From IMG/VR virus record IMGVR_UViG_3300034157_000062: DNA of 33,703 nt. The stretch is one strand, 5' to 3'. The translations under genes and the position numbers were made by a program. This stretch comes from an uncultured virus (IMG/VR IMGVR_UViG_3300034157_000062) (Duplodnaviria > Heunggongvirae > Uroviricota > Caudoviricetes). Of the stretch, positions 1-33,703 are shown in pieces; within the stretch, counting starts at the first letter, position 1, and every line of letters starts with the position of its first letter. A model generated the notes under the pieces. It searched no databases and had not been told where the DNA came from. It was given only the letters and a program-made list of their open reading frames with translations.

Positions 1-172
1 TATCCAGTTCTAATAGACAACTTCCATCTGGTAAATATTTTTGTGTATTAACATAGGCAATTCTATCGCCGTTGTTGTTATTAAGAACCAAAATTAAATC
101 ACTACTGTTTGCTTTTTTAACATACATTGAATGATTAGGCGTAGGATCTTTTTTCAGTATAAATTTACTCAT
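1..172 (-). CDS. Hypothetical protein, 5' part only (runs off window); paralog of 175..897
   Basis: Manual translation from ATG at 172: MSKFILKKDP...KYLPDGSCLLELD, matching KWLPNGNCLLELE in the upstream ORF; open to the window edge. Confidence 0.75.
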   Translation of the reverse strand, partial: MSKFILKKDPTPNHSMYVKKANSSDLILVLNNNNGDRIAYVNTQKYLPDGSCLLELD

Positions 173-174
173 TA

Positions 175-897
175 TTAGACCTTCCACATGTCATAAATAG
201 CTTTATAACTATCGAAGTTCTTTTGAAAATCATTCATATCAACGTCTATTCCTATTTTTTTAGTGATTCTTTTATGTAGTCTTTCGTTAATGCATGTATG
301 TAACATCTCATCTTGCGTTTCTTTTGGATAAGCGACTTCTACACTTTTTAATAGCTTACAGAACTCTAATCCTTCAAAGTCACTACTGAGAAAAGTCATC
401 TTGGCGTTGTAAACAAATAATTCAACACATACAAACTCTATAATCAGATCTAACTGAATGTGGTAAAACATTTTATTCAGTGTAAGGTTTGTATATATCT
501 TTTTAACGCCATTGAAGTCAAATGGCACTCTCATTACTGTTTTTTCTAAATATTCTTCTTCTGTAATACTGTCAGCGTGATACAGTTTGGATATTTCACC
601 CATATCAATACAACCCATTTCAATGAGTTTATTCAAATAAACTTTTCTAATTTTTTTATTCTTTTCATATTTACCTTGAACCAATGAGACATATTTTTTT
701 CCTAATTGTCTAGTTTGCTTTGCTTGGGGAATATCCATTTCTAATTCAAGTAGACAATTTCCATTAGGCAACCATTTTTCAGAAATCGTTCTAGCAATTT
801 GCACAGATTGTTTATCATCAGTCGCATGGTTAAGGTATAAGCCACCTACGCTGCTACTGTATGGAAATTTATCCTCTCTAAAACTAAATCTATTCAT
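175..897 (-). CDS. Hypothetical protein with C-terminal MxxI-type motif
   Basis: 240 aa ORF, AGGAG RBS upstream, ends IYDMWKV. Confidence 0.8.
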   Translation of the reverse strand: MNRFSFREDKFPYSSSVGGLYLNHATDDKQSVQIARTISEKWLPNGNCLLELEMDIPQAKQTRQLGKKYVSLVQGKYEKNKKIRKVYLNKLIEMGCIDMGEISKLYHADSITEEEYLEKTVMRVPFDFNGVKKIYTNLTLNKMFYHIQLDLIIEFVCVELFVYNAKMTFLSSDFEGLEFCKLLKSVEVAYPKETQDEMLHTCINERLHKRITKKIGIDVDMNDFQKNFDSYKAIYDMWKV

Positions 898-1024
898 TAA
901 GCAAACTCCTTAAATGTCCATTATTATACATTAATGTAGAAGGCAAGTCAAACTAATAGGTTTTCTTGTTTGACTTTTTTTATATTTGTAGTAAATTATT
1001 TTCATTAATAATGGTATATATTAC

Positions 1025-1618
1025 ATGAAAAAAATACAAGACTATTTGAAACAATCTTATGAGAATTCCGTTAATAAAGGTTGGTATGAAAGACCCACTA
1101 CATCTATTGAACGATTTGCTTTAATGTTATCAGAAATTTCAGAAGCGACTGAGGAAGTTCGCTCATCGAAAGAAGATTTCTATCTCGTAGATGGCAAACC
1201 AGAAGGCCAGTCAGTTGAGCTAGTGGATGTCTTAATTCGTATATTTGACTACTCAGGTTATGCGAATGTCAACTTCTCTAAGTTCTTAGAGACTCAATTT
1301 TTTGTATCCTTCAATCCGATTAATACGATTAATGATTTAATGGTTGAAGTTGCTCAGTTGAATAACATACGTTGTTATGAAGAATTGCAAGATTTACACA
1401 GTGACTTAGAATTTCATATATCAGTGGCTATCTCCATTTGTGACGCTGCAAAATCACACATGAAAAAAACTGAGAAAGAGTTCTTGTTTTTAGCTGAAAC
1501 AGTGGTTAAAATAGCTTACTTCTTCCGTAAGAAAGGTTGGAATATGACAGAAATTCTTGATATTAAACATGAATATAATGTGAGCCGCCCACATAAACAT
1601 GGTGGAAAAGTTTGTTAG
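1025..1618 (+). CDS. MazG-like (all-alpha) NTP pyrophosphatase
   Basis: SEISEATE...ELVDVLIRIFD acidic motif and C-terminal K..YN..RP.KHGGK typical of phage MazG-like proteins. Confidence 0.8.
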   Translation: MKKIQDYLKQSYENSVNKGWYERPTTSIERFALMLSEISEATEEVRSSKEDFYLVDGKPEGQSVELVDVLIRIFDYSGYANVNFSKFLETQFFVSFNPINTINDLMVEVAQLNNIRCYEELQDLHSDLEFHISVAISICDAAKSHMKKTEKEFLFLAETVVKIAYFFRKKGWNMTEILDIKHEYNVSRPHKHGGKVC

Positions 1619-1631
1619 GAGTAAATAAAAA

Positions 1632-2171
1632 ATGAATAAAATGATAATAGGTGCTGTGTTGTGTAGTTCTTTACTATTAGGAGCTTGTTCTAGTCATCAA
1701 GCCACTACACCACCTGCTTTTCTGCTTGAAGATAATGTGACGATGAGTGTTGTGACAGATTATCAAGAGAAAGAATTGACCCAACGATTAAGTAATAAGT
1801 GGGAAATCGCTAAAAACTCAACGAGTTTGGTATTAACGGTGAGTGATTTAGATGTTTTTGAAAGTGATAATGAAACCATAAAACCATCCATAATAAAAGA
1901 CTTGGATGTTATTGCTGACATGGTTGTGATTTCTCCACATAGCCAGTTGAAAATTGTATCGCATACTGATAATCAACTTGAATTCTATGCTGGATTAGTT
2001 ATTACGACACGAAAAGCCTTAGAGTTGAAAGATTATATGCAAGCCAAAAACATTAGAGAAAAAAGAATAAGTTTTTATGGTGTAGGAAGTGAATTCCCTA
2101 TCATTAAAGACCCGGATAGTGAAGATAAGATTAAAAATAGAAGAATTGAAATACAAATAAACAACATCTAA
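1632..2171 (+). CDS. OmpA-family domain lipoprotein (degenerate peptidoglycan-binding motif)
   Basis: Lipobox LGAC; SHTDN, G.G...P and NRRIEI motifs. Confidence 0.8.
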   Translation: MNKMIIGAVLCSSLLLGACSSHQATTPPAFLLEDNVTMSVVTDYQEKELTQRLSNKWEIAKNSTSLVLTVSDLDVFESDNETIKPSIIKDLDVIADMVVISPHSQLKIVSHTDNQLEFYAGLVITTRKALELKDYMQAKNIREKRISFYGVGSEFPIIKDPDSEDKIKNRRIEIQINNI

Positions 2172-2210
2172 TAATTTAAACACAAAAAAAAATAATCAGG
2201 AGAATACATT

Positions 2211-2867
2211 ATGCGTAAATTTACAATATCAGTTTTAACAGCAGCACTTTTAATGGGTGGTTTGGCTGGTTGTACGACTAATCCCTATACTGGTGAAAGT
2301 CAAGCTGCTAAAAGTGCTAAATATGGTGGTTTCGGTGCCCTCGGTGGTGCTGCAGTCGGTGCTTTAGTGGGTGGTAAGAAAGGTGCATTGATCGGTGCTG
2401 CTGTGGGTGGTGCTTCTGGTGCGGGTTATGGTTATTACACAGATGTGCAAGAAAAGAAATTGGCTGACCAGCTTAGAGGGACAGGTGTTCAACTTCAACG
2501 TGAAGGCGATACACTTCACTTGATTATGCCGGGTAACATTACATTCAATACAGCACAATCTGATATTGCTTCATCCTTTTACCCAGTATTGAAATCCATT
2601 GCGACTTCATTAAAAGAATATAACACCAGTAACATTGTAGTTATCGGTCACACTGACAACACTGGCACTTTTGAAAAGAACCAAGTATTGTCTGAAAAAC
2701 GTGCGTATTCTGTAGCTAACTACTTTATCTCAGAAGGCATTACACAAGATCGCGTTCAAGCTGTTGGTTATGGTCCACGTCAACCGATTGCTGATAATGG
2801 CACCGACGAAGGTAGACAGACTAATCGTCGTGTTGAGATTCAAATCATCAACAAGCAACAGCAGTAA
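2211..2867 (+). CDS. yiaD: YiaD-like OmpA-family lipoprotein with glycine zipper
   Basis: Lipobox LAGC, TTNPYTGES, Gly-zipper, GHTDNTG...NQVLSEKRA...NRRVEI. Confidence 0.9.
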   Translation: MRKFTISVLTAALLMGGLAGCTTNPYTGESQAAKSAKYGGFGALGGAAVGALVGGKKGALIGAAVGGASGAGYGYYTDVQEKKLADQLRGTGVQLQREGDTLHLIMPGNITFNTAQSDIASSFYPVLKSIATSLKEYNTSNIVVIGHTDNTGTFEKNQVLSEKRAYSVANYFISEGITQDRVQAVGYGPRQPIADNGTDEGRQTNRRVEIQIINKQQQ

Positions 2868-2873
2868 TCTAAT

Positions 2874-3479
2874 ATGAATAAGTTAACCTTATTTATCTGT
2901 TCATCACTGGCACTTGCTGTCAGTGGTTGTTCAGTGACGACCAGCTATTATACAGAACAAAGTGGTTATTCAGAAATTATCAGCAATGATCAAGTGGTGA
3001 CTCCACCCGTAGTAGCACCAGCAGCTATACCGGCTGAAATGAGTATTGAGAAACGAGCTTATCTTGAAACTCAACAAGCTGAATTTACAAAAGATTTAGA
3101 AAAAACTGGGGTTATCATTAATAAACAAGGTAATGACTTATTGTTATACATCCCTGTATTAGATGCTTTCAGCTACAATGGATTTCAATTAACTTCTTAT
3201 GGTTACACTGTTTTAAACAAAATTGGGTTGGACATGTTAGATCAAGAATTCAGTGAATTTGTTGTTTCTGTCTATGATGGTGTAGGTGGTCATCAAGATC
3301 CTAACTTTAATATCAGTGAAGTGCGAGCAAGAGTGACCAATGATTATTTAATATCTCGTAGAGTTAACCAAAACAAGATATCATTTAAAGCAGAAGCTAT
3401 TCCAGTTCCACCTTTAATTGATCCAACGATACCTTATGTAGAAATAAGAATAAAAAATGATGTAAATAATTACAAATAA
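2874..3479 (+). CDS. Divergent OmpA-family domain lipoprotein
   Basis: Lipobox VSGC; TGV...QGNDLLL resembles the YiaD segment TGV...EGDTLHL; N..ISEVRA; VEIRI. Confidence 0.7.
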   Translation: MNKLTLFICSSLALAVSGCSVTTSYYTEQSGYSEIISNDQVVTPPVVAPAAIPAEMSIEKRAYLETQQAEFTKDLEKTGVIINKQGNDLLLYIPVLDAFSYNGFQLTSYGYTVLNKIGLDMLDQEFSEFVVSVYDGVGGHQDPNFNISEVRARVTNDYLISRRVNQNKISFKAEAIPVPPLIDPTIPYVEIRIKNDVNNYK

Positions 3480-3484
3480 ACACT

Positions 3485-3509
3485 AAGGCCGCTCTGAGCG
3501 GTCTTTTTT
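3485..3509 (+). terminator. Rho-independent terminator
   Basis: AAGGCCGCT-CTG-AGCGGTCTT hairpin followed by T run. Confidence 0.8.
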
Positions 3510-3613
3510 ATAGATTTCAATAATTAATATAATTTAAAATCTATACGATACATTCTATAACACTTGACTTTAACTCGTTAACAGTTAATATTTTATTATT
3601 ATTGGAGAGAAAA

Positions 3614-4147
3614 ATGAAACAAAAAATAAGAATTTTTTCAGCCCTTGCTATTGCACTCTTAGCGTCTGGTTGTTCAAGCATTGATAATCACTTAGCTCAA
3701 CATGTTGAGAAAGAACCCACATTAGGCAGTTTGAAGTGGTCATCAAACGATTACAAAATATATTTAAGAACCATGTATGTTCAAGCTGACTTCAATGAAA
3801 ATGGTGATAAACGTCTATTTGCAAATTATGACTACACAATGGAATCATCCCCATGCACCACTATCAGTAAATACAGTCCTAGAACCAATATCTATTCATT
3901 CCAGAATAAAGGTGAATCATTATCGTTCGAATGCAGACCTTACTTTAATTACGATCAACCTGATTCAAGAAGACTTTACTTGTTAGGTTCAACCAGAGAT
4001 TGTGATGATAGACAATTCGATTATAAAATTGCTGTTCTTGACAGTGGTGCTAATACTTTAGCAATGTGTGACAAACTTCACCCAGAAGCCTCTCAGAAAA
4101 TAGAACAACGTTATAAAGACTGGTTAAAAGCTGGTGTTTTCAAGTAA
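3614..4147 (+). CDS. Hypothetical lipoprotein
   Basis: GGAG RBS at 3604 favours ATG 3614; lipobox LASGC. Confidence 0.75.
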   Translation: MKQKIRIFSALAIALLASGCSSIDNHLAQHVEKEPTLGSLKWSSNDYKIYLRTMYVQADFNENGDKRLFANYDYTMESSPCTTISKYSPRTNIYSFQNKGESLSFECRPYFNYDQPDSRRLYLLGSTRDCDDRQFDYKIAVLDSGANTLAMCDKLHPEASQKIEQRYKDWLKAGVFK

Positions 4148-4163
4148 TAAGTTTTTAGAACAT

Positions 4164-4186
4164 AAAAAAACCGCCTAGGCGGTTTT
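4164..4186. terminator. Bidirectional terminator between convergent genes
   Basis: A7-CCGCCTAGGCGG-T4. Confidence 0.8.
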
Positions 4187-4187
4187 C

Positions 4188-4961
4188 TTATTTTAATATA
4201 TCATTTAATTGTTTATATGATTCATCAAAAGCTTTGTCCGTCATTTTATCCATTATTTTGTCATAATTCTCATAAGTCTTCATATTCATGATTGTCAACG
4301 TTATTCTGGATGATGGTGCATTTCTTTCATTGTCTATGGTGGTGTTTGTATATATCTTTGCAGTATATTCAGCACGTCCATCAGAAAAAAGGAATCCAAA
4401 ATAGTGTTTATCATTAAAAAACATTTTATAGCGTTCAGCTAAATATTTATATTGTCTATTTAAAGTGTCGTAATCAGTGCCTAATGCACCCTGCGAGAAT
4501 ACCAAATTGGCTTTTAATACAATGCTGTCACCTAATACATATTCATTAAAAAACATGTTTTCGGCTTTATCGTCTATAACTCTCAACGTCTGTGGTTTAA
4601 GGGCTTTCAGATTAAGTGTGATTAAAGTGCCATTGTCTTTTTGGACAGTATTGATAATACGTTGAGATAGTTTATCGTCAGCATAGGAAACAACACCTCT
4701 TCTAAGTTTACCAAAGTCAATGCCATAGACACGTTTAGTATTTGCTTCATTAGCAAATAAAGTGTCCATTAGATAAGAGTCTTTTGGAATAAATATATCT
4801 ACGGTATCTCTTGGACCTACTATTTTTGCCATTTGAGTAAACGTCATCGGAAAGCTTTCAACATTCGGCGTGTTACTAATTTCTTGTTCATTGGCGTGTA
4901 TTAATGAAGATGACAACATTAATAACGACACAATAAAGGTTTTTAGGTTTTTTATTCTCAT
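4188..4961 (-). CDS. Exported hypothetical protein; paralog of 4975..5637
   Basis: Signal peptide (..SSLIHA|NE); colinear similarity to neighbour. Confidence 0.75.
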   Translation of the reverse strand: MRIKNLKTFIVSLLMLSSSLIHANEQEISNTPNVESFPMTFTQMAKIVGPRDTVDIFIPKDSYLMDTLFANEANTKRVYGIDFGKLRRGVVSYADDKLSQRIINTVQKDNGTLITLNLKALKPQTLRVIDDKAENMFFNEYVLGDSIVLKANLVFSQGALGTDYDTLNRQYKYLAERYKMFFNDKHYFGFLFSDGRAEYTAKIYTNTTIDNERNAPSSRITLTIMNMKTYENYDKIMDKMTDKAFDESYKQLNDILK

Positions 4962-4974
4962 TCTACATCTCCAT

Positions 4975-5637
4975 TTATTTTAAAATTGTATTCAATATTT
5001 TATATTTACTATCAATATTACATTCTTCTATTTCTTGTTTTACTTTTTTATAATTTTTATACACGTCTTTTTCATGAATCGTTAAACTATATGTATAACT
5101 TGTGTTGTGCATCATAATTTTATTTATAATAACATTTTTATCATTTTTAAACTTGTCACCATCGAATAGACCTGTTTTATAACCAAGACCCAATAAAGCA
5201 GTTACATATTTTTTAGTGATATATTTGACTTCTTCAAATACAACCATTTCATCAGCAAGACCTTCATTATGAAGAGATATTTCTATATTGACCACATAAC
5301 CATGACCAACAGAGTAGTCAAAAATAAATTGATTGTCCTTATTATAGTCTTCTACTACTCTGATGACCTGATAGGGTATGTTTTCGGTGTTTAATTTTAA
5401 GGTAATGGAATCTTGGTTTTTCTCTATACTGGTAATGTGTTTATCCAGTATAGAATGATCAACACAAGATGGAGTTTTATTTTGAAACCTACGGTCATCT
5501 TTTAAAAAAGGGTTTTCTTCTTTAGCGAAATCATAATAAAGTCTGCTGGTGTTCGGTATTACGATGTTCAGTTCATTTTTTTTACCAACTTGTGTGCTCA
5601 TGTGAGTAACTATTGGTGGAAAATCATTTACGGCCAT
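4975..5637 (-). CDS. Hypothetical protein; paralog of 4188..4961 lacking signal peptide
   Basis: AGGAG RBS 7 nt before ATG 5637; ends YKILNTILK versus YKQLNDILK. Confidence 0.75.
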   Translation of the reverse strand: MAVNDFPPIVTHMSTQVGKKNELNIVIPNTSRLYYDFAKEENPFLKDDRRFQNKTPSCVDHSILDKHITSIEKNQDSITLKLNTENIPYQVIRVVEDYNKDNQFIFDYSVGHGYVVNIEISLHNEGLADEMVVFEEVKYITKKYVTALLGLGYKTGLFDGDKFKNDKNVIINKIMMHNTSYTYSLTIHEKDVYKNYKKVKQEIEECNIDSKYKILNTILK

Positions 5638-5754
5638 TCTCATTCTCCTAATTGTTGACAATAATAACATAGAAAAATATCAATATCAATTTAAAACCTG
5701 TAGATAACTACTAAATATTATGATATAATAGCTCAAATTTAAGGAATTAAACGT

Positions 5755-7011
5755 ATGATCAATACTGTGCAATTATCAGGCAACAAGGCCAAACATCTGA
5801 AAACAAAGCAAGACCATTATCTTGAAATCAGCTCTATTGCTGAAAATAATGGTGGTGAATGTCTGGATCACGAATATGTAGCCAGTCATATCAAGATGAA
5901 TTTCAGATGTATTGATCAGCATGAATGGTCAGCACGTCCTAATGATATTAAGCGTGGAACATGGTGTCCATCTTGTCGTTCCAATAAAACCGAAAACCTT
6001 GTTCGTCAATTTTTCGAAACAGTATTTGATAAACCCTTTAAAGGCAATAGTCCAGAATGGCTTCAAGTTGAAGGCGAACGTAAATGTATTCTTGATGGAT
6101 TGAATACTGATCTTGGGATTGCATTTGAGTATCATGGTGAACAACATTATCATTATATTCCACATTTTCATGACAGAAATCACAAGACTTTTGAATATCA
6201 ACAAGAACGTGATGAAAAAGTAAGAACATTGTGTAGGGAAAACAATGTACATCTTATTGAAATTAAATATTTAGAAGATGGATACTCACGAGACACCTTT
6301 ATTAGTTATCTATCCAGTATTTTTGAAAAAGAATTGAACATTATTGTTTCACCTGAGCAGATTTCTAAGTTTAAAAAACTACCTTTTTCAAGTTCCAAGA
6401 TTAATGAACTCAAGGAATTGGCAAAAAAAATGAATGGTGAATGCTTGTCTGTTAAGTATTTAGGCACTCATTCAAAAGCGAAGTGGAAATGTGAAAAAGG
6501 CCATGAATGGGAAGCGGTACCTAAATCTATCAAAAAAGGTCATTGGTGCCCTTATTGTAATGGACGACTGCGAGAAGGTGATACATTGGAAGAAGTCTCT
6601 GCTATTGCTCTTTCAAAAGGCGGTCAATGCCTATCAACCAGTTTCAAAAACTTAAAAGAGAAATTAAGTTTTGTTTGTTCGGCGGGGCATTCATTTGAAA
6701 AGGCCAGCGATGGCATTATTTACCACGATCAGTGGTGCCCTTATTGTGCTAACAACAAAGTCGTTGATCCTATTAAAGATATGAACGAACATGCTATGAG
6801 TAAAGGTGGTAAATTTATTTCCACTGAATATGTGAATGGACGATCTCCATTAACATTTGAATGTGCTGATGGGCATGTGTGGAACACCACTTATTCATCT
6901 ATTAAACATCGAAAGTCTTGGTGCCCAAGATGCCATGATAAGAAAAGAGGTCAAAACTTGGCTGGATATCTTAATAAGCCTAAATCTCCACAACAGATTA
7001 TAGAAGTTTAA
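5755..7011 (+). CDS. Zinc-ribbon repeat protein with PD-(D/E)XK/Vsr-like endonuclease domain (homing-endonuclease-like)
   Basis: Four G..(L/I)...C...H.(W/F)...WCPxC repeats; E...LDG...IAFEYHGEQHY...RD.K nuclease motif between repeats 1 and 2. Confidence 0.75.
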   Translation: MINTVQLSGNKAKHLKTKQDHYLEISSIAENNGGECLDHEYVASHIKMNFRCIDQHEWSARPNDIKRGTWCPSCRSNKTENLVRQFFETVFDKPFKGNSPEWLQVEGERKCILDGLNTDLGIAFEYHGEQHYHYIPHFHDRNHKTFEYQQERDEKVRTLCRENNVHLIEIKYLEDGYSRDTFISYLSSIFEKELNIIVSPEQISKFKKLPFSSSKINELKELAKKMNGECLSVKYLGTHSKAKWKCEKGHEWEAVPKSIKKGHWCPYCNGRLREGDTLEEVSAIALSKGGQCLSTSFKNLKEKLSFVCSAGHSFEKASDGIIYHDQWCPYCANNKVVDPIKDMNEHAMSKGGKFISTEYVNGRSPLTFECADGHVWNTTYSSIKHRKSWCPRCHDKKRGQNLAGYLNKPKSPQQIIEV

Positions 7012-7030
7012 AGAAAAATATCTTATTGCA

Positions 7031-7059
7031 TTGACTTTTTTGAAAAATAGGTTTATAAT
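7031..7059 (+). promoter_or_regulatory. Sigma70 promoter P1 upstream of the leader peptide
   Basis: TTGACT (7031-36), 17 nt spacer, TATAAT (7054-59). Confidence 0.85.
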
Positions 7060-7087
7060 TTGATAATATTAAATAGGAATTTATTTT

Positions 7088-7129
7088 ATGAACATTCAAT
7101 TAACTATAAGAGCCAGAGCGATATCTTAG
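7088..7129 (+). CDS. Putative attenuator leader peptide MNIQLTIRARAIS
   Basis: AGGA RBS 7075-78; codons 7-12 are ATA AGA GCC AGA GCG ATA; tandem stops TAG TGA. Confidence 0.8.
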   Translation: MNIQLTIRARAIS

Positions 7130-7222
7130 TGAGCTAATCTCATTGAGAGGGATTAGCACACGCTAAACCCTCTGGCAAACGAATGTGGAGCCTTTGAGGG
7201 TAATAACTCAAAGGCTTTTTTT
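7112..7222 (+). promoter_or_regulatory. Putative transcription attenuator (alternative hairpins)
   Basis: 7112-18 pairs with 7170-76; 7133-41 with 7149-57; 7146-57 with 7162-73; 7167-76 with 7190-7201 (antiterminator). Confidence 0.7.
7189..7222 (+). terminator. Intrinsic terminator of the leader
   Basis: AGCCTTTGAG-8nt-CTCAAAGGCT perfect 10 bp stem ending in a T7 run. Confidence 0.9.
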
Positions 7223-7313
7223 ATGCCTGTTTGAGAAGGGTAGAGTATTACCTTAATGTTTATATATGCTTGATTTAAAAGGAAAAATAGTTAAAAATAA
7301 TTTAAAATAGTTG

Positions 7314-7342
7314 TTGACAAAGATGAAAAGAGTTGGTAAGAT
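7314..7342 (+). promoter_or_regulatory. Sigma70 promoter P2 directly upstream of tRNA array
   Basis: TTGACA (7314-19), 17 nt spacer, TGn-extended TAAGAT (7337-42), AT-rich upstream tract. Confidence 0.7.
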
Positions 7343-7399
7343 GTTAAACATGAAGAGTTGAGAAGAAAAAAGAAAAACACTTCATAAAAGAATAAATAT

Positions 7400-7477
7400 G
7401 GGGGCACATGTTCCAAGGGATGGCGAGTTTGCCTTGCACGCAGACTGTGAAGAGTTCGATTCTCTTTGTCTCCACCA
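7400..7477 (+). tRNA. tRNA-Ala(TGC), atypical D arm (C8)
   Basis: GGGGGCA/TGTCTCC acceptor with G3:U70, CT-TGC-AC loop, TTCGATT T loop, ACCA end. Confidence 0.8.
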
Positions 7478-7500
7478 GATTTGTTAACGTAGAGGTGTCT

Positions 7501-7761
7501 ATGAGTAGTCCAGAACCTAAGATATTAAAAGCGGGTGATACTATTTGGCTTGCAACTAAAATAGGTGGACTTCCGGGGTTGCCAGAAGGTCGTTACAGTG
7601 TTGTTGAAGGTGTTACACCAGAACCTGAACAACATGAAAATGATTTCGATGGAACAGCAGGAATGATTGACACATCGACAATGATAGTAGTAGAATATGC
7701 GGGAAGCCATTACTTAGTAGACTTAGTTGATAGAGAATGGCGAATTGTAGAACAAATTTAA
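7501..7761 (+). CDS. Small hypothetical protein inside tRNA cluster (86 aa)
   Basis: GAGGTG RBS before ATG 7501; fills the gap between two tRNAs. Confidence 0.7.
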   Translation: MSSPEPKILKAGDTIWLATKIGGLPGLPEGRYSVVEGVTPEPEQHENDFDGTAGMIDTSTMIVVEYAGSHYLVDLVDREWRIVEQI

Positions 7762-7766
7762 AATAT

Positions 7767-7841
7767 GGGCTGTTAGTTTAACTGGGAAAATACCTGCCTT
7801 GCACGCAGATGTTCAGAGTTCGATTCTCTGACGGTCCACCA
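7767..7841 (+). tRNA. tRNA-Ala(TGC)
   Basis: GGGCTGT/ACGGTCC, G3:U70, anticodon TGC, CCA. Confidence 0.9.
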
Positions 7842-7865
7842 TATTAGTTGTAGAGAAAGAAATAT

Positions 7866-7942
7866 GTCTGCGTAGCTCAGTTGGATAGAGCATCCGCCTT
7901 CTAAGCGGATGGTCGCTGGTTCGAATCCAGCCGCAGACACCA
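7866..7942 (+). tRNA. tRNA-Arg(TCT)
   Basis: GTCTGCG/CGCAGAC, TCCGC-CT-TCT-AA-GCGGA, CCA. Confidence 0.95.
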
Positions 7943-7947
7943 AATTT

Positions 7948-8019
7948 GGGGCGTTTAGTTTAACGGGAAAAACCATTTAGCAATAAATGAACGTGGTTCG
8001 AGGCCACGAGGCTCCACCA
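7948..8019 (+). ncRNA. tRNA-Ala-like RNA lacking a canonical anticodon loop
   Basis: G3:U70, A73, CCA, intact T arm and D arm; anticodon arm is CATTTA-GCAA-TAAATG (tetraloop). Confidence 0.7.
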
Positions 8020-8030
8020 GATTTAAATAT

Positions 8031-8105
8031 GGGCTGATAGTTTAATTGGGAAAACACCTGCCTTGCACGCAGGAATTCAGAGTTCGATTCTCTGTCGGTC
8101 CACCA
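8031..8105 (+). tRNA. tRNA-Ala(TGC)
   Basis: GGGCTGA/TCGGTCC, anticodon TGC, CCA. Confidence 0.92.
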
Positions 8106-8120
8106 GATTATAGTTTTAAT

Positions 8121-8196
8121 GTTCTCATAGCTCAATTGGAAGAGCAATGACCTTCTAAGTCATAGGTTGTAGGTTCGAGTCCTACTGGGAATACCA
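8121..8196 (+). tRNA. tRNA-Arg(TCT)
   Basis: GTTCTCA/TGGGAAT, ATGAC-CT-TCT-AA-GTCAT, CCA. Confidence 0.9.
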
Positions 8197-8201
8197 ATCA
8201 C

Positions 8202-8370
8202 AAGTTAGTTTGTTGTAAGCTAACTTAAAAAGAGCCGTGTTGCCTGATTAGCCACTAGTATACTGGTCAAGTATGATTGAAACAGCTTAATCACTGTAGT
8301 TTGACCTCTGATAAGTATATCCGGTAGGTATTTACCGACACTTCGAAGCGTGGAGATGCTTGCATCCGTG
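8202..8370 (+). ncRNA. Putative structured RNA in tRNA operon spacer
   Basis: Several nested stems identified by eye; no plausible + strand ORF. Confidence 0.4.
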
Positions 8371-8394
8371 AAGCGTTAGAAGAAATACTACTAT

Positions 8395-8469
8395 GGGCTG
8401 TTAGTTTAGCTGGGAAAATACCTGCCTTGCACGCAGGAGTGCTGGGTTCGAGTCCCTGACGGTCCACCA
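8395..8469 (+). tRNA. tRNA-Ala(TGC)
   Basis: GGGCTGT/ACGGTCC, anticodon TGC, CCA. Confidence 0.9.
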
Positions 8470-8481
8470 GTTTTGTTGTTT

Positions 8482-8558
8482 GTCCGTGTAGCTCAGTTGG
8501 ATAGAGCGTCTGCCTCCTAAGCGGAAGGTCGTAGGTTCGATCCCTATCGCGGACACCA
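8482..8558 (+). tRNA. tRNA-Arg(CCT)
   Basis: GTCCGTG/CGCGGAC, TCTGC-CT-CCT-AA-GCGGA, CCA. Confidence 0.93.
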
Positions 8559-8629
8559 GAATAAGGGGGTTTTACTGTAAAGGTAAGACCGGATTGAAGC
8601 CGTGGTTTCCGGGGGCGTTCATTCAATAT

Positions 8630-8706
8630 GGGATTTTAGCTCAGTTGGTTAGAGCATCCGACTCATAATCGGCAGGTCGTAAGTTCAAGTCTTACAAGTC
8701 CCACCA
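8630..8706 (+). tRNA. tRNA-CAT, probably Ile2 (lysidine, reads AUA)
   Basis: GGGATTT/AAGTCCC; CGACTCATAATCG anticodon arm and GTTCAAGTC T loop resemble enterobacterial tRNA-Ile2; G1:C72 so not initiator. Confidence 0.85.
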
Positions 8707-8723
8707 AATTAGATGTAACCTAT

Positions 8724-8798
8724 GGTTCTGTAGCATAACGGTAAATGCACCCCGCTCATAACGGGATGATTAAGGTTCGATTCCTTGCAGAACCACCA
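8724..8798 (+). tRNA. tRNA-CAT (Ile2 or elongator Met)
   Basis: GGTTCTG/CAGAACC, CCCG-CT-CAT-AA-CGGG, CCA. Confidence 0.85.
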
Positions 8799-8805
8799 GA
8801 TTGAT

Positions 8806-8928
8806 AGAAAGGTAGCTTAACGGGCGAGCAGCCGGGATGACCCGGTAACTTTAAATCTCATGTCAGATAAATTTTCGTAATTTATAGGCCATGTGATAGT
8901 GATAATGGTTCGAATCCATTCCTTTCTA
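8806..8928 (+). ncRNA. tRNA-like RNA with long variable-region insertion and non-canonical anticodon arm
   Basis: AGAAAGG/CCTTTCT acceptor, TAGCTTAA..GG..AGC D arm, AATGG-TTCGAAT-CCATT T arm, no encoded CCA. Confidence 0.65.
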
Positions 8929-8939
8929 CTTTTATTTTT

Positions 8940-9014
8940 GGGCTTGTAGTTCAGAGGGAGAACGCTTGTATGGCATACAAGAGGTCGTGGGTTCGAATCC
9001 CATCAGGTCCACCA
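8940..9014 (+). tRNA. tRNA-Ala(GGC)
   Basis: GGGCTTG/CAGGTCC with G3:U70, CTTGT-AT-GGC-AT-ACAAG with the characteristic A32-U38, CCA. Confidence 0.95.
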
Positions 9015-9022
9015 AATCAAAT

Positions 9023-9049
9023 AAAGAGAACTTCATAGTTCTCTTTTTT
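9023..9049 (+). terminator. Terminator of tRNA operon
   Basis: AAAGAGAACT-TCAT-AGTTCTCTTT plus T run. Confidence 0.85.
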
Positions 9050-9109
9050 ATTGCCTATAATTTACTATTGTGCTATAATCAATCATTATTTTAATGTGAG
9101 GAATTGATT

Positions 9110-9940
9110 GTGATTAGAAGTTCATTGAAAGACCTTAAAAAAGCGATTACCCAAGTGTACAAAAGTCCTTTTAAAGTCTCCACCTATAAAGATGAAGTTG
9201 AGGGAGAAATGCAAACTTTTCTCAATATTGAAAGCCTTAACAAAAAAACATTGGCTGATTTTCAATACATTAAAGAAGATGGAGCCATTATTTCAGGCTA
9301 CAATGATTCACATGACTATCGAAAAGAACGTGAAGAATACTTTCCTGAATATTATGACGAAACTCATTTAAAGATCTATCAAAAAGCATTTAATCTCTTT
9401 TATTCTAATACAGTAGTAAAAGAATTTGTTAAACCAAATACATTAGCAGCTATTAATAAAAACATGTTTGATATTAGTGATGATTATAGACGTGGTGTTC
9501 CCTTGATTGATATTTTTTCTTTCTTGGGTAATAGTGGCCGTAGTGATACTGCTATTGGACTGCAGTATTATCTCAATGAAAAAAATGAAATAAAGCCTAG
9601 AATGAAAATACAGTTTTCATTTACCAGTTGTAGTCATCTTATTATTTATTATGATTATGACTCTAATTGTTTTCGTTTTGGTGATGTCCAGCTCATTGAT
9701 GGTGACAAAACATCAACATTAGATGACAATACAATCTCCGAATTATTTAATTTAAACGCTGATGAACTGTTAGATGATGACAACAAGTTAAACTCATTAT
9801 TTACTAATTGGACACTATTCATGGGAAGTTATCTCAATAAGCAGGCTTTTATTCATTATAATCTTGATGAATTAATAGATGCATCTAATAAAAATAAGAC
9901 GCTGGAACATTTAAAATTAATTAAAATGGCATTTATTTAA
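9110..9940 (+). CDS. Hypothetical protein, paralog of 9995..10939, C-terminal MxxI motif
   Basis: GAGG RBS then GTG at 9110; shared KEDGAI, QYY.NE....KPRMKI.F; ends LIKMAFI. Confidence 0.8.
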   Translation: MIRSSLKDLKKAITQVYKSPFKVSTYKDEVEGEMQTFLNIESLNKKTLADFQYIKEDGAIISGYNDSHDYRKEREEYFPEYYDETHLKIYQKAFNLFYSNTVVKEFVKPNTLAAINKNMFDISDDYRRGVPLIDIFSFLGNSGRSDTAIGLQYYLNEKNEIKPRMKIQFSFTSCSHLIIYYDYDSNCFRFGDVQLIDGDKTSTLDDNTISELFNLNADELLDDDNKLNSLFTNWTLFMGSYLNKQAFIHYNLDELIDASNKNKTLEHLKLIKMAFI

Positions 9941-9994
9941 TCGTAATGCTTATTAGTTAAAATTGTAACACCTATTATTTATAAGGAATTTATT

Positions 9995-10939
9995 GTGATT
10001 AGAAGTTCATTAAAAGAAATTAAAAAAGTGCTTAGAAAAACCTACCCTAAACCATTTGAGGTATCAAGTCGTGTACAAACTGATACGTCTGGTTCAGCAG
10101 ACTTTGTGGTAATTAAAGACTTTAATAACCAGACTATTGCTCAATTTAAGTATGTCAAAGAAGATGGAGCTATTTTAACAGGATTTGTTAATTCTCCACT
10201 TTATCAAGATAAATATGATACAGTTTTTCCAACATTAGATCCACTGAGCAATTTAGACTATTATCAACAAGTATTAGATTTATTTCATGGTAATGCTATT
10301 TTTAAAGAACTAGTCTCATCCCATGAATCTTTTAAATTAATGGAATACATGTTTAAATCCGAAGAATCTGTTATTAAAACACAAGAACTTAATAAGGATT
10401 TTAAAAAATTAGCTCCTATCGGTTTCAAAATTTCAATGGGATTTCAGTATTATGTTAATGAAAACAGTCAATTAAAACCCAGAATGAAAATTAATTTTGA
10501 ATTCAGTGATTTTGGAAAATTAATTATTTATTATGATTATTCAACAAATGAAATTCGTTTTGGTGAATCTCAATTTGTAGATTATCACAGTTTTTATCAA
10601 CAGAAACCTATAGAAATGAACCATTTTACTATCCCTGCTATGTTTGGGAAGCCTTCATTTTCTAATTTTTTCGTGATAGAAGAGGTAGGTTATTATCCTA
10701 AAGTAAACTTCCAAACGAATAGCAGGGCCGACAATTATCAACTATTTGGGATCAAACAAAACCAAACAATTAAAGAAATTGATAAATTGGGGCTTATATT
10801 TGAAAAGTGGATGATTGAAATTGGTGTTCTAATTAATCATAAATCTGCTGTTTTTTATAAATTAGACGATACCTTTGAAGCTTACTCAAAAACCAATGTT
10901 ATTGAAAACTTTAATTTGATTAAAATGTCACTCATTTAA
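9995..10939 (+). CDS. Hypothetical protein, paralog of 9110..9940, C-terminal MxxI motif
   Basis: Both genes begin GTGATTAGAAGTTCATT; ends LIKMSLI. Confidence 0.8.
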   Translation: MIRSSLKEIKKVLRKTYPKPFEVSSRVQTDTSGSADFVVIKDFNNQTIAQFKYVKEDGAILTGFVNSPLYQDKYDTVFPTLDPLSNLDYYQQVLDLFHGNAIFKELVSSHESFKLMEYMFKSEESVIKTQELNKDFKKLAPIGFKISMGFQYYVNENSQLKPRMKINFEFSDFGKLIIYYDYSTNEIRFGESQFVDYHSFYQQKPIEMNHFTIPAMFGKPSFSNFFVIEEVGYYPKVNFQTNSRADNYQLFGIKQNQTIKEIDKLGLIFEKWMIEIGVLINHKSAVFYKLDDTFEAYSKTNVIENFNLIKMSLI

Positions 10940-11111
10940 CTTAAAATATATTAACAAAAAGCATTGAAGTCTATTAAAAACAAAATATACCTTCGATGGT
11001 TTATTTTGTTGACTTTAATTTAACCTTTTCATATGTGAAAATTTTAGAAATTGTTCTTGTAAAATGGTTTTTTTACAGTATTCTGTCATAAACTTAAAGG
11101 AGAATTAAAAA

Positions 11112-11894
11112 ATGAGTTTGTTAAAAAATTTCATATTAAAACATGATAAACCTATAATAAAAGCACTGGTTATAATTATTACTCTACTAATACCCAGTAT
11201 TTTATTGTTACCATCAGTAATAGAAAGCTACACCTATAATTCTTATTTATCGAGTAGTGTATCTGATTATATTGAATATAATGAATCACTTACATTCTTA
11301 CGACTATTCAGTTTTGCATTAATAGTTATGTTCATTATTTATAGCCTACTAAGACGACATTTTCTGGGTAATACTAAAAATGGCCCTTATGATCATAAAA
11401 CGAAGGTATGGATTTTATTGCTTATGATATTAATTCCAACCATTGCATTAAATCTAATTAATTCTCATTATGAAGATAAAAATAATGAATTTATCACATC
11501 AAAACTAATTGATGTTAAAAACAGTATTATTGCTGGCAAATGTTCATTAGAAAAAACAAAAGATTCCAGCGTTTCATATGGAATGGTTTCTGATTGTGGT
11601 ACTGTAAAAGAAAAAATGCCGGGAGATCTTTGGTTTCTGAGTGCTGGTCAGTTCACATCGAGCAGTAATAAAGATGGTGTTGCTAAGACTGTAACCATTG
11701 ATAAACCTAATACGATTACCTATAATGGTTATCTACCTAGTTTTTGCAGAACATTAACCGACTCCAACAATCCGTTGTATAAAGAGTTTTCATCAATAGA
11801 AATACATGGTAATAATCCTTTGTCTGAAAAGTTTGAAAAATCTTCTTGTGAAGAATATAAACTTAAAGGTCAAATACAATTTATGTTTAAATGA
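11112..11894 (+). CDS. 3-TM membrane protein with Cys-containing C-terminal domain (family of three in window)
   Basis: Three hydrophobic segments; KMPG, YNGYL..FCR motifs. Confidence 0.8.
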   Translation: MSLLKNFILKHDKPIIKALVIIITLLIPSILLLPSVIESYTYNSYLSSSVSDYIEYNESLTFLRLFSFALIVMFIIYSLLRRHFLGNTKNGPYDHKTKVWILLLMILIPTIALNLINSHYEDKNNEFITSKLIDVKNSIIAGKCSLEKTKDSSVSYGMVSDCGTVKEKMPGDLWFLSAGQFTSSSNKDGVAKTVTIDKPNTITYNGYLPSFCRTLTDSNNPLYKEFSSIEIHGNNPLSEKFEKSSCEEYKLKGQIQFMFK

Positions 11895-11909
11895 TTTGTG
11901 GTGGAAGAG

Positions 11910-11938
11910 AAAAGAGAACATAGAGTTCTCTTTTTTTT
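11910..11938 (+). terminator. Rho-independent terminator (AAGAGAAC type)
   Basis: AAAGAGAAC-ATAGA-GTTCTCTTT plus T run. Confidence 0.8.
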
Positions 11939-12036
11939 ATTCTTTCATTTGTATTACATTGATTGACAAAATTTAAAAAATTGTTATTATTAGGCATTAA
12001 AAAGGATCTGTCCATGTCAAAAATCAGTAGTTCAAT

Positions 12037-12735
12037 ATGAAAAAGAATATTATCATCTCTATATTTAATTCATTTTATTATGTTTTGTTTGTCATTGTCT
12101 TTTTGTTTTTTAATTATGAGGATTCCAGTGGCTTTTATGTGGGGGCTGCTTTATTCATGCTTGGAGCAACTTATCCAATTATCAAATGGATTATTGGCGT
12201 CTATCAGCATGTATTTATTCGATCATATTTTTCAAAATATGATTTTTTCTATAAATTTTTACCGTTCATTCTATTAGCTATATGCTATTATTTAAAAAAT
12301 AATGAAGCATTTTCATTTATTATTCCATATATTTTACTTTTTAGCTTTATATTGTTTATTATTCCTATCTTTGTGAATCATATGAATCTTATGTTTGTAA
12401 TTCCATTAAAATTCCTAAAAAATCACTTCTCCATGAATAATTCTGTTACCATTCCATTTATTATGGGATTGAATTGGAAATCATTAAATACGTTTATACA
12501 ACAATTTACAAATGTCTCCTATTACGTTATTGATGACTGTAAGCTTGATAGGGATATTCTTAATATTTATTCATGTGGTAGACAAATACTTTTAAATCAT
12601 GAGAAAAATTATTTTATACTCGATGGGATTGTCATCAATTACGCAACTGCTATCTCTGTGCAAGAAGAATACAAGTGTAAGCTTTTTGAAATGACAGATG
12701 AAGAACTTGAACTTATGAAAATGCTAGCTATTTAA
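12037..12735 (+). CDS. Membrane protein with C-terminal MxxI motif
   Basis: About 4 TM segments; ends MTDEELELMKMLAI. Confidence 0.8.
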   Translation: MKKNIIISIFNSFYYVLFVIVFLFFNYEDSSGFYVGAALFMLGATYPIIKWIIGVYQHVFIRSYFSKYDFFYKFLPFILLAICYYLKNNEAFSFIIPYILLFSFILFIIPIFVNHMNLMFVIPLKFLKNHFSMNNSVTIPFIMGLNWKSLNTFIQQFTNVSYYVIDDCKLDRDILNIYSCGRQILLNHEKNYFILDGIVINYATAISVQEEYKCKLFEMTDEELELMKMLAI

Positions 12736-12744
12736 TTCTTAAAA

Positions 12745-13185
12745 TTAACTCTCGTTAATATCACTCATACCACTGATATAGGTCATAGTAGTGATTGCAA
12801 TACACAAAATGAATATTGATATGAAACCTACATATCGGCTGGACGCACCTAATTTGAATTGGTCTATATCACCTAAACCATATTGCAACGCTATATTTCC
12901 TATAATTAATGCTATTAAACTAATTATTAGAACACTCTTTTTTCCTTTAAATTCAGTGTTCGCATTTTCGTTATATTTTTCTATAACATTTATTAATTGT
13001 TTGAATGTATAACCAGCAACCAGTATGCAGATGGCTATCAAAACAAAAAAAATGAAACTTTCATGTTCAGTTACAGGAGTATTGATGACTAATCTGTATA
13101 TTGATGTTATTGCTGCAACTAAAATTATAACATTTAAAAGAGCAGCCCAGTATAAGTCATTTCCGATGTCTAAATATTTTTTCAT
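12745..13185 (-). CDS. 4-TM hypothetical membrane protein
   Basis: AGGAGG RBS; four hydrophobic stretches. Confidence 0.75.
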   Translation of the reverse strand: MKKYLDIGNDLYWAALLNVIILVAAITSIYRLVINTPVTEHESFIFFVLIAICILVAGYTFKQLINVIEKYNENANTEFKGKKSVLIISLIALIIGNIALQYGLGDIDQFKLGASSRYVGFISIFILCIAITTMTYISGMSDINES

Positions 13186-13208
13186 AATTGCCTCCTAGGC
13201 TTATAGTA

Positions 13209-13658
13209 TTATTTTGCTAGTAATACAATTTCTTCATCAATTAGATAATTAATTGATTTATTTAGTATTGTATTGATACCCATAATGGTTTTTAAAGAGA
13301 TTCCCGTATGTGAGTCTACAATGACATTTCTAGAATGTTCATAATACTCTGCTGGTTTGTCGTCAATCATTACATAATTGATTATATGGTTTTCTACTAC
13401 ATAATCCTTACATTCATAATGTCGTGTATATTCTTTGTAGGCATCTGATAAATCTTTTGTAACGCCTACGACCCGATTATTAAGGATCTGATTAAAGAAT
13501 TCAATATCTTTAATCAGTCTCCATGTCGATGAGATAACAATGTCTATATTGTTATGGCTGCAGTAAGCATTAAGACAAGCAACAGCCTCTGGATACCAGC
13601 TATTCTTGGTGGGATGTTTTAATACGCCATCTATATCTAGAAATATTATATTATTCAT
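13209..13658 (-). CDS. HAD phosphatase of the Swiss-Army-Knife RNA-repair-like type
   Basis: FLDIDGVL, IVISSTWR, YVMIDD motifs. Confidence 0.85.
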   Translation of the reverse strand: MNNIIFLDIDGVLKHPTKNSWYPEAVACLNAYCSHNNIDIVISSTWRLIKDIEFFNQILNNRVVGVTKDLSDAYKEYTRHYECKDYVVENHIINYVMIDDKPAEYYEHSRNVIVDSHTGISLKTIMGINTILNKSINYLIDEEIVLLAK

Positions 13659-13715
13659 CTTTTATATTTGCCTCAATGTGCTACAATATTATATAGAAAA
13701 CAATAGAAAATAACA

Positions 13716-15146
13716 ATGGATTATTACAAATTAATTGGCGAAGAAATTGCTTATTACGATATAAATGGCAAGAAACAGACAATCGGAACTATAAAACACA
13801 TCAATGATGATAAAGCTAAAGTATCATTTACCATTGATGGTCAAAATTCATTTCGTGAACTGGCTAAAAAAGATTATTTAGACAGAAGCGATATCTTAAC
13901 ACTGTTGAAAACAAACAAAAGAGAAGTGGACGCTTATTATGGCAGACCTATGACTGATGTAGGGAGTGTGTTTGATTTCGTCAAGAACACAGCTAAGAAA
14001 GGTTTTACTGAATTATCCATTGGTGATGTTTCTAATGAAAAAATCTACCTCAGAAAAGGGCAGTTTGTGACTAACAATGATTCTATATCAAGTGTGTTCG
14101 ATAATGCAGTTAAATCCGACTTAGAAGGTGATAAAGAAAGCCTTGTTGTTAAATCTATTCAGTTAAGTAAAGAAGGTAACAAAGTAATGGGTAGTCACAT
14201 TATGATTAAAGCGGCAGCAGACCCAGCCAATGATTACAAAACATTGTTAGAATTCGCAGCTCTTGAAACATTGAAAGACAGCGGATTGAATGTGCCTAAA
14301 TACAGATTAGAAACCATTGATAATCGTCCTTACTTGATTATGGAAAACTTCAACAAATCGAATTCATTTGAACTCAATGTCATCAAAGATGAACGAGGCA
14401 CCGCTATTCAGGTCGCAGATAACAATGCTTTTTACAGCACCAAATTATCGTATGACATGAATGATATGGCTAAGTGTTTTTCAAACAATAAAGCCAAGTT
14501 AAATGATGAGAACTATGAACATTCATACCTTGTAGCGATGAAACTTGCTAATGCCGTTCATGATTCTTCTAATCTTGATGGTGATACTAAGGAATATGTA
14601 GAAGCTAGAAAGAATAAAGTTCAAAAAGATTTAATGAAAGCAATGTCTTTCAACATTCTTATAGGTAACACTGATATGCATGGTGGTAATCTTAAAGTCT
14701 TATTGAACCAGAACTCAAATCCTTTAACTAATAAGCCAGACTTTGAATTTGCTCCATTCTATGACATTACCCCGCATTCTATTAATCAGTCTGGTAATAA
14801 TGAATTATTGAGACATGGTAAAAGTCTCAATACATTAGAATCAAAAGACTTATTTAATACCAGCTATCGTGGTGTTGCTAGAACAGAGACATTCCAGAAG
14901 GAATTTGAAGAAGCTAAGAAAATGGTTAAATCCTATAAAGAGAAAGTAACCAAACTATTTGAGAAGACACCTGAGTTGTTGGCTATGTTTAAAAATCATT
15001 TCACGAAAACGAATGAGTTTAAACGTGTTCAAAAATTTGATGGTATGGAATATGATTTAAGTGTTCTTGATACGGATAATAGAAAACGTCCTGAGCAAGT
15101 TAAAATACACCAGCAAAACTTTATGCCCAAAGCAAAACAAGGTTAA
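13716..15146 (+). CDS. HipA-like Ser/Thr kinase
   Basis: FNILIGNTDMHGGN and FAPFYDITP match HipA catalytic and Mg-binding motifs; E...L......GL.VP. Confidence 0.8.
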   Translation: MDYYKLIGEEIAYYDINGKKQTIGTIKHINDDKAKVSFTIDGQNSFRELAKKDYLDRSDILTLLKTNKREVDAYYGRPMTDVGSVFDFVKNTAKKGFTELSIGDVSNEKIYLRKGQFVTNNDSISSVFDNAVKSDLEGDKESLVVKSIQLSKEGNKVMGSHIMIKAAADPANDYKTLLEFAALETLKDSGLNVPKYRLETIDNRPYLIMENFNKSNSFELNVIKDERGTAIQVADNNAFYSTKLSYDMNDMAKCFSNNKAKLNDENYEHSYLVAMKLANAVHDSSNLDGDTKEYVEARKNKVQKDLMKAMSFNILIGNTDMHGGNLKVLLNQNSNPLTNKPDFEFAPFYDITPHSINQSGNNELLRHGKSLNTLESKDLFNTSYRGVARTETFQKEFEEAKKMVKSYKEKVTKLFEKTPELLAMFKNHFTKTNEFKRVQKFDGMEYDLSVLDTDNRKRPEQVKIHQQNFMPKAKQG

Positions 15147-15313
15147 AGATTTAAAATAGGGATACTGCCATATTTTTCTTCATACAAATCAACCAAAAGA
15201 CTTTTTATTTTTAATAAGTCTTTTTGTTTTATCTCATCTACACCAAAAATAAACTCTAATTTTCTATCAATTAACGCTTCTTCGGAAGATACATTATCAT
15301 TTTCTACGTTCAT
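15143..15313 (-). CDS. Small hypothetical protein (56 aa, below ORF-track cutoff)
   Basis: GAGGTG RBS, MNVENDNVSSEEALIDRKLEF...PILNL; stop overlaps the HipA-like stop. Confidence 0.6.
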   Translation of the reverse strand: MNVENDNVSSEEALIDRKLEFIFGVDEIKQKDLLKIKSLLVDLYEEKYGSIPILNL

Positions 15314-15386
15314 GTTGTTTACACCTCACATTAAGCTCTTTATGATATAAGGATTTCATTTAAATGTCAACTAATATCGCTAGTCT

Positions 15387-16073
15387 TTAAATGCAATACA
15401 TTTTAGCAATCATAAAATCATCATCCGTCATTTTTGTAATATTGATATTAAACTCTTTTATGTAATGCGTAAATCTTTCATAGTTAAAGATATGTTTTTT
15501 GTAGTAAAGTTGTTCATCATCAACCTTAAAATCACCTAGTCGGAAGTTGAGTGATTCTAATTTCATGTCAATACTGATTTCAACATAACCATCAAAACAT
15601 ATCAGTTGTTTTACGTTCTTCAAACTTTGAAATCTATCCTTATAGATATTGTATGTCCCCAATCGTTTAACAATGACAATCACTTGAAGACACAGTATAA
15701 GAACAGAGATAATGCCGATCAAGCTTTCATAAAACTTATCCACAAAAAGACATGATAAAATCATATAATAATACGATAAACAGACAGGAATGAATATTAA
15801 GTTAATATAAGGTTTAAAAATAGTGAAAATCATTTTTTCTTTATAGTCTTTTCTAAGGGAACGTATAGCAAATTCTAAGGCAACACACTTAATCAATAAC
15901 ATGATTAAACTTAATGCACTTAATCCATCTGAATTATACTCAGCCACTTGCTGGGTTATCAGATAGATTGTGAATAACACATCGGGGATTAGTATCAGTA
16001 ATGTTAATGCCAGTGTGTTTTTTACAAAAAATTTAAACAGTGAATACTCTTTCATTTTATAACTCCAATTCAA
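15387..16073 (-). CDS. Membrane protein with C-terminal MxxI motif
   Basis: 4 TM segments; ends MTDDDFMIAKMYCI; true start may be the second Met after GGAG. Confidence 0.8.
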   Translation of the reverse strand: MNWSYKMKEYSLFKFFVKNTLALTLLILIPDVLFTIYLITQQVAEYNSDGLSALSLIMLLIKCVALEFAIRSLRKDYKEKMIFTIFKPYINLIFIPVCLSYYYMILSCLFVDKFYESLIGIISVLILCLQVIVIVKRLGTYNIYKDRFQSLKNVKQLICFDGYVEISIDMKLESLNFRLGDFKVDDEQLYYKKHIFNYERFTHYIKEFNINITKMTDDDFMIAKMYCI

Positions 16074-16825
16074 TGAATTAAATACATCTCAGCAATTTTC
16101 CAATCTTCTTCCGACATGCTATCTATTTTTAACTTTTCGGTTTTTAAGTAATTGTACAGTTCCAGTTTGTTAAACTCGTTATCATTATAATAAAATGTGT
16201 TGTGATCAAACTTATAGGTTGATTTATTTTTCTTTGAAACCGCTTTAAATGATACACAATTCAATATGTCTACTAAATAATTAGGTGGCGTATGTTGGAA
16301 GGGGATTGATTTATCTTTAAAAAAACGCCTTATCTTTTTTAGTTCTTTTTCTAATTTTTTGTTAATATTATCAGTATCTTTTATCATGACTAATGTTATT
16401 GCAGGATTCATCATGCATATAAATAGATAAAGAAGGTTCTTAGTGTGTGCTAATCCCATTATTGTTAAAGCAATCATTGGAATAATGATGATAGTTTGAT
16501 GATACGTCATCATAATTTTATTTTCTTGAAAAAGATTGAAAGCCATTAATATTGAAGTCATTGTTGATGTTAAACAAATCACCAAAACCAGCATTATTAA
16601 TTTCCCTACCTTTTCGTAAGTATTATGTTCTATTAGCGTCTTTTTTCGATCTTTTTTATAAATGATTGACATTAAAAAAATCCCAACAATAATACTGTTG
16701 TAAACGATGAAATCACTTAGATTTGTGTTGATGAATTGACTATTAATGATGGTATTGGTAATGATACTCATTATGAATAATAACGAGATATTATATTTGT
16801 ATTTAAAAAAGTTAATAATATTCAT
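16070..16825 (-). CDS. Membrane protein with C-terminal MxxI motif
   Basis: 4-5 TM segments; ends MSEEDWKIAEMYLIH. Confidence 0.8.
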   Translation of the reverse strand: MNIINFFKYKYNISLLFIMSIITNTIINSQFINTNLSDFIVYNSIIVGIFLMSIIYKKDRKKTLIEHNTYEKVGKLIMLVLVICLTSTMTSILMAFNLFQENKIMMTYHQTIIIIPMIALTIMGLAHTKNLLYLFICMMNPAITLVMIKDTDNINKKLEKELKKIRRFFKDKSIPFQHTPPNYLVDILNCVSFKAVSKKNKSTYKFDHNTFYYNDNEFNKLELYNYLKTEKLKIDSMSEEDWKIAEMYLIH

Positions 16826-17048
16826 ATTTTAAGCCCTAAAAGTAGGTCGATTTTACATTTTTTACTATTTTTTGTCAACCATTAAAATGACTGAATTTAG
16901 ACATATAGTCTTCATTTAAATTTGTAAGTTCTCAAAATTGTGTTAAAACAGAGGTAAGAATTTCCGGTATGATATCATAAAGCAATCTTTGTGTCGGAAC
17001 AAATGGATTTCGTGTTCTAATTATTTAATCAATGTTAATTGAAAATAG

Positions 17049-17816
17049 GTGAACAATATGAAAAATATTAAAGCAAATTATATAAAATTTATAAATGGTT
17101 TAACGAAATGGTTTTTTGTTTTGTTCCCTACCATGATTGTCAGTATATTTTTAGGAGCTAACTTGCTTGATTCCTATACGACCAGTAAGTATATTTCTAA
17201 TGAAATGATTAACCGAATCCCTTTCGCATTAGGATTATGTTACATATTAACATTTGTAGTGACTTTCTTTTTATTTGTCATTATTAATCGTTACATAAAA
17301 ATATTTGTATTAATGGATGACAAAAGTGATGATAAACGTCATTATCCACAAATGGTTTACTGTATTTTGGGTGTTTTCTTATTTATTGTTTCCATCCCTA
17401 CCTTTTATATACTTGATCAACAATATGAACTTAAAAACACTCAACTGATTACAAGTGAGTTAGCACGTTTACACGATTCAATCAAAAATAAAAACTGTAT
17501 TAAGACTAGAAATATAGGTTCTATTCATCATTGTATTACGGAAGTTAATAAAATTCCCGGTGAAGTAACTTATGAGAAAGACATTAAGGATAAAGTAACC
17601 AACTTACCTTTGAAGAATATCATTACTTATAATGGTTATTACTATGGTCCGTTTTGTAGATCTTTGATGGATGACTACAGCAATATTGATTTTAAGAAAA
17701 AGTTTTCTAGGATTATCATAAATTCACAAATTATTGATGAGCAAACAATAGATGAAGATATTTGTTTAGGTAATAATGGCGTTATTCCAACAGGAACAAT
17801 AAAATTTGAATTTTAA
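17049..17816 (+). CDS. 3-TM membrane protein, paralog of 11112 and 27252
   Basis: KIPG, ITYNGYYYGPFCRSL, GTIKFEF. Confidence 0.8.
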   Translation: MNNMKNIKANYIKFINGLTKWFFVLFPTMIVSIFLGANLLDSYTTSKYISNEMINRIPFALGLCYILTFVVTFFLFVIINRYIKIFVLMDDKSDDKRHYPQMVYCILGVFLFIVSIPTFYILDQQYELKNTQLITSELARLHDSIKNKNCIKTRNIGSIHHCITEVNKIPGEVTYEKDIKDKVTNLPLKNIITYNGYYYGPFCRSLMDDYSNIDFKKKFSRIIINSQIIDEQTIDEDICLGNNGVIPTGTIKFEF

Positions 17817-17865
17817 CACAGTGTATTTTTAATCAACAAAAATACGGCTTCATGACCGATGTTCG

Positions 17866-17894
17866 TTGACATTCTATGCAAAATTAACTATAAT
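17866..17894 (+). promoter_or_regulatory. Consensus sigma70 promoter
   Basis: TTGACA-17nt-TATAAT. Confidence 0.85.
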
Positions 17895-17922
17895 AGAGGC
17901 ATTAAATATAAGGAGTTTCATT

Positions 17923-18378
17923 ATGGGCGTAAAAACTTACACAAACGAAAAACGAGTTTACTTTGATATGGATGGTGTGTTGGCTGACTTTGAGAAGGAA
18001 GCTATTGACCGTAATATTCCTTTTAACGAACTTAAAGTGAAGATTGATGCTTATCGCCATCTTCCTGTCATGGAAGGTGCAAAAGAAGCTGTTAAGCGTT
18101 TTCTTGAAGCAGGTTATGAGATCTTCATCCTGACCAAAATTCCAACAGCGAACCCTTATGCTGCATCAGAAAAGATTTTCTGGGTTCAAGAACATTTCCC
18201 AGAATTTGCTGATCGTATTATCATTTCACCCGATAAAGGTGCGTTAGGACAAGTAGGTCATATTCTTATTGACGACCATCCAGAATGGGCTAATGCTAAT
18301 TCCTTTGCAGATCATGGTGGTCAAGTCATCAAGTTCTCACGTAACTGGGATTATGTTTTCGCGGAAGCTGGTGTTTAA
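17923..18378 (+). CDS. 5'(3')-deoxyribonucleotidase (NT5C-type HAD)
   Basis: YFDMDGVLADF, EK..W...F, ILIDD; AAGGAG RBS before ATG 17923. Confidence 0.85.
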   Translation: MGVKTYTNEKRVYFDMDGVLADFEKEAIDRNIPFNELKVKIDAYRHLPVMEGAKEAVKRFLEAGYEIFILTKIPTANPYAASEKIFWVQEHFPEFADRIIISPDKGALGQVGHILIDDHPEWANANSFADHGGQVIKFSRNWDYVFAEAGV

Positions 18379-18428
18379 TTAATCAACAAAAGAGCTTATT
18401 CGTAAGTTCTTTTTTATAGGAGTTTTTC

Positions 18429-19253
18429 ATGAAACGTTTAGAATATGATGCTGATACAAAAGAAGAAGTTATCAACTATTTTCAAACTCGTGCCCGACAA
18501 CTATTGCCTGATGGCTTTGTCTGGCAAAAAGATATTACAGAAGCTCCAGGTGGTTTGATCACAACTTTTATAAAAGATAATGAAGTCTTTAAATCTTATT
18601 ATTGCTATGCTTCATCACGAGGGAAAGGTTTTTCTAGCAGTGTTATTGGTTCCATCAACGAACGTATCGTTACGTCTCCTGATTGCCATATTGAAGAATT
18701 TTTGATTGCCAAAAAGAAAGCGTATGTCTTAGGTGCCTTATTTACAGAGACGCTTGAATACAAAGCTATTCAAGATTTCTATGGTGATCAGAAAGCAGAA
18801 CGTAGTCAATGTTATCTCATGAACCATATTGATGAAGGTATTTATATTCTTCACCGTATTGGAGCGACTGAAAGTGCTATGAAAGCGTTTTGTTTACACC
18901 CATTGATACAAAGTGCTAATGATTTAGCTAAAAACTGGGAATACGTTAAAGACAACTTTTCAGCCGAAGTGATTGGTCTTACAATGGAATATCGAAATAT
19001 AGCTAACGCTTATTTGTCGAATAGAACCATTAGTAACATCAGTGAAATAGAACTCAGTCCATTAAAAGAAGTCAATGATATGTTGATAGCTGATAAAATT
19101 CAGAACTATGCTGATTTTATTCTTTATCATTCAAAGACCCATCCGAAGAAAGATAGGCTTGATGAATATTTCAATAACTGGCTTAAACGTTTAGACATTT
19201 CTATCGAGAAATATGACGAAATTGTTGGTGAATTTAAAAGCATAGAAAACTAG
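18429..19253 (+). CDS. Hypothetical protein; possible GNAT-like N-terminus plus degenerate RelA/SpoT-HD-like C-terminus
   Basis: SRGKGF motif; YG.Q.A.RS...MNH, AFCLHP, ADKIQN. Confidence 0.55.
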   Translation: MKRLEYDADTKEEVINYFQTRARQLLPDGFVWQKDITEAPGGLITTFIKDNEVFKSYYCYASSRGKGFSSSVIGSINERIVTSPDCHIEEFLIAKKKAYVLGALFTETLEYKAIQDFYGDQKAERSQCYLMNHIDEGIYILHRIGATESAMKAFCLHPLIQSANDLAKNWEYVKDNFSAEVIGLTMEYRNIANAYLSNRTISNISEIELSPLKEVNDMLIADKIQNYADFILYHSKTHPKKDRLDEYFNNWLKRLDISIEKYDEIVGEFKSIEN

Positions 19254-19312
19254 CTCCCGCTAGTTTTTTTTATACAATATGATATTATGATATTAACTAT
19301 TATTAATTTATC

Positions 19313-20320
19313 ATGATACTTTATAACTTAACCGATGTCAGAAACCAAATAATCAACAGCTTCAAAGGGGCTAGTGATGAAAAAAAACTCGCCGTCAAAA
19401 AAATAAGTGAACTTTATTCTACACGCTATGCCATTGACCAGTTATCAGTAGACAAGGTTTATATGATTATCAGTGAAGATCCTCATTTTACTTTTCACAT
19501 TGATGAAGACCATCTTTCTAAGCTCAACCTTTTCGCTAAAATGAATATGGGAATGGGATTAACCATTGATCTAAGCAATATAAAAGGTGTTGAAGTTGAC
19601 AATTATTACAGCCATAACGTCAAAAACTCTTCTGAATTGAAAGATGCTGTATTAGCCTTTAAACAGCTTGACGAAATTTCTGGCGTTATAAGAGAGATGG
19701 AAGAAGAAAGGGCACGTAAAAAAGCCAAATTAAGTGAGCTTAATACACTCTATGGTGTTGTGGACAACTCAGTTATGAATAAAAAGATTGTTTCCGTTGA
19801 TTTTGAATTTGAACCTAATGACAAGGAGATGTTTCAGTTATCTCAAATTTCTGAAATTGGTTTTACTTTTTATGAAGATGGCGTGACAACTTCTAAACAT
19901 TACCTCATTGAAGAAAATAGAAAGTATAGCAGTAAAGCATTCTTACAAGAACTTTTCTTATTTGGAGAAACAGAGACGATTACCATTGCTGATATTGAGT
20001 CCGTATTGAGAGATACTATCAATGATAATGAAGTAATGATTGTTCATGGTTATTCCACTGAATTACGATTCATGGATGTCAATAATATTGATTATTCAAA
20101 TCTAGAAGTTTATGATACTCAGTTAGTATATAAACAATATTTTGATGAAAAAGAACCCAATCTGAAAAGATTGTCACACATGTTAAAACACTTTGATATT
20201 CCTTACACGTTTCTCCACAATGCTGGGAATGATTCCTATCATACCTTTGGCGTGTTTCAAACTATGATGGAAAACATACCTAAGCCAGAATTGAAGAAAA
20301 AAATATCTTTAAGATTATAA
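19313..20320 (+). CDS. DEDDh 3'-5' exonuclease domain protein (Gfd2/YDR514C-like)
   Basis: SVDFE, VHG, YDTQ, LHNAGND motifs. Confidence 0.8.
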   Translation: MILYNLTDVRNQIINSFKGASDEKKLAVKKISELYSTRYAIDQLSVDKVYMIISEDPHFTFHIDEDHLSKLNLFAKMNMGMGLTIDLSNIKGVEVDNYYSHNVKNSSELKDAVLAFKQLDEISGVIREMEEERARKKAKLSELNTLYGVVDNSVMNKKIVSVDFEFEPNDKEMFQLSQISEIGFTFYEDGVTTSKHYLIEENRKYSSKAFLQELFLFGETETITIADIESVLRDTINDNEVMIVHGYSTELRFMDVNNIDYSNLEVYDTQLVYKQYFDEKEPNLKRLSHMLKHFDIPYTFLHNAGNDSYHTFGVFQTMMENIPKPELKKKISLRL

Positions 20321-20385
20321 AATAGGATATTCACATTTCTATTCAATATGCTATAATAGTAATAAACAATTAACGGACTTATATT

Positions 20386-20823
20386 ATGAAGAAATTATCC
20401 TGCGGGACACTCATAGTTAGGGATCGTATGGGAACAAAAGAACTCTTTATGGCTCATGTTACTGGACAAAAATTCTGGGACATTCCAAAAGGTGGTAAGA
20501 ACCTCCACGAAAACTACGTTGAAGCTGCACTTAGAGAACTAGAAGAAGAATCAGGTTTTAGATGTAACCATCATGAATTATTTGATTTAGGGTTATATGA
20601 ATACACTGAACGCAAAGATCTTTATTTATTCAAGTATGTGGGTGAGAAGTATCTCTGTGATCAACAAGCCATATGCACCAGCACCTTTTTCAGTAAGATT
20701 TATGAAACCCGATTACCAGAAGTAGACGATTTTAAATATGTGCCCTTTGATCATGTGTTATCACATTGCAGTGAAGGCTTTAAAAAAGTGTTTCCACTCC
20801 TATTACAGAAAAGAATTATTTGA
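20386..20823 (+). CDS. Nudix hydrolase
   Basis: PKGG....E....AALRELEEESG Nudix box. Confidence 0.9.
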   Translation: MKKLSCGTLIVRDRMGTKELFMAHVTGQKFWDIPKGGKNLHENYVEAALRELEEESGFRCNHHELFDLGLYEYTERKDLYLFKYVGEKYLCDQQAICTSTFFSKIYETRLPEVDDFKYVPFDHVLSHCSEGFKKVFPLLLQKRII

Positions 20824-20870
20824 TAGTTCTTTTTTTTTGTGCTAAAATCATAGGCTAAGAGGACTTAGCT

Positions 20871-21434
20871 ATGAACGGTAAAATTTATGTGGGTTTAGAC
20901 ATTGATGAGACATTAATCAAGACGAGACAGTATTCGTGCTTAATGGATCGTCCTGATGACGCTGAGTTTTATTTTGCTTGTGGCCCTTTCAAATATGCCC
21001 TATACAAGCGTCCTTTTTTGGATGAATTCCTAACTTACCTCAATGGCAATTATAACGTGTTCTTCTACACAAGAGCTACGCAAGAATATGCTCAACAGAT
21101 TATCACCTTCTTGGGTTACCCCACAACACCACTCTTTCATCGTGAAGATTGTCAGCGTATTGCTGAAGTAGTCCCTTATCAAAAAGAAAGACTAATTTAT
21201 CATAAAAAGAACTTGCAACTTGTTGCTACAAAATTGAATACAGAATTGCGACATATTGTATTCATTGATGATGTAGTGAATGAAAAGGAACTGACACCGA
21301 CTGATATTGTTATCGCTATTCCAGAATATGATGGTAACGCTGATTGTTGTCTGAAGATCGTTCATGACCACTTTATTGAAAGTGAGACGGTCAATCAGCA
21401 AATTCAATACATGAAAACTTTACAATTTCTTTAA
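20871..21434 (+). CDS. FCP1/NIF-type HAD phosphatase
   Basis: LDIDETLI, KRPFLDEFL, FIDD. Confidence 0.85.
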   Translation: MNGKIYVGLDIDETLIKTRQYSCLMDRPDDAEFYFACGPFKYALYKRPFLDEFLTYLNGNYNVFFYTRATQEYAQQIITFLGYPTTPLFHREDCQRIAEVVPYQKERLIYHKKNLQLVATKLNTELRHIVFIDDVVNEKELTPTDIVIAIPEYDGNADCCLKIVHDHFIESETVNQQIQYMKTLQFL

Positions 21435-21495
21435 TCCAGTATTTCAATTTTTCTGGTAAATGTTATTATATACTTATATTAACATGAAATAACCT

Positions 21496-23406
21496 ATGTC
21501 TAACTTAAAAAAGCACCTCGAAAAAATACAAAAAGAAGAAGCCGCTGCAAATTTCGCTAAATGGATAAGAAACGACGCTATCTTGGATGATGATAATGAA
21601 CCAAGGGTTCTATACTCTGGCACACTTTCTGAGTTTGAAAGCTTTGATATTACACAAACCCGTCCAGAAGCTTATTTCGGGCAAGGTTTCTATTTCAGCG
21701 ACAGCCTTGATGATGCGTCCGACAACTATGCGAGACGTGAAGGACCAGACCATGTGGTTAATACTGACAATGAACGCTATAAGCTGAATGATGACCTTGA
21801 AAACTTTTTAGAAATGAACTACAAAGATCAATTAGAAAATCCAGAAGCTTCAGAAATGAACCAAAAAATTAAAAACATCTATGATTTATTAATGGATGGT
21901 GAAGAAATTGATGATGAGTTATTGGATGAATTATTTGAATTTCATGAAAAAGAAAAATTAAAAAGAACACATGATGGATTTGTAATGCCAGTGTTCCTTG
22001 TGGCAAGAAAACTTATGGATGTTGATAATCATACGTTTGAAGCTGAAGAGGATTATGGTGACTTCAACGAACTCATTCAGCACTTCCAAGAAAACTTCTC
22101 AGATATTGCATCTGATTTTAGAATTGAATTAGAATCCTTATTGTCATGTCCTGATGATGAATCAAATCCAGATTTAGAAGAAGTGTTAGGCTTGTTAGAC
22201 AGTGCGATTGAATCCAGTTGTATGGATACAGAAGATGAAGACGATCTAGAAAAAATTGAAGAAATGAAAGCCTATATTGAACAATATTATGAAATAGATG
22301 ATGAACGTTGCTTAACCTATAAACTATCAGGGGAAGGACCAGCATTAAGAGACAATATTATTAGGATATTAGAAAATAATGGCTGTGAATCGGACGCCAA
22401 CCAGTTCAGAGAAGCATTTAATACTCACTTTTCAGAATTAGAAAGCACATTTACTGCTCTTGATTTCATAGAAAATGAAGATATACAAATGGCTCTTTGT
22501 GACAGTTATGTTGAAGTTGATAACATCTACAACATGCATGTGTCAGGATCAAGAGCATTGTTTGCTATGGCAATTCAGGAAATGGGCTATGATACCATAA
22601 AGATGGACCCATCAGAAAGATTTAGAGCCATGAACCATGTTGTTGGAACGACACACTATATTTCATTCAATCCTTTAAACATTAAAAGTGCTATTGGAAA
22701 CAATGGTGAGTATTCATTAACTGATCCTGATATTCTTCACCGTGTGTGTAAAAATGCTCATGACATTAATTTAAAAGAAAGTGTGATAACTTTCACTGAG
22801 GCTTCACATATCATTAGGGATATCGGACTTCACTACAAAAACATGCCAAGGTGTGAAATTCATACGAATTTTGATGATGTTAGTCATTCTATCGTAGGCA
22901 AAGATAAGAATATTGAATCTTGTACAGGTTGGTTTGATACCCATTCTCATTCTATTCATGTTTACTTACCTAATATTATGAACAGAAAAGAACTTGAAAA
23001 GACCATTTGCCATGAGTTGTTTGGTCATTTGTCATTAAGAGATATCATGGGTAATAACTATGAGAGAACCATGAATAAAGTGTATGATTACTATGAGAGT
23101 AAAGGACAGCTTGAAGACGTTAAGTCCACTTATGTTGATCGTTACAATCTTAATTTAAACAACAGAAAAGACAGAGCTATCATTGCCGAAGAAAAAATGG
23201 CCGAAGTTATTGAGCTGCATGGCTTTAAACAATTCCCGTTAAAGAATATTATTATGGGAGCTATTCGAAATAACATCCGTAAAGTGGTTGGTTCTTTAAA
23301 CATTAATGAAAATGACATTACTTACATGATGTATCAATCTCATAAAAATATGTTAGAAATGAATCATAAGAGCCAAAAGAAGAAAGCAAAAATAAAACAT
23401 CATTAA
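21496..23406 (+). CDS. Polyvalent protein: ART-PolyVal-like domain with acidic inserts plus zincin-like metallopeptidase
   Basis: NF.KW....EPRVLYSGT...F..F...GQGFYFS...YA; VMPVFL; GYD; F.P..IKSAIGNNG.Y...DPDI; HELFGH...EE..A. Confidence 0.7.
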   Translation: MSNLKKHLEKIQKEEAAANFAKWIRNDAILDDDNEPRVLYSGTLSEFESFDITQTRPEAYFGQGFYFSDSLDDASDNYARREGPDHVVNTDNERYKLNDDLENFLEMNYKDQLENPEASEMNQKIKNIYDLLMDGEEIDDELLDELFEFHEKEKLKRTHDGFVMPVFLVARKLMDVDNHTFEAEEDYGDFNELIQHFQENFSDIASDFRIELESLLSCPDDESNPDLEEVLGLLDSAIESSCMDTEDEDDLEKIEEMKAYIEQYYEIDDERCLTYKLSGEGPALRDNIIRILENNGCESDANQFREAFNTHFSELESTFTALDFIENEDIQMALCDSYVEVDNIYNMHVSGSRALFAMAIQEMGYDTIKMDPSERFRAMNHVVGTTHYISFNPLNIKSAIGNNGEYSLTDPDILHRVCKNAHDINLKESVITFTEASHIIRDIGLHYKNMPRCEIHTNFDDVSHSIVGKDKNIESCTGWFDTHSHSIHVYLPNIMNRKELEKTICHELFGHLSLRDIMGNNYERTMNKVYDYYESKGQLEDVKSTYVDRYNLNLNNRKDRAIIAEEKMAEVIELHGFKQFPLKNIIMGAIRNNIRKVVGSLNINENDITYMMYQSHKNMLEMNHKSQKKKAKIKHH

Positions 23407-23433
23407 AATATAAGGGGCAGTGCCCCTTATATT
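23407..23433. terminator. 12 bp hairpin, probable terminator
   Basis: AATATAAGGGGC-AGT-GCCCCTTATATT. Confidence 0.7.
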
Positions 23434-23462
23434 CATTAAATATTTAAAAAGAATAATAGTTA

Positions 23463-23492
23463 TTGACACAAAATCCATTGAAGTGTTATAAT
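23463..23492 (+). promoter_or_regulatory. Sigma70 promoter
   Basis: TTGACA-18nt-TATAAT with TGn extension. Confidence 0.75.
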
Positions 23493-23520
23493 ATACAAAA
23501 TAAATTTAAGAGGTAATTCC

Positions 23521-24171
23521 ATGAAAATTGTAGATATGATATCATATGATACAGAGTTAACCACACCCGATGGGACATATGTGAGGTATTCACATGAGTT
23601 GCCAAGTATCGGTTTGGCAATCACTCAAAGTCAGAACCCAGTTTTGTTCATTGTCACCGACCATGAACCTATTGGAAAACCTGAGAAAGCTTTAAAGTTT
23701 TATAAAGATGATCTGGCTTGTGGTGTCTCAATCTTTGATAAAGGCTTAGATTTGGATATTTTCCTTGCGTCTTACATGACACAAGGGCTTTATGCCATTC
23801 TGGATGAGAAACCTGTTGTTTCTGAGATTTTGAGCTATCCTATTGTCCCAGAAAAATATGATTTCATTCTTACTGCCCTTGAAGGTGCTACTAAAATAGA
23901 TTTGGTTCGTCTTGTTGTTGATGATATCGAGGCATTCAATAAACAATTGGTTGAAAAATTAAAAGTCATGTTGTTTAACGATGATGAAGTTAACTCAATG
24001 GCTAATGACGAGATCTCTGATATTGAGATGCAAGTATTGTTGGGCAGTAATGACTTAACTTTTTTTGATATCTGTGATGTTTATGACTGGATTGAAAACA
24101 ACGCCGATTTGGATTTTAGTAATTTTCCACTCAATGTAAAAAGTATTCATCATCAAGAGATAACATTATAA
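23521..24171 (+). CDS. Acidic hypothetical protein
   Basis: 216 aa ORF with GAGG RBS, own promoter and terminator. Confidence 0.75.
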   Translation: MKIVDMISYDTELTTPDGTYVRYSHELPSIGLAITQSQNPVLFIVTDHEPIGKPEKALKFYKDDLACGVSIFDKGLDLDIFLASYMTQGLYAILDEKPVVSEILSYPIVPEKYDFILTALEGATKIDLVRLVVDDIEAFNKQLVEKLKVMLFNDDEVNSMANDEISDIEMQVLLGSNDLTFFDICDVYDWIENNADLDFSNFPLNVKSIHHQEITL

Positions 24172-24194
24172 AAGGACTTAAAAGTCCTTTTTTT
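24170..24194 (+). terminator. Rho-independent terminator
   Basis: AAAAGGACT-TAAA-AGTCCTTTT plus T run. Confidence 0.75.
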
Positions 24195-24340
24195 AATGTA
24201 TCAAAAAATTGACACGAATCAGGAAGACCCTCTAAAATCAATGGTTTCGCCTTGACTAATCCTCTTTTGCATGTAGAATATTAACATAATGTAAATGTTA
24301 TATTTTACAATTTACAATACCCTTAAAAGGAGTTTTAAAT

Positions 24341-25258
24341 ATGGATGAAATTATAAAAGCGTATTCCATAAAAGATATGAGGAAAAAGGTATTCAATAGC
24401 CTATCTGTTAAGAACAGACAAGACATTGCTGATTTCATATCTATTCGCAACTTGTTTGTTGAAATATCAATTAGAAACTATTATGTAGATATTGATAAAA
24501 AGGAATGTTACATACCCTTCATGGACTTTGTGAAGTTGTGTAGTTACATCAATACAAACTATGAAACAAATTACCATATCTCTTCGTTTATTTCTGTTGA
24601 TGTTAACGGAACAGACTTTACTGTTATTCGTTCTGCAGAACATGCTGAATATTTAGACGCTACTTTCCAGTATATGACCAGTCATAGCTCATATAAAAAG
24701 CACTTTTTTGATAGTATGTTTTTAAAAGAATTGAAAATGACCAAGACTGTGACCGCGTTTGACTTTTCTTACGATAAAAACCAAAACATTGTTGATGTCG
24801 GTATTTCATACTTTGATAAGAACATTCAAAAGAACTACCACTTTATTGTGGAAGAAAACATGCCAGAACAATTTTCTGAAAATACTAAATATTTTTCATT
24901 TAATTTTGGTAAAACAGAAGTAAAAAAGCTTAACACAATTAAAGACTTTATTAGTTTGTTTACAAATCAAGCTGATGTTATTTTACTTCATGATAGCACT
25001 AATGACATGAAAGTTCTCGAAACATTAGGCATGGCCGAATTGTTCGCAAGCAAGAAAATCATTGATACTTCATTGTTGCTTTCTGATGTAGAACCCGTTG
25101 TTGAGTCTGGTAAGGTTGTTAACCCTAACGAAAGAGTCAGTTTAAAGAACTTGTTATTGAAGAGTAAGATTTCTTACAGCCAACTTCATAACAGTGGTAA
25201 TGACGCTTTCTATACACTCAAAGCTTTCCTCAAAAACATTAAGAACAAGGCTCTATAA
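24341..25258 (+). CDS. DEDDh-like exonuclease paralog of 19313 (ExoI Glu replaced by Ser)
   Basis: AFDFS, LHD, IDTS, LHNSGND. Confidence 0.75.
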   Translation: MDEIIKAYSIKDMRKKVFNSLSVKNRQDIADFISIRNLFVEISIRNYYVDIDKKECYIPFMDFVKLCSYINTNYETNYHISSFISVDVNGTDFTVIRSAEHAEYLDATFQYMTSHSSYKKHFFDSMFLKELKMTKTVTAFDFSYDKNQNIVDVGISYFDKNIQKNYHFIVEENMPEQFSENTKYFSFNFGKTEVKKLNTIKDFISLFTNQADVILLHDSTNDMKVLETLGMAELFASKKIIDTSLLLSDVEPVVESGKVVNPNERVSLKNLLLKSKISYSQLHNSGNDAFYTLKAFLKNIKNKAL

Positions 25259-25909
25259 TAGAGCCATTTCTAATGTGTTCAATTGATCGTTAAATACATC
25301 ATCTAGAAAATAATTGAAATCAAGGATTTCATTTACCATACTGGATTCAAACATATCAAAATCACCACATATCTTTTTATTCGTAGTTGTCTTCACACTT
25401 AAATCATTGCTTGGACGATGATGGCATGGAATTTCAAGAGTGTCTATTTGTACACTGACATTAGCACTCTGATTACAATAATATGGAATATCAAAAAATA
25501 TAAAACCAAACTTAGTTTTTTCTTGTTTGATAGCAAAATAACTTTTTAATGTAAACAATTCTAAAATAATTTTTTTATTCCTGATTTTGAAACACAGTTC
25601 TGTGTATACATCGCCATCTAATGTTCTTGCTAAATCATCACCTCTTATAGTATTTTCTATTTTAATAAGGGTATTGATTGCATTGATATAATTCTTTGTT
25701 TTTTGAGTCAATTCATCTGTATTATCAGTAAAAAAACGTAGATCATGGATTTTTAATACAATTGAATCATTATCAAATGAAATAAATAAGCCATTTTTCA
25801 CAACATTAAAACTATCAGTCTTTCCATAAATTACTGGATTTTTATTTAATTTTATTTTTCCTGAAATAAATTGTTCAGCAAACTTTTTCATCTCATTTTT
25901 ACTTAACAT
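25253..25909 (-). CDS. Hypothetical protein with C-terminal MxxL motif
   Basis: AGGAG RBS; ends LNTLEMALL. Confidence 0.75.
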   Translation of the reverse strand: MLSKNEMKKFAEQFISGKIKLNKNPVIYGKTDSFNVVKNGLFISFDNDSIVLKIHDLRFFTDNTDELTQKTKNYINAINTLIKIENTIRGDDLARTLDGDVYTELCFKIRNKKIILELFTLKSYFAIKQEKTKFGFIFFDIPYYCNQSANVSVQIDTLEIPCHHRPSNDLSVKTTTNKKICGDFDMFESSMVNEILDFNYFLDDVFNDQLNTLEMALL

Positions 25910-25918
25910 AAGAACTCC

Positions 25919-26446
25919 TTAGATTCTATTCATGTCAGCAAGTTTTATATAGTCAGCGATTGTTCCAATATCACTGCTGTATTCAATACCTGACATAATT
26001 TTAATAAATGTGAATAAATAATTATAAATAACAGCCTCTTTTTTTATAAAACCATCTTTTTCTACTTTCATGACAAACAATTTATCCAGTGATTTTTTTG
26101 ATCTCTCATCAATAGGAATTTGATTAGGAAGTGGTGGCAGCTTATTAAATAATTGATGATGAACCACTAATTCTACGTCATACTTGTTAATTTGTATAAC
26201 GGGATCAGAGAAATCAATATGAAGGTAGCTCACCTTATCTTGCTTTATCAATGTCATAGGTAATACATTGATCAAATTATCAATATGCGTATATGAAAAA
26301 CTATTGATATACTCAATCATTGTCACTATTTCATTAATAGATGCGAATAGATTATCTTCGTAAGATTGTATATCAGAAAGTTTTTCTTTTTTGTGATACC
26401 ATTCTTTTTTATGCCTATTGTAATGTAGGGAAATTTCTTCTTTCAA
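25919..26446 (-). CDS. Hypothetical protein with C-terminal MxxI motif
   Basis: AGGAG RBS, TTG start; ends IKLADMNRI. Confidence 0.7.
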   Translation of the reverse strand: MKEEISLHYNRHKKEWYHKKEKLSDIQSYEDNLFASINEIVTMIEYINSFSYTHIDNLINVLPMTLIKQDKVSYLHIDFSDPVIQINKYDVELVVHHQLFNKLPPLPNQIPIDERSKKSLDKLFVMKVEKDGFIKKEAVIYNYLFTFIKIMSGIEYSSDIGTIADYIKLADMNRI

Positions 26447-26460
26447 TATGCTTGCTCCTA

Positions 26461-27126
26461 TTAGATATTTTCCATATCAGCGATAGTAAAGTGATCAACG
26501 GTCAGTTCACTTCGTGGTGTTTCTGTCAACTCTGACACTTTGGTAGTGTTTGTAGCATTACTGATACTTGATACGGAAACTGTTGAATCAGCCACCTTAT
26601 CCATACCAATGAATACTTTCATGTTGCCAAAGACTTCATAAAAGATATTGTCACTAAAATTCATTACAACGGTGTAATCTTTTTTTTCTAAGTCTAATGC
26701 TTGAATAATAGAACCCTTAGAACACAGTGATTCTAGTGTTTTATAAATACATTTAAAGATACAGGCCATGTAGACAACCAACGGCATCATCATATACACA
26801 GGGAATACATCTAACATCATTTTTACGGGGGCATAATAGTAACTGGACACAATGGTTCCAATAGTCACAACAGGGATTAAAGCGACCAAGTAAATGAAGC
26901 TGTTCATTTTAACTTTGTAACCTTCCTTAATCATTGTCTTTTTGAAGAATACGGTAGCAATCGTCATGGATGAAGCAATGCTTAATGATGAGAAAAAATT
27001 TGACCATTTAAACTCACCAAAGAAGATTTGTAGAAAAGGCAAGACAACACACATTACCACTAATGCGTTCATTGCTAATTTAAAATGATGGTCAGCCTTA
27101 TCAATATTCACATCAGTGGCATTCAT
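26461..27126 (-). CDS. 4-TM membrane protein with C-terminal MxxI motif
   Basis: AAGGAG RBS favours ATG at 27126 (MNATD); ends FTIADMENI. Confidence 0.75.
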   Translation of the reverse strand: MNATDVNIDKADHHFKLAMNALVVMCVVLPFLQIFFGEFKWSNFFSSLSIASSMTIATVFFKKTMIKEGYKVKMNSFIYLVALIPVVTIGTIVSSYYYAPVKMMLDVFPVYMMMPLVVYMACIFKCIYKTLESLCSKGSIIQALDLEKKDYTVVMNFSDNIFYEVFGNMKVFIGMDKVADSTVSVSSISNATNTTKVSELTETPRSELTVDHFTIADMENI

Positions 27127-27251
27127 TCGTCTTCTCCTTAATTTACGCAATTATATCATAATACTCAAAACGTATCAATGAATATCTTACTTAAAAATAT
27201 ATTGATATATTTTTTTATTTATTGTATAATCTTAGCTCTTGGAGATTTATT

Positions 27252-28052
27252 ATGACTATGATTAAAGAATTTATATTAAAGTATGATAAAAAAATAGTGA
27301 TGACTATTTTTATGCTTTTGCCAACAGTAATAATTAGCTTAATGTTGATCCCTATGTTTGTTGATAATTACACTTTCAATAATTATATCAATGGAAAAAC
27401 ATCCCATTATATTGACATTATGGAAGCTTTAAAATATATGATGATGGTTGCCTTCATTTATATGGTTTTAATAGTCATCTATAACATGCTTAGGCGAGAC
27501 GTGATTGATATAAACCAAATAAAAGCAAACTCTTATTTTAGCATAACCCCTTTATTGTTAAGTTTTATTATTCTTGGAGTTTTTTCGATTCCACTTTATA
27601 TAGCTAGCAACAACTATGAATCCCGTAATATAGAATTTATAGAAAATAAATTGATAGATGTTAAAAATAGTATTAATAATGGCACATGTGTTGTCGCTAA
27701 TGAAGTAAAAGAAACATCAGTTGAAGTTTCTAATTGTAGCACGATTACCAATAAAATGCCGGGAACTTTATATTACAATAAAGGTGGACCATTTAATAGC
27801 GTTAGTATAACAGTCGATGGCAGTAAACCGCCTACTTATTCAAGTGGAATAAATGAACCTGAAATCGTCTATCGTGGATACTTGGGTGCTTTTTGTAGAG
27901 CATTAAAAAATCCCGACAACAGATTACACTCAGAGTTTCAAGAAATAAAGGCTCTCGGAGAAAAACCATTGACTGATGATTTTAAAACTCGTTGGTGTGA
28001 AGAATATAAAGGTAGGTCACAAATAGCTTTCATATTGAAAAAAAATGAATAA
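27252..28052 (+). CDS. 3-TM membrane protein, paralog of 11112 and 17049
   Basis: GGAG RBS before ATG 27252; KLIDVKNSI, KMPG, GYL..FCR.L, CEEYK shared with 11112. Confidence 0.8.
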   Translation: MTMIKEFILKYDKKIVMTIFMLLPTVIISLMLIPMFVDNYTFNNYINGKTSHYIDIMEALKYMMMVAFIYMVLIVIYNMLRRDVIDINQIKANSYFSITPLLLSFIILGVFSIPLYIASNNYESRNIEFIENKLIDVKNSINNGTCVVANEVKETSVEVSNCSTITNKMPGTLYYNKGGPFNSVSITVDGSKPPTYSSGINEPEIVYRGYLGAFCRALKNPDNRLHSEFQEIKALGEKPLTDDFKTRWCEEYKGRSQIAFILKKNE

Positions 28053-28071
28053 CGTTAGTTTTTTGTAATAG

Positions 28072-28100
28072 AAAAAAGAGAACTCAAAGTTCTCTTTTTT
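28072..28100 (+). terminator. Rho-independent terminator (AAGAGAAC type)
   Basis: AAAAAAGAGAACT-CAA-AGTTCTCTTTTTT. Confidence 0.8.
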
Positions 28101-28164
28101 ATTGGCATTGATTTGACATCGAATCAATTTATTATAACATATTCCCATATTTAAGGATTATTTA

Positions 28165-28746
28165 ATGAAAAAAATAGCAGTGTTACTAGCCGCATTAGCA
28201 ACAACGTCAGTGATGGCAGGGGAAACCAAAGATGTGACCAATGCTTTTGGTTATAAGTTACGGTATTCGCAAGAAGATGCTAAGGAACCTTTCAAGAAAA
28301 TAGAAGTCACTCCTGAGAAAGATCGACAGTTCTTCATGTTTACTGAATATCACCTGTCAGTAACCCCTAAAACTAAGAAGATTTACTCGATCAATGCGTC
28401 TGGTAAGGTATTGACCTCATGTGAAGAAGATGTGGCTTTAATTGATAAGTTTTTGAATAAAAAATATGACTTTTACAAGGTAGATATTGTTACGGATAAA
28501 AGCAAAGAAATTAAGTTGAAAGGTGATATTATTAAAGATAAAGATATTGCTTATATCTATGACCTGTTAACAACCAGAGTCTACCTTACGTGTGATAGAG
28601 AGCAAAATAATATCTCTATTTCTTATGTCGATAATGAGTTGGCGATTAAGTCCCGAGAAGAGTATAAAGAACTTTTTGAGAAAAACATCAATTTAAAGAT
28701 GAATGAACTTGAAAAAGAAGAGAAGATAAATATAAAAGGGCTTTAA
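28165..28746 (+). CDS. Exported hypothetical protein
   Basis: Sec signal MKKIAVLLAALATTSVMA|GE. Confidence 0.75.
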   Translation: MKKIAVLLAALATTSVMAGETKDVTNAFGYKLRYSQEDAKEPFKKIEVTPEKDRQFFMFTEYHLSVTPKTKKIYSINASGKVLTSCEEDVALIDKFLNKKYDFYKVDIVTDKSKEIKLKGDIIKDKDIAYIYDLLTTRVYLTCDREQNNISISYVDNELAIKSREEYKELFEKNINLKMNELEKEEKINIKGL

Positions 28747-28756
28747 AAGCCCTTTA

Positions 28757-29206
28757 TTAATAGAATTTTTCGATAGTTCTCAATTCAAAATCTATGGTGT
28801 CTATTAAATAACCAGAACATTTTAAATATTCAATGATACCGTTTTCTTTATTAAATTCATTCATGAGATAGCGAGAATTTCCATTCATTTCACGACGACC
28901 ATTCCATGAAAAGAATATATCAAAACCTTGATGTACATCATTGTAATACTGAACAAATAAACCATGTTTACGATTTTTCTTTCGTAGTCTTTTCTGAGGA
29001 AGCGTATTACTTATTGAAAATTTTAATGATTTTATATTATAAAAATTAGTCTCCATTAACGTTAATAAAATAGACTCCATTGATTTTAATAAACGTTCTT
29101 TTTCATACTCGCCTACATCACCTTCTGTTTCAAAATGAAAATCTAGAACACAATTGGTTTCTTTCATGGTTATTTTTATATTTTTCAACGTATTATCCTT
29201 TTGCAA
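28757..29206 (-). CDS. Hypothetical protein
   Basis: 149 aa ORF downstream of the phosphatase; start uncertain. Confidence 0.65.
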   Translation of the reverse strand: MQKDNTLKNIKITMKETNCVLDFHFETEGDVGEYEKERLLKSMESILLTLMETNFYNIKSLKFSISNTLPQKRLRKKNRKHGLFVQYYNDVHQGFDIFFSWNGRREMNGNSRYLMNEFNKENGIIEYLKCSGYLIDTIDFELRTIEKFY

Positions 29207-29885
29207 AAACGCGGCCAGCCACTTTCAAGGTTTTAAGGTTTACTGCAGTCAGTGAACCACCTGAGTAATAGCCAGTATCTAGAAAGATTACGTTAGCGTG
29301 ACGTTCAGGATTTTTAAAGATGTGATGACCTACAAAGACGACATCAATGTTAGTGATTGGGTCAATTCTTTCACCTTTTTGAACAGCCTTCGAAGCCGTT
29401 CTACTCCAAATGATGTTACCTATCTCTATTTTGTTTTTATTTTTAATCGCCTTCAAGGTGTCTTTCCAATCAGACAATGGGTAAGCATGAACAAGCCCTA
29501 CTTTGCCCACTTGAATAGCGTATGGAAGCTCATTGAGTCTATTAATAATCGCTTGACGATGCTCTAAACTTTCATCAAAGAACCATTGATTGCCTTCTTT
29601 GTTAATGTCTTGATAACATTCGGTATAAGGTTTCAAACCATGCTTGATGAGGATATCTTCATGATTTCCACGAATAGTGAATAACCATTTGTTTTTTAAT
29701 AGTTCAAGTACTTTATTACTGTCTAATCCACGATCAGTGAGATCCCCTAAACAAAATAGGCGATCTTTTTCTTTATTAAAACCGATTTGGTCCAACAATG
29801 CATAAAGAGCCGTGTAGTTACCGTGTAAGTCACCTACACAGTAGTCATTTCCTTCTTTATTCTCTTTATAAATTTCATATAACAT
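29193..29885 (-). CDS. Ser/Thr protein phosphatase / metallophosphoesterase (lambda NinI/PphA-like)
   Basis: GDLHG, GDLTDRG, RGNHE, VHA, GH, DTG motifs. Confidence 0.9.
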   Translation of the reverse strand: MLYEIYKENKEGNDYCVGDLHGNYTALYALLDQIGFNKEKDRLFCLGDLTDRGLDSNKVLELLKNKWLFTIRGNHEDILIKHGLKPYTECYQDINKEGNQWFFDESLEHRQAIINRLNELPYAIQVGKVGLVHAYPLSDWKDTLKAIKNKNKIEIGNIIWSRTASKAVQKGERIDPITNIDVVFVGHHIFKNPERHANVIFLDTGYYSGGSLTAVNLKTLKVAGRVFAKG

Positions 29886-30011
29886 AGATAACTCCTTTAT
29901 TTTGCAAGTATATCATAACCAGACTTATTGATCAATAATTTATTGTTTAGTATTTTTGATTGACTATTTTTGTGATATAATTGAAAAAAACACAAGGTAT
30001 TCGTTAAAAAA

Positions 30012-31280
30012 ATGGAAAAGACAAACAATAACAATGAAGAAGTTATCTTAACTGGCTATCTCAGCGATATAAAGAAAGCATTCAACATTGAATACGGTAG
30101 AGAAGCAAACAGAAAAGATTCTGAAGTTATTGCTTCATCACTTTACAGTATCATCAACTCTTATTACTTTGAGGGACTATATCAATATTCAAAGATCGGT
30201 ACCGATCATGAAGATAATTACTACCTTAAAGTAATTCCAAGCAAGAATTTAGAAAAAGCCACAGTCAATGTTGATGGTGAAAATGTGCTTATTGCAGACT
30301 ACACTAAAAAAATTCTGGGTGAATCTAGACGCCGTATGCCATTGAATAGTGAATTACCTATTTCTGGTTTTACATCGGTTGTTGATTTAGGTATAGATCA
30401 GCCAGAAGAAAATGGGATGGATGAGATATTTATCACCAGTAATTTAGAAATACTTCCAGTGATTAATAGATTGAAAGAAATTAATCCAGACTTATACAAT
30501 GTTATCTTTGAAGAAAACGATCTCAAACAAAGCCTTATTGTTAAGTCAAAACACGACCTTACTTTTGATATTGTTTCATTTGACGACTTAGATAATTACT
30601 TAGCTAACACAGTAAAGATACAATCAACTAATGATCTATATAGCTCACTTAACAAGAACTATGACCTTCGTTATCTTGTTAAAGAATCAAAACCTAAAAA
30701 CACAAATGGATTTGCAGTGGTAGCACATAACAATTTAGAAATAGGTGGCATTGCTATTGTTGATGCCAGTATAGTCGTTGATAAAGCTATCTCACACTTA
30801 GGACAGTCAGCGAAAGATATAGCTGCCAAATTTTTGAAAGTATCCAGTGTGATGGTTAGCAATAATTACCGTGGACAAGGATTAGGAGTTTCTTTGTTTG
30901 AACAAGTGATTAATGAGGCAGCCAAGAAGGACTTTATTATTATTCGTTCAGAAGCCAGTGATTTGGGTCGCAACTTCTTGAAGAAAAATATCGATCTGTT
31001 GGCTGAAAGTAAACAAGTTCCTGTTATTAATGCAGAATGGATGAATACTATTACTCCATTGCTTTCTAAAATGTTTAATGGTCAATGGACGACTGGTAAA
31101 ACAATGTTAAATGAGCTGATTACTGATGTCAAAGCTTTTGATAAGCAAATCCATGAAAAGAAGATGAATGCTCGTTCTTCTAATGATTTCTTTGATATTG
31201 AAGATGAAGAAAAAGACTTCATGAATAACTTAGCTAAACGATTTGACAAAAAACCTATTAGTAAAGTTAAAATGAGATAA
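30012..31280 (+). CDS. Protein with C-terminal GNAT acetyltransferase domain
   Basis: V.VSNNYRGQGLG..L motif A; S..GRNF; basic tail. Confidence 0.75.
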   Translation: MEKTNNNNEEVILTGYLSDIKKAFNIEYGREANRKDSEVIASSLYSIINSYYFEGLYQYSKIGTDHEDNYYLKVIPSKNLEKATVNVDGENVLIADYTKKILGESRRRMPLNSELPISGFTSVVDLGIDQPEENGMDEIFITSNLEILPVINRLKEINPDLYNVIFEENDLKQSLIVKSKHDLTFDIVSFDDLDNYLANTVKIQSTNDLYSSLNKNYDLRYLVKESKPKNTNGFAVVAHNNLEIGGIAIVDASIVVDKAISHLGQSAKDIAAKFLKVSSVMVSNNYRGQGLGVSLFEQVINEAAKKDFIIIRSEASDLGRNFLKKNIDLLAESKQVPVINAEWMNTITPLLSKMFNGQWTTGKTMLNELITDVKAFDKQIHEKKMNARSSNDFFDIEDEEKDFMNNLAKRFDKKPISKVKMR

Positions 31281-31289
31281 TACAGAAAC

Positions 31290-31314
31290 AAAAAAAGCCC
31301 CGAAGGGCTTTTTT
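31290..31314. terminator. Bidirectional terminator
   Basis: A7-GCCC-CGAA-GGGC-T6 between convergent genes. Confidence 0.85.
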
Positions 31315-31315
31315 G

Positions 31316-31924
31316 TTATTCCAAGGTATTGAATAAGGTTTCATCATCACCGCACTTGGCTTTTAACCTATCAATCCAAGCTTGATTTTTGACTTTACAC
31401 CTGACAATCTTGTTTCTTACAACGGCCTTACCAATGACACCTTCAAATGTCACACCATCGAGAGTGCCCGTTTTAATCTTCTCTAACATTGTTCTGTTGA
31501 ACTTAGAGATAAGAAGAAATTCAGACATTTCTACTGACCCATCAAACGTCTTGATGTATTCCTTGGGTGGTAAGTAACCTATTCTACCAATGTGAGCGTC
31601 AATAAGAGAAACTTTAAATGTATCATTCTCATCATGGAAACCAGCAAAAGAATTAGGGCCATGAAACTCAAAAAACAACGTTCCATTTTCCCATTTATTC
31701 TTTTTAAAGATATCATGAACAGCTTTTTCATAACCCATAATCAACTCTTTCGACTGATTAAGAATACCTGAATCATCTGACATTAATTTCTTTCTTGTTC
31801 CAAATTTATCGAAGCCTTTTTTAAGCGAATATTCAACTCGAACGTTTGAACCATCTAATTTGTCAAAAATGTAGTAGTCAACGTCTTGAATAATGCCTTT
31901 ACCTATTGATGGATACTGTTGCAT
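31316..31924 (-). CDS. RNA ligase-like covalent nucleotidyltransferase (Rnl2-like catalytic domain)
   Basis: Motif I KLDGSN, EFHG, EGVI (motif IV), KVK (motif V). Confidence 0.75.
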   Translation of the reverse strand: MQQYPSIGKGIIQDVDYYIFDKLDGSNVRVEYSLKKGFDKFGTRKKLMSDDSGILNQSKELIMGYEKAVHDIFKKNKWENGTLFFEFHGPNSFAGFHDENDTFKVSLIDAHIGRIGYLPPKEYIKTFDGSVEMSEFLLISKFNRTMLEKIKTGTLDGVTFEGVIGKAVVRNKIVRCKVKNQAWIDRLKAKCGDDETLFNTLE

Positions 31925-31970
31925 ACATAAATCTCCAATAATGGCGACAATATTTATGCATAAAATATTA

Positions 31971-32060
31971 TCAGCCCAGTTTTTTCATCTGCTTAATTTT
32001 TTGCAGATATTTTTTAAGTGTTTGTTTAAATGCGTTCTTTTTACTTTTACTGACTTTCAT
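31971..32060 (-). CDS. 29 aa lysine-rich peptide
   Basis: AGGAGG RBS; MKVSKSKKNAFKQTLKKYLQKIKQMKKLG. Confidence 0.5.
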   Translation of the reverse strand: MKVSKSKKNAFKQTLKKYLQKIKQMKKLG

Positions 32061-32073
32061 GATGTGATACCTC

Positions 32074-32850
32074 CTAAATGGTAATCATTTTTACAATTGT
32101 TTTCATGCGTTCATATTCTTCATCATTGACTTCACTTGGGCGTTTAGTCGTATCAATCAACCCATATTCATCAATAATGTTCTTACTGTATGTTAAAAAT
32201 ACTTTTTTTAATTTATGTTTAAAGAAATCAGGGCGTACATTTTCAAAATCATACACCGATGTCCCAAAGATAAACTTACTTTCTTGAATTCTAAACTTAA
32301 CACGCTCTACCAACCCAGTCGCTTTTGATGTAATAGACAATGAGCAGTTAATCCTTTCTGACACAGACGTTTTTGATTTTACAAAGAGGACTGTTTTCAC
32401 TTTGACTTCAAAATGAAACTTGCCTGCTTGTTGTGTTACTTCAAAATCACCCTCTGTATGGTCATAATCTTTAATCGTTTCTGGTAAAATGTCACCTACT
32501 TCTTTAATAAACTTCTTAATGTAATCTAATGAGGCTTGATCATTATAATCAATATTAAATCCAGTTTTAATGAAGACTTCTTTTACCTTTCTGACATCGC
32601 CATTGATATTGATGACTGTATTTTGTTCACCTTTATCAGTGGATACCATTGTAAAATAATTTGAGAAATCGAATTTATAAACAACTCGACCTGTCTTAGA
32701 ATTTTTATTTTTAAAGGCAGGTACAAAATCTTTAACGACACCCACAAAATTAGAATGCATGACATCTTCAAGAATTTCTTGTGTGACATCAGCAGAAAGT
32801 TGACCAACGGTCATCTTTTTCAATAATGGTTTGGGAGTCAATTCAGTCAT
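32074..32850 (-). CDS. Hypothetical protein with C-terminal MxxI motif
   Basis: AAGGA RBS; ends KTIVKMITI. Confidence 0.8.
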   Translation of the reverse strand: MTELTPKPLLKKMTVGQLSADVTQEILEDVMHSNFVGVVKDFVPAFKNKNSKTGRVVYKFDFSNYFTMVSTDKGEQNTVININGDVRKVKEVFIKTGFNIDYNDQASLDYIKKFIKEVGDILPETIKDYDHTEGDFEVTQQAGKFHFEVKVKTVLFVKSKTSVSERINCSLSITSKATGLVERVKFRIQESKFIFGTSVYDFENVRPDFFKHKLKKVFLTYSKNIIDEYGLIDTTKRPSEVNDEEYERMKTIVKMITI

Positions 32851-33004
32851 TTCGTATCCTTGCTCTTAATTAGTTTACTATAATATCATAAGAAAGCACA
32901 AAAAACAATAGATTTTACAATATTTATCTGCTATTCCTTTTTAGTTCAATTGACTTTTTTTATACTGATTGTATGATGAACTATAACTTTTCAGGAGAAA
33001 AAAG

Positions 33005-33703
33005 ATGTTTAATAGAATTAAAATAATATCATTCTGGCTATTCCAGATGATTTTCCTATTTGTTGTGTTTTTTTACGTTTTTCAGATGAACTCGTTAAAA
33101 AATCAATACAACCAATATGTTACACAAGTAGCTGATGACCAGAACATGTTAGCATTATTGAGTGGTTATTTACCACCAGCTATGCTCTTTACTGCGGGTG
33201 TGTTTATCACGATTTCATTGATACTGACCATCATAAGTAACTATTCAATTACCAAAGGCTTTAAAAAGTTGGGGGTGTTATTGTTACTATGCAGCACATT
33301 CTTTGTGGCATTCTTATCTTATGCTGATTACAAAGATAGAATGTATGCTGAACAATCTAAAACTGAATTCATGAATATTTACAACCAAGTGTATACGATT
33401 TCAGAAGGCACAAACAAAAGTGTATTAGAAGCCACAAAAGAACACTATGATCGATATCTTTCTGGTCCTAATATCAATGAGAATAAGGTCAAGTTTCTCA
33501 CCTCATTTGAAACACTTTTAACTAAAATAGATAACATTAAAGCATTAAAAGATGGTCAATATGACACGTTTTCGAATGTATTAAAACTTCATTTGAAATA
33601 TGTAGTTCAGTATGAAAAACTATTAAACGCCATTCAGTTTTATATTGTTATCTGCCTAATCTTCTTAGCTATATTTAGAATACAATTTAGAACAAAAAAA
33701 TAA
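33005..33703 (+). CDS. Hypothetical membrane protein (about 4 TM)
   Basis: AGGAG RBS, upstream TTGACT/TATGAT promoter, hydrophobic segments. Confidence 0.75.
   Translation: MFNRIKIISFWLFQMIFLFVVFFYVFQMNSLKNQYNQYVTQVADDQNMLALLSGYLPPAMLFTAGVFITISLILTIISNYSITKGFKKLGVLLLLCSTFFVAFLSYADYKDRMYAEQSKTEFMNIYNQVYTISEGTNKSVLEATKEHYDRYLSGPNINENKVKFLTSFETLLTKIDNIKALKDGQYDTFSNVLKLHLKYVVQYEKLLNAIQFYIVICLIFLAIFRIQFRTKK

Follow-up and report, generated by a model that had tools for sequence, protein, structure and literature searches.

Organization of the locus

The window analysed here is the whole 33,703-nt stretch of DNA from an uncultured virus, IMGVR_UViG_3300034157_000062. It carries an array of tRNA genes preceded by a promoter (P1), a short open reading frame (ORF) with its ribosome-binding site (RBS), a set of overlapping RNA helices, an intrinsic terminator and a second promoter, P2 (Table 1). 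P1, the AGGA RBS, the 13-codon ORF, helices A to E (E being the terminator) and P2 had all been described in the original prediction, and re-reading the sequence found each of them in its place, down to the individual helix arms. Minimum-free-energy folding added two elements that had been overlooked, namely the H1 hairpin and an outer stem. The terminator stem comprises 12 pairs, including 10 Watson-Crick pairs from 7189.

Table 1. Features of the leader region and of the tRNA array, in window coordinates; helices are predicted pairings.
Feature	Coordinates	Strand	Description	Basis or score
Promoter P1	7031..7059	+	-35 TTGACT (7031-36), 17-nt spacer, -10 TATAAT (7054-59)	11/12 consensus positions
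Shine-Dalgarno	7075..7078	+	AGGA, 9 nt ahead of ATG 7088	Sequence reading
Near-invariant block	7075..7242	+	2/168 variable columns	Two diverged relatives
Leader ORF	7088..7129	+	MNIQLTIRARAIS; 13 sense codons and TAG, then a second stop, TGA	Translation
Outer stem	7092-7097/7181-7186			Minimum-free-energy fold
Candidate sensing run	7106..7123	+	ATA AGA GCC AGA GCG ATA	Matches tRNAs of the array
Helix A	7112..7176	+	7112-7117/7171-7176; closes three-way junction with H1 and C	Minimum-free-energy folds
H1	7124-7133/7139-7148		10-bp hairpin	Minimum-free-energy fold
Helix B	7133..7157	+	7133-7141/7149-7157; excludes H1 and C	-10.3 kcal/mol
Helix C	7146-7151/7168-7173 plus 7153-7157/7162-7166			Part of free-RNA fold with A and H1
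Putative antiterminator D	7167..7201	+	7167-7172/7196-7201 plus 7174-7176/7190-7192	-11.9 to -13.1 kcal/mol
Intrinsic terminator E	7187..7222	+	Stem 7187-7198/7207-7218, 8-nt loop, T7 run	-17.8 kcal/mol; terminator scan
Promoter P2	7314..7342	+	TTGACA-17-TAAGAT, upstream TG	10/12 consensus match
tRNA array	7402..9014	+	10 genes: Ala-TGC x4, Ala-GGC x1, Arg-TCT x2, Arg-CCT x1, CAT x2	ARAGORN, Rfam
Ile2-like CAT tRNA gene	8630-8706	+	Best match E. coli genes annotated tRNA-Ile	83% identity
Met-like CAT tRNA gene	8724-8798	+	Best match phage genes annotated tRNA-Met	
Terminator-like hairpin	9023..9046	+	Closes the tRNA array	Terminator scan

Promoter-like sites are frequent in the AT-rich DNA of the window, with 30 found against 19.9 expected. 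The AGGA of the leader is comparable to the RBSs of the window's own genes, for example those at 5755 and 9995. Six-frame reading of the whole window (33.7 kb) finds only one run of at least six codons drawn from GCN, AGA, AGG and ATA, and it lies in the leader ORF. If codons are drawn independently according to the window's codon usage, 12 codons would contain such a run with a probability of 2e-6 to 1e-5. The 18-mer spelling this run was also retrieved from a second contig (L004), where it lies in an unrelated GC-rich coding region and is thus considered a chance match.

Eight of the ten tRNAs of the array belong to the four species that decode the sensing run. The sensing codons had been proposed to match essentially the only tRNA types present downstream; this holds for those eight genes, the remaining two being Arg-CCT and the Met-like tRNA. 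The array adjoins a homing-endonuclease-like gene and genes of the RNA-repair type. Vibrio phage QD01 and Xanthomonas phage XacN1 have tRNAs or one protein in common with the window, and their tRNA arrays differ in kind, being all-amino-acid or dispersed among ORFs. A blastn search against the phage collection matched individual tRNAs only and returned no leader homologue.

Conservation in related genomes

We compared the window with its relatives L001/L006 and L007, in which the flanks of the element are 76-80% identical. Near-invariance begins exactly at the RBS and stops about 20 nt beyond the terminator T run (7242). No variable column is found among the 42 of the leader ORF or the 39 of the terminator, and the loops and linkers of the block are as invariant as its stems. 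Outside the block, variable columns amount to 16/63 at 7251-7313, 10/59 at 7343-7401 and 21/37 at the 3' end of the upstream gene. Both P1 hexamers are free of variation (0/6 columns each), with 7 of the 17 spacer columns being variable among the three genomes compared. Within the helices, the one change, A7152G, affects a bulge of C, and in B it replaces an A-U pair by G-U. As the block is nearly invariant (2/168), no helix shows changes on both sides of a pair, and compensatory changes were not found in the relatives.

Two other causes of this conservation were examined and rejected. The longest stop-to-stop frames do not exceed 45 aa and none spans the block, which argues against a protein-coding origin, and identity in the adjoining endonuclease-like gene is no higher than 76-80%, which argues against homing co-conversion.

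P2 is also conserved among relatives. It lies in a cassette of some 130 nt which precedes the tRNA-Leu array of a relative too (see below), and is thus duplicated ahead of both tRNA arrays. As this conserved promoter lies 3' of the terminator, the array would be transcribed without the switch, which upholds the caveat that attenuation may provide a boost rather than on/off control.

The element is carried by three phage genomes only, a thin sample. Pattern searches of viral_contigs returned a sole relative contig (G001), the leader and P2 patterns had no match in genome_contigs, and a protein-based search of viral_contigs with the 278-aa downstream protein and an 86-aa ORF found no relatives.

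A second leader ahead of a tRNA-Leu array

The relative G001 carries a second array of 13 genes, 11 of which are tRNA-Leu genes representing five Leu anticodon types. Ahead of it lie a TTGACT-17-TAAAAT promoter, a GAGGA RBS, an ORF encoding MFTTIRLSLLLLSSLLLSLG and ending at a stop codon, a terminator and the same P2 cassette. This leader is unrelated in sequence to the Ala/Arg/Ile leader and shares its layout. Its ORF of 20 codons has nine Leu codons among the 19 that follow the ATG, and all six Leu codons are used (P = 0.04 for nine codons under the window's usage). Places with at least nine Leu in 13 codons are not confined to the leader, as two separate ones were found in 53.7 kb read in six frames, namely the Leu leader and position +618 of L007. 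The proposed check, whether leader codons co-vary with array anticodons, has a positive outcome here, since a tRNA-Leu array is preceded by a Leu-rich, non-homologous leader.

In masked folds, the terminator arm of the Leu leader is predicted to be free at rest and with a ribosome at the stop codon, and an antiterminator pairing (115-124/159-168) forms in six of the nine Leu-codon stall states. This switch was reproduced in 4 of 400 shuffles.

Alternative folds of the leader RNA

Following the proposal that folding be constrained by ribosome footprints, nascent transcripts 7066-7201 and 7066-7206 were folded under ribosome masks. The free RNA adopts the combination of A, H1 and C, a termination-competent fold (z-score -5.6, 200 shuffles) in which none of the 12 terminator-arm bases is paired upstream, in either transcript. 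With the A site on AGA7109, GCC7112, AGA7115 or GCG7118, B and D are predicted instead and six arm bases are paired; B enters the minimum-free-energy fold only under such stall masks. Placing the ribosome at the stop codon gives C, and again no arm base is paired in the same two transcripts. The UGGC sequence at 7173-7176 lies inside D.

Ensemble calculations gave a similar picture. Upstream pairing of the arm bases has a mean probability of 0.07 in the free RNA, 0.10-0.17 with stalls on codons 2-4, 0.60-0.66 when one of the six sensing codons is the stall site (0.53-0.66 over all stalls at 7103-7124), and 0.38-0.39 at the stop codon with +12 and +14 footprints. All six sensing codons thus fall within the stall window that yields the antiterminator fold. 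That window is somewhat wider than the sensing run, as the antiterminator is also obtained when the ribosome stalls on either non-cognate neighbour, ACT 7103 or TCT 7124, and, with +12 or +14 footprints, on TTA 7100. The stop state depends on the footprint: when the ribosome covers 10 nt past the A site, the arm stays paired (seven bases, probability 0.57). The predicted three-state logic (no ribosome, stall, stop) is therefore reproduced by the masked folds, the stop-codon state being, in these models, the least robust part of the attenuator scheme.

When 7130-7186 was shuffled 1000 times, a comparable switch arose in 20 cases, and the corresponding figure for 7091-7186 was 12 of 1000; these rates of 1-2% are somewhat liberal as the thresholds were set at the observed values. 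Finally, full-length folds (7066-7225) keep the terminator under every ribosome mask, so that the switch would act in a kinetic sense only, ahead of the synthesis of the 3' arm.

Proposed mechanism

The locus thus holds a promoter, an RBS with its ORF, codons cognate to the downstream tRNAs, an intrinsic terminator and an antiterminator favoured by stalling, the latter in the kinetic sense only. These parts, the alternative folds, the conservation and the paralogous Leu version of the layout are in silico observations, from which we infer leader translation, ribosome stalling, read-through and the physiological trigger. The folding, conservation and paralogue comparisons all gave the outcome expected of an attenuator. 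On balance, we find it fairly likely that the element is a ribosome-mediated (leader-peptide) transcription attenuator gating P1-driven transcription into the phage tRNA array. The leader and its terminator switch probably let the phage make more cognate tRNAs when ribosomes run short of them.

Under this attenuator model, P1 transcripts would start near 7066 and carry the 13-codon ORF, the central six codons of which would be decoded by four species of the downstream array, tRNA-Ile2, Arg-UCU, Ala-GGC and Ala-UGC. When decoding is fast, the ribosome would reach the double stop and leave, and the RNA would fold into A, H1 and C; the 5' arm of the terminator would remain free, E would form and transcription would end at the T7 run. 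When decoding is slow, the stalled ribosome would cover the 5' arms of A and H1, and B would replace H1 and C, releasing 7167-7176, which could then pair with 7190-7201 (D) before the 3' arm of the terminator is made. RNA polymerase would consequently read through P2 into the tRNA genes. Without translation, termination would ensue. The result would be a closed loop, in which a shortage of these tRNAs causes more transcription of them, above the basal level provided by P2. Candidate physiological triggers would be codon demand, feedback or host tRNA nucleases.

Alternative explanations

The region from P1 to E may instead be a self-contained unit producing a small, stable RNA some 155 nt long (folded as A, H1 and C) and/or a 13-residue peptide, with the array transcribed from P2 only and any read-through being unregulated. 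A strong promoter and a strong terminator, a compact and very stable fold (z -5.6), loops and linkers as invariant as the stems, and a conserved P2 directly 3', in one cassette serving both arrays, are all consistent with this possibility, and an attenuator RNA which also acts in trans is on record in the rnTrpL account of PMC6614838. However, such a unit leaves unexplained the match between ORF and array in two non-homologous leaders, the start of conservation at the RBS and the antiterminator exposed by masking exactly the sensing codons, and no Rfam family was detected in 7060-7230 at E up to 1. We consider it rather unlikely. A role of the leader RNA in trans is in any case compatible with attenuation, not exclusive of it. 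Extreme nucleotide conservation of the kind seen in riboswitch cores, mutually exclusive helices next to a terminator, and the UGGC inside D could also point to a switch independent of translation, in which the choice between D and E depends on whether the RNA has bound a protein, some ligand or, as in T-boxes, an uncharged tRNA, and the ORF is incidental. Such a switch appears quite improbable, as the same Rfam search found neither a T-box nor any other family on the leader, the unmasked RNA favours the terminator state (0.07 probability of upstream pairing), the conserved RBS, ATG and codon run are exceptional on statistical grounds, and the Leu leader differs in sequence and fold yet has a codon-matched ORF.

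The ORFs are short and enriched in ATA, AGA and similar codons, and the Leu peptide MFTTIRLSLLLLSSLLLSLG looks like a membrane-type peptide. They could thus be minigenes or decoys tying up or testing tRNAs in the manner of lambda bar, or, for the Leu leader, encode a small hydrophobic peptide, with the terminator doing no more than ending the unit. With 13 and 20 codons, however, they far exceed bar-type minigenes, the peptide of the Ala/Arg/Ile leader lacks hydrophobic character, each of the six Leu codons occurs in the Leu ORF at a genomic G+C content of 32% (P = 0.04), and the stall-dependent antiterminator folds would have no role; we attach little likelihood to this explanation. Lastly, the resemblance to an attenuator might be fortuitous, arising from a promoter-like site between genes, an ORF present by accident and a terminator that belongs to the upstream gene. 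In favour of this, promoter-like sites are common (30 versus 19.9 expected) and 1-2% of shuffles yield a three-state switch. Against this, only 2 of 168 columns vary in the block versus about a quarter in flanking intergenic DNA, no other such codon run occurs in the window and a second, independent instance precedes the Leu array, so that chance is already a very unlikely explanation.

Implications

A broader form of the attenuator model, to which we give about an even chance, is that large phages place each tRNA block behind its own leader-peptide attenuator, whose codons reproduce the repertoire of the block and sense limiting decoders in real time. A shortage, caused either by the phage's own AT-rich codon demand or by host tRNA-cleaving immunity, would then lead to extra transcription of replacement tRNAs. 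We found no published description of a codon-matched attenuator ahead of tRNA genes in the literature searched. If the model is true, this would be the first attenuation system with tRNA itself as output, and a built-in damage sensor within the phage counter-defence toolkit. A sensor resolved to individual codons and isoacceptors would give the phage direct feedback on its decoding capacity, suggesting that tRNAs are supplied as they are needed and not constitutively, which bears on why phages carry tRNAs and how these are deployed against tRNA-targeting defences. As two non-homologous leaders in one genome each match their array, the idea could be tested with simple reporters, and the leaders could potentially serve as compact, programmable codon-specific sensors of translation stress.

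Comparison with known systems

Leader-peptide attenuators are known for amino-acid operons (trpL, hisL, leuL, pheL, thrL and ilvL) and for pheST. The principle of this regulation is presented in PMC1183508. What is known for amino-acid biosynthesis appears here to control tRNA genes by the same logic. The common points are a promoter, an RBS and a short ORF with codons cognate to what the operon supplies, overlapping hairpins followed by an intrinsic terminator, in a multi-segment layout closest to that of his, and termination as the default without translation. Unlike in those systems, however, the controlled genes encode tRNAs instead of enzymes or synthetases, the genome is phage-like, and a second conserved promoter lies between the terminator and the genes. 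The signal would also be resolved to codons and isoacceptors (ATA, AGA, GCC and GCG; six Leu codons) rather than carried by a single-amino-acid run. As the product tRNA is the very molecule consumed by leader translation, feedback would be direct compared with amino-acid attenuators.

Phage tRNA arrays have been discussed as a counter-defence against tRNA-cleaving immunity (PMC10264068, PMC11555353, PMC13056530, PMC13096335), and the reported substrates of a bacterial Schlafen nuclease include tRNA-Ala(UGC) and tRNA-Met(CAU) (PMC13056530). The array described here similarly holds multi-copy tRNAs of few species. Those papers differ in that the sections concerned treat tRNAs and their copy number, with no mention there of a codon-matched leader or attenuator.

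In T-box leaders, as proposed here, the state of a specific tRNA decides between terminator and antiterminator. T-boxes, however, bind the tRNA directly and without translation, whereas the sensor here would be an ORF, and the element is devoid of specifier-loop architecture; neither a T-box nor any Rfam family was found in 7060-7230 with cmscan (Rfam 15, E up to 1), and ARAGORN made no tRNA call in this interval. The lambda bar minigenes, which have two to three codons and act by peptidyl-tRNA drop-off, resemble the leaders in being very short phage ORFs with an effect tied to rare-codon tRNAs such as Ile-AUA. In contrast to them, the leader ORFs described here have 13 and 20 codons and lie inside a predicted terminator/antiterminator switch, 5' of matching tRNA genes.

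Leader and tRNA array of the window

With a G+C content of 32%, the window is rich in AT, and it resembles a segment of a large phage. No family is assigned to the majority of its ORFs, and the rest match phage groups or phage-typical domains, with a Nudix domain and two DEDDh exonucleases as further domain matches. The named phages with the best protein matches are jumbo phages (e.g. XacN1, 52% across half of one protein). In the leader region, all elements lie where the original prediction placed them, and the arms of helices A (7112-7117/7171-7176), B (7133-7141/7149-7157), C (7146-7173), D (the antiterminator, 7167-7176/7190-7201) and E (the terminator) read as quoted.

Features of the window and of its relatives, with the variable columns counted in a three-genome alignment
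Feature	Location	Strand	Description	Variable columns
HNH/DUF4379 homing-endonuclease-like protein	5755-7011		directly before tRNA array	
3' end of upstream gene				21/37
P1 (promoter 5' of leader)	7031-7059		best promoter-like site of region; 11/12 consensus positions	hexamers 0/12; spacer 7/17
P1 to ribosome-binding site	7060-7074			5/15
Block, ribosome-binding site to beyond terminator	7075-7242			2/168
AGGA ribosome-binding site	7075-7078		9 nt 5' of ATG at 7088	
Leader ORF	start 7088		reads MNIQLTIRARAIS, ends TAG TGA	
Terminator	7187-7218		T7 tail	
Region 5' of P2	7251-7313			16/63
P2 (promoter 3' of terminator)	7314-7342		10/12 consensus positions, with TG	6/29
P2 to first tRNA gene	7343-7401			10/59
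86-aa ORF	7501-7761		between tRNA 1 and tRNA 2; own GAGG ribosome-binding site; no family match; in window only (the two tRNAs ~20-40 nt apart in L001 and L007)	
Promoter-like site	7667-7696		11/12; inside 86-aa ORF	
tRNA-shaped element	7950-8022; L001 3695-3769; L007 4522-4596		G3:U70-type acceptor stem, good T arm, abnormal anticodon loop; in window, uncalled by ARAGORN; in relatives, 'tRNA-???' with two-base anticodon (tt or ta)	
Further array spacers	8200-8390; 8560-8625			
tRNA-like 3' part	8800-8930; G001 158038-158161		~125 nt ending in tRNA-like T arm and acceptor strand; G001 counterpart a 124-nt tRNA match (31.9 bits), may be tRNA with long insertion	
HAD_SAK_2 ('Swiss Army Knife RNA repair')	13209-13658	-	RNA-repair / host-takeover type, near array	
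HipA_C-like kinase domain	13716-15146	+	same type	
ART-PolyVal	21496-23403	+	same type	
Metallophosphatase	29193-29885	-	same type	
RNA-ligase-like	31316-31924	-	same type	
Leu-array promoter	upstream of Leu array	array strand	TTGACT-17-TAAAAT with TG	
Leu-leader ribosome-binding site	upstream of Leu array	array strand	GAGGA	
Leu-leader ORF	upstream of Leu array	array strand	20 codons, MFTTIRLSLLLLSSLLLSLG*	
Leu-leader hairpins, then terminator	upstream of Leu array	array strand	T7	
P2 cassette copy	upstream of Leu array		~90% identical to window's	
Four-base-anticodon tRNA	L008 3233-3318	minus	in Leu array; type-II-sized, anticodon cgct (ARAGORN); could be frameshift-suppressor-like or degenerate	

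ARAGORN calls ten tRNA genes at 7402-9014 (four Ala-TGC, one Ala-GGC, two Arg-TCT, one Arg-CCT and two with anticodon CAT), all supported by Rfam, the first one weakly (30.8 bits). One CAT gene (8630-8706) is closest to E. coli genes annotated tRNA-Ile (83%) and is therefore of the Ile2 type, and the closest matches of the other (8724-8798) are phage genes annotated tRNA-Met. Given these identities, eight of the ten genes belong to the four species that decode the six-codon sensing run of the leader (7106-7123). The remaining two are Arg-CCT and the Met-like CAT gene.

At 7758-8572, the array is made up of three tandem Ala(TGC)+Arg units (Arg-TCT, Arg-TCT and Arg-CCT), which are 79-90% alike. 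Their location directly 3' of the HNH/DUF4379 gene recalls endonuclease-driven tRNA-gene amplification as a counter-defence (PMC13096335).

Cognate codons (GCN, AGA, AGG and ATA) account for 8.3% of the 9,379 codons in 38 window ORFs, and the probability of a six-codon cognate run in a 12-codon ORF is 2e-6 (1e-5 with ATG counted). Across the six frames of the window, 7106-7123 is the sole cognate run of at least six codons, while two runs of five are found. In the fold of the free state, 12 of the sensing run's 18 bases are left unpaired, yet the run is invariant among relatives, which fits a constraint at the codon level.

Conservation of the leader in related phages

Scans for exact patterns turned up three records with the leader: L001 (the 181-kb IMG/VR contig G001) and L006, both of one phage, and L007, a third genome. 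G001 is classed in IMG/VR as a provirus with a CheckV completeness of 58%, and this relative phage sequence (L006/G001) lies within a 1.86-Mb metagenome contig. The flanking DNA of the relatives is 76.5-80% identical to the window and the tRNA genes are 84-96% identical (closest aligned pieces), making the latter less conserved than the block at 7075-7242. A protein-coding cause for the conservation of this block was rejected, as no reading frame spans it. The adjoining endonuclease-like gene has diverged, and recent homing co-conversion therefore does not explain it either. The block is near-invariant, and none of its helices shows a compensatory change; the sole substitution within the switch (A7152G, in L001) affects the bulged base of C and replaces an A-U pair in B with G-U.

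Predicted folding of the leader RNA

The predicted fold of the free RNA (7066-7225) has an energy of -49 kcal/mol, a stability that none of 200 shuffles reached (z -5.6), and comprises helix A, hairpin C and the terminator together with an outer stem (7092-97/7181-86) and a hairpin of 10 bp absent from the original list (H1, 7124-33/7139-48). Single-helix energies are -9.7 kcal/mol for H1, -10.3 for B, -15.1 for C, -11.9 to -13.1 for D and -17.8 for E. Under the scheme originally proposed, a ribosome stalled on the sensing codons lets D form, one reaching the stop lets C and then the terminator form, and untranslated RNA terminates. When a ribosome footprint (A site -18 to +12) was imposed on full-length RNA, the terminator and C persisted under every mask, and no equilibrium switch was found. 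Nascent transcripts extending to 7201 or 7206, in which the 3' arm of the terminator is still unmade, exactly reproduced the three states: unmasked RNA formed A, H1 and C with the terminator arm unpaired, an A site on AGA7109, GCC7112, AGA7115 or GCG7118 gave B and D, and a ribosome at the stop gave C with the arm free.

An ensemble scan of all leader codons with three footprints measured the mean probability that the arm bases pair upstream. This probability was 0.07 in free RNA, 0.10-0.17 at codons 2-4, and 0.53-0.66 for A sites 7103-7124 (likewise for 7100 with the +12 and +14 footprints), so that the stall window takes in all six cognate codons and is slightly wider than the run. At the stop, it was 0.38-0.39 with the +12 and +14 footprints versus 0.57 with +10, and the stop state is, in these predictions, the weakest part of the switch model. 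With the terminator kept, the upstream part shuffled with dinucleotides preserved, and the observed values as thresholds, three-state behaviour arose 20 times when 7130-7186 was shuffled and 12 times when 7091-7186 was (1000 shuffles each); stall-only arm pairing of any degree appeared in ~65%.

A leucine leader upstream of a leucine tRNA array

Co-variation of leader codons with array anticodons, which the original prediction named as a test, is observed in G001, where a Leu-codon leader precedes a Leu array. A tRNA search located this second cluster ~78 kb away; according to ARAGORN, it has 13 genes, namely 11 tRNA-Leu (anticodons TAG twice, TAA three times, CAA three times, CAG once and AAG twice), one Gln and one unassigned with a four-base anticodon. 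The Leu leader gave no alignment with the window leader. Nine of its 19 codons after ATG are Leu (P = 1.3e-5 at 8.8% Leu usage), each of the six Leu codons is present (P = 0.04 at the codon usage of the window), and every anticodon type of the Leu array is represented by its codon. Of the two separate places in the six frames of 53.7 kb where 13 codons include at least nine Leu, one is the Leu leader and the other falls within a gene-homologous region of L007. What is unique about the leader is thus its position and not Leu richness as such.

Under ribosome masks, the Leu leader is predicted to follow the same logic as the window leader: its terminator arm is unpaired both in the resting state and with a ribosome at the stop, and an antiterminator (115-124/159-168, local numbering) forms in six of the nine Leu-codon stall states. 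This pattern appeared in 4 of 400 shuffles.

As a side observation, codons 4 and 5 of the window leader (CAA Gln and TTA Leu, within 7088-7105) match tRNAs of the relative's other array (Gln-TTG and Leu-TAA); these codons lie at or beyond the edge of the stall window, and the correspondence may be coincidence.

Proposed mechanism and possible triggers

Conservation of the block, together with the second instance provided by the Leu leader, excludes chance resemblance. A switch working in the RNA without translation is disfavoured, as the ribosome-binding site, the ATG and the codon run are all conserved, and the leader has no match in Rfam at E up to 1. The stretch from P1 to the terminator may be a stand-alone unit for a small RNA or peptide, a role compatible with attenuation. 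The favoured interpretation is ribosome-mediated attenuation before a tRNA array. Slow decoding of the array's own codons would then cause read-through from P1, on top of a basal level from P2, and the loop would be self-correcting because its output is the limiting decoder itself.

Candidate triggers are the phage's own codon demand (44% of its Arg codons are AGA, and 26% of its Ile codons are ATA), simple feedback on the phage tRNA level, and host nucleases cutting tRNAs. The last has some indirect support, as phage codon usage is low for Ala (4.3%) and Arg (3.1%) yet the array carries tandem Ala+Arg tRNA units, and as the array adjoins homing-endonuclease-like and RNA-repair-type genes. Published studies report that phage tRNAs evade tRNA-cleaving defences (PMC10264068, PMC11555353), that substrates of a bacterial Schlafen nuclease include tRNA-Ala(UGC) and tRNA-Met(CAU) (PMC13056530), and that tRNA genes are amplified by a homing endonuclease under tRNA-cleaving pressure (PMC13096335).

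In the largely open-access full-text literature covered, we found no description of a leader-peptide attenuator before tRNA genes.

What the first reader, a model, noticed from the sequence alone, without database searches (positions are those of the whole stretch)
7948..8019. Anticodon-less tRNA-Ala mimic capped by a GNRA tetraloop
Seen: 72 nt RNA with G1:C72, G2:C71, G3:U70, A73 and CCA, a D arm like the neighbouring Ala tRNAs and a perfect T stem. The anticodon arm is a perfect 6 bp stem CATTTA/TAAATG closed by GCAA, and the variable region is 2 nt. Established: AlaRS recognises G3:U70 and ignores the anticodon, so this RNA could be alanylated but could not decode normally. Inference: the clean stem argues against random decay. 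It may be a decoy, a non-ribosomal Ala donor or a ribosome-rescue substrate that anticodon nucleases cannot cut.
Basis: partly seen in the sequence, partly recalled or inferred. Interest (0 to 1): 0.7.

Follow-up and report, generated by a model that had tools for sequence, protein, structure and literature searches.

The report
Sealed-anticodon alanine tRNA look-alike in phage
A large phage keeps, inside its tRNA gene row, a tRNA-shaped RNA gene that carries the marks for loading alanine but has its codon-reading loop closed, and its relatives have preserved this shape, so it is probably a working tRNA mimic with a role outside normal protein synthesis.

Summary
Window 7948-8019 (+) is a 72-nt cloverleaf with G1-C72, G2-C71, G3.U70, G4-C69, A73, an encoded CCA and a perfect T arm. 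A 6-bp stem capped by GCAA replaces the anticodon loop. ARAGORN and Rfam do not call it.

It lies in a tRNA operon (Ala, Arg, Met) bounded by a conserved promoter-like site and a terminator.

The only fetchable relative, a 181-kb viral record, has the same operon and two paralogous copies. Both have 4-nt closed loops (UUUC, GAAA) on unrelated stem sequences.

The three copies are only 65-74% alike, whereas the ten real tRNAs are 91-100% alike. Every T-stem and closed-arm pair is still kept, and the top of the acceptor stem never varies.

This argues against decay, a recent deletion or an assembly error.

All three carry the acceptor-stem part of the bacterial alanine identity set, including G4-C69, which the neighbouring decoding Ala tRNAs lack. 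Their T stems predict about 1 kcal/mol weaker EF-Tu binding.

Best reading: a selected, probably alanine-chargeable, non-decoding tRNA mimic that acts off the ribosome. A decoy role is the most likely, but this is unproven. No RNA data were available.

The parts
7948..8019 (+). Gene for the 72-nt tRNA-Ala look-alike with a closed anticodon arm and an encoded CCA
   Evidence: Sequence. Own covariance model R1 scores it 93.5 bits, against 45.7 for the best real tRNA. Not called by ARAGORN or Rfam.
7948..7954 (+). Acceptor 5' strand GGGGCGU, pairing with 8009-8015 (AGGCUCC). G3.U70 and G4-C69 are present. G6.G67 is a mismatch.
   Evidence: pair table: 6 of 7 pairs. Positions 1-4 and 69-73 are invariant in all 3 family members.
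7958..7973 (+). D arm GUUU-AACGGGAA-AAAC, with a GGG run that can supply G18, G19 and possibly G20
   Evidence: The D stem is identical in the 3 mimics and matches the neighbouring Ala tRNAs.
7974..7989 (+). Closed arm: 6-bp stem CAUUUA/UAAAUG capped by a GCAA (GNRA) tetraloop at 7980-7983. It replaces the anticodon stem-loop.
   Evidence: The 16 nt cannot form a 5-bp stem with a 7-nt loop.
7992..8008 (+). T arm CGUGG-UUCGAGG-CCACG
   Evidence: 5 of 5 pairs are kept in all three members despite 4-8 substitutions.
8016..8019 (+). Discriminator A73 and encoded CCA
7314..7342 (+). Promoter-like site TTGACA-17-TAAGAT (with TG) upstream of the tRNA row
   Evidence: The same site is found in the relative at L003:3673-3701. 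This is a consensus match only.
9023..9046 (+). Intrinsic-terminator-like hairpin with a T run, directly after the last tRNA
   Evidence: Conserved in the relative at L003:5909-5932.
7402..9014 (+). The tRNA operon that holds the mimic: Ala-UGC x4 (one with an odd D arm), Arg-UCU x2, Arg-CCU, Met x2, Ala-GGC, plus a second tRNA-like RNA
8806..8928 (+). Second non-decoding tRNA-like RNA in the same operon. It has an acceptor stem, a D arm, a closed arm GCCGGG-AUGA-CCCGGU, an extra arm of about 50 nt with a UUCG-type loop, and a T arm. It has no CCA and no Ala identity.
   Evidence: Rfam tRNA model 37 bits. 96% identical in the relative.

Best explanation
This is a functional gene for a non-decoding derivative of tRNA-Ala.

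Proposed mechanism:
1. It is transcribed with the tRNA operon.
2. It is cut out like a tRNA: RNase P at the 5' G, and 3' trimming to the encoded CCA.
3. It folds into an L shape, with its D-loop GG and T-loop UUC intact.
4. The host alanyl-tRNA synthetase recognises and probably charges it. This enzyme reads the acceptor stem and not the anticodon.
5. The closed GCAA-capped arm stops it pairing with a codon. A weaker predicted EF-Tu affinity keeps it mostly off the ribosome.
6. It then acts in trans as a stand-in for tRNA-Ala.

My preferred role is a decoy or competitor.

What is shown: the structure, its position in the operon, and conservation by compensating changes. What is inferred: processing, charging and weak EF-Tu binding. 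What is a guess: the decoy role.

Odds: selected non-decoding RNA about 0.8; charged by AlaRS about 0.55; decoy role about 0.3.
For: (1) Three family members exist: the candidate, L003:4165-4239 and L003:4349-4422. All have 4-nt closed loops (GCAA, UUUC, GAAA) on stems of unrelated sequence.

(2) They are 65-74% alike. The ten real tRNAs of the operon are 91-100% alike between the two genomes, and three spacers are 77-100% alike.

(3) Pairing is kept. The T stem has 5 of 5 pairs in all three members after 4-8 substitutions. In my neutral simulation the fraction of runs doing as well was 0.016, 0.0064 and 0.0077. The closed arm keeps 5 of 5 pairs after 8 substitutions (0.0072). RNAalifold finds 22 pairs, 9 of them with changes on both sides.

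(4) G1-C72, G2-C71, G3.U70, G4-C69, A73 and CCA are invariant in 3 of 3. The published bacterial Ala identity set is A73, G2-C71, G3.U70, G4-C69 and G20 (table seen in PMC9976931). The neighbouring decoding Ala tRNAs have C4-G69 instead.

(5) The gene grammar matches real tRNAs: U at -1 in 11 of 12 genes including this one, encoded ACCA, short spacers, and one conserved promoter-like site and terminator around the row.

(6) I calculated EF-Tu affinity from Table 2 of PMC3239215. The values are -9.1, -9.3 and -9.4 kcal/mol for the three mimics and -10.1 for neighbours 7767 and 8031. The class mean for Ala-UGC is -10.0 with sd 0.52. All three mimics lack G51-C63.

(7) The context fits a conflict over tRNAs. 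The window holds a HAD_SAK_2 RNA-repair domain protein, a weak RNA-ligase match and a metallophosphoesterase. A published bacterial Schlafen tRNase cuts tRNA-Ala(UGC) and tRNA-Met(CAU) in the anticodon arm (passages seen in PMC13056530). These are two of the three specificities in this operon.

(8) An independent example exists. A 266-kb viral record carries a canonical tRNA-Ala body with a 5-bp stem and a 4-nt AUAU loop (L038).
Against: Comparison rests on two genomes and three copies.

The copies are paralogues, not positional orthologues. The candidate lies upstream of the Ala gene whose orthologue precedes the relative's first copy.

The candidate and one homologue each have one acceptor-stem mismatch. 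The third member lacks the D-loop GG and has G54, so its elbow may be degenerate.

The same relative carries decaying tRNA-Leu copies in another array. One has a closed 4-nt loop but a poor acceptor stem and no CCA. Closed loops can therefore also occur in apparent pseudogenes.

Most known anticodon nucleases read the anticodon loop, which this RNA lacks. A decoy would need a target that reads the tRNA body. If the target were only an anticodon-arm nuclease, conservation of G3.U70 would be unexplained.

The EF-Tu difference is only 1.2-1.7 sd from the class mean. A more distant relative, a 437-kb phage with 27 tRNAs, has no such element.
Confidence: 0.4

Rival explanations
1. Neutral relic. 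It is a dead duplicate of tRNA-Ala in a fast-duplicating tRNA array. It is still transcribed and trimmed but has no function of its own.
For: The arrays here duplicate and decay. The relative has extra Ala genes and an array of 11 tRNA-Leu genes with degenerate copies. One of these has a closed 4-nt loop, a poor acceptor stem and no CCA. The family diverges faster than the spacers. One acceptor mismatch occurs in two of three members.
Against: After 26-35% divergence, all T-stem and closed-arm pairs are intact in 3 of 3 members, and the acceptor top, A73 and CCA are invariant. The simulated chance of this per stem is 0.006-0.02. A dead gene in a compact operon is normally deleted.
Confidence: 0.15
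2. Cis-acting processing or folding element. It is a tRNA-shaped spacer kept only so that RNase P and 3' nucleases cut the polycistronic precursor correctly.
For: It sits in the middle of a polycistronic tRNA row with U at -1 and an ACCA end. Earlier notes of this scan proposed this role for similar elements in other phages (unchecked). A 12-bp acceptor/T-arm helix is what the processing enzymes read (established knowledge, recalled).
Against: It is flanked on both sides by real tRNAs that bring their own processing signals (5 and 11 nt away). There is nothing extra to release. A processing role does not explain why G3.U70, G4-C69 and A73 are invariant while the rest of the stems vary.
Confidence: 0.15
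3. Dedicated alanine carrier. The charged mimic supplies Ala to a non-ribosomal aminoacyl-tRNA transferase of the cell-wall, lipid or protein-tagging type. This would resemble the weak-EF-Tu tRNA-Gly of staphylococci.
For: The acceptor-stem part of the Ala identity set is complete. Predicted EF-Tu binding is about 1 kcal/mol weaker in all three. PMC3239215 (passages seen) describes the staphylococcal cell-wall tRNA as a weak EF-Tu binder that avoids translation. A conserved 422-aa protein with a GNAT domain lies at 30012-31280.
Against: None of the 39 window ORFs scanned matches a Fem, MprF, L/F-transferase or cyclodipeptide-synthase family. The predicted structure of the GNAT protein matches only generic acetyltransferases, with best Foldseek E-value 0.012. 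Only 34 kb of a genome of at least 180 kb was seen.
Confidence: 0.12
4. Ribosome-rescue or trans-translation mimic. It would act like a tag-less tmRNA tRNA-like domain, or compete with tmRNA for SmpB or AlaRS.
For: The 5' GGGGC and 3' GCUCCACCA ends are as in tmRNA and bacterial tRNA-Ala (recalled). The topology matches too: acceptor stem, T arm and a capped helix. Short viral elements with a 5' motif that I recall as tmRNA-like, plus a capped helix, exist elsewhere (L024, L057, L065).
Against: There is no tmRNA call by ARAGORN and no Rfam tmRNA match at E<=10. The candidate has a tRNA-type D stem-loop, not what I recall of the tmRNA D-loop. An anticodon-stem-like helix occupies the place that SmpB takes (recalled structural knowledge). 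No SmpB-like ORF is in the window.
Confidence: 0.05

Closest known systems
Canonical phage and bacterial tRNA-Ala (Rfam RF00005), including the window's own Ala-UGC genes
   Same: Cloverleaf with acceptor stem, D arm, T arm, G3.U70, A73 and CCA. The D stem is identical to the neighbours'. Same operon and same flanking grammar.
   Different: It has no 7-nt anticodon loop, no U33 and no anticodon. It has G4-C69 where the neighbours have C4-G69, a 3-nt linker after the acceptor stem, and a shorter variable region. Neither Rfam at E<=10 nor ARAGORN detects it.
Phage T4 species 1 RNA (rnaC), a small stable RNA at the end of the T4 tRNA cluster
   Same: It is a non-decoding stable RNA encoded in a phage tRNA cluster. 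In the T4 record it carries a perfect T arm (CCGGG-UUCGAAU-CCCGG) and paired termini. R1 scores its 3' part at 21.5 bits, like real T4 tRNAs. Its function is still listed only as 'small, stable RNA'.
   Different: rnaC is 139 nt with long internal hairpins. I saw no cloverleaf, no Ala identity and no encoded CCA. It resembles the window's second element (8806-8928) more than the candidate.
tRNA-like domain of tmRNA
   Same: It is charged with Ala via G3.U70, has no anticodon, and has an acceptor stem plus T arm with a helix in place of the anticodon stem (abstracts seen for PMC3929946 and PMC3985003).
   Different: tmRNA has an mRNA-like domain and pseudoknots, lacks a D stem and needs SmpB. 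None of these was found here.
Aminoacylatable tRNA-like structures of plant viruses, e.g. BMV TLS-Tyr
   Same: [quoted passage not shown]
   Different: Those are 3' ends of RNA genomes with pseudoknotted acceptor arms. This is a free-standing gene with a true cloverleaf in a DNA phage.
Non-proteinogenic tRNA-Gly of Staphylococcus
   Same: An extra tRNA copy that is charged normally but binds EF-Tu poorly and serves a role outside translation (passage seen in PMC3239215).
   Different: It keeps a normal anticodon loop, and its transferase partners are known.
Bacterial Y RNA (YrlA) and mascRNA tRNA mimics
   Same: Non-decoding RNAs that imitate the tRNA shape. Y RNA partners occur in jumbo phages with Ro/TROVE proteins (passage seen in PMC7824862).
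   Different: No Rfam YrlA or mascRNA match covers the candidate. The YrlA topology is different (termini in the Ro-binding stem; recalled). No TROVE ORF was found in the window.

Membership tests
Canonical decoding tRNA (RF00005) | 7-nt anticodon loop with U33 and a 3-nt anticodon on a 5-bp stem | tested here: not met
   The arm has 16 nt: a 6-bp stem and a 4-nt GCAA loop. Only even-sized loops (4, 6, 8 nt) can form symmetrically.
Canonical decoding tRNA (RF00005) | Score at or above the Rfam gathering threshold, or a call by a tRNA finder | tested here: not met
   None of 24 Rfam matches at E<=10 overlaps 7948-8019. None of 10 ARAGORN genes lies here.
Canonical decoding tRNA (RF00005) | Acceptor stem, D arm and T arm with a UUCRA T loop and a D-loop GG (elbow) | tested here: met
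   Acceptor 6 of 7 pairs, D stem 4 of 4, T stem 5 of 5, T loop UUCGAGG, D loop AACGGGAA.
Substrate of bacterial alanyl-tRNA synthetase | G3.U70 wobble pair | tested here: met
   Present in 3 of 3 family members. Identity set taken from the table in PMC9976931.
Substrate of bacterial alanyl-tRNA synthetase | A73, G2-C71 and G4-C69 | tested here: met
   All present in 3 of 3 members. The neighbouring decoding Ala tRNAs have C4-G69.
Substrate of bacterial alanyl-tRNA synthetase | G20 in the D loop | tested here: inconclusive
   The candidate has a GGG run that can place a G at position 20 if position 17 is absent. The two homologues lack it.
Substrate of bacterial alanyl-tRNA synthetase | Actual aminoacylation with Ala | not testable with these tools
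   Needs an in vitro charging assay or an acid-urea northern blot.
RNase P / tRNA 3'-end processing substrate | 12-bp acceptor plus T-arm helix, favourable -1 base and a 3' RCCA | tested here: met
   7 + 5 bp with one G.G mismatch, U at -1, and an ACCA end. Actual cleavage was not testable.
tmRNA | mRNA-like tag reading frame and pseudoknots between the halves of the tRNA-like domain | tested here: not met
   The element is 72 nt. ARAGORN finds no tmRNA and Rfam gives no tmRNA match at E<=10.
YrlA / Y RNA | Match to RF02553 and an associated Ro/TROVE protein | tested here: not met
   Only sub-threshold YrlA matches (18-21 bits; gathering score 69), and none covers the candidate. No TROVE hit among 39 ORFs.
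Family of closed-arm tRNA-Ala look-alikes defined here (model R1) | Invariant GGGG...CUCCACCA ends with G3.U70, D stem GUUU/AAAC, and a hairpin with a 4-nt loop in place of the anticodon arm | tested here: met
   3 members score 93.5, 83.7 and 73.2 bits. The best real tRNA scores 45.7. There are no further members in the 181-kb relative and none in a 437-kb relative. The three sequences built the model, so their scores are high by construction.

The most novel reading that the evidence does not exclude
Large phages encode a class of tRNA-Ala mimics that the synthetase can charge but the ribosome cannot use, with the anticodon loop sealed. They would serve as counter-defence RNAs: decoys or sinks for host factors that attack tRNA-Ala or aminoacyl-tRNA ends, or private alanine carriers. 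The design would have arisen more than once. Three groups point that way: this family, the unrelated element L038 in a 266-kb phage, and short capped elements whose 5' motif I recall as tmRNA-like (L024, L057, L065).
Probability: 0.3. Interest if true: 0.8.

Novelty: new variant of a known kind. Interest (0 to 1): 0.62.

Why it matters
Phage tRNA genes are now seen as weapons in a conflict with host enzymes that cut tRNAs. A tRNA copy that keeps every feature needed for processing and alanine loading, but is deliberately unable to read codons, would be a new kind of player in that conflict, or a private amino-acid carrier.

It is directly testable. Express the 72-nt RNA, ask whether it is charged, and ask whether it protects translation or phage growth against tRNA-targeting defence systems.

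It also matters for annotation. Standard tRNA finders and Rfam miss these genes, so they are invisible in phage genomes.

Tried and rejected
- Whole-genome search: no genome is held for the window.
- More relatives: the genome-contig scans found none.
- Cultured-phage collection: only generic tRNA-level hits for the cluster. No match for the flanking protein, the GNAT protein or the 72-nt element.
- IMG/VR: only one syntenic record, found four ways.
The contigs behind the 8 homologues of the flanking protein and the 22 homologues of the GNAT protein could therefore not be fetched.
- Recent deletion or assembly error: rejected. An independent assembly carries two homologues with closed loops, and the candidate's arm shares no sequence with the neighbours' anticodon arms.
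- Reading the arm as a 6-nt loop with a 2-nt 'anticodon', as ARAGORN does for one homologue: rejected, because there is no U33 and the 6-bp stem is perfect.
- tmRNA, YrlA and mascRNA membership: no supporting matches.
- Fem-like transferase link: the 422-aa GNAT protein was folded (pLDDT 72.7). It matched only generic GNAT folds, with best E-value 0.012. This is inconclusive.
- Four other phages with a near-identical tRNA-Ala (L004-L007): they have ordinary large tRNA clusters and no member of this family.
- Complex prediction was not used, because no protein partner is proposed.

Full report
**What is there**

Window 7948-8019 (+) reads as a 72-nt cloverleaf. Its parts are:
- acceptor stem GGGGCGU/AGGCUCC
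- a 3-nt linker, UUA
- D arm GUUU-AACGGGAA-AAAC
- a closed arm, C-AUUUA-GCAA-UAAAU-G
- two unpaired A
- T arm CGUGG-UUCGAGG-CCACG
- discriminator A and an encoded CCA

It omits a G6.G67 mismatch and the extra linker base.

ARAGORN reports 10 tRNA genes in the window, none here. Rfam at E<=10 gives 24 matches in 7200-9300, and none overlaps the element. The 16-nt arm cannot form a 5-bp stem with a 7-nt loop, so there is no anticodon.

**Where it sits**

The window is AT-rich (about 32% GC) and phage-like.
- PHROG and Pfam hits include an HNH endonuclease, a pyrophosphatase, a Nudix hydrolase, DEDDh exonuclease domains, an ART-PolyVal domain, a HAD_SAK_2 RNA-repair domain, a metallophosphoesterase and a weak RNA-ligase match.
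- One ORF has its best matches in jumbo phages of 200-385 kb.
- No genome is held for the window.

The element lies in a row of genes at 7402-9014 (+): Ala-UGC x4, Arg-UCU x2, Arg-CCU, Met x2 and Ala-GGC. A promoter-like site precedes the row (7314-7342) and a terminator-like hairpin follows it (9023-9046). Both are conserved in the relative.

The element is 5 nt downstream of an Arg gene and 11 nt upstream of an Ala gene. It has U at -1, as do 11 of the 12 genes in the row, and it ends in ACCA like its neighbours.

**Relatives**

The protein encoded just downstream (9104-9940) has 8 homologues at 58-99% identity. Only one related DNA could be fetched: a 181-kb IMG/VR record classed as a provirus, 58% complete.

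It has the same operon with the same bounding signals, and it holds two elements of the same design:
- L003:4165-4239 has a 6-bp stem with a UUUC loop.
- L003:4349-4422 has a 5-bp stem with a GAAA loop.

A covariance model built from the three scores them at 93.5, 83.7 and 73.2 bits, which is high by construction. The best real tRNA in 69 kb of window and loci reaches 45.7 bits.

The whole 181-kb record has no further copy. A more distant 437-kb phage record with 27 tRNAs has none. Scans of genome contigs and the cultured-phage collection gave nothing.

**Selection**

Between the two genomes the ten real tRNAs are 91-100% identical. The second tRNA-like RNA is 96% identical, and three spacers are 77-100% identical. 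The candidate is only 74% and 65% identical to the two homologues.

The three are paralogues rather than positional orthologues. The candidate lies upstream of the Ala gene whose orthologue precedes the relative's first copy.

Despite this divergence, pairing is kept:

| Stem | Comparison | Substitutions | Pairs kept | Fraction of neutral simulations doing as well |
|---|---|---|---|---|
| T stem | candidate vs first homologue | 4 | 5 of 5 | 0.016 |
| T stem | candidate vs second homologue | 8 | 5 of 5 | 0.0064 |
| T stem | first vs second homologue | 6 | 5 of 5 | 0.0077 |
| Closed arm | candidate vs second homologue | 8 | 5 of 5 | 0.0072 |

RNAalifold on the model-fitted alignment returns the same cloverleaf, with 22 pairs, 9 of them changed on both sides.

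G1-C72, G2-C71, G3.U70, G4-C69, A73, CCA and the D stem never vary. This rules out a recent deletion or an assembly error, and it makes simple decay unlikely.

There is a caution. The relative's separate tRNA-Leu array holds degenerate copies. One has a closed 4-nt loop but a poor acceptor stem and no CCA. A closed loop alone does not prove function.

**What the conserved parts say**

The published bacterial alanine identity set is A73, G2-C71, G3.U70, G4-C69 and G20 (table seen in PMC9976931). Its four acceptor-stem elements are present in all three members. G20 is possible in the candidate only.

The operon's decoding Ala tRNAs have C4-G69. The mimics are therefore not recent copies of them, and on this point they match the synthetase's preferences better.

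That alanine minihelices are charged without an anticodon is established knowledge (Francklyn and Schimmel 1989, seen only in a reference list).

I calculated EF-Tu affinity from the T-stem model of PMC3239215 (Table 2 seen). The three mimics give -9.1, -9.3 and -9.4 kcal/mol. Neighbours 7767 and 8031 give -10.1. The class mean for Ala-UGC is -10.0 with sd 0.52. All three mimics have replaced G51-C63.

The same paper describes the staphylococcal cell-wall tRNA-Gly as a weak EF-Tu binder that avoids translation. The difference here is modest.

**Mechanism**

I conclude that this is a selected, non-decoding derivative of tRNA-Ala. It is processed like a tRNA and is very probably recognised, and likely charged, by AlaRS. 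The closed arm and weaker EF-Tu binding keep it off the ribosome.

What it then does is not shown. I favour a decoy or competitor for a host factor directed at tRNA-Ala, for three reasons:
- The operon is restricted to a few specificities in several diverged copies.
- The genome invests in RNA repair.
- A published defence tRNase of the Schlafen family cuts tRNA-Ala(UGC) and tRNA-Met(CAU) in the anticodon arm (passages seen in PMC13056530).

Two points weigh against this. Most anticodon nucleases read the loop that this RNA lacks. The strict conservation of the alanine identity set points to a role for charging itself, which would fit a dedicated Ala donor.

No aminoacyl-tRNA transferase family was found among the 39 window ORFs scanned. 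The conserved 422-aa GNAT protein folded only to a generic acetyltransferase domain.

A pure processing role is unlikely, because the element is flanked by self-sufficient tRNAs.

**Comparison with what is known**

The closest precedent inside a phage tRNA cluster is T4 species 1 RNA (rnaC). In the T4 record it carries a perfect T arm and paired ends but no cloverleaf or Ala identity.

Other precedents are:
- the tRNA-like domain of tmRNA
- chargeable plant-virus tRNA-like structures, one with a 4-nt pseudo-anticodon loop
- the staphylococcal non-proteinogenic tRNA-Gly
- Y RNA and mascRNA mimics

The candidate fails the defining tests for a decoding tRNA, tmRNA and YrlA.

Four full-text searches found no paper describing sealed-anticodon tRNA mimics in phages. 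Subscription journals are not covered.

**Generality**

A strict end-motif scan of IMG/VR for short Ala-type elements returned 55 loci with 46 distinct sequences. My rule-based sorting gave:
- 23 with a normal Ala anticodon arm
- 12 with a closed hairpin
- 11 unclear

G3.U70 was fixed by the pattern, so it carries no information here.

The clearest case is L038, in a 266-kb viral record. It has a canonical tRNA-Ala body with a 5-bp stem and an AUAU loop. It scores 47.8 bits on R1.

Three others (L024, L065, L057) have a 5' motif that I recall as tmRNA-like, and long capped helices.

Earlier notes of this scan list similar elements in other phages (unchecked).

The design therefore recurs. Standard annotation misses most of these elements, or, as with L038, calls them tRNAs of undetermined type.

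Noticed in passing
window 8806-8928 (+); L003:5694-5817: A second non-decoding tRNA-like RNA in the same operon. It has an acceptor stem, a D arm, a closed arm GCCGGG-AUGA-CCCGGU, an extra arm of about 50 nt ending in a UUCG-type loop, and a T arm. It has no CCA and no Ala identity. It is 96% identical in the relative. Rfam's tRNA model gives 37 bits. In length and position it recalls T4 rnaC and rnaD.
   Followed up: partly
window 8197-8394 (+); L003:4514-4710: A conserved non-coding stretch of about 195 nt between tRNA-Arg and tRNA-Ala, 84% identical in the relative. The predicted fold has 46 pairs, 2 of them with compensating changes. There is no Rfam match, so it may be a structured RNA.
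   Followed up: partly
window 8559-8629 (+); L003:5440-5519: A conserved 70-nt spacer between tRNA-Arg(CCU) and tRNA-Met that folds into two hairpins. In the relative an ORF of about 180 codons is inserted just upstream of it.
   Followed up: no
window 7402-7477 (+) and 7499-7744: The first tRNA-Ala(UGC) has an odd D arm and a C4.C69 mismatch (Rfam 30.8 bits), yet it is 98.7% identical in the relative. The window then carries a 246-bp insertion absent from the relative. It holds most of a small ORF (7408-7761, no family hit) and a promoter-like site (7667-7696).
   Followed up: partly
L010 (G001:C1:77300-79800, minus strand): The related 181-kb record has a second array of 11 tRNA-Leu genes with five different anticodons. 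It also holds degenerate copies: one with an 8-nt loop, one Leu-derived copy without the long arm, and one with a closed 4-nt GAUA loop, a poor acceptor stem and no CCA.
   Followed up: partly
L038, L024, L065, L057 (IMG/VR loci): Other viral contigs carry short Ala-type elements without an anticodon. L038 has a canonical tRNA-Ala body with a 4-nt AUAU loop, in a 266-kb record. L024, L065 and L057 have a 5' motif that I recall as tmRNA-like, plus an 8-10-bp helix capped by GAGG or UCCG. None has a tRNA gene within 300 nt.
   Followed up: partly
window 13209-13658 (-), 13716-15146 (+), 29193-29885 (-), 31316-31924 (-): Several RNA-end and tRNA-related genes: a HAD_SAK_2 RNA-repair domain protein next to a HipA-like kinase, a calcineurin-like phosphoesterase, and a weak RNA-ligase match. 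Together they suggest investment in repairing or countering RNA damage.
   Followed up: no
window 30012-31280 (+): A 422-aa protein with a C-terminal GNAT domain. It is very conserved: 16 of the 22 homologues found are at 81-99% identity over the full length, on contigs of up to 1.5 Mb. The N-terminal half matches no family. The predicted structure matches only generic acetyltransferases.
   Followed up: partly
window 5755-7011 (+): An HNH/treble-clef endonuclease gene lies directly upstream of the tRNA operon and is followed by its own terminator (7187-7218). T4 likewise has a homing endonuclease (segB) inside its tRNA cluster.
   Followed up: no
window 1632-3479 (+): Three consecutive OmpA-family ORFs, one of them with a glycine-zipper domain. 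This is unusual cargo for a phage and may hint at a Gram-negative host.
   Followed up: no
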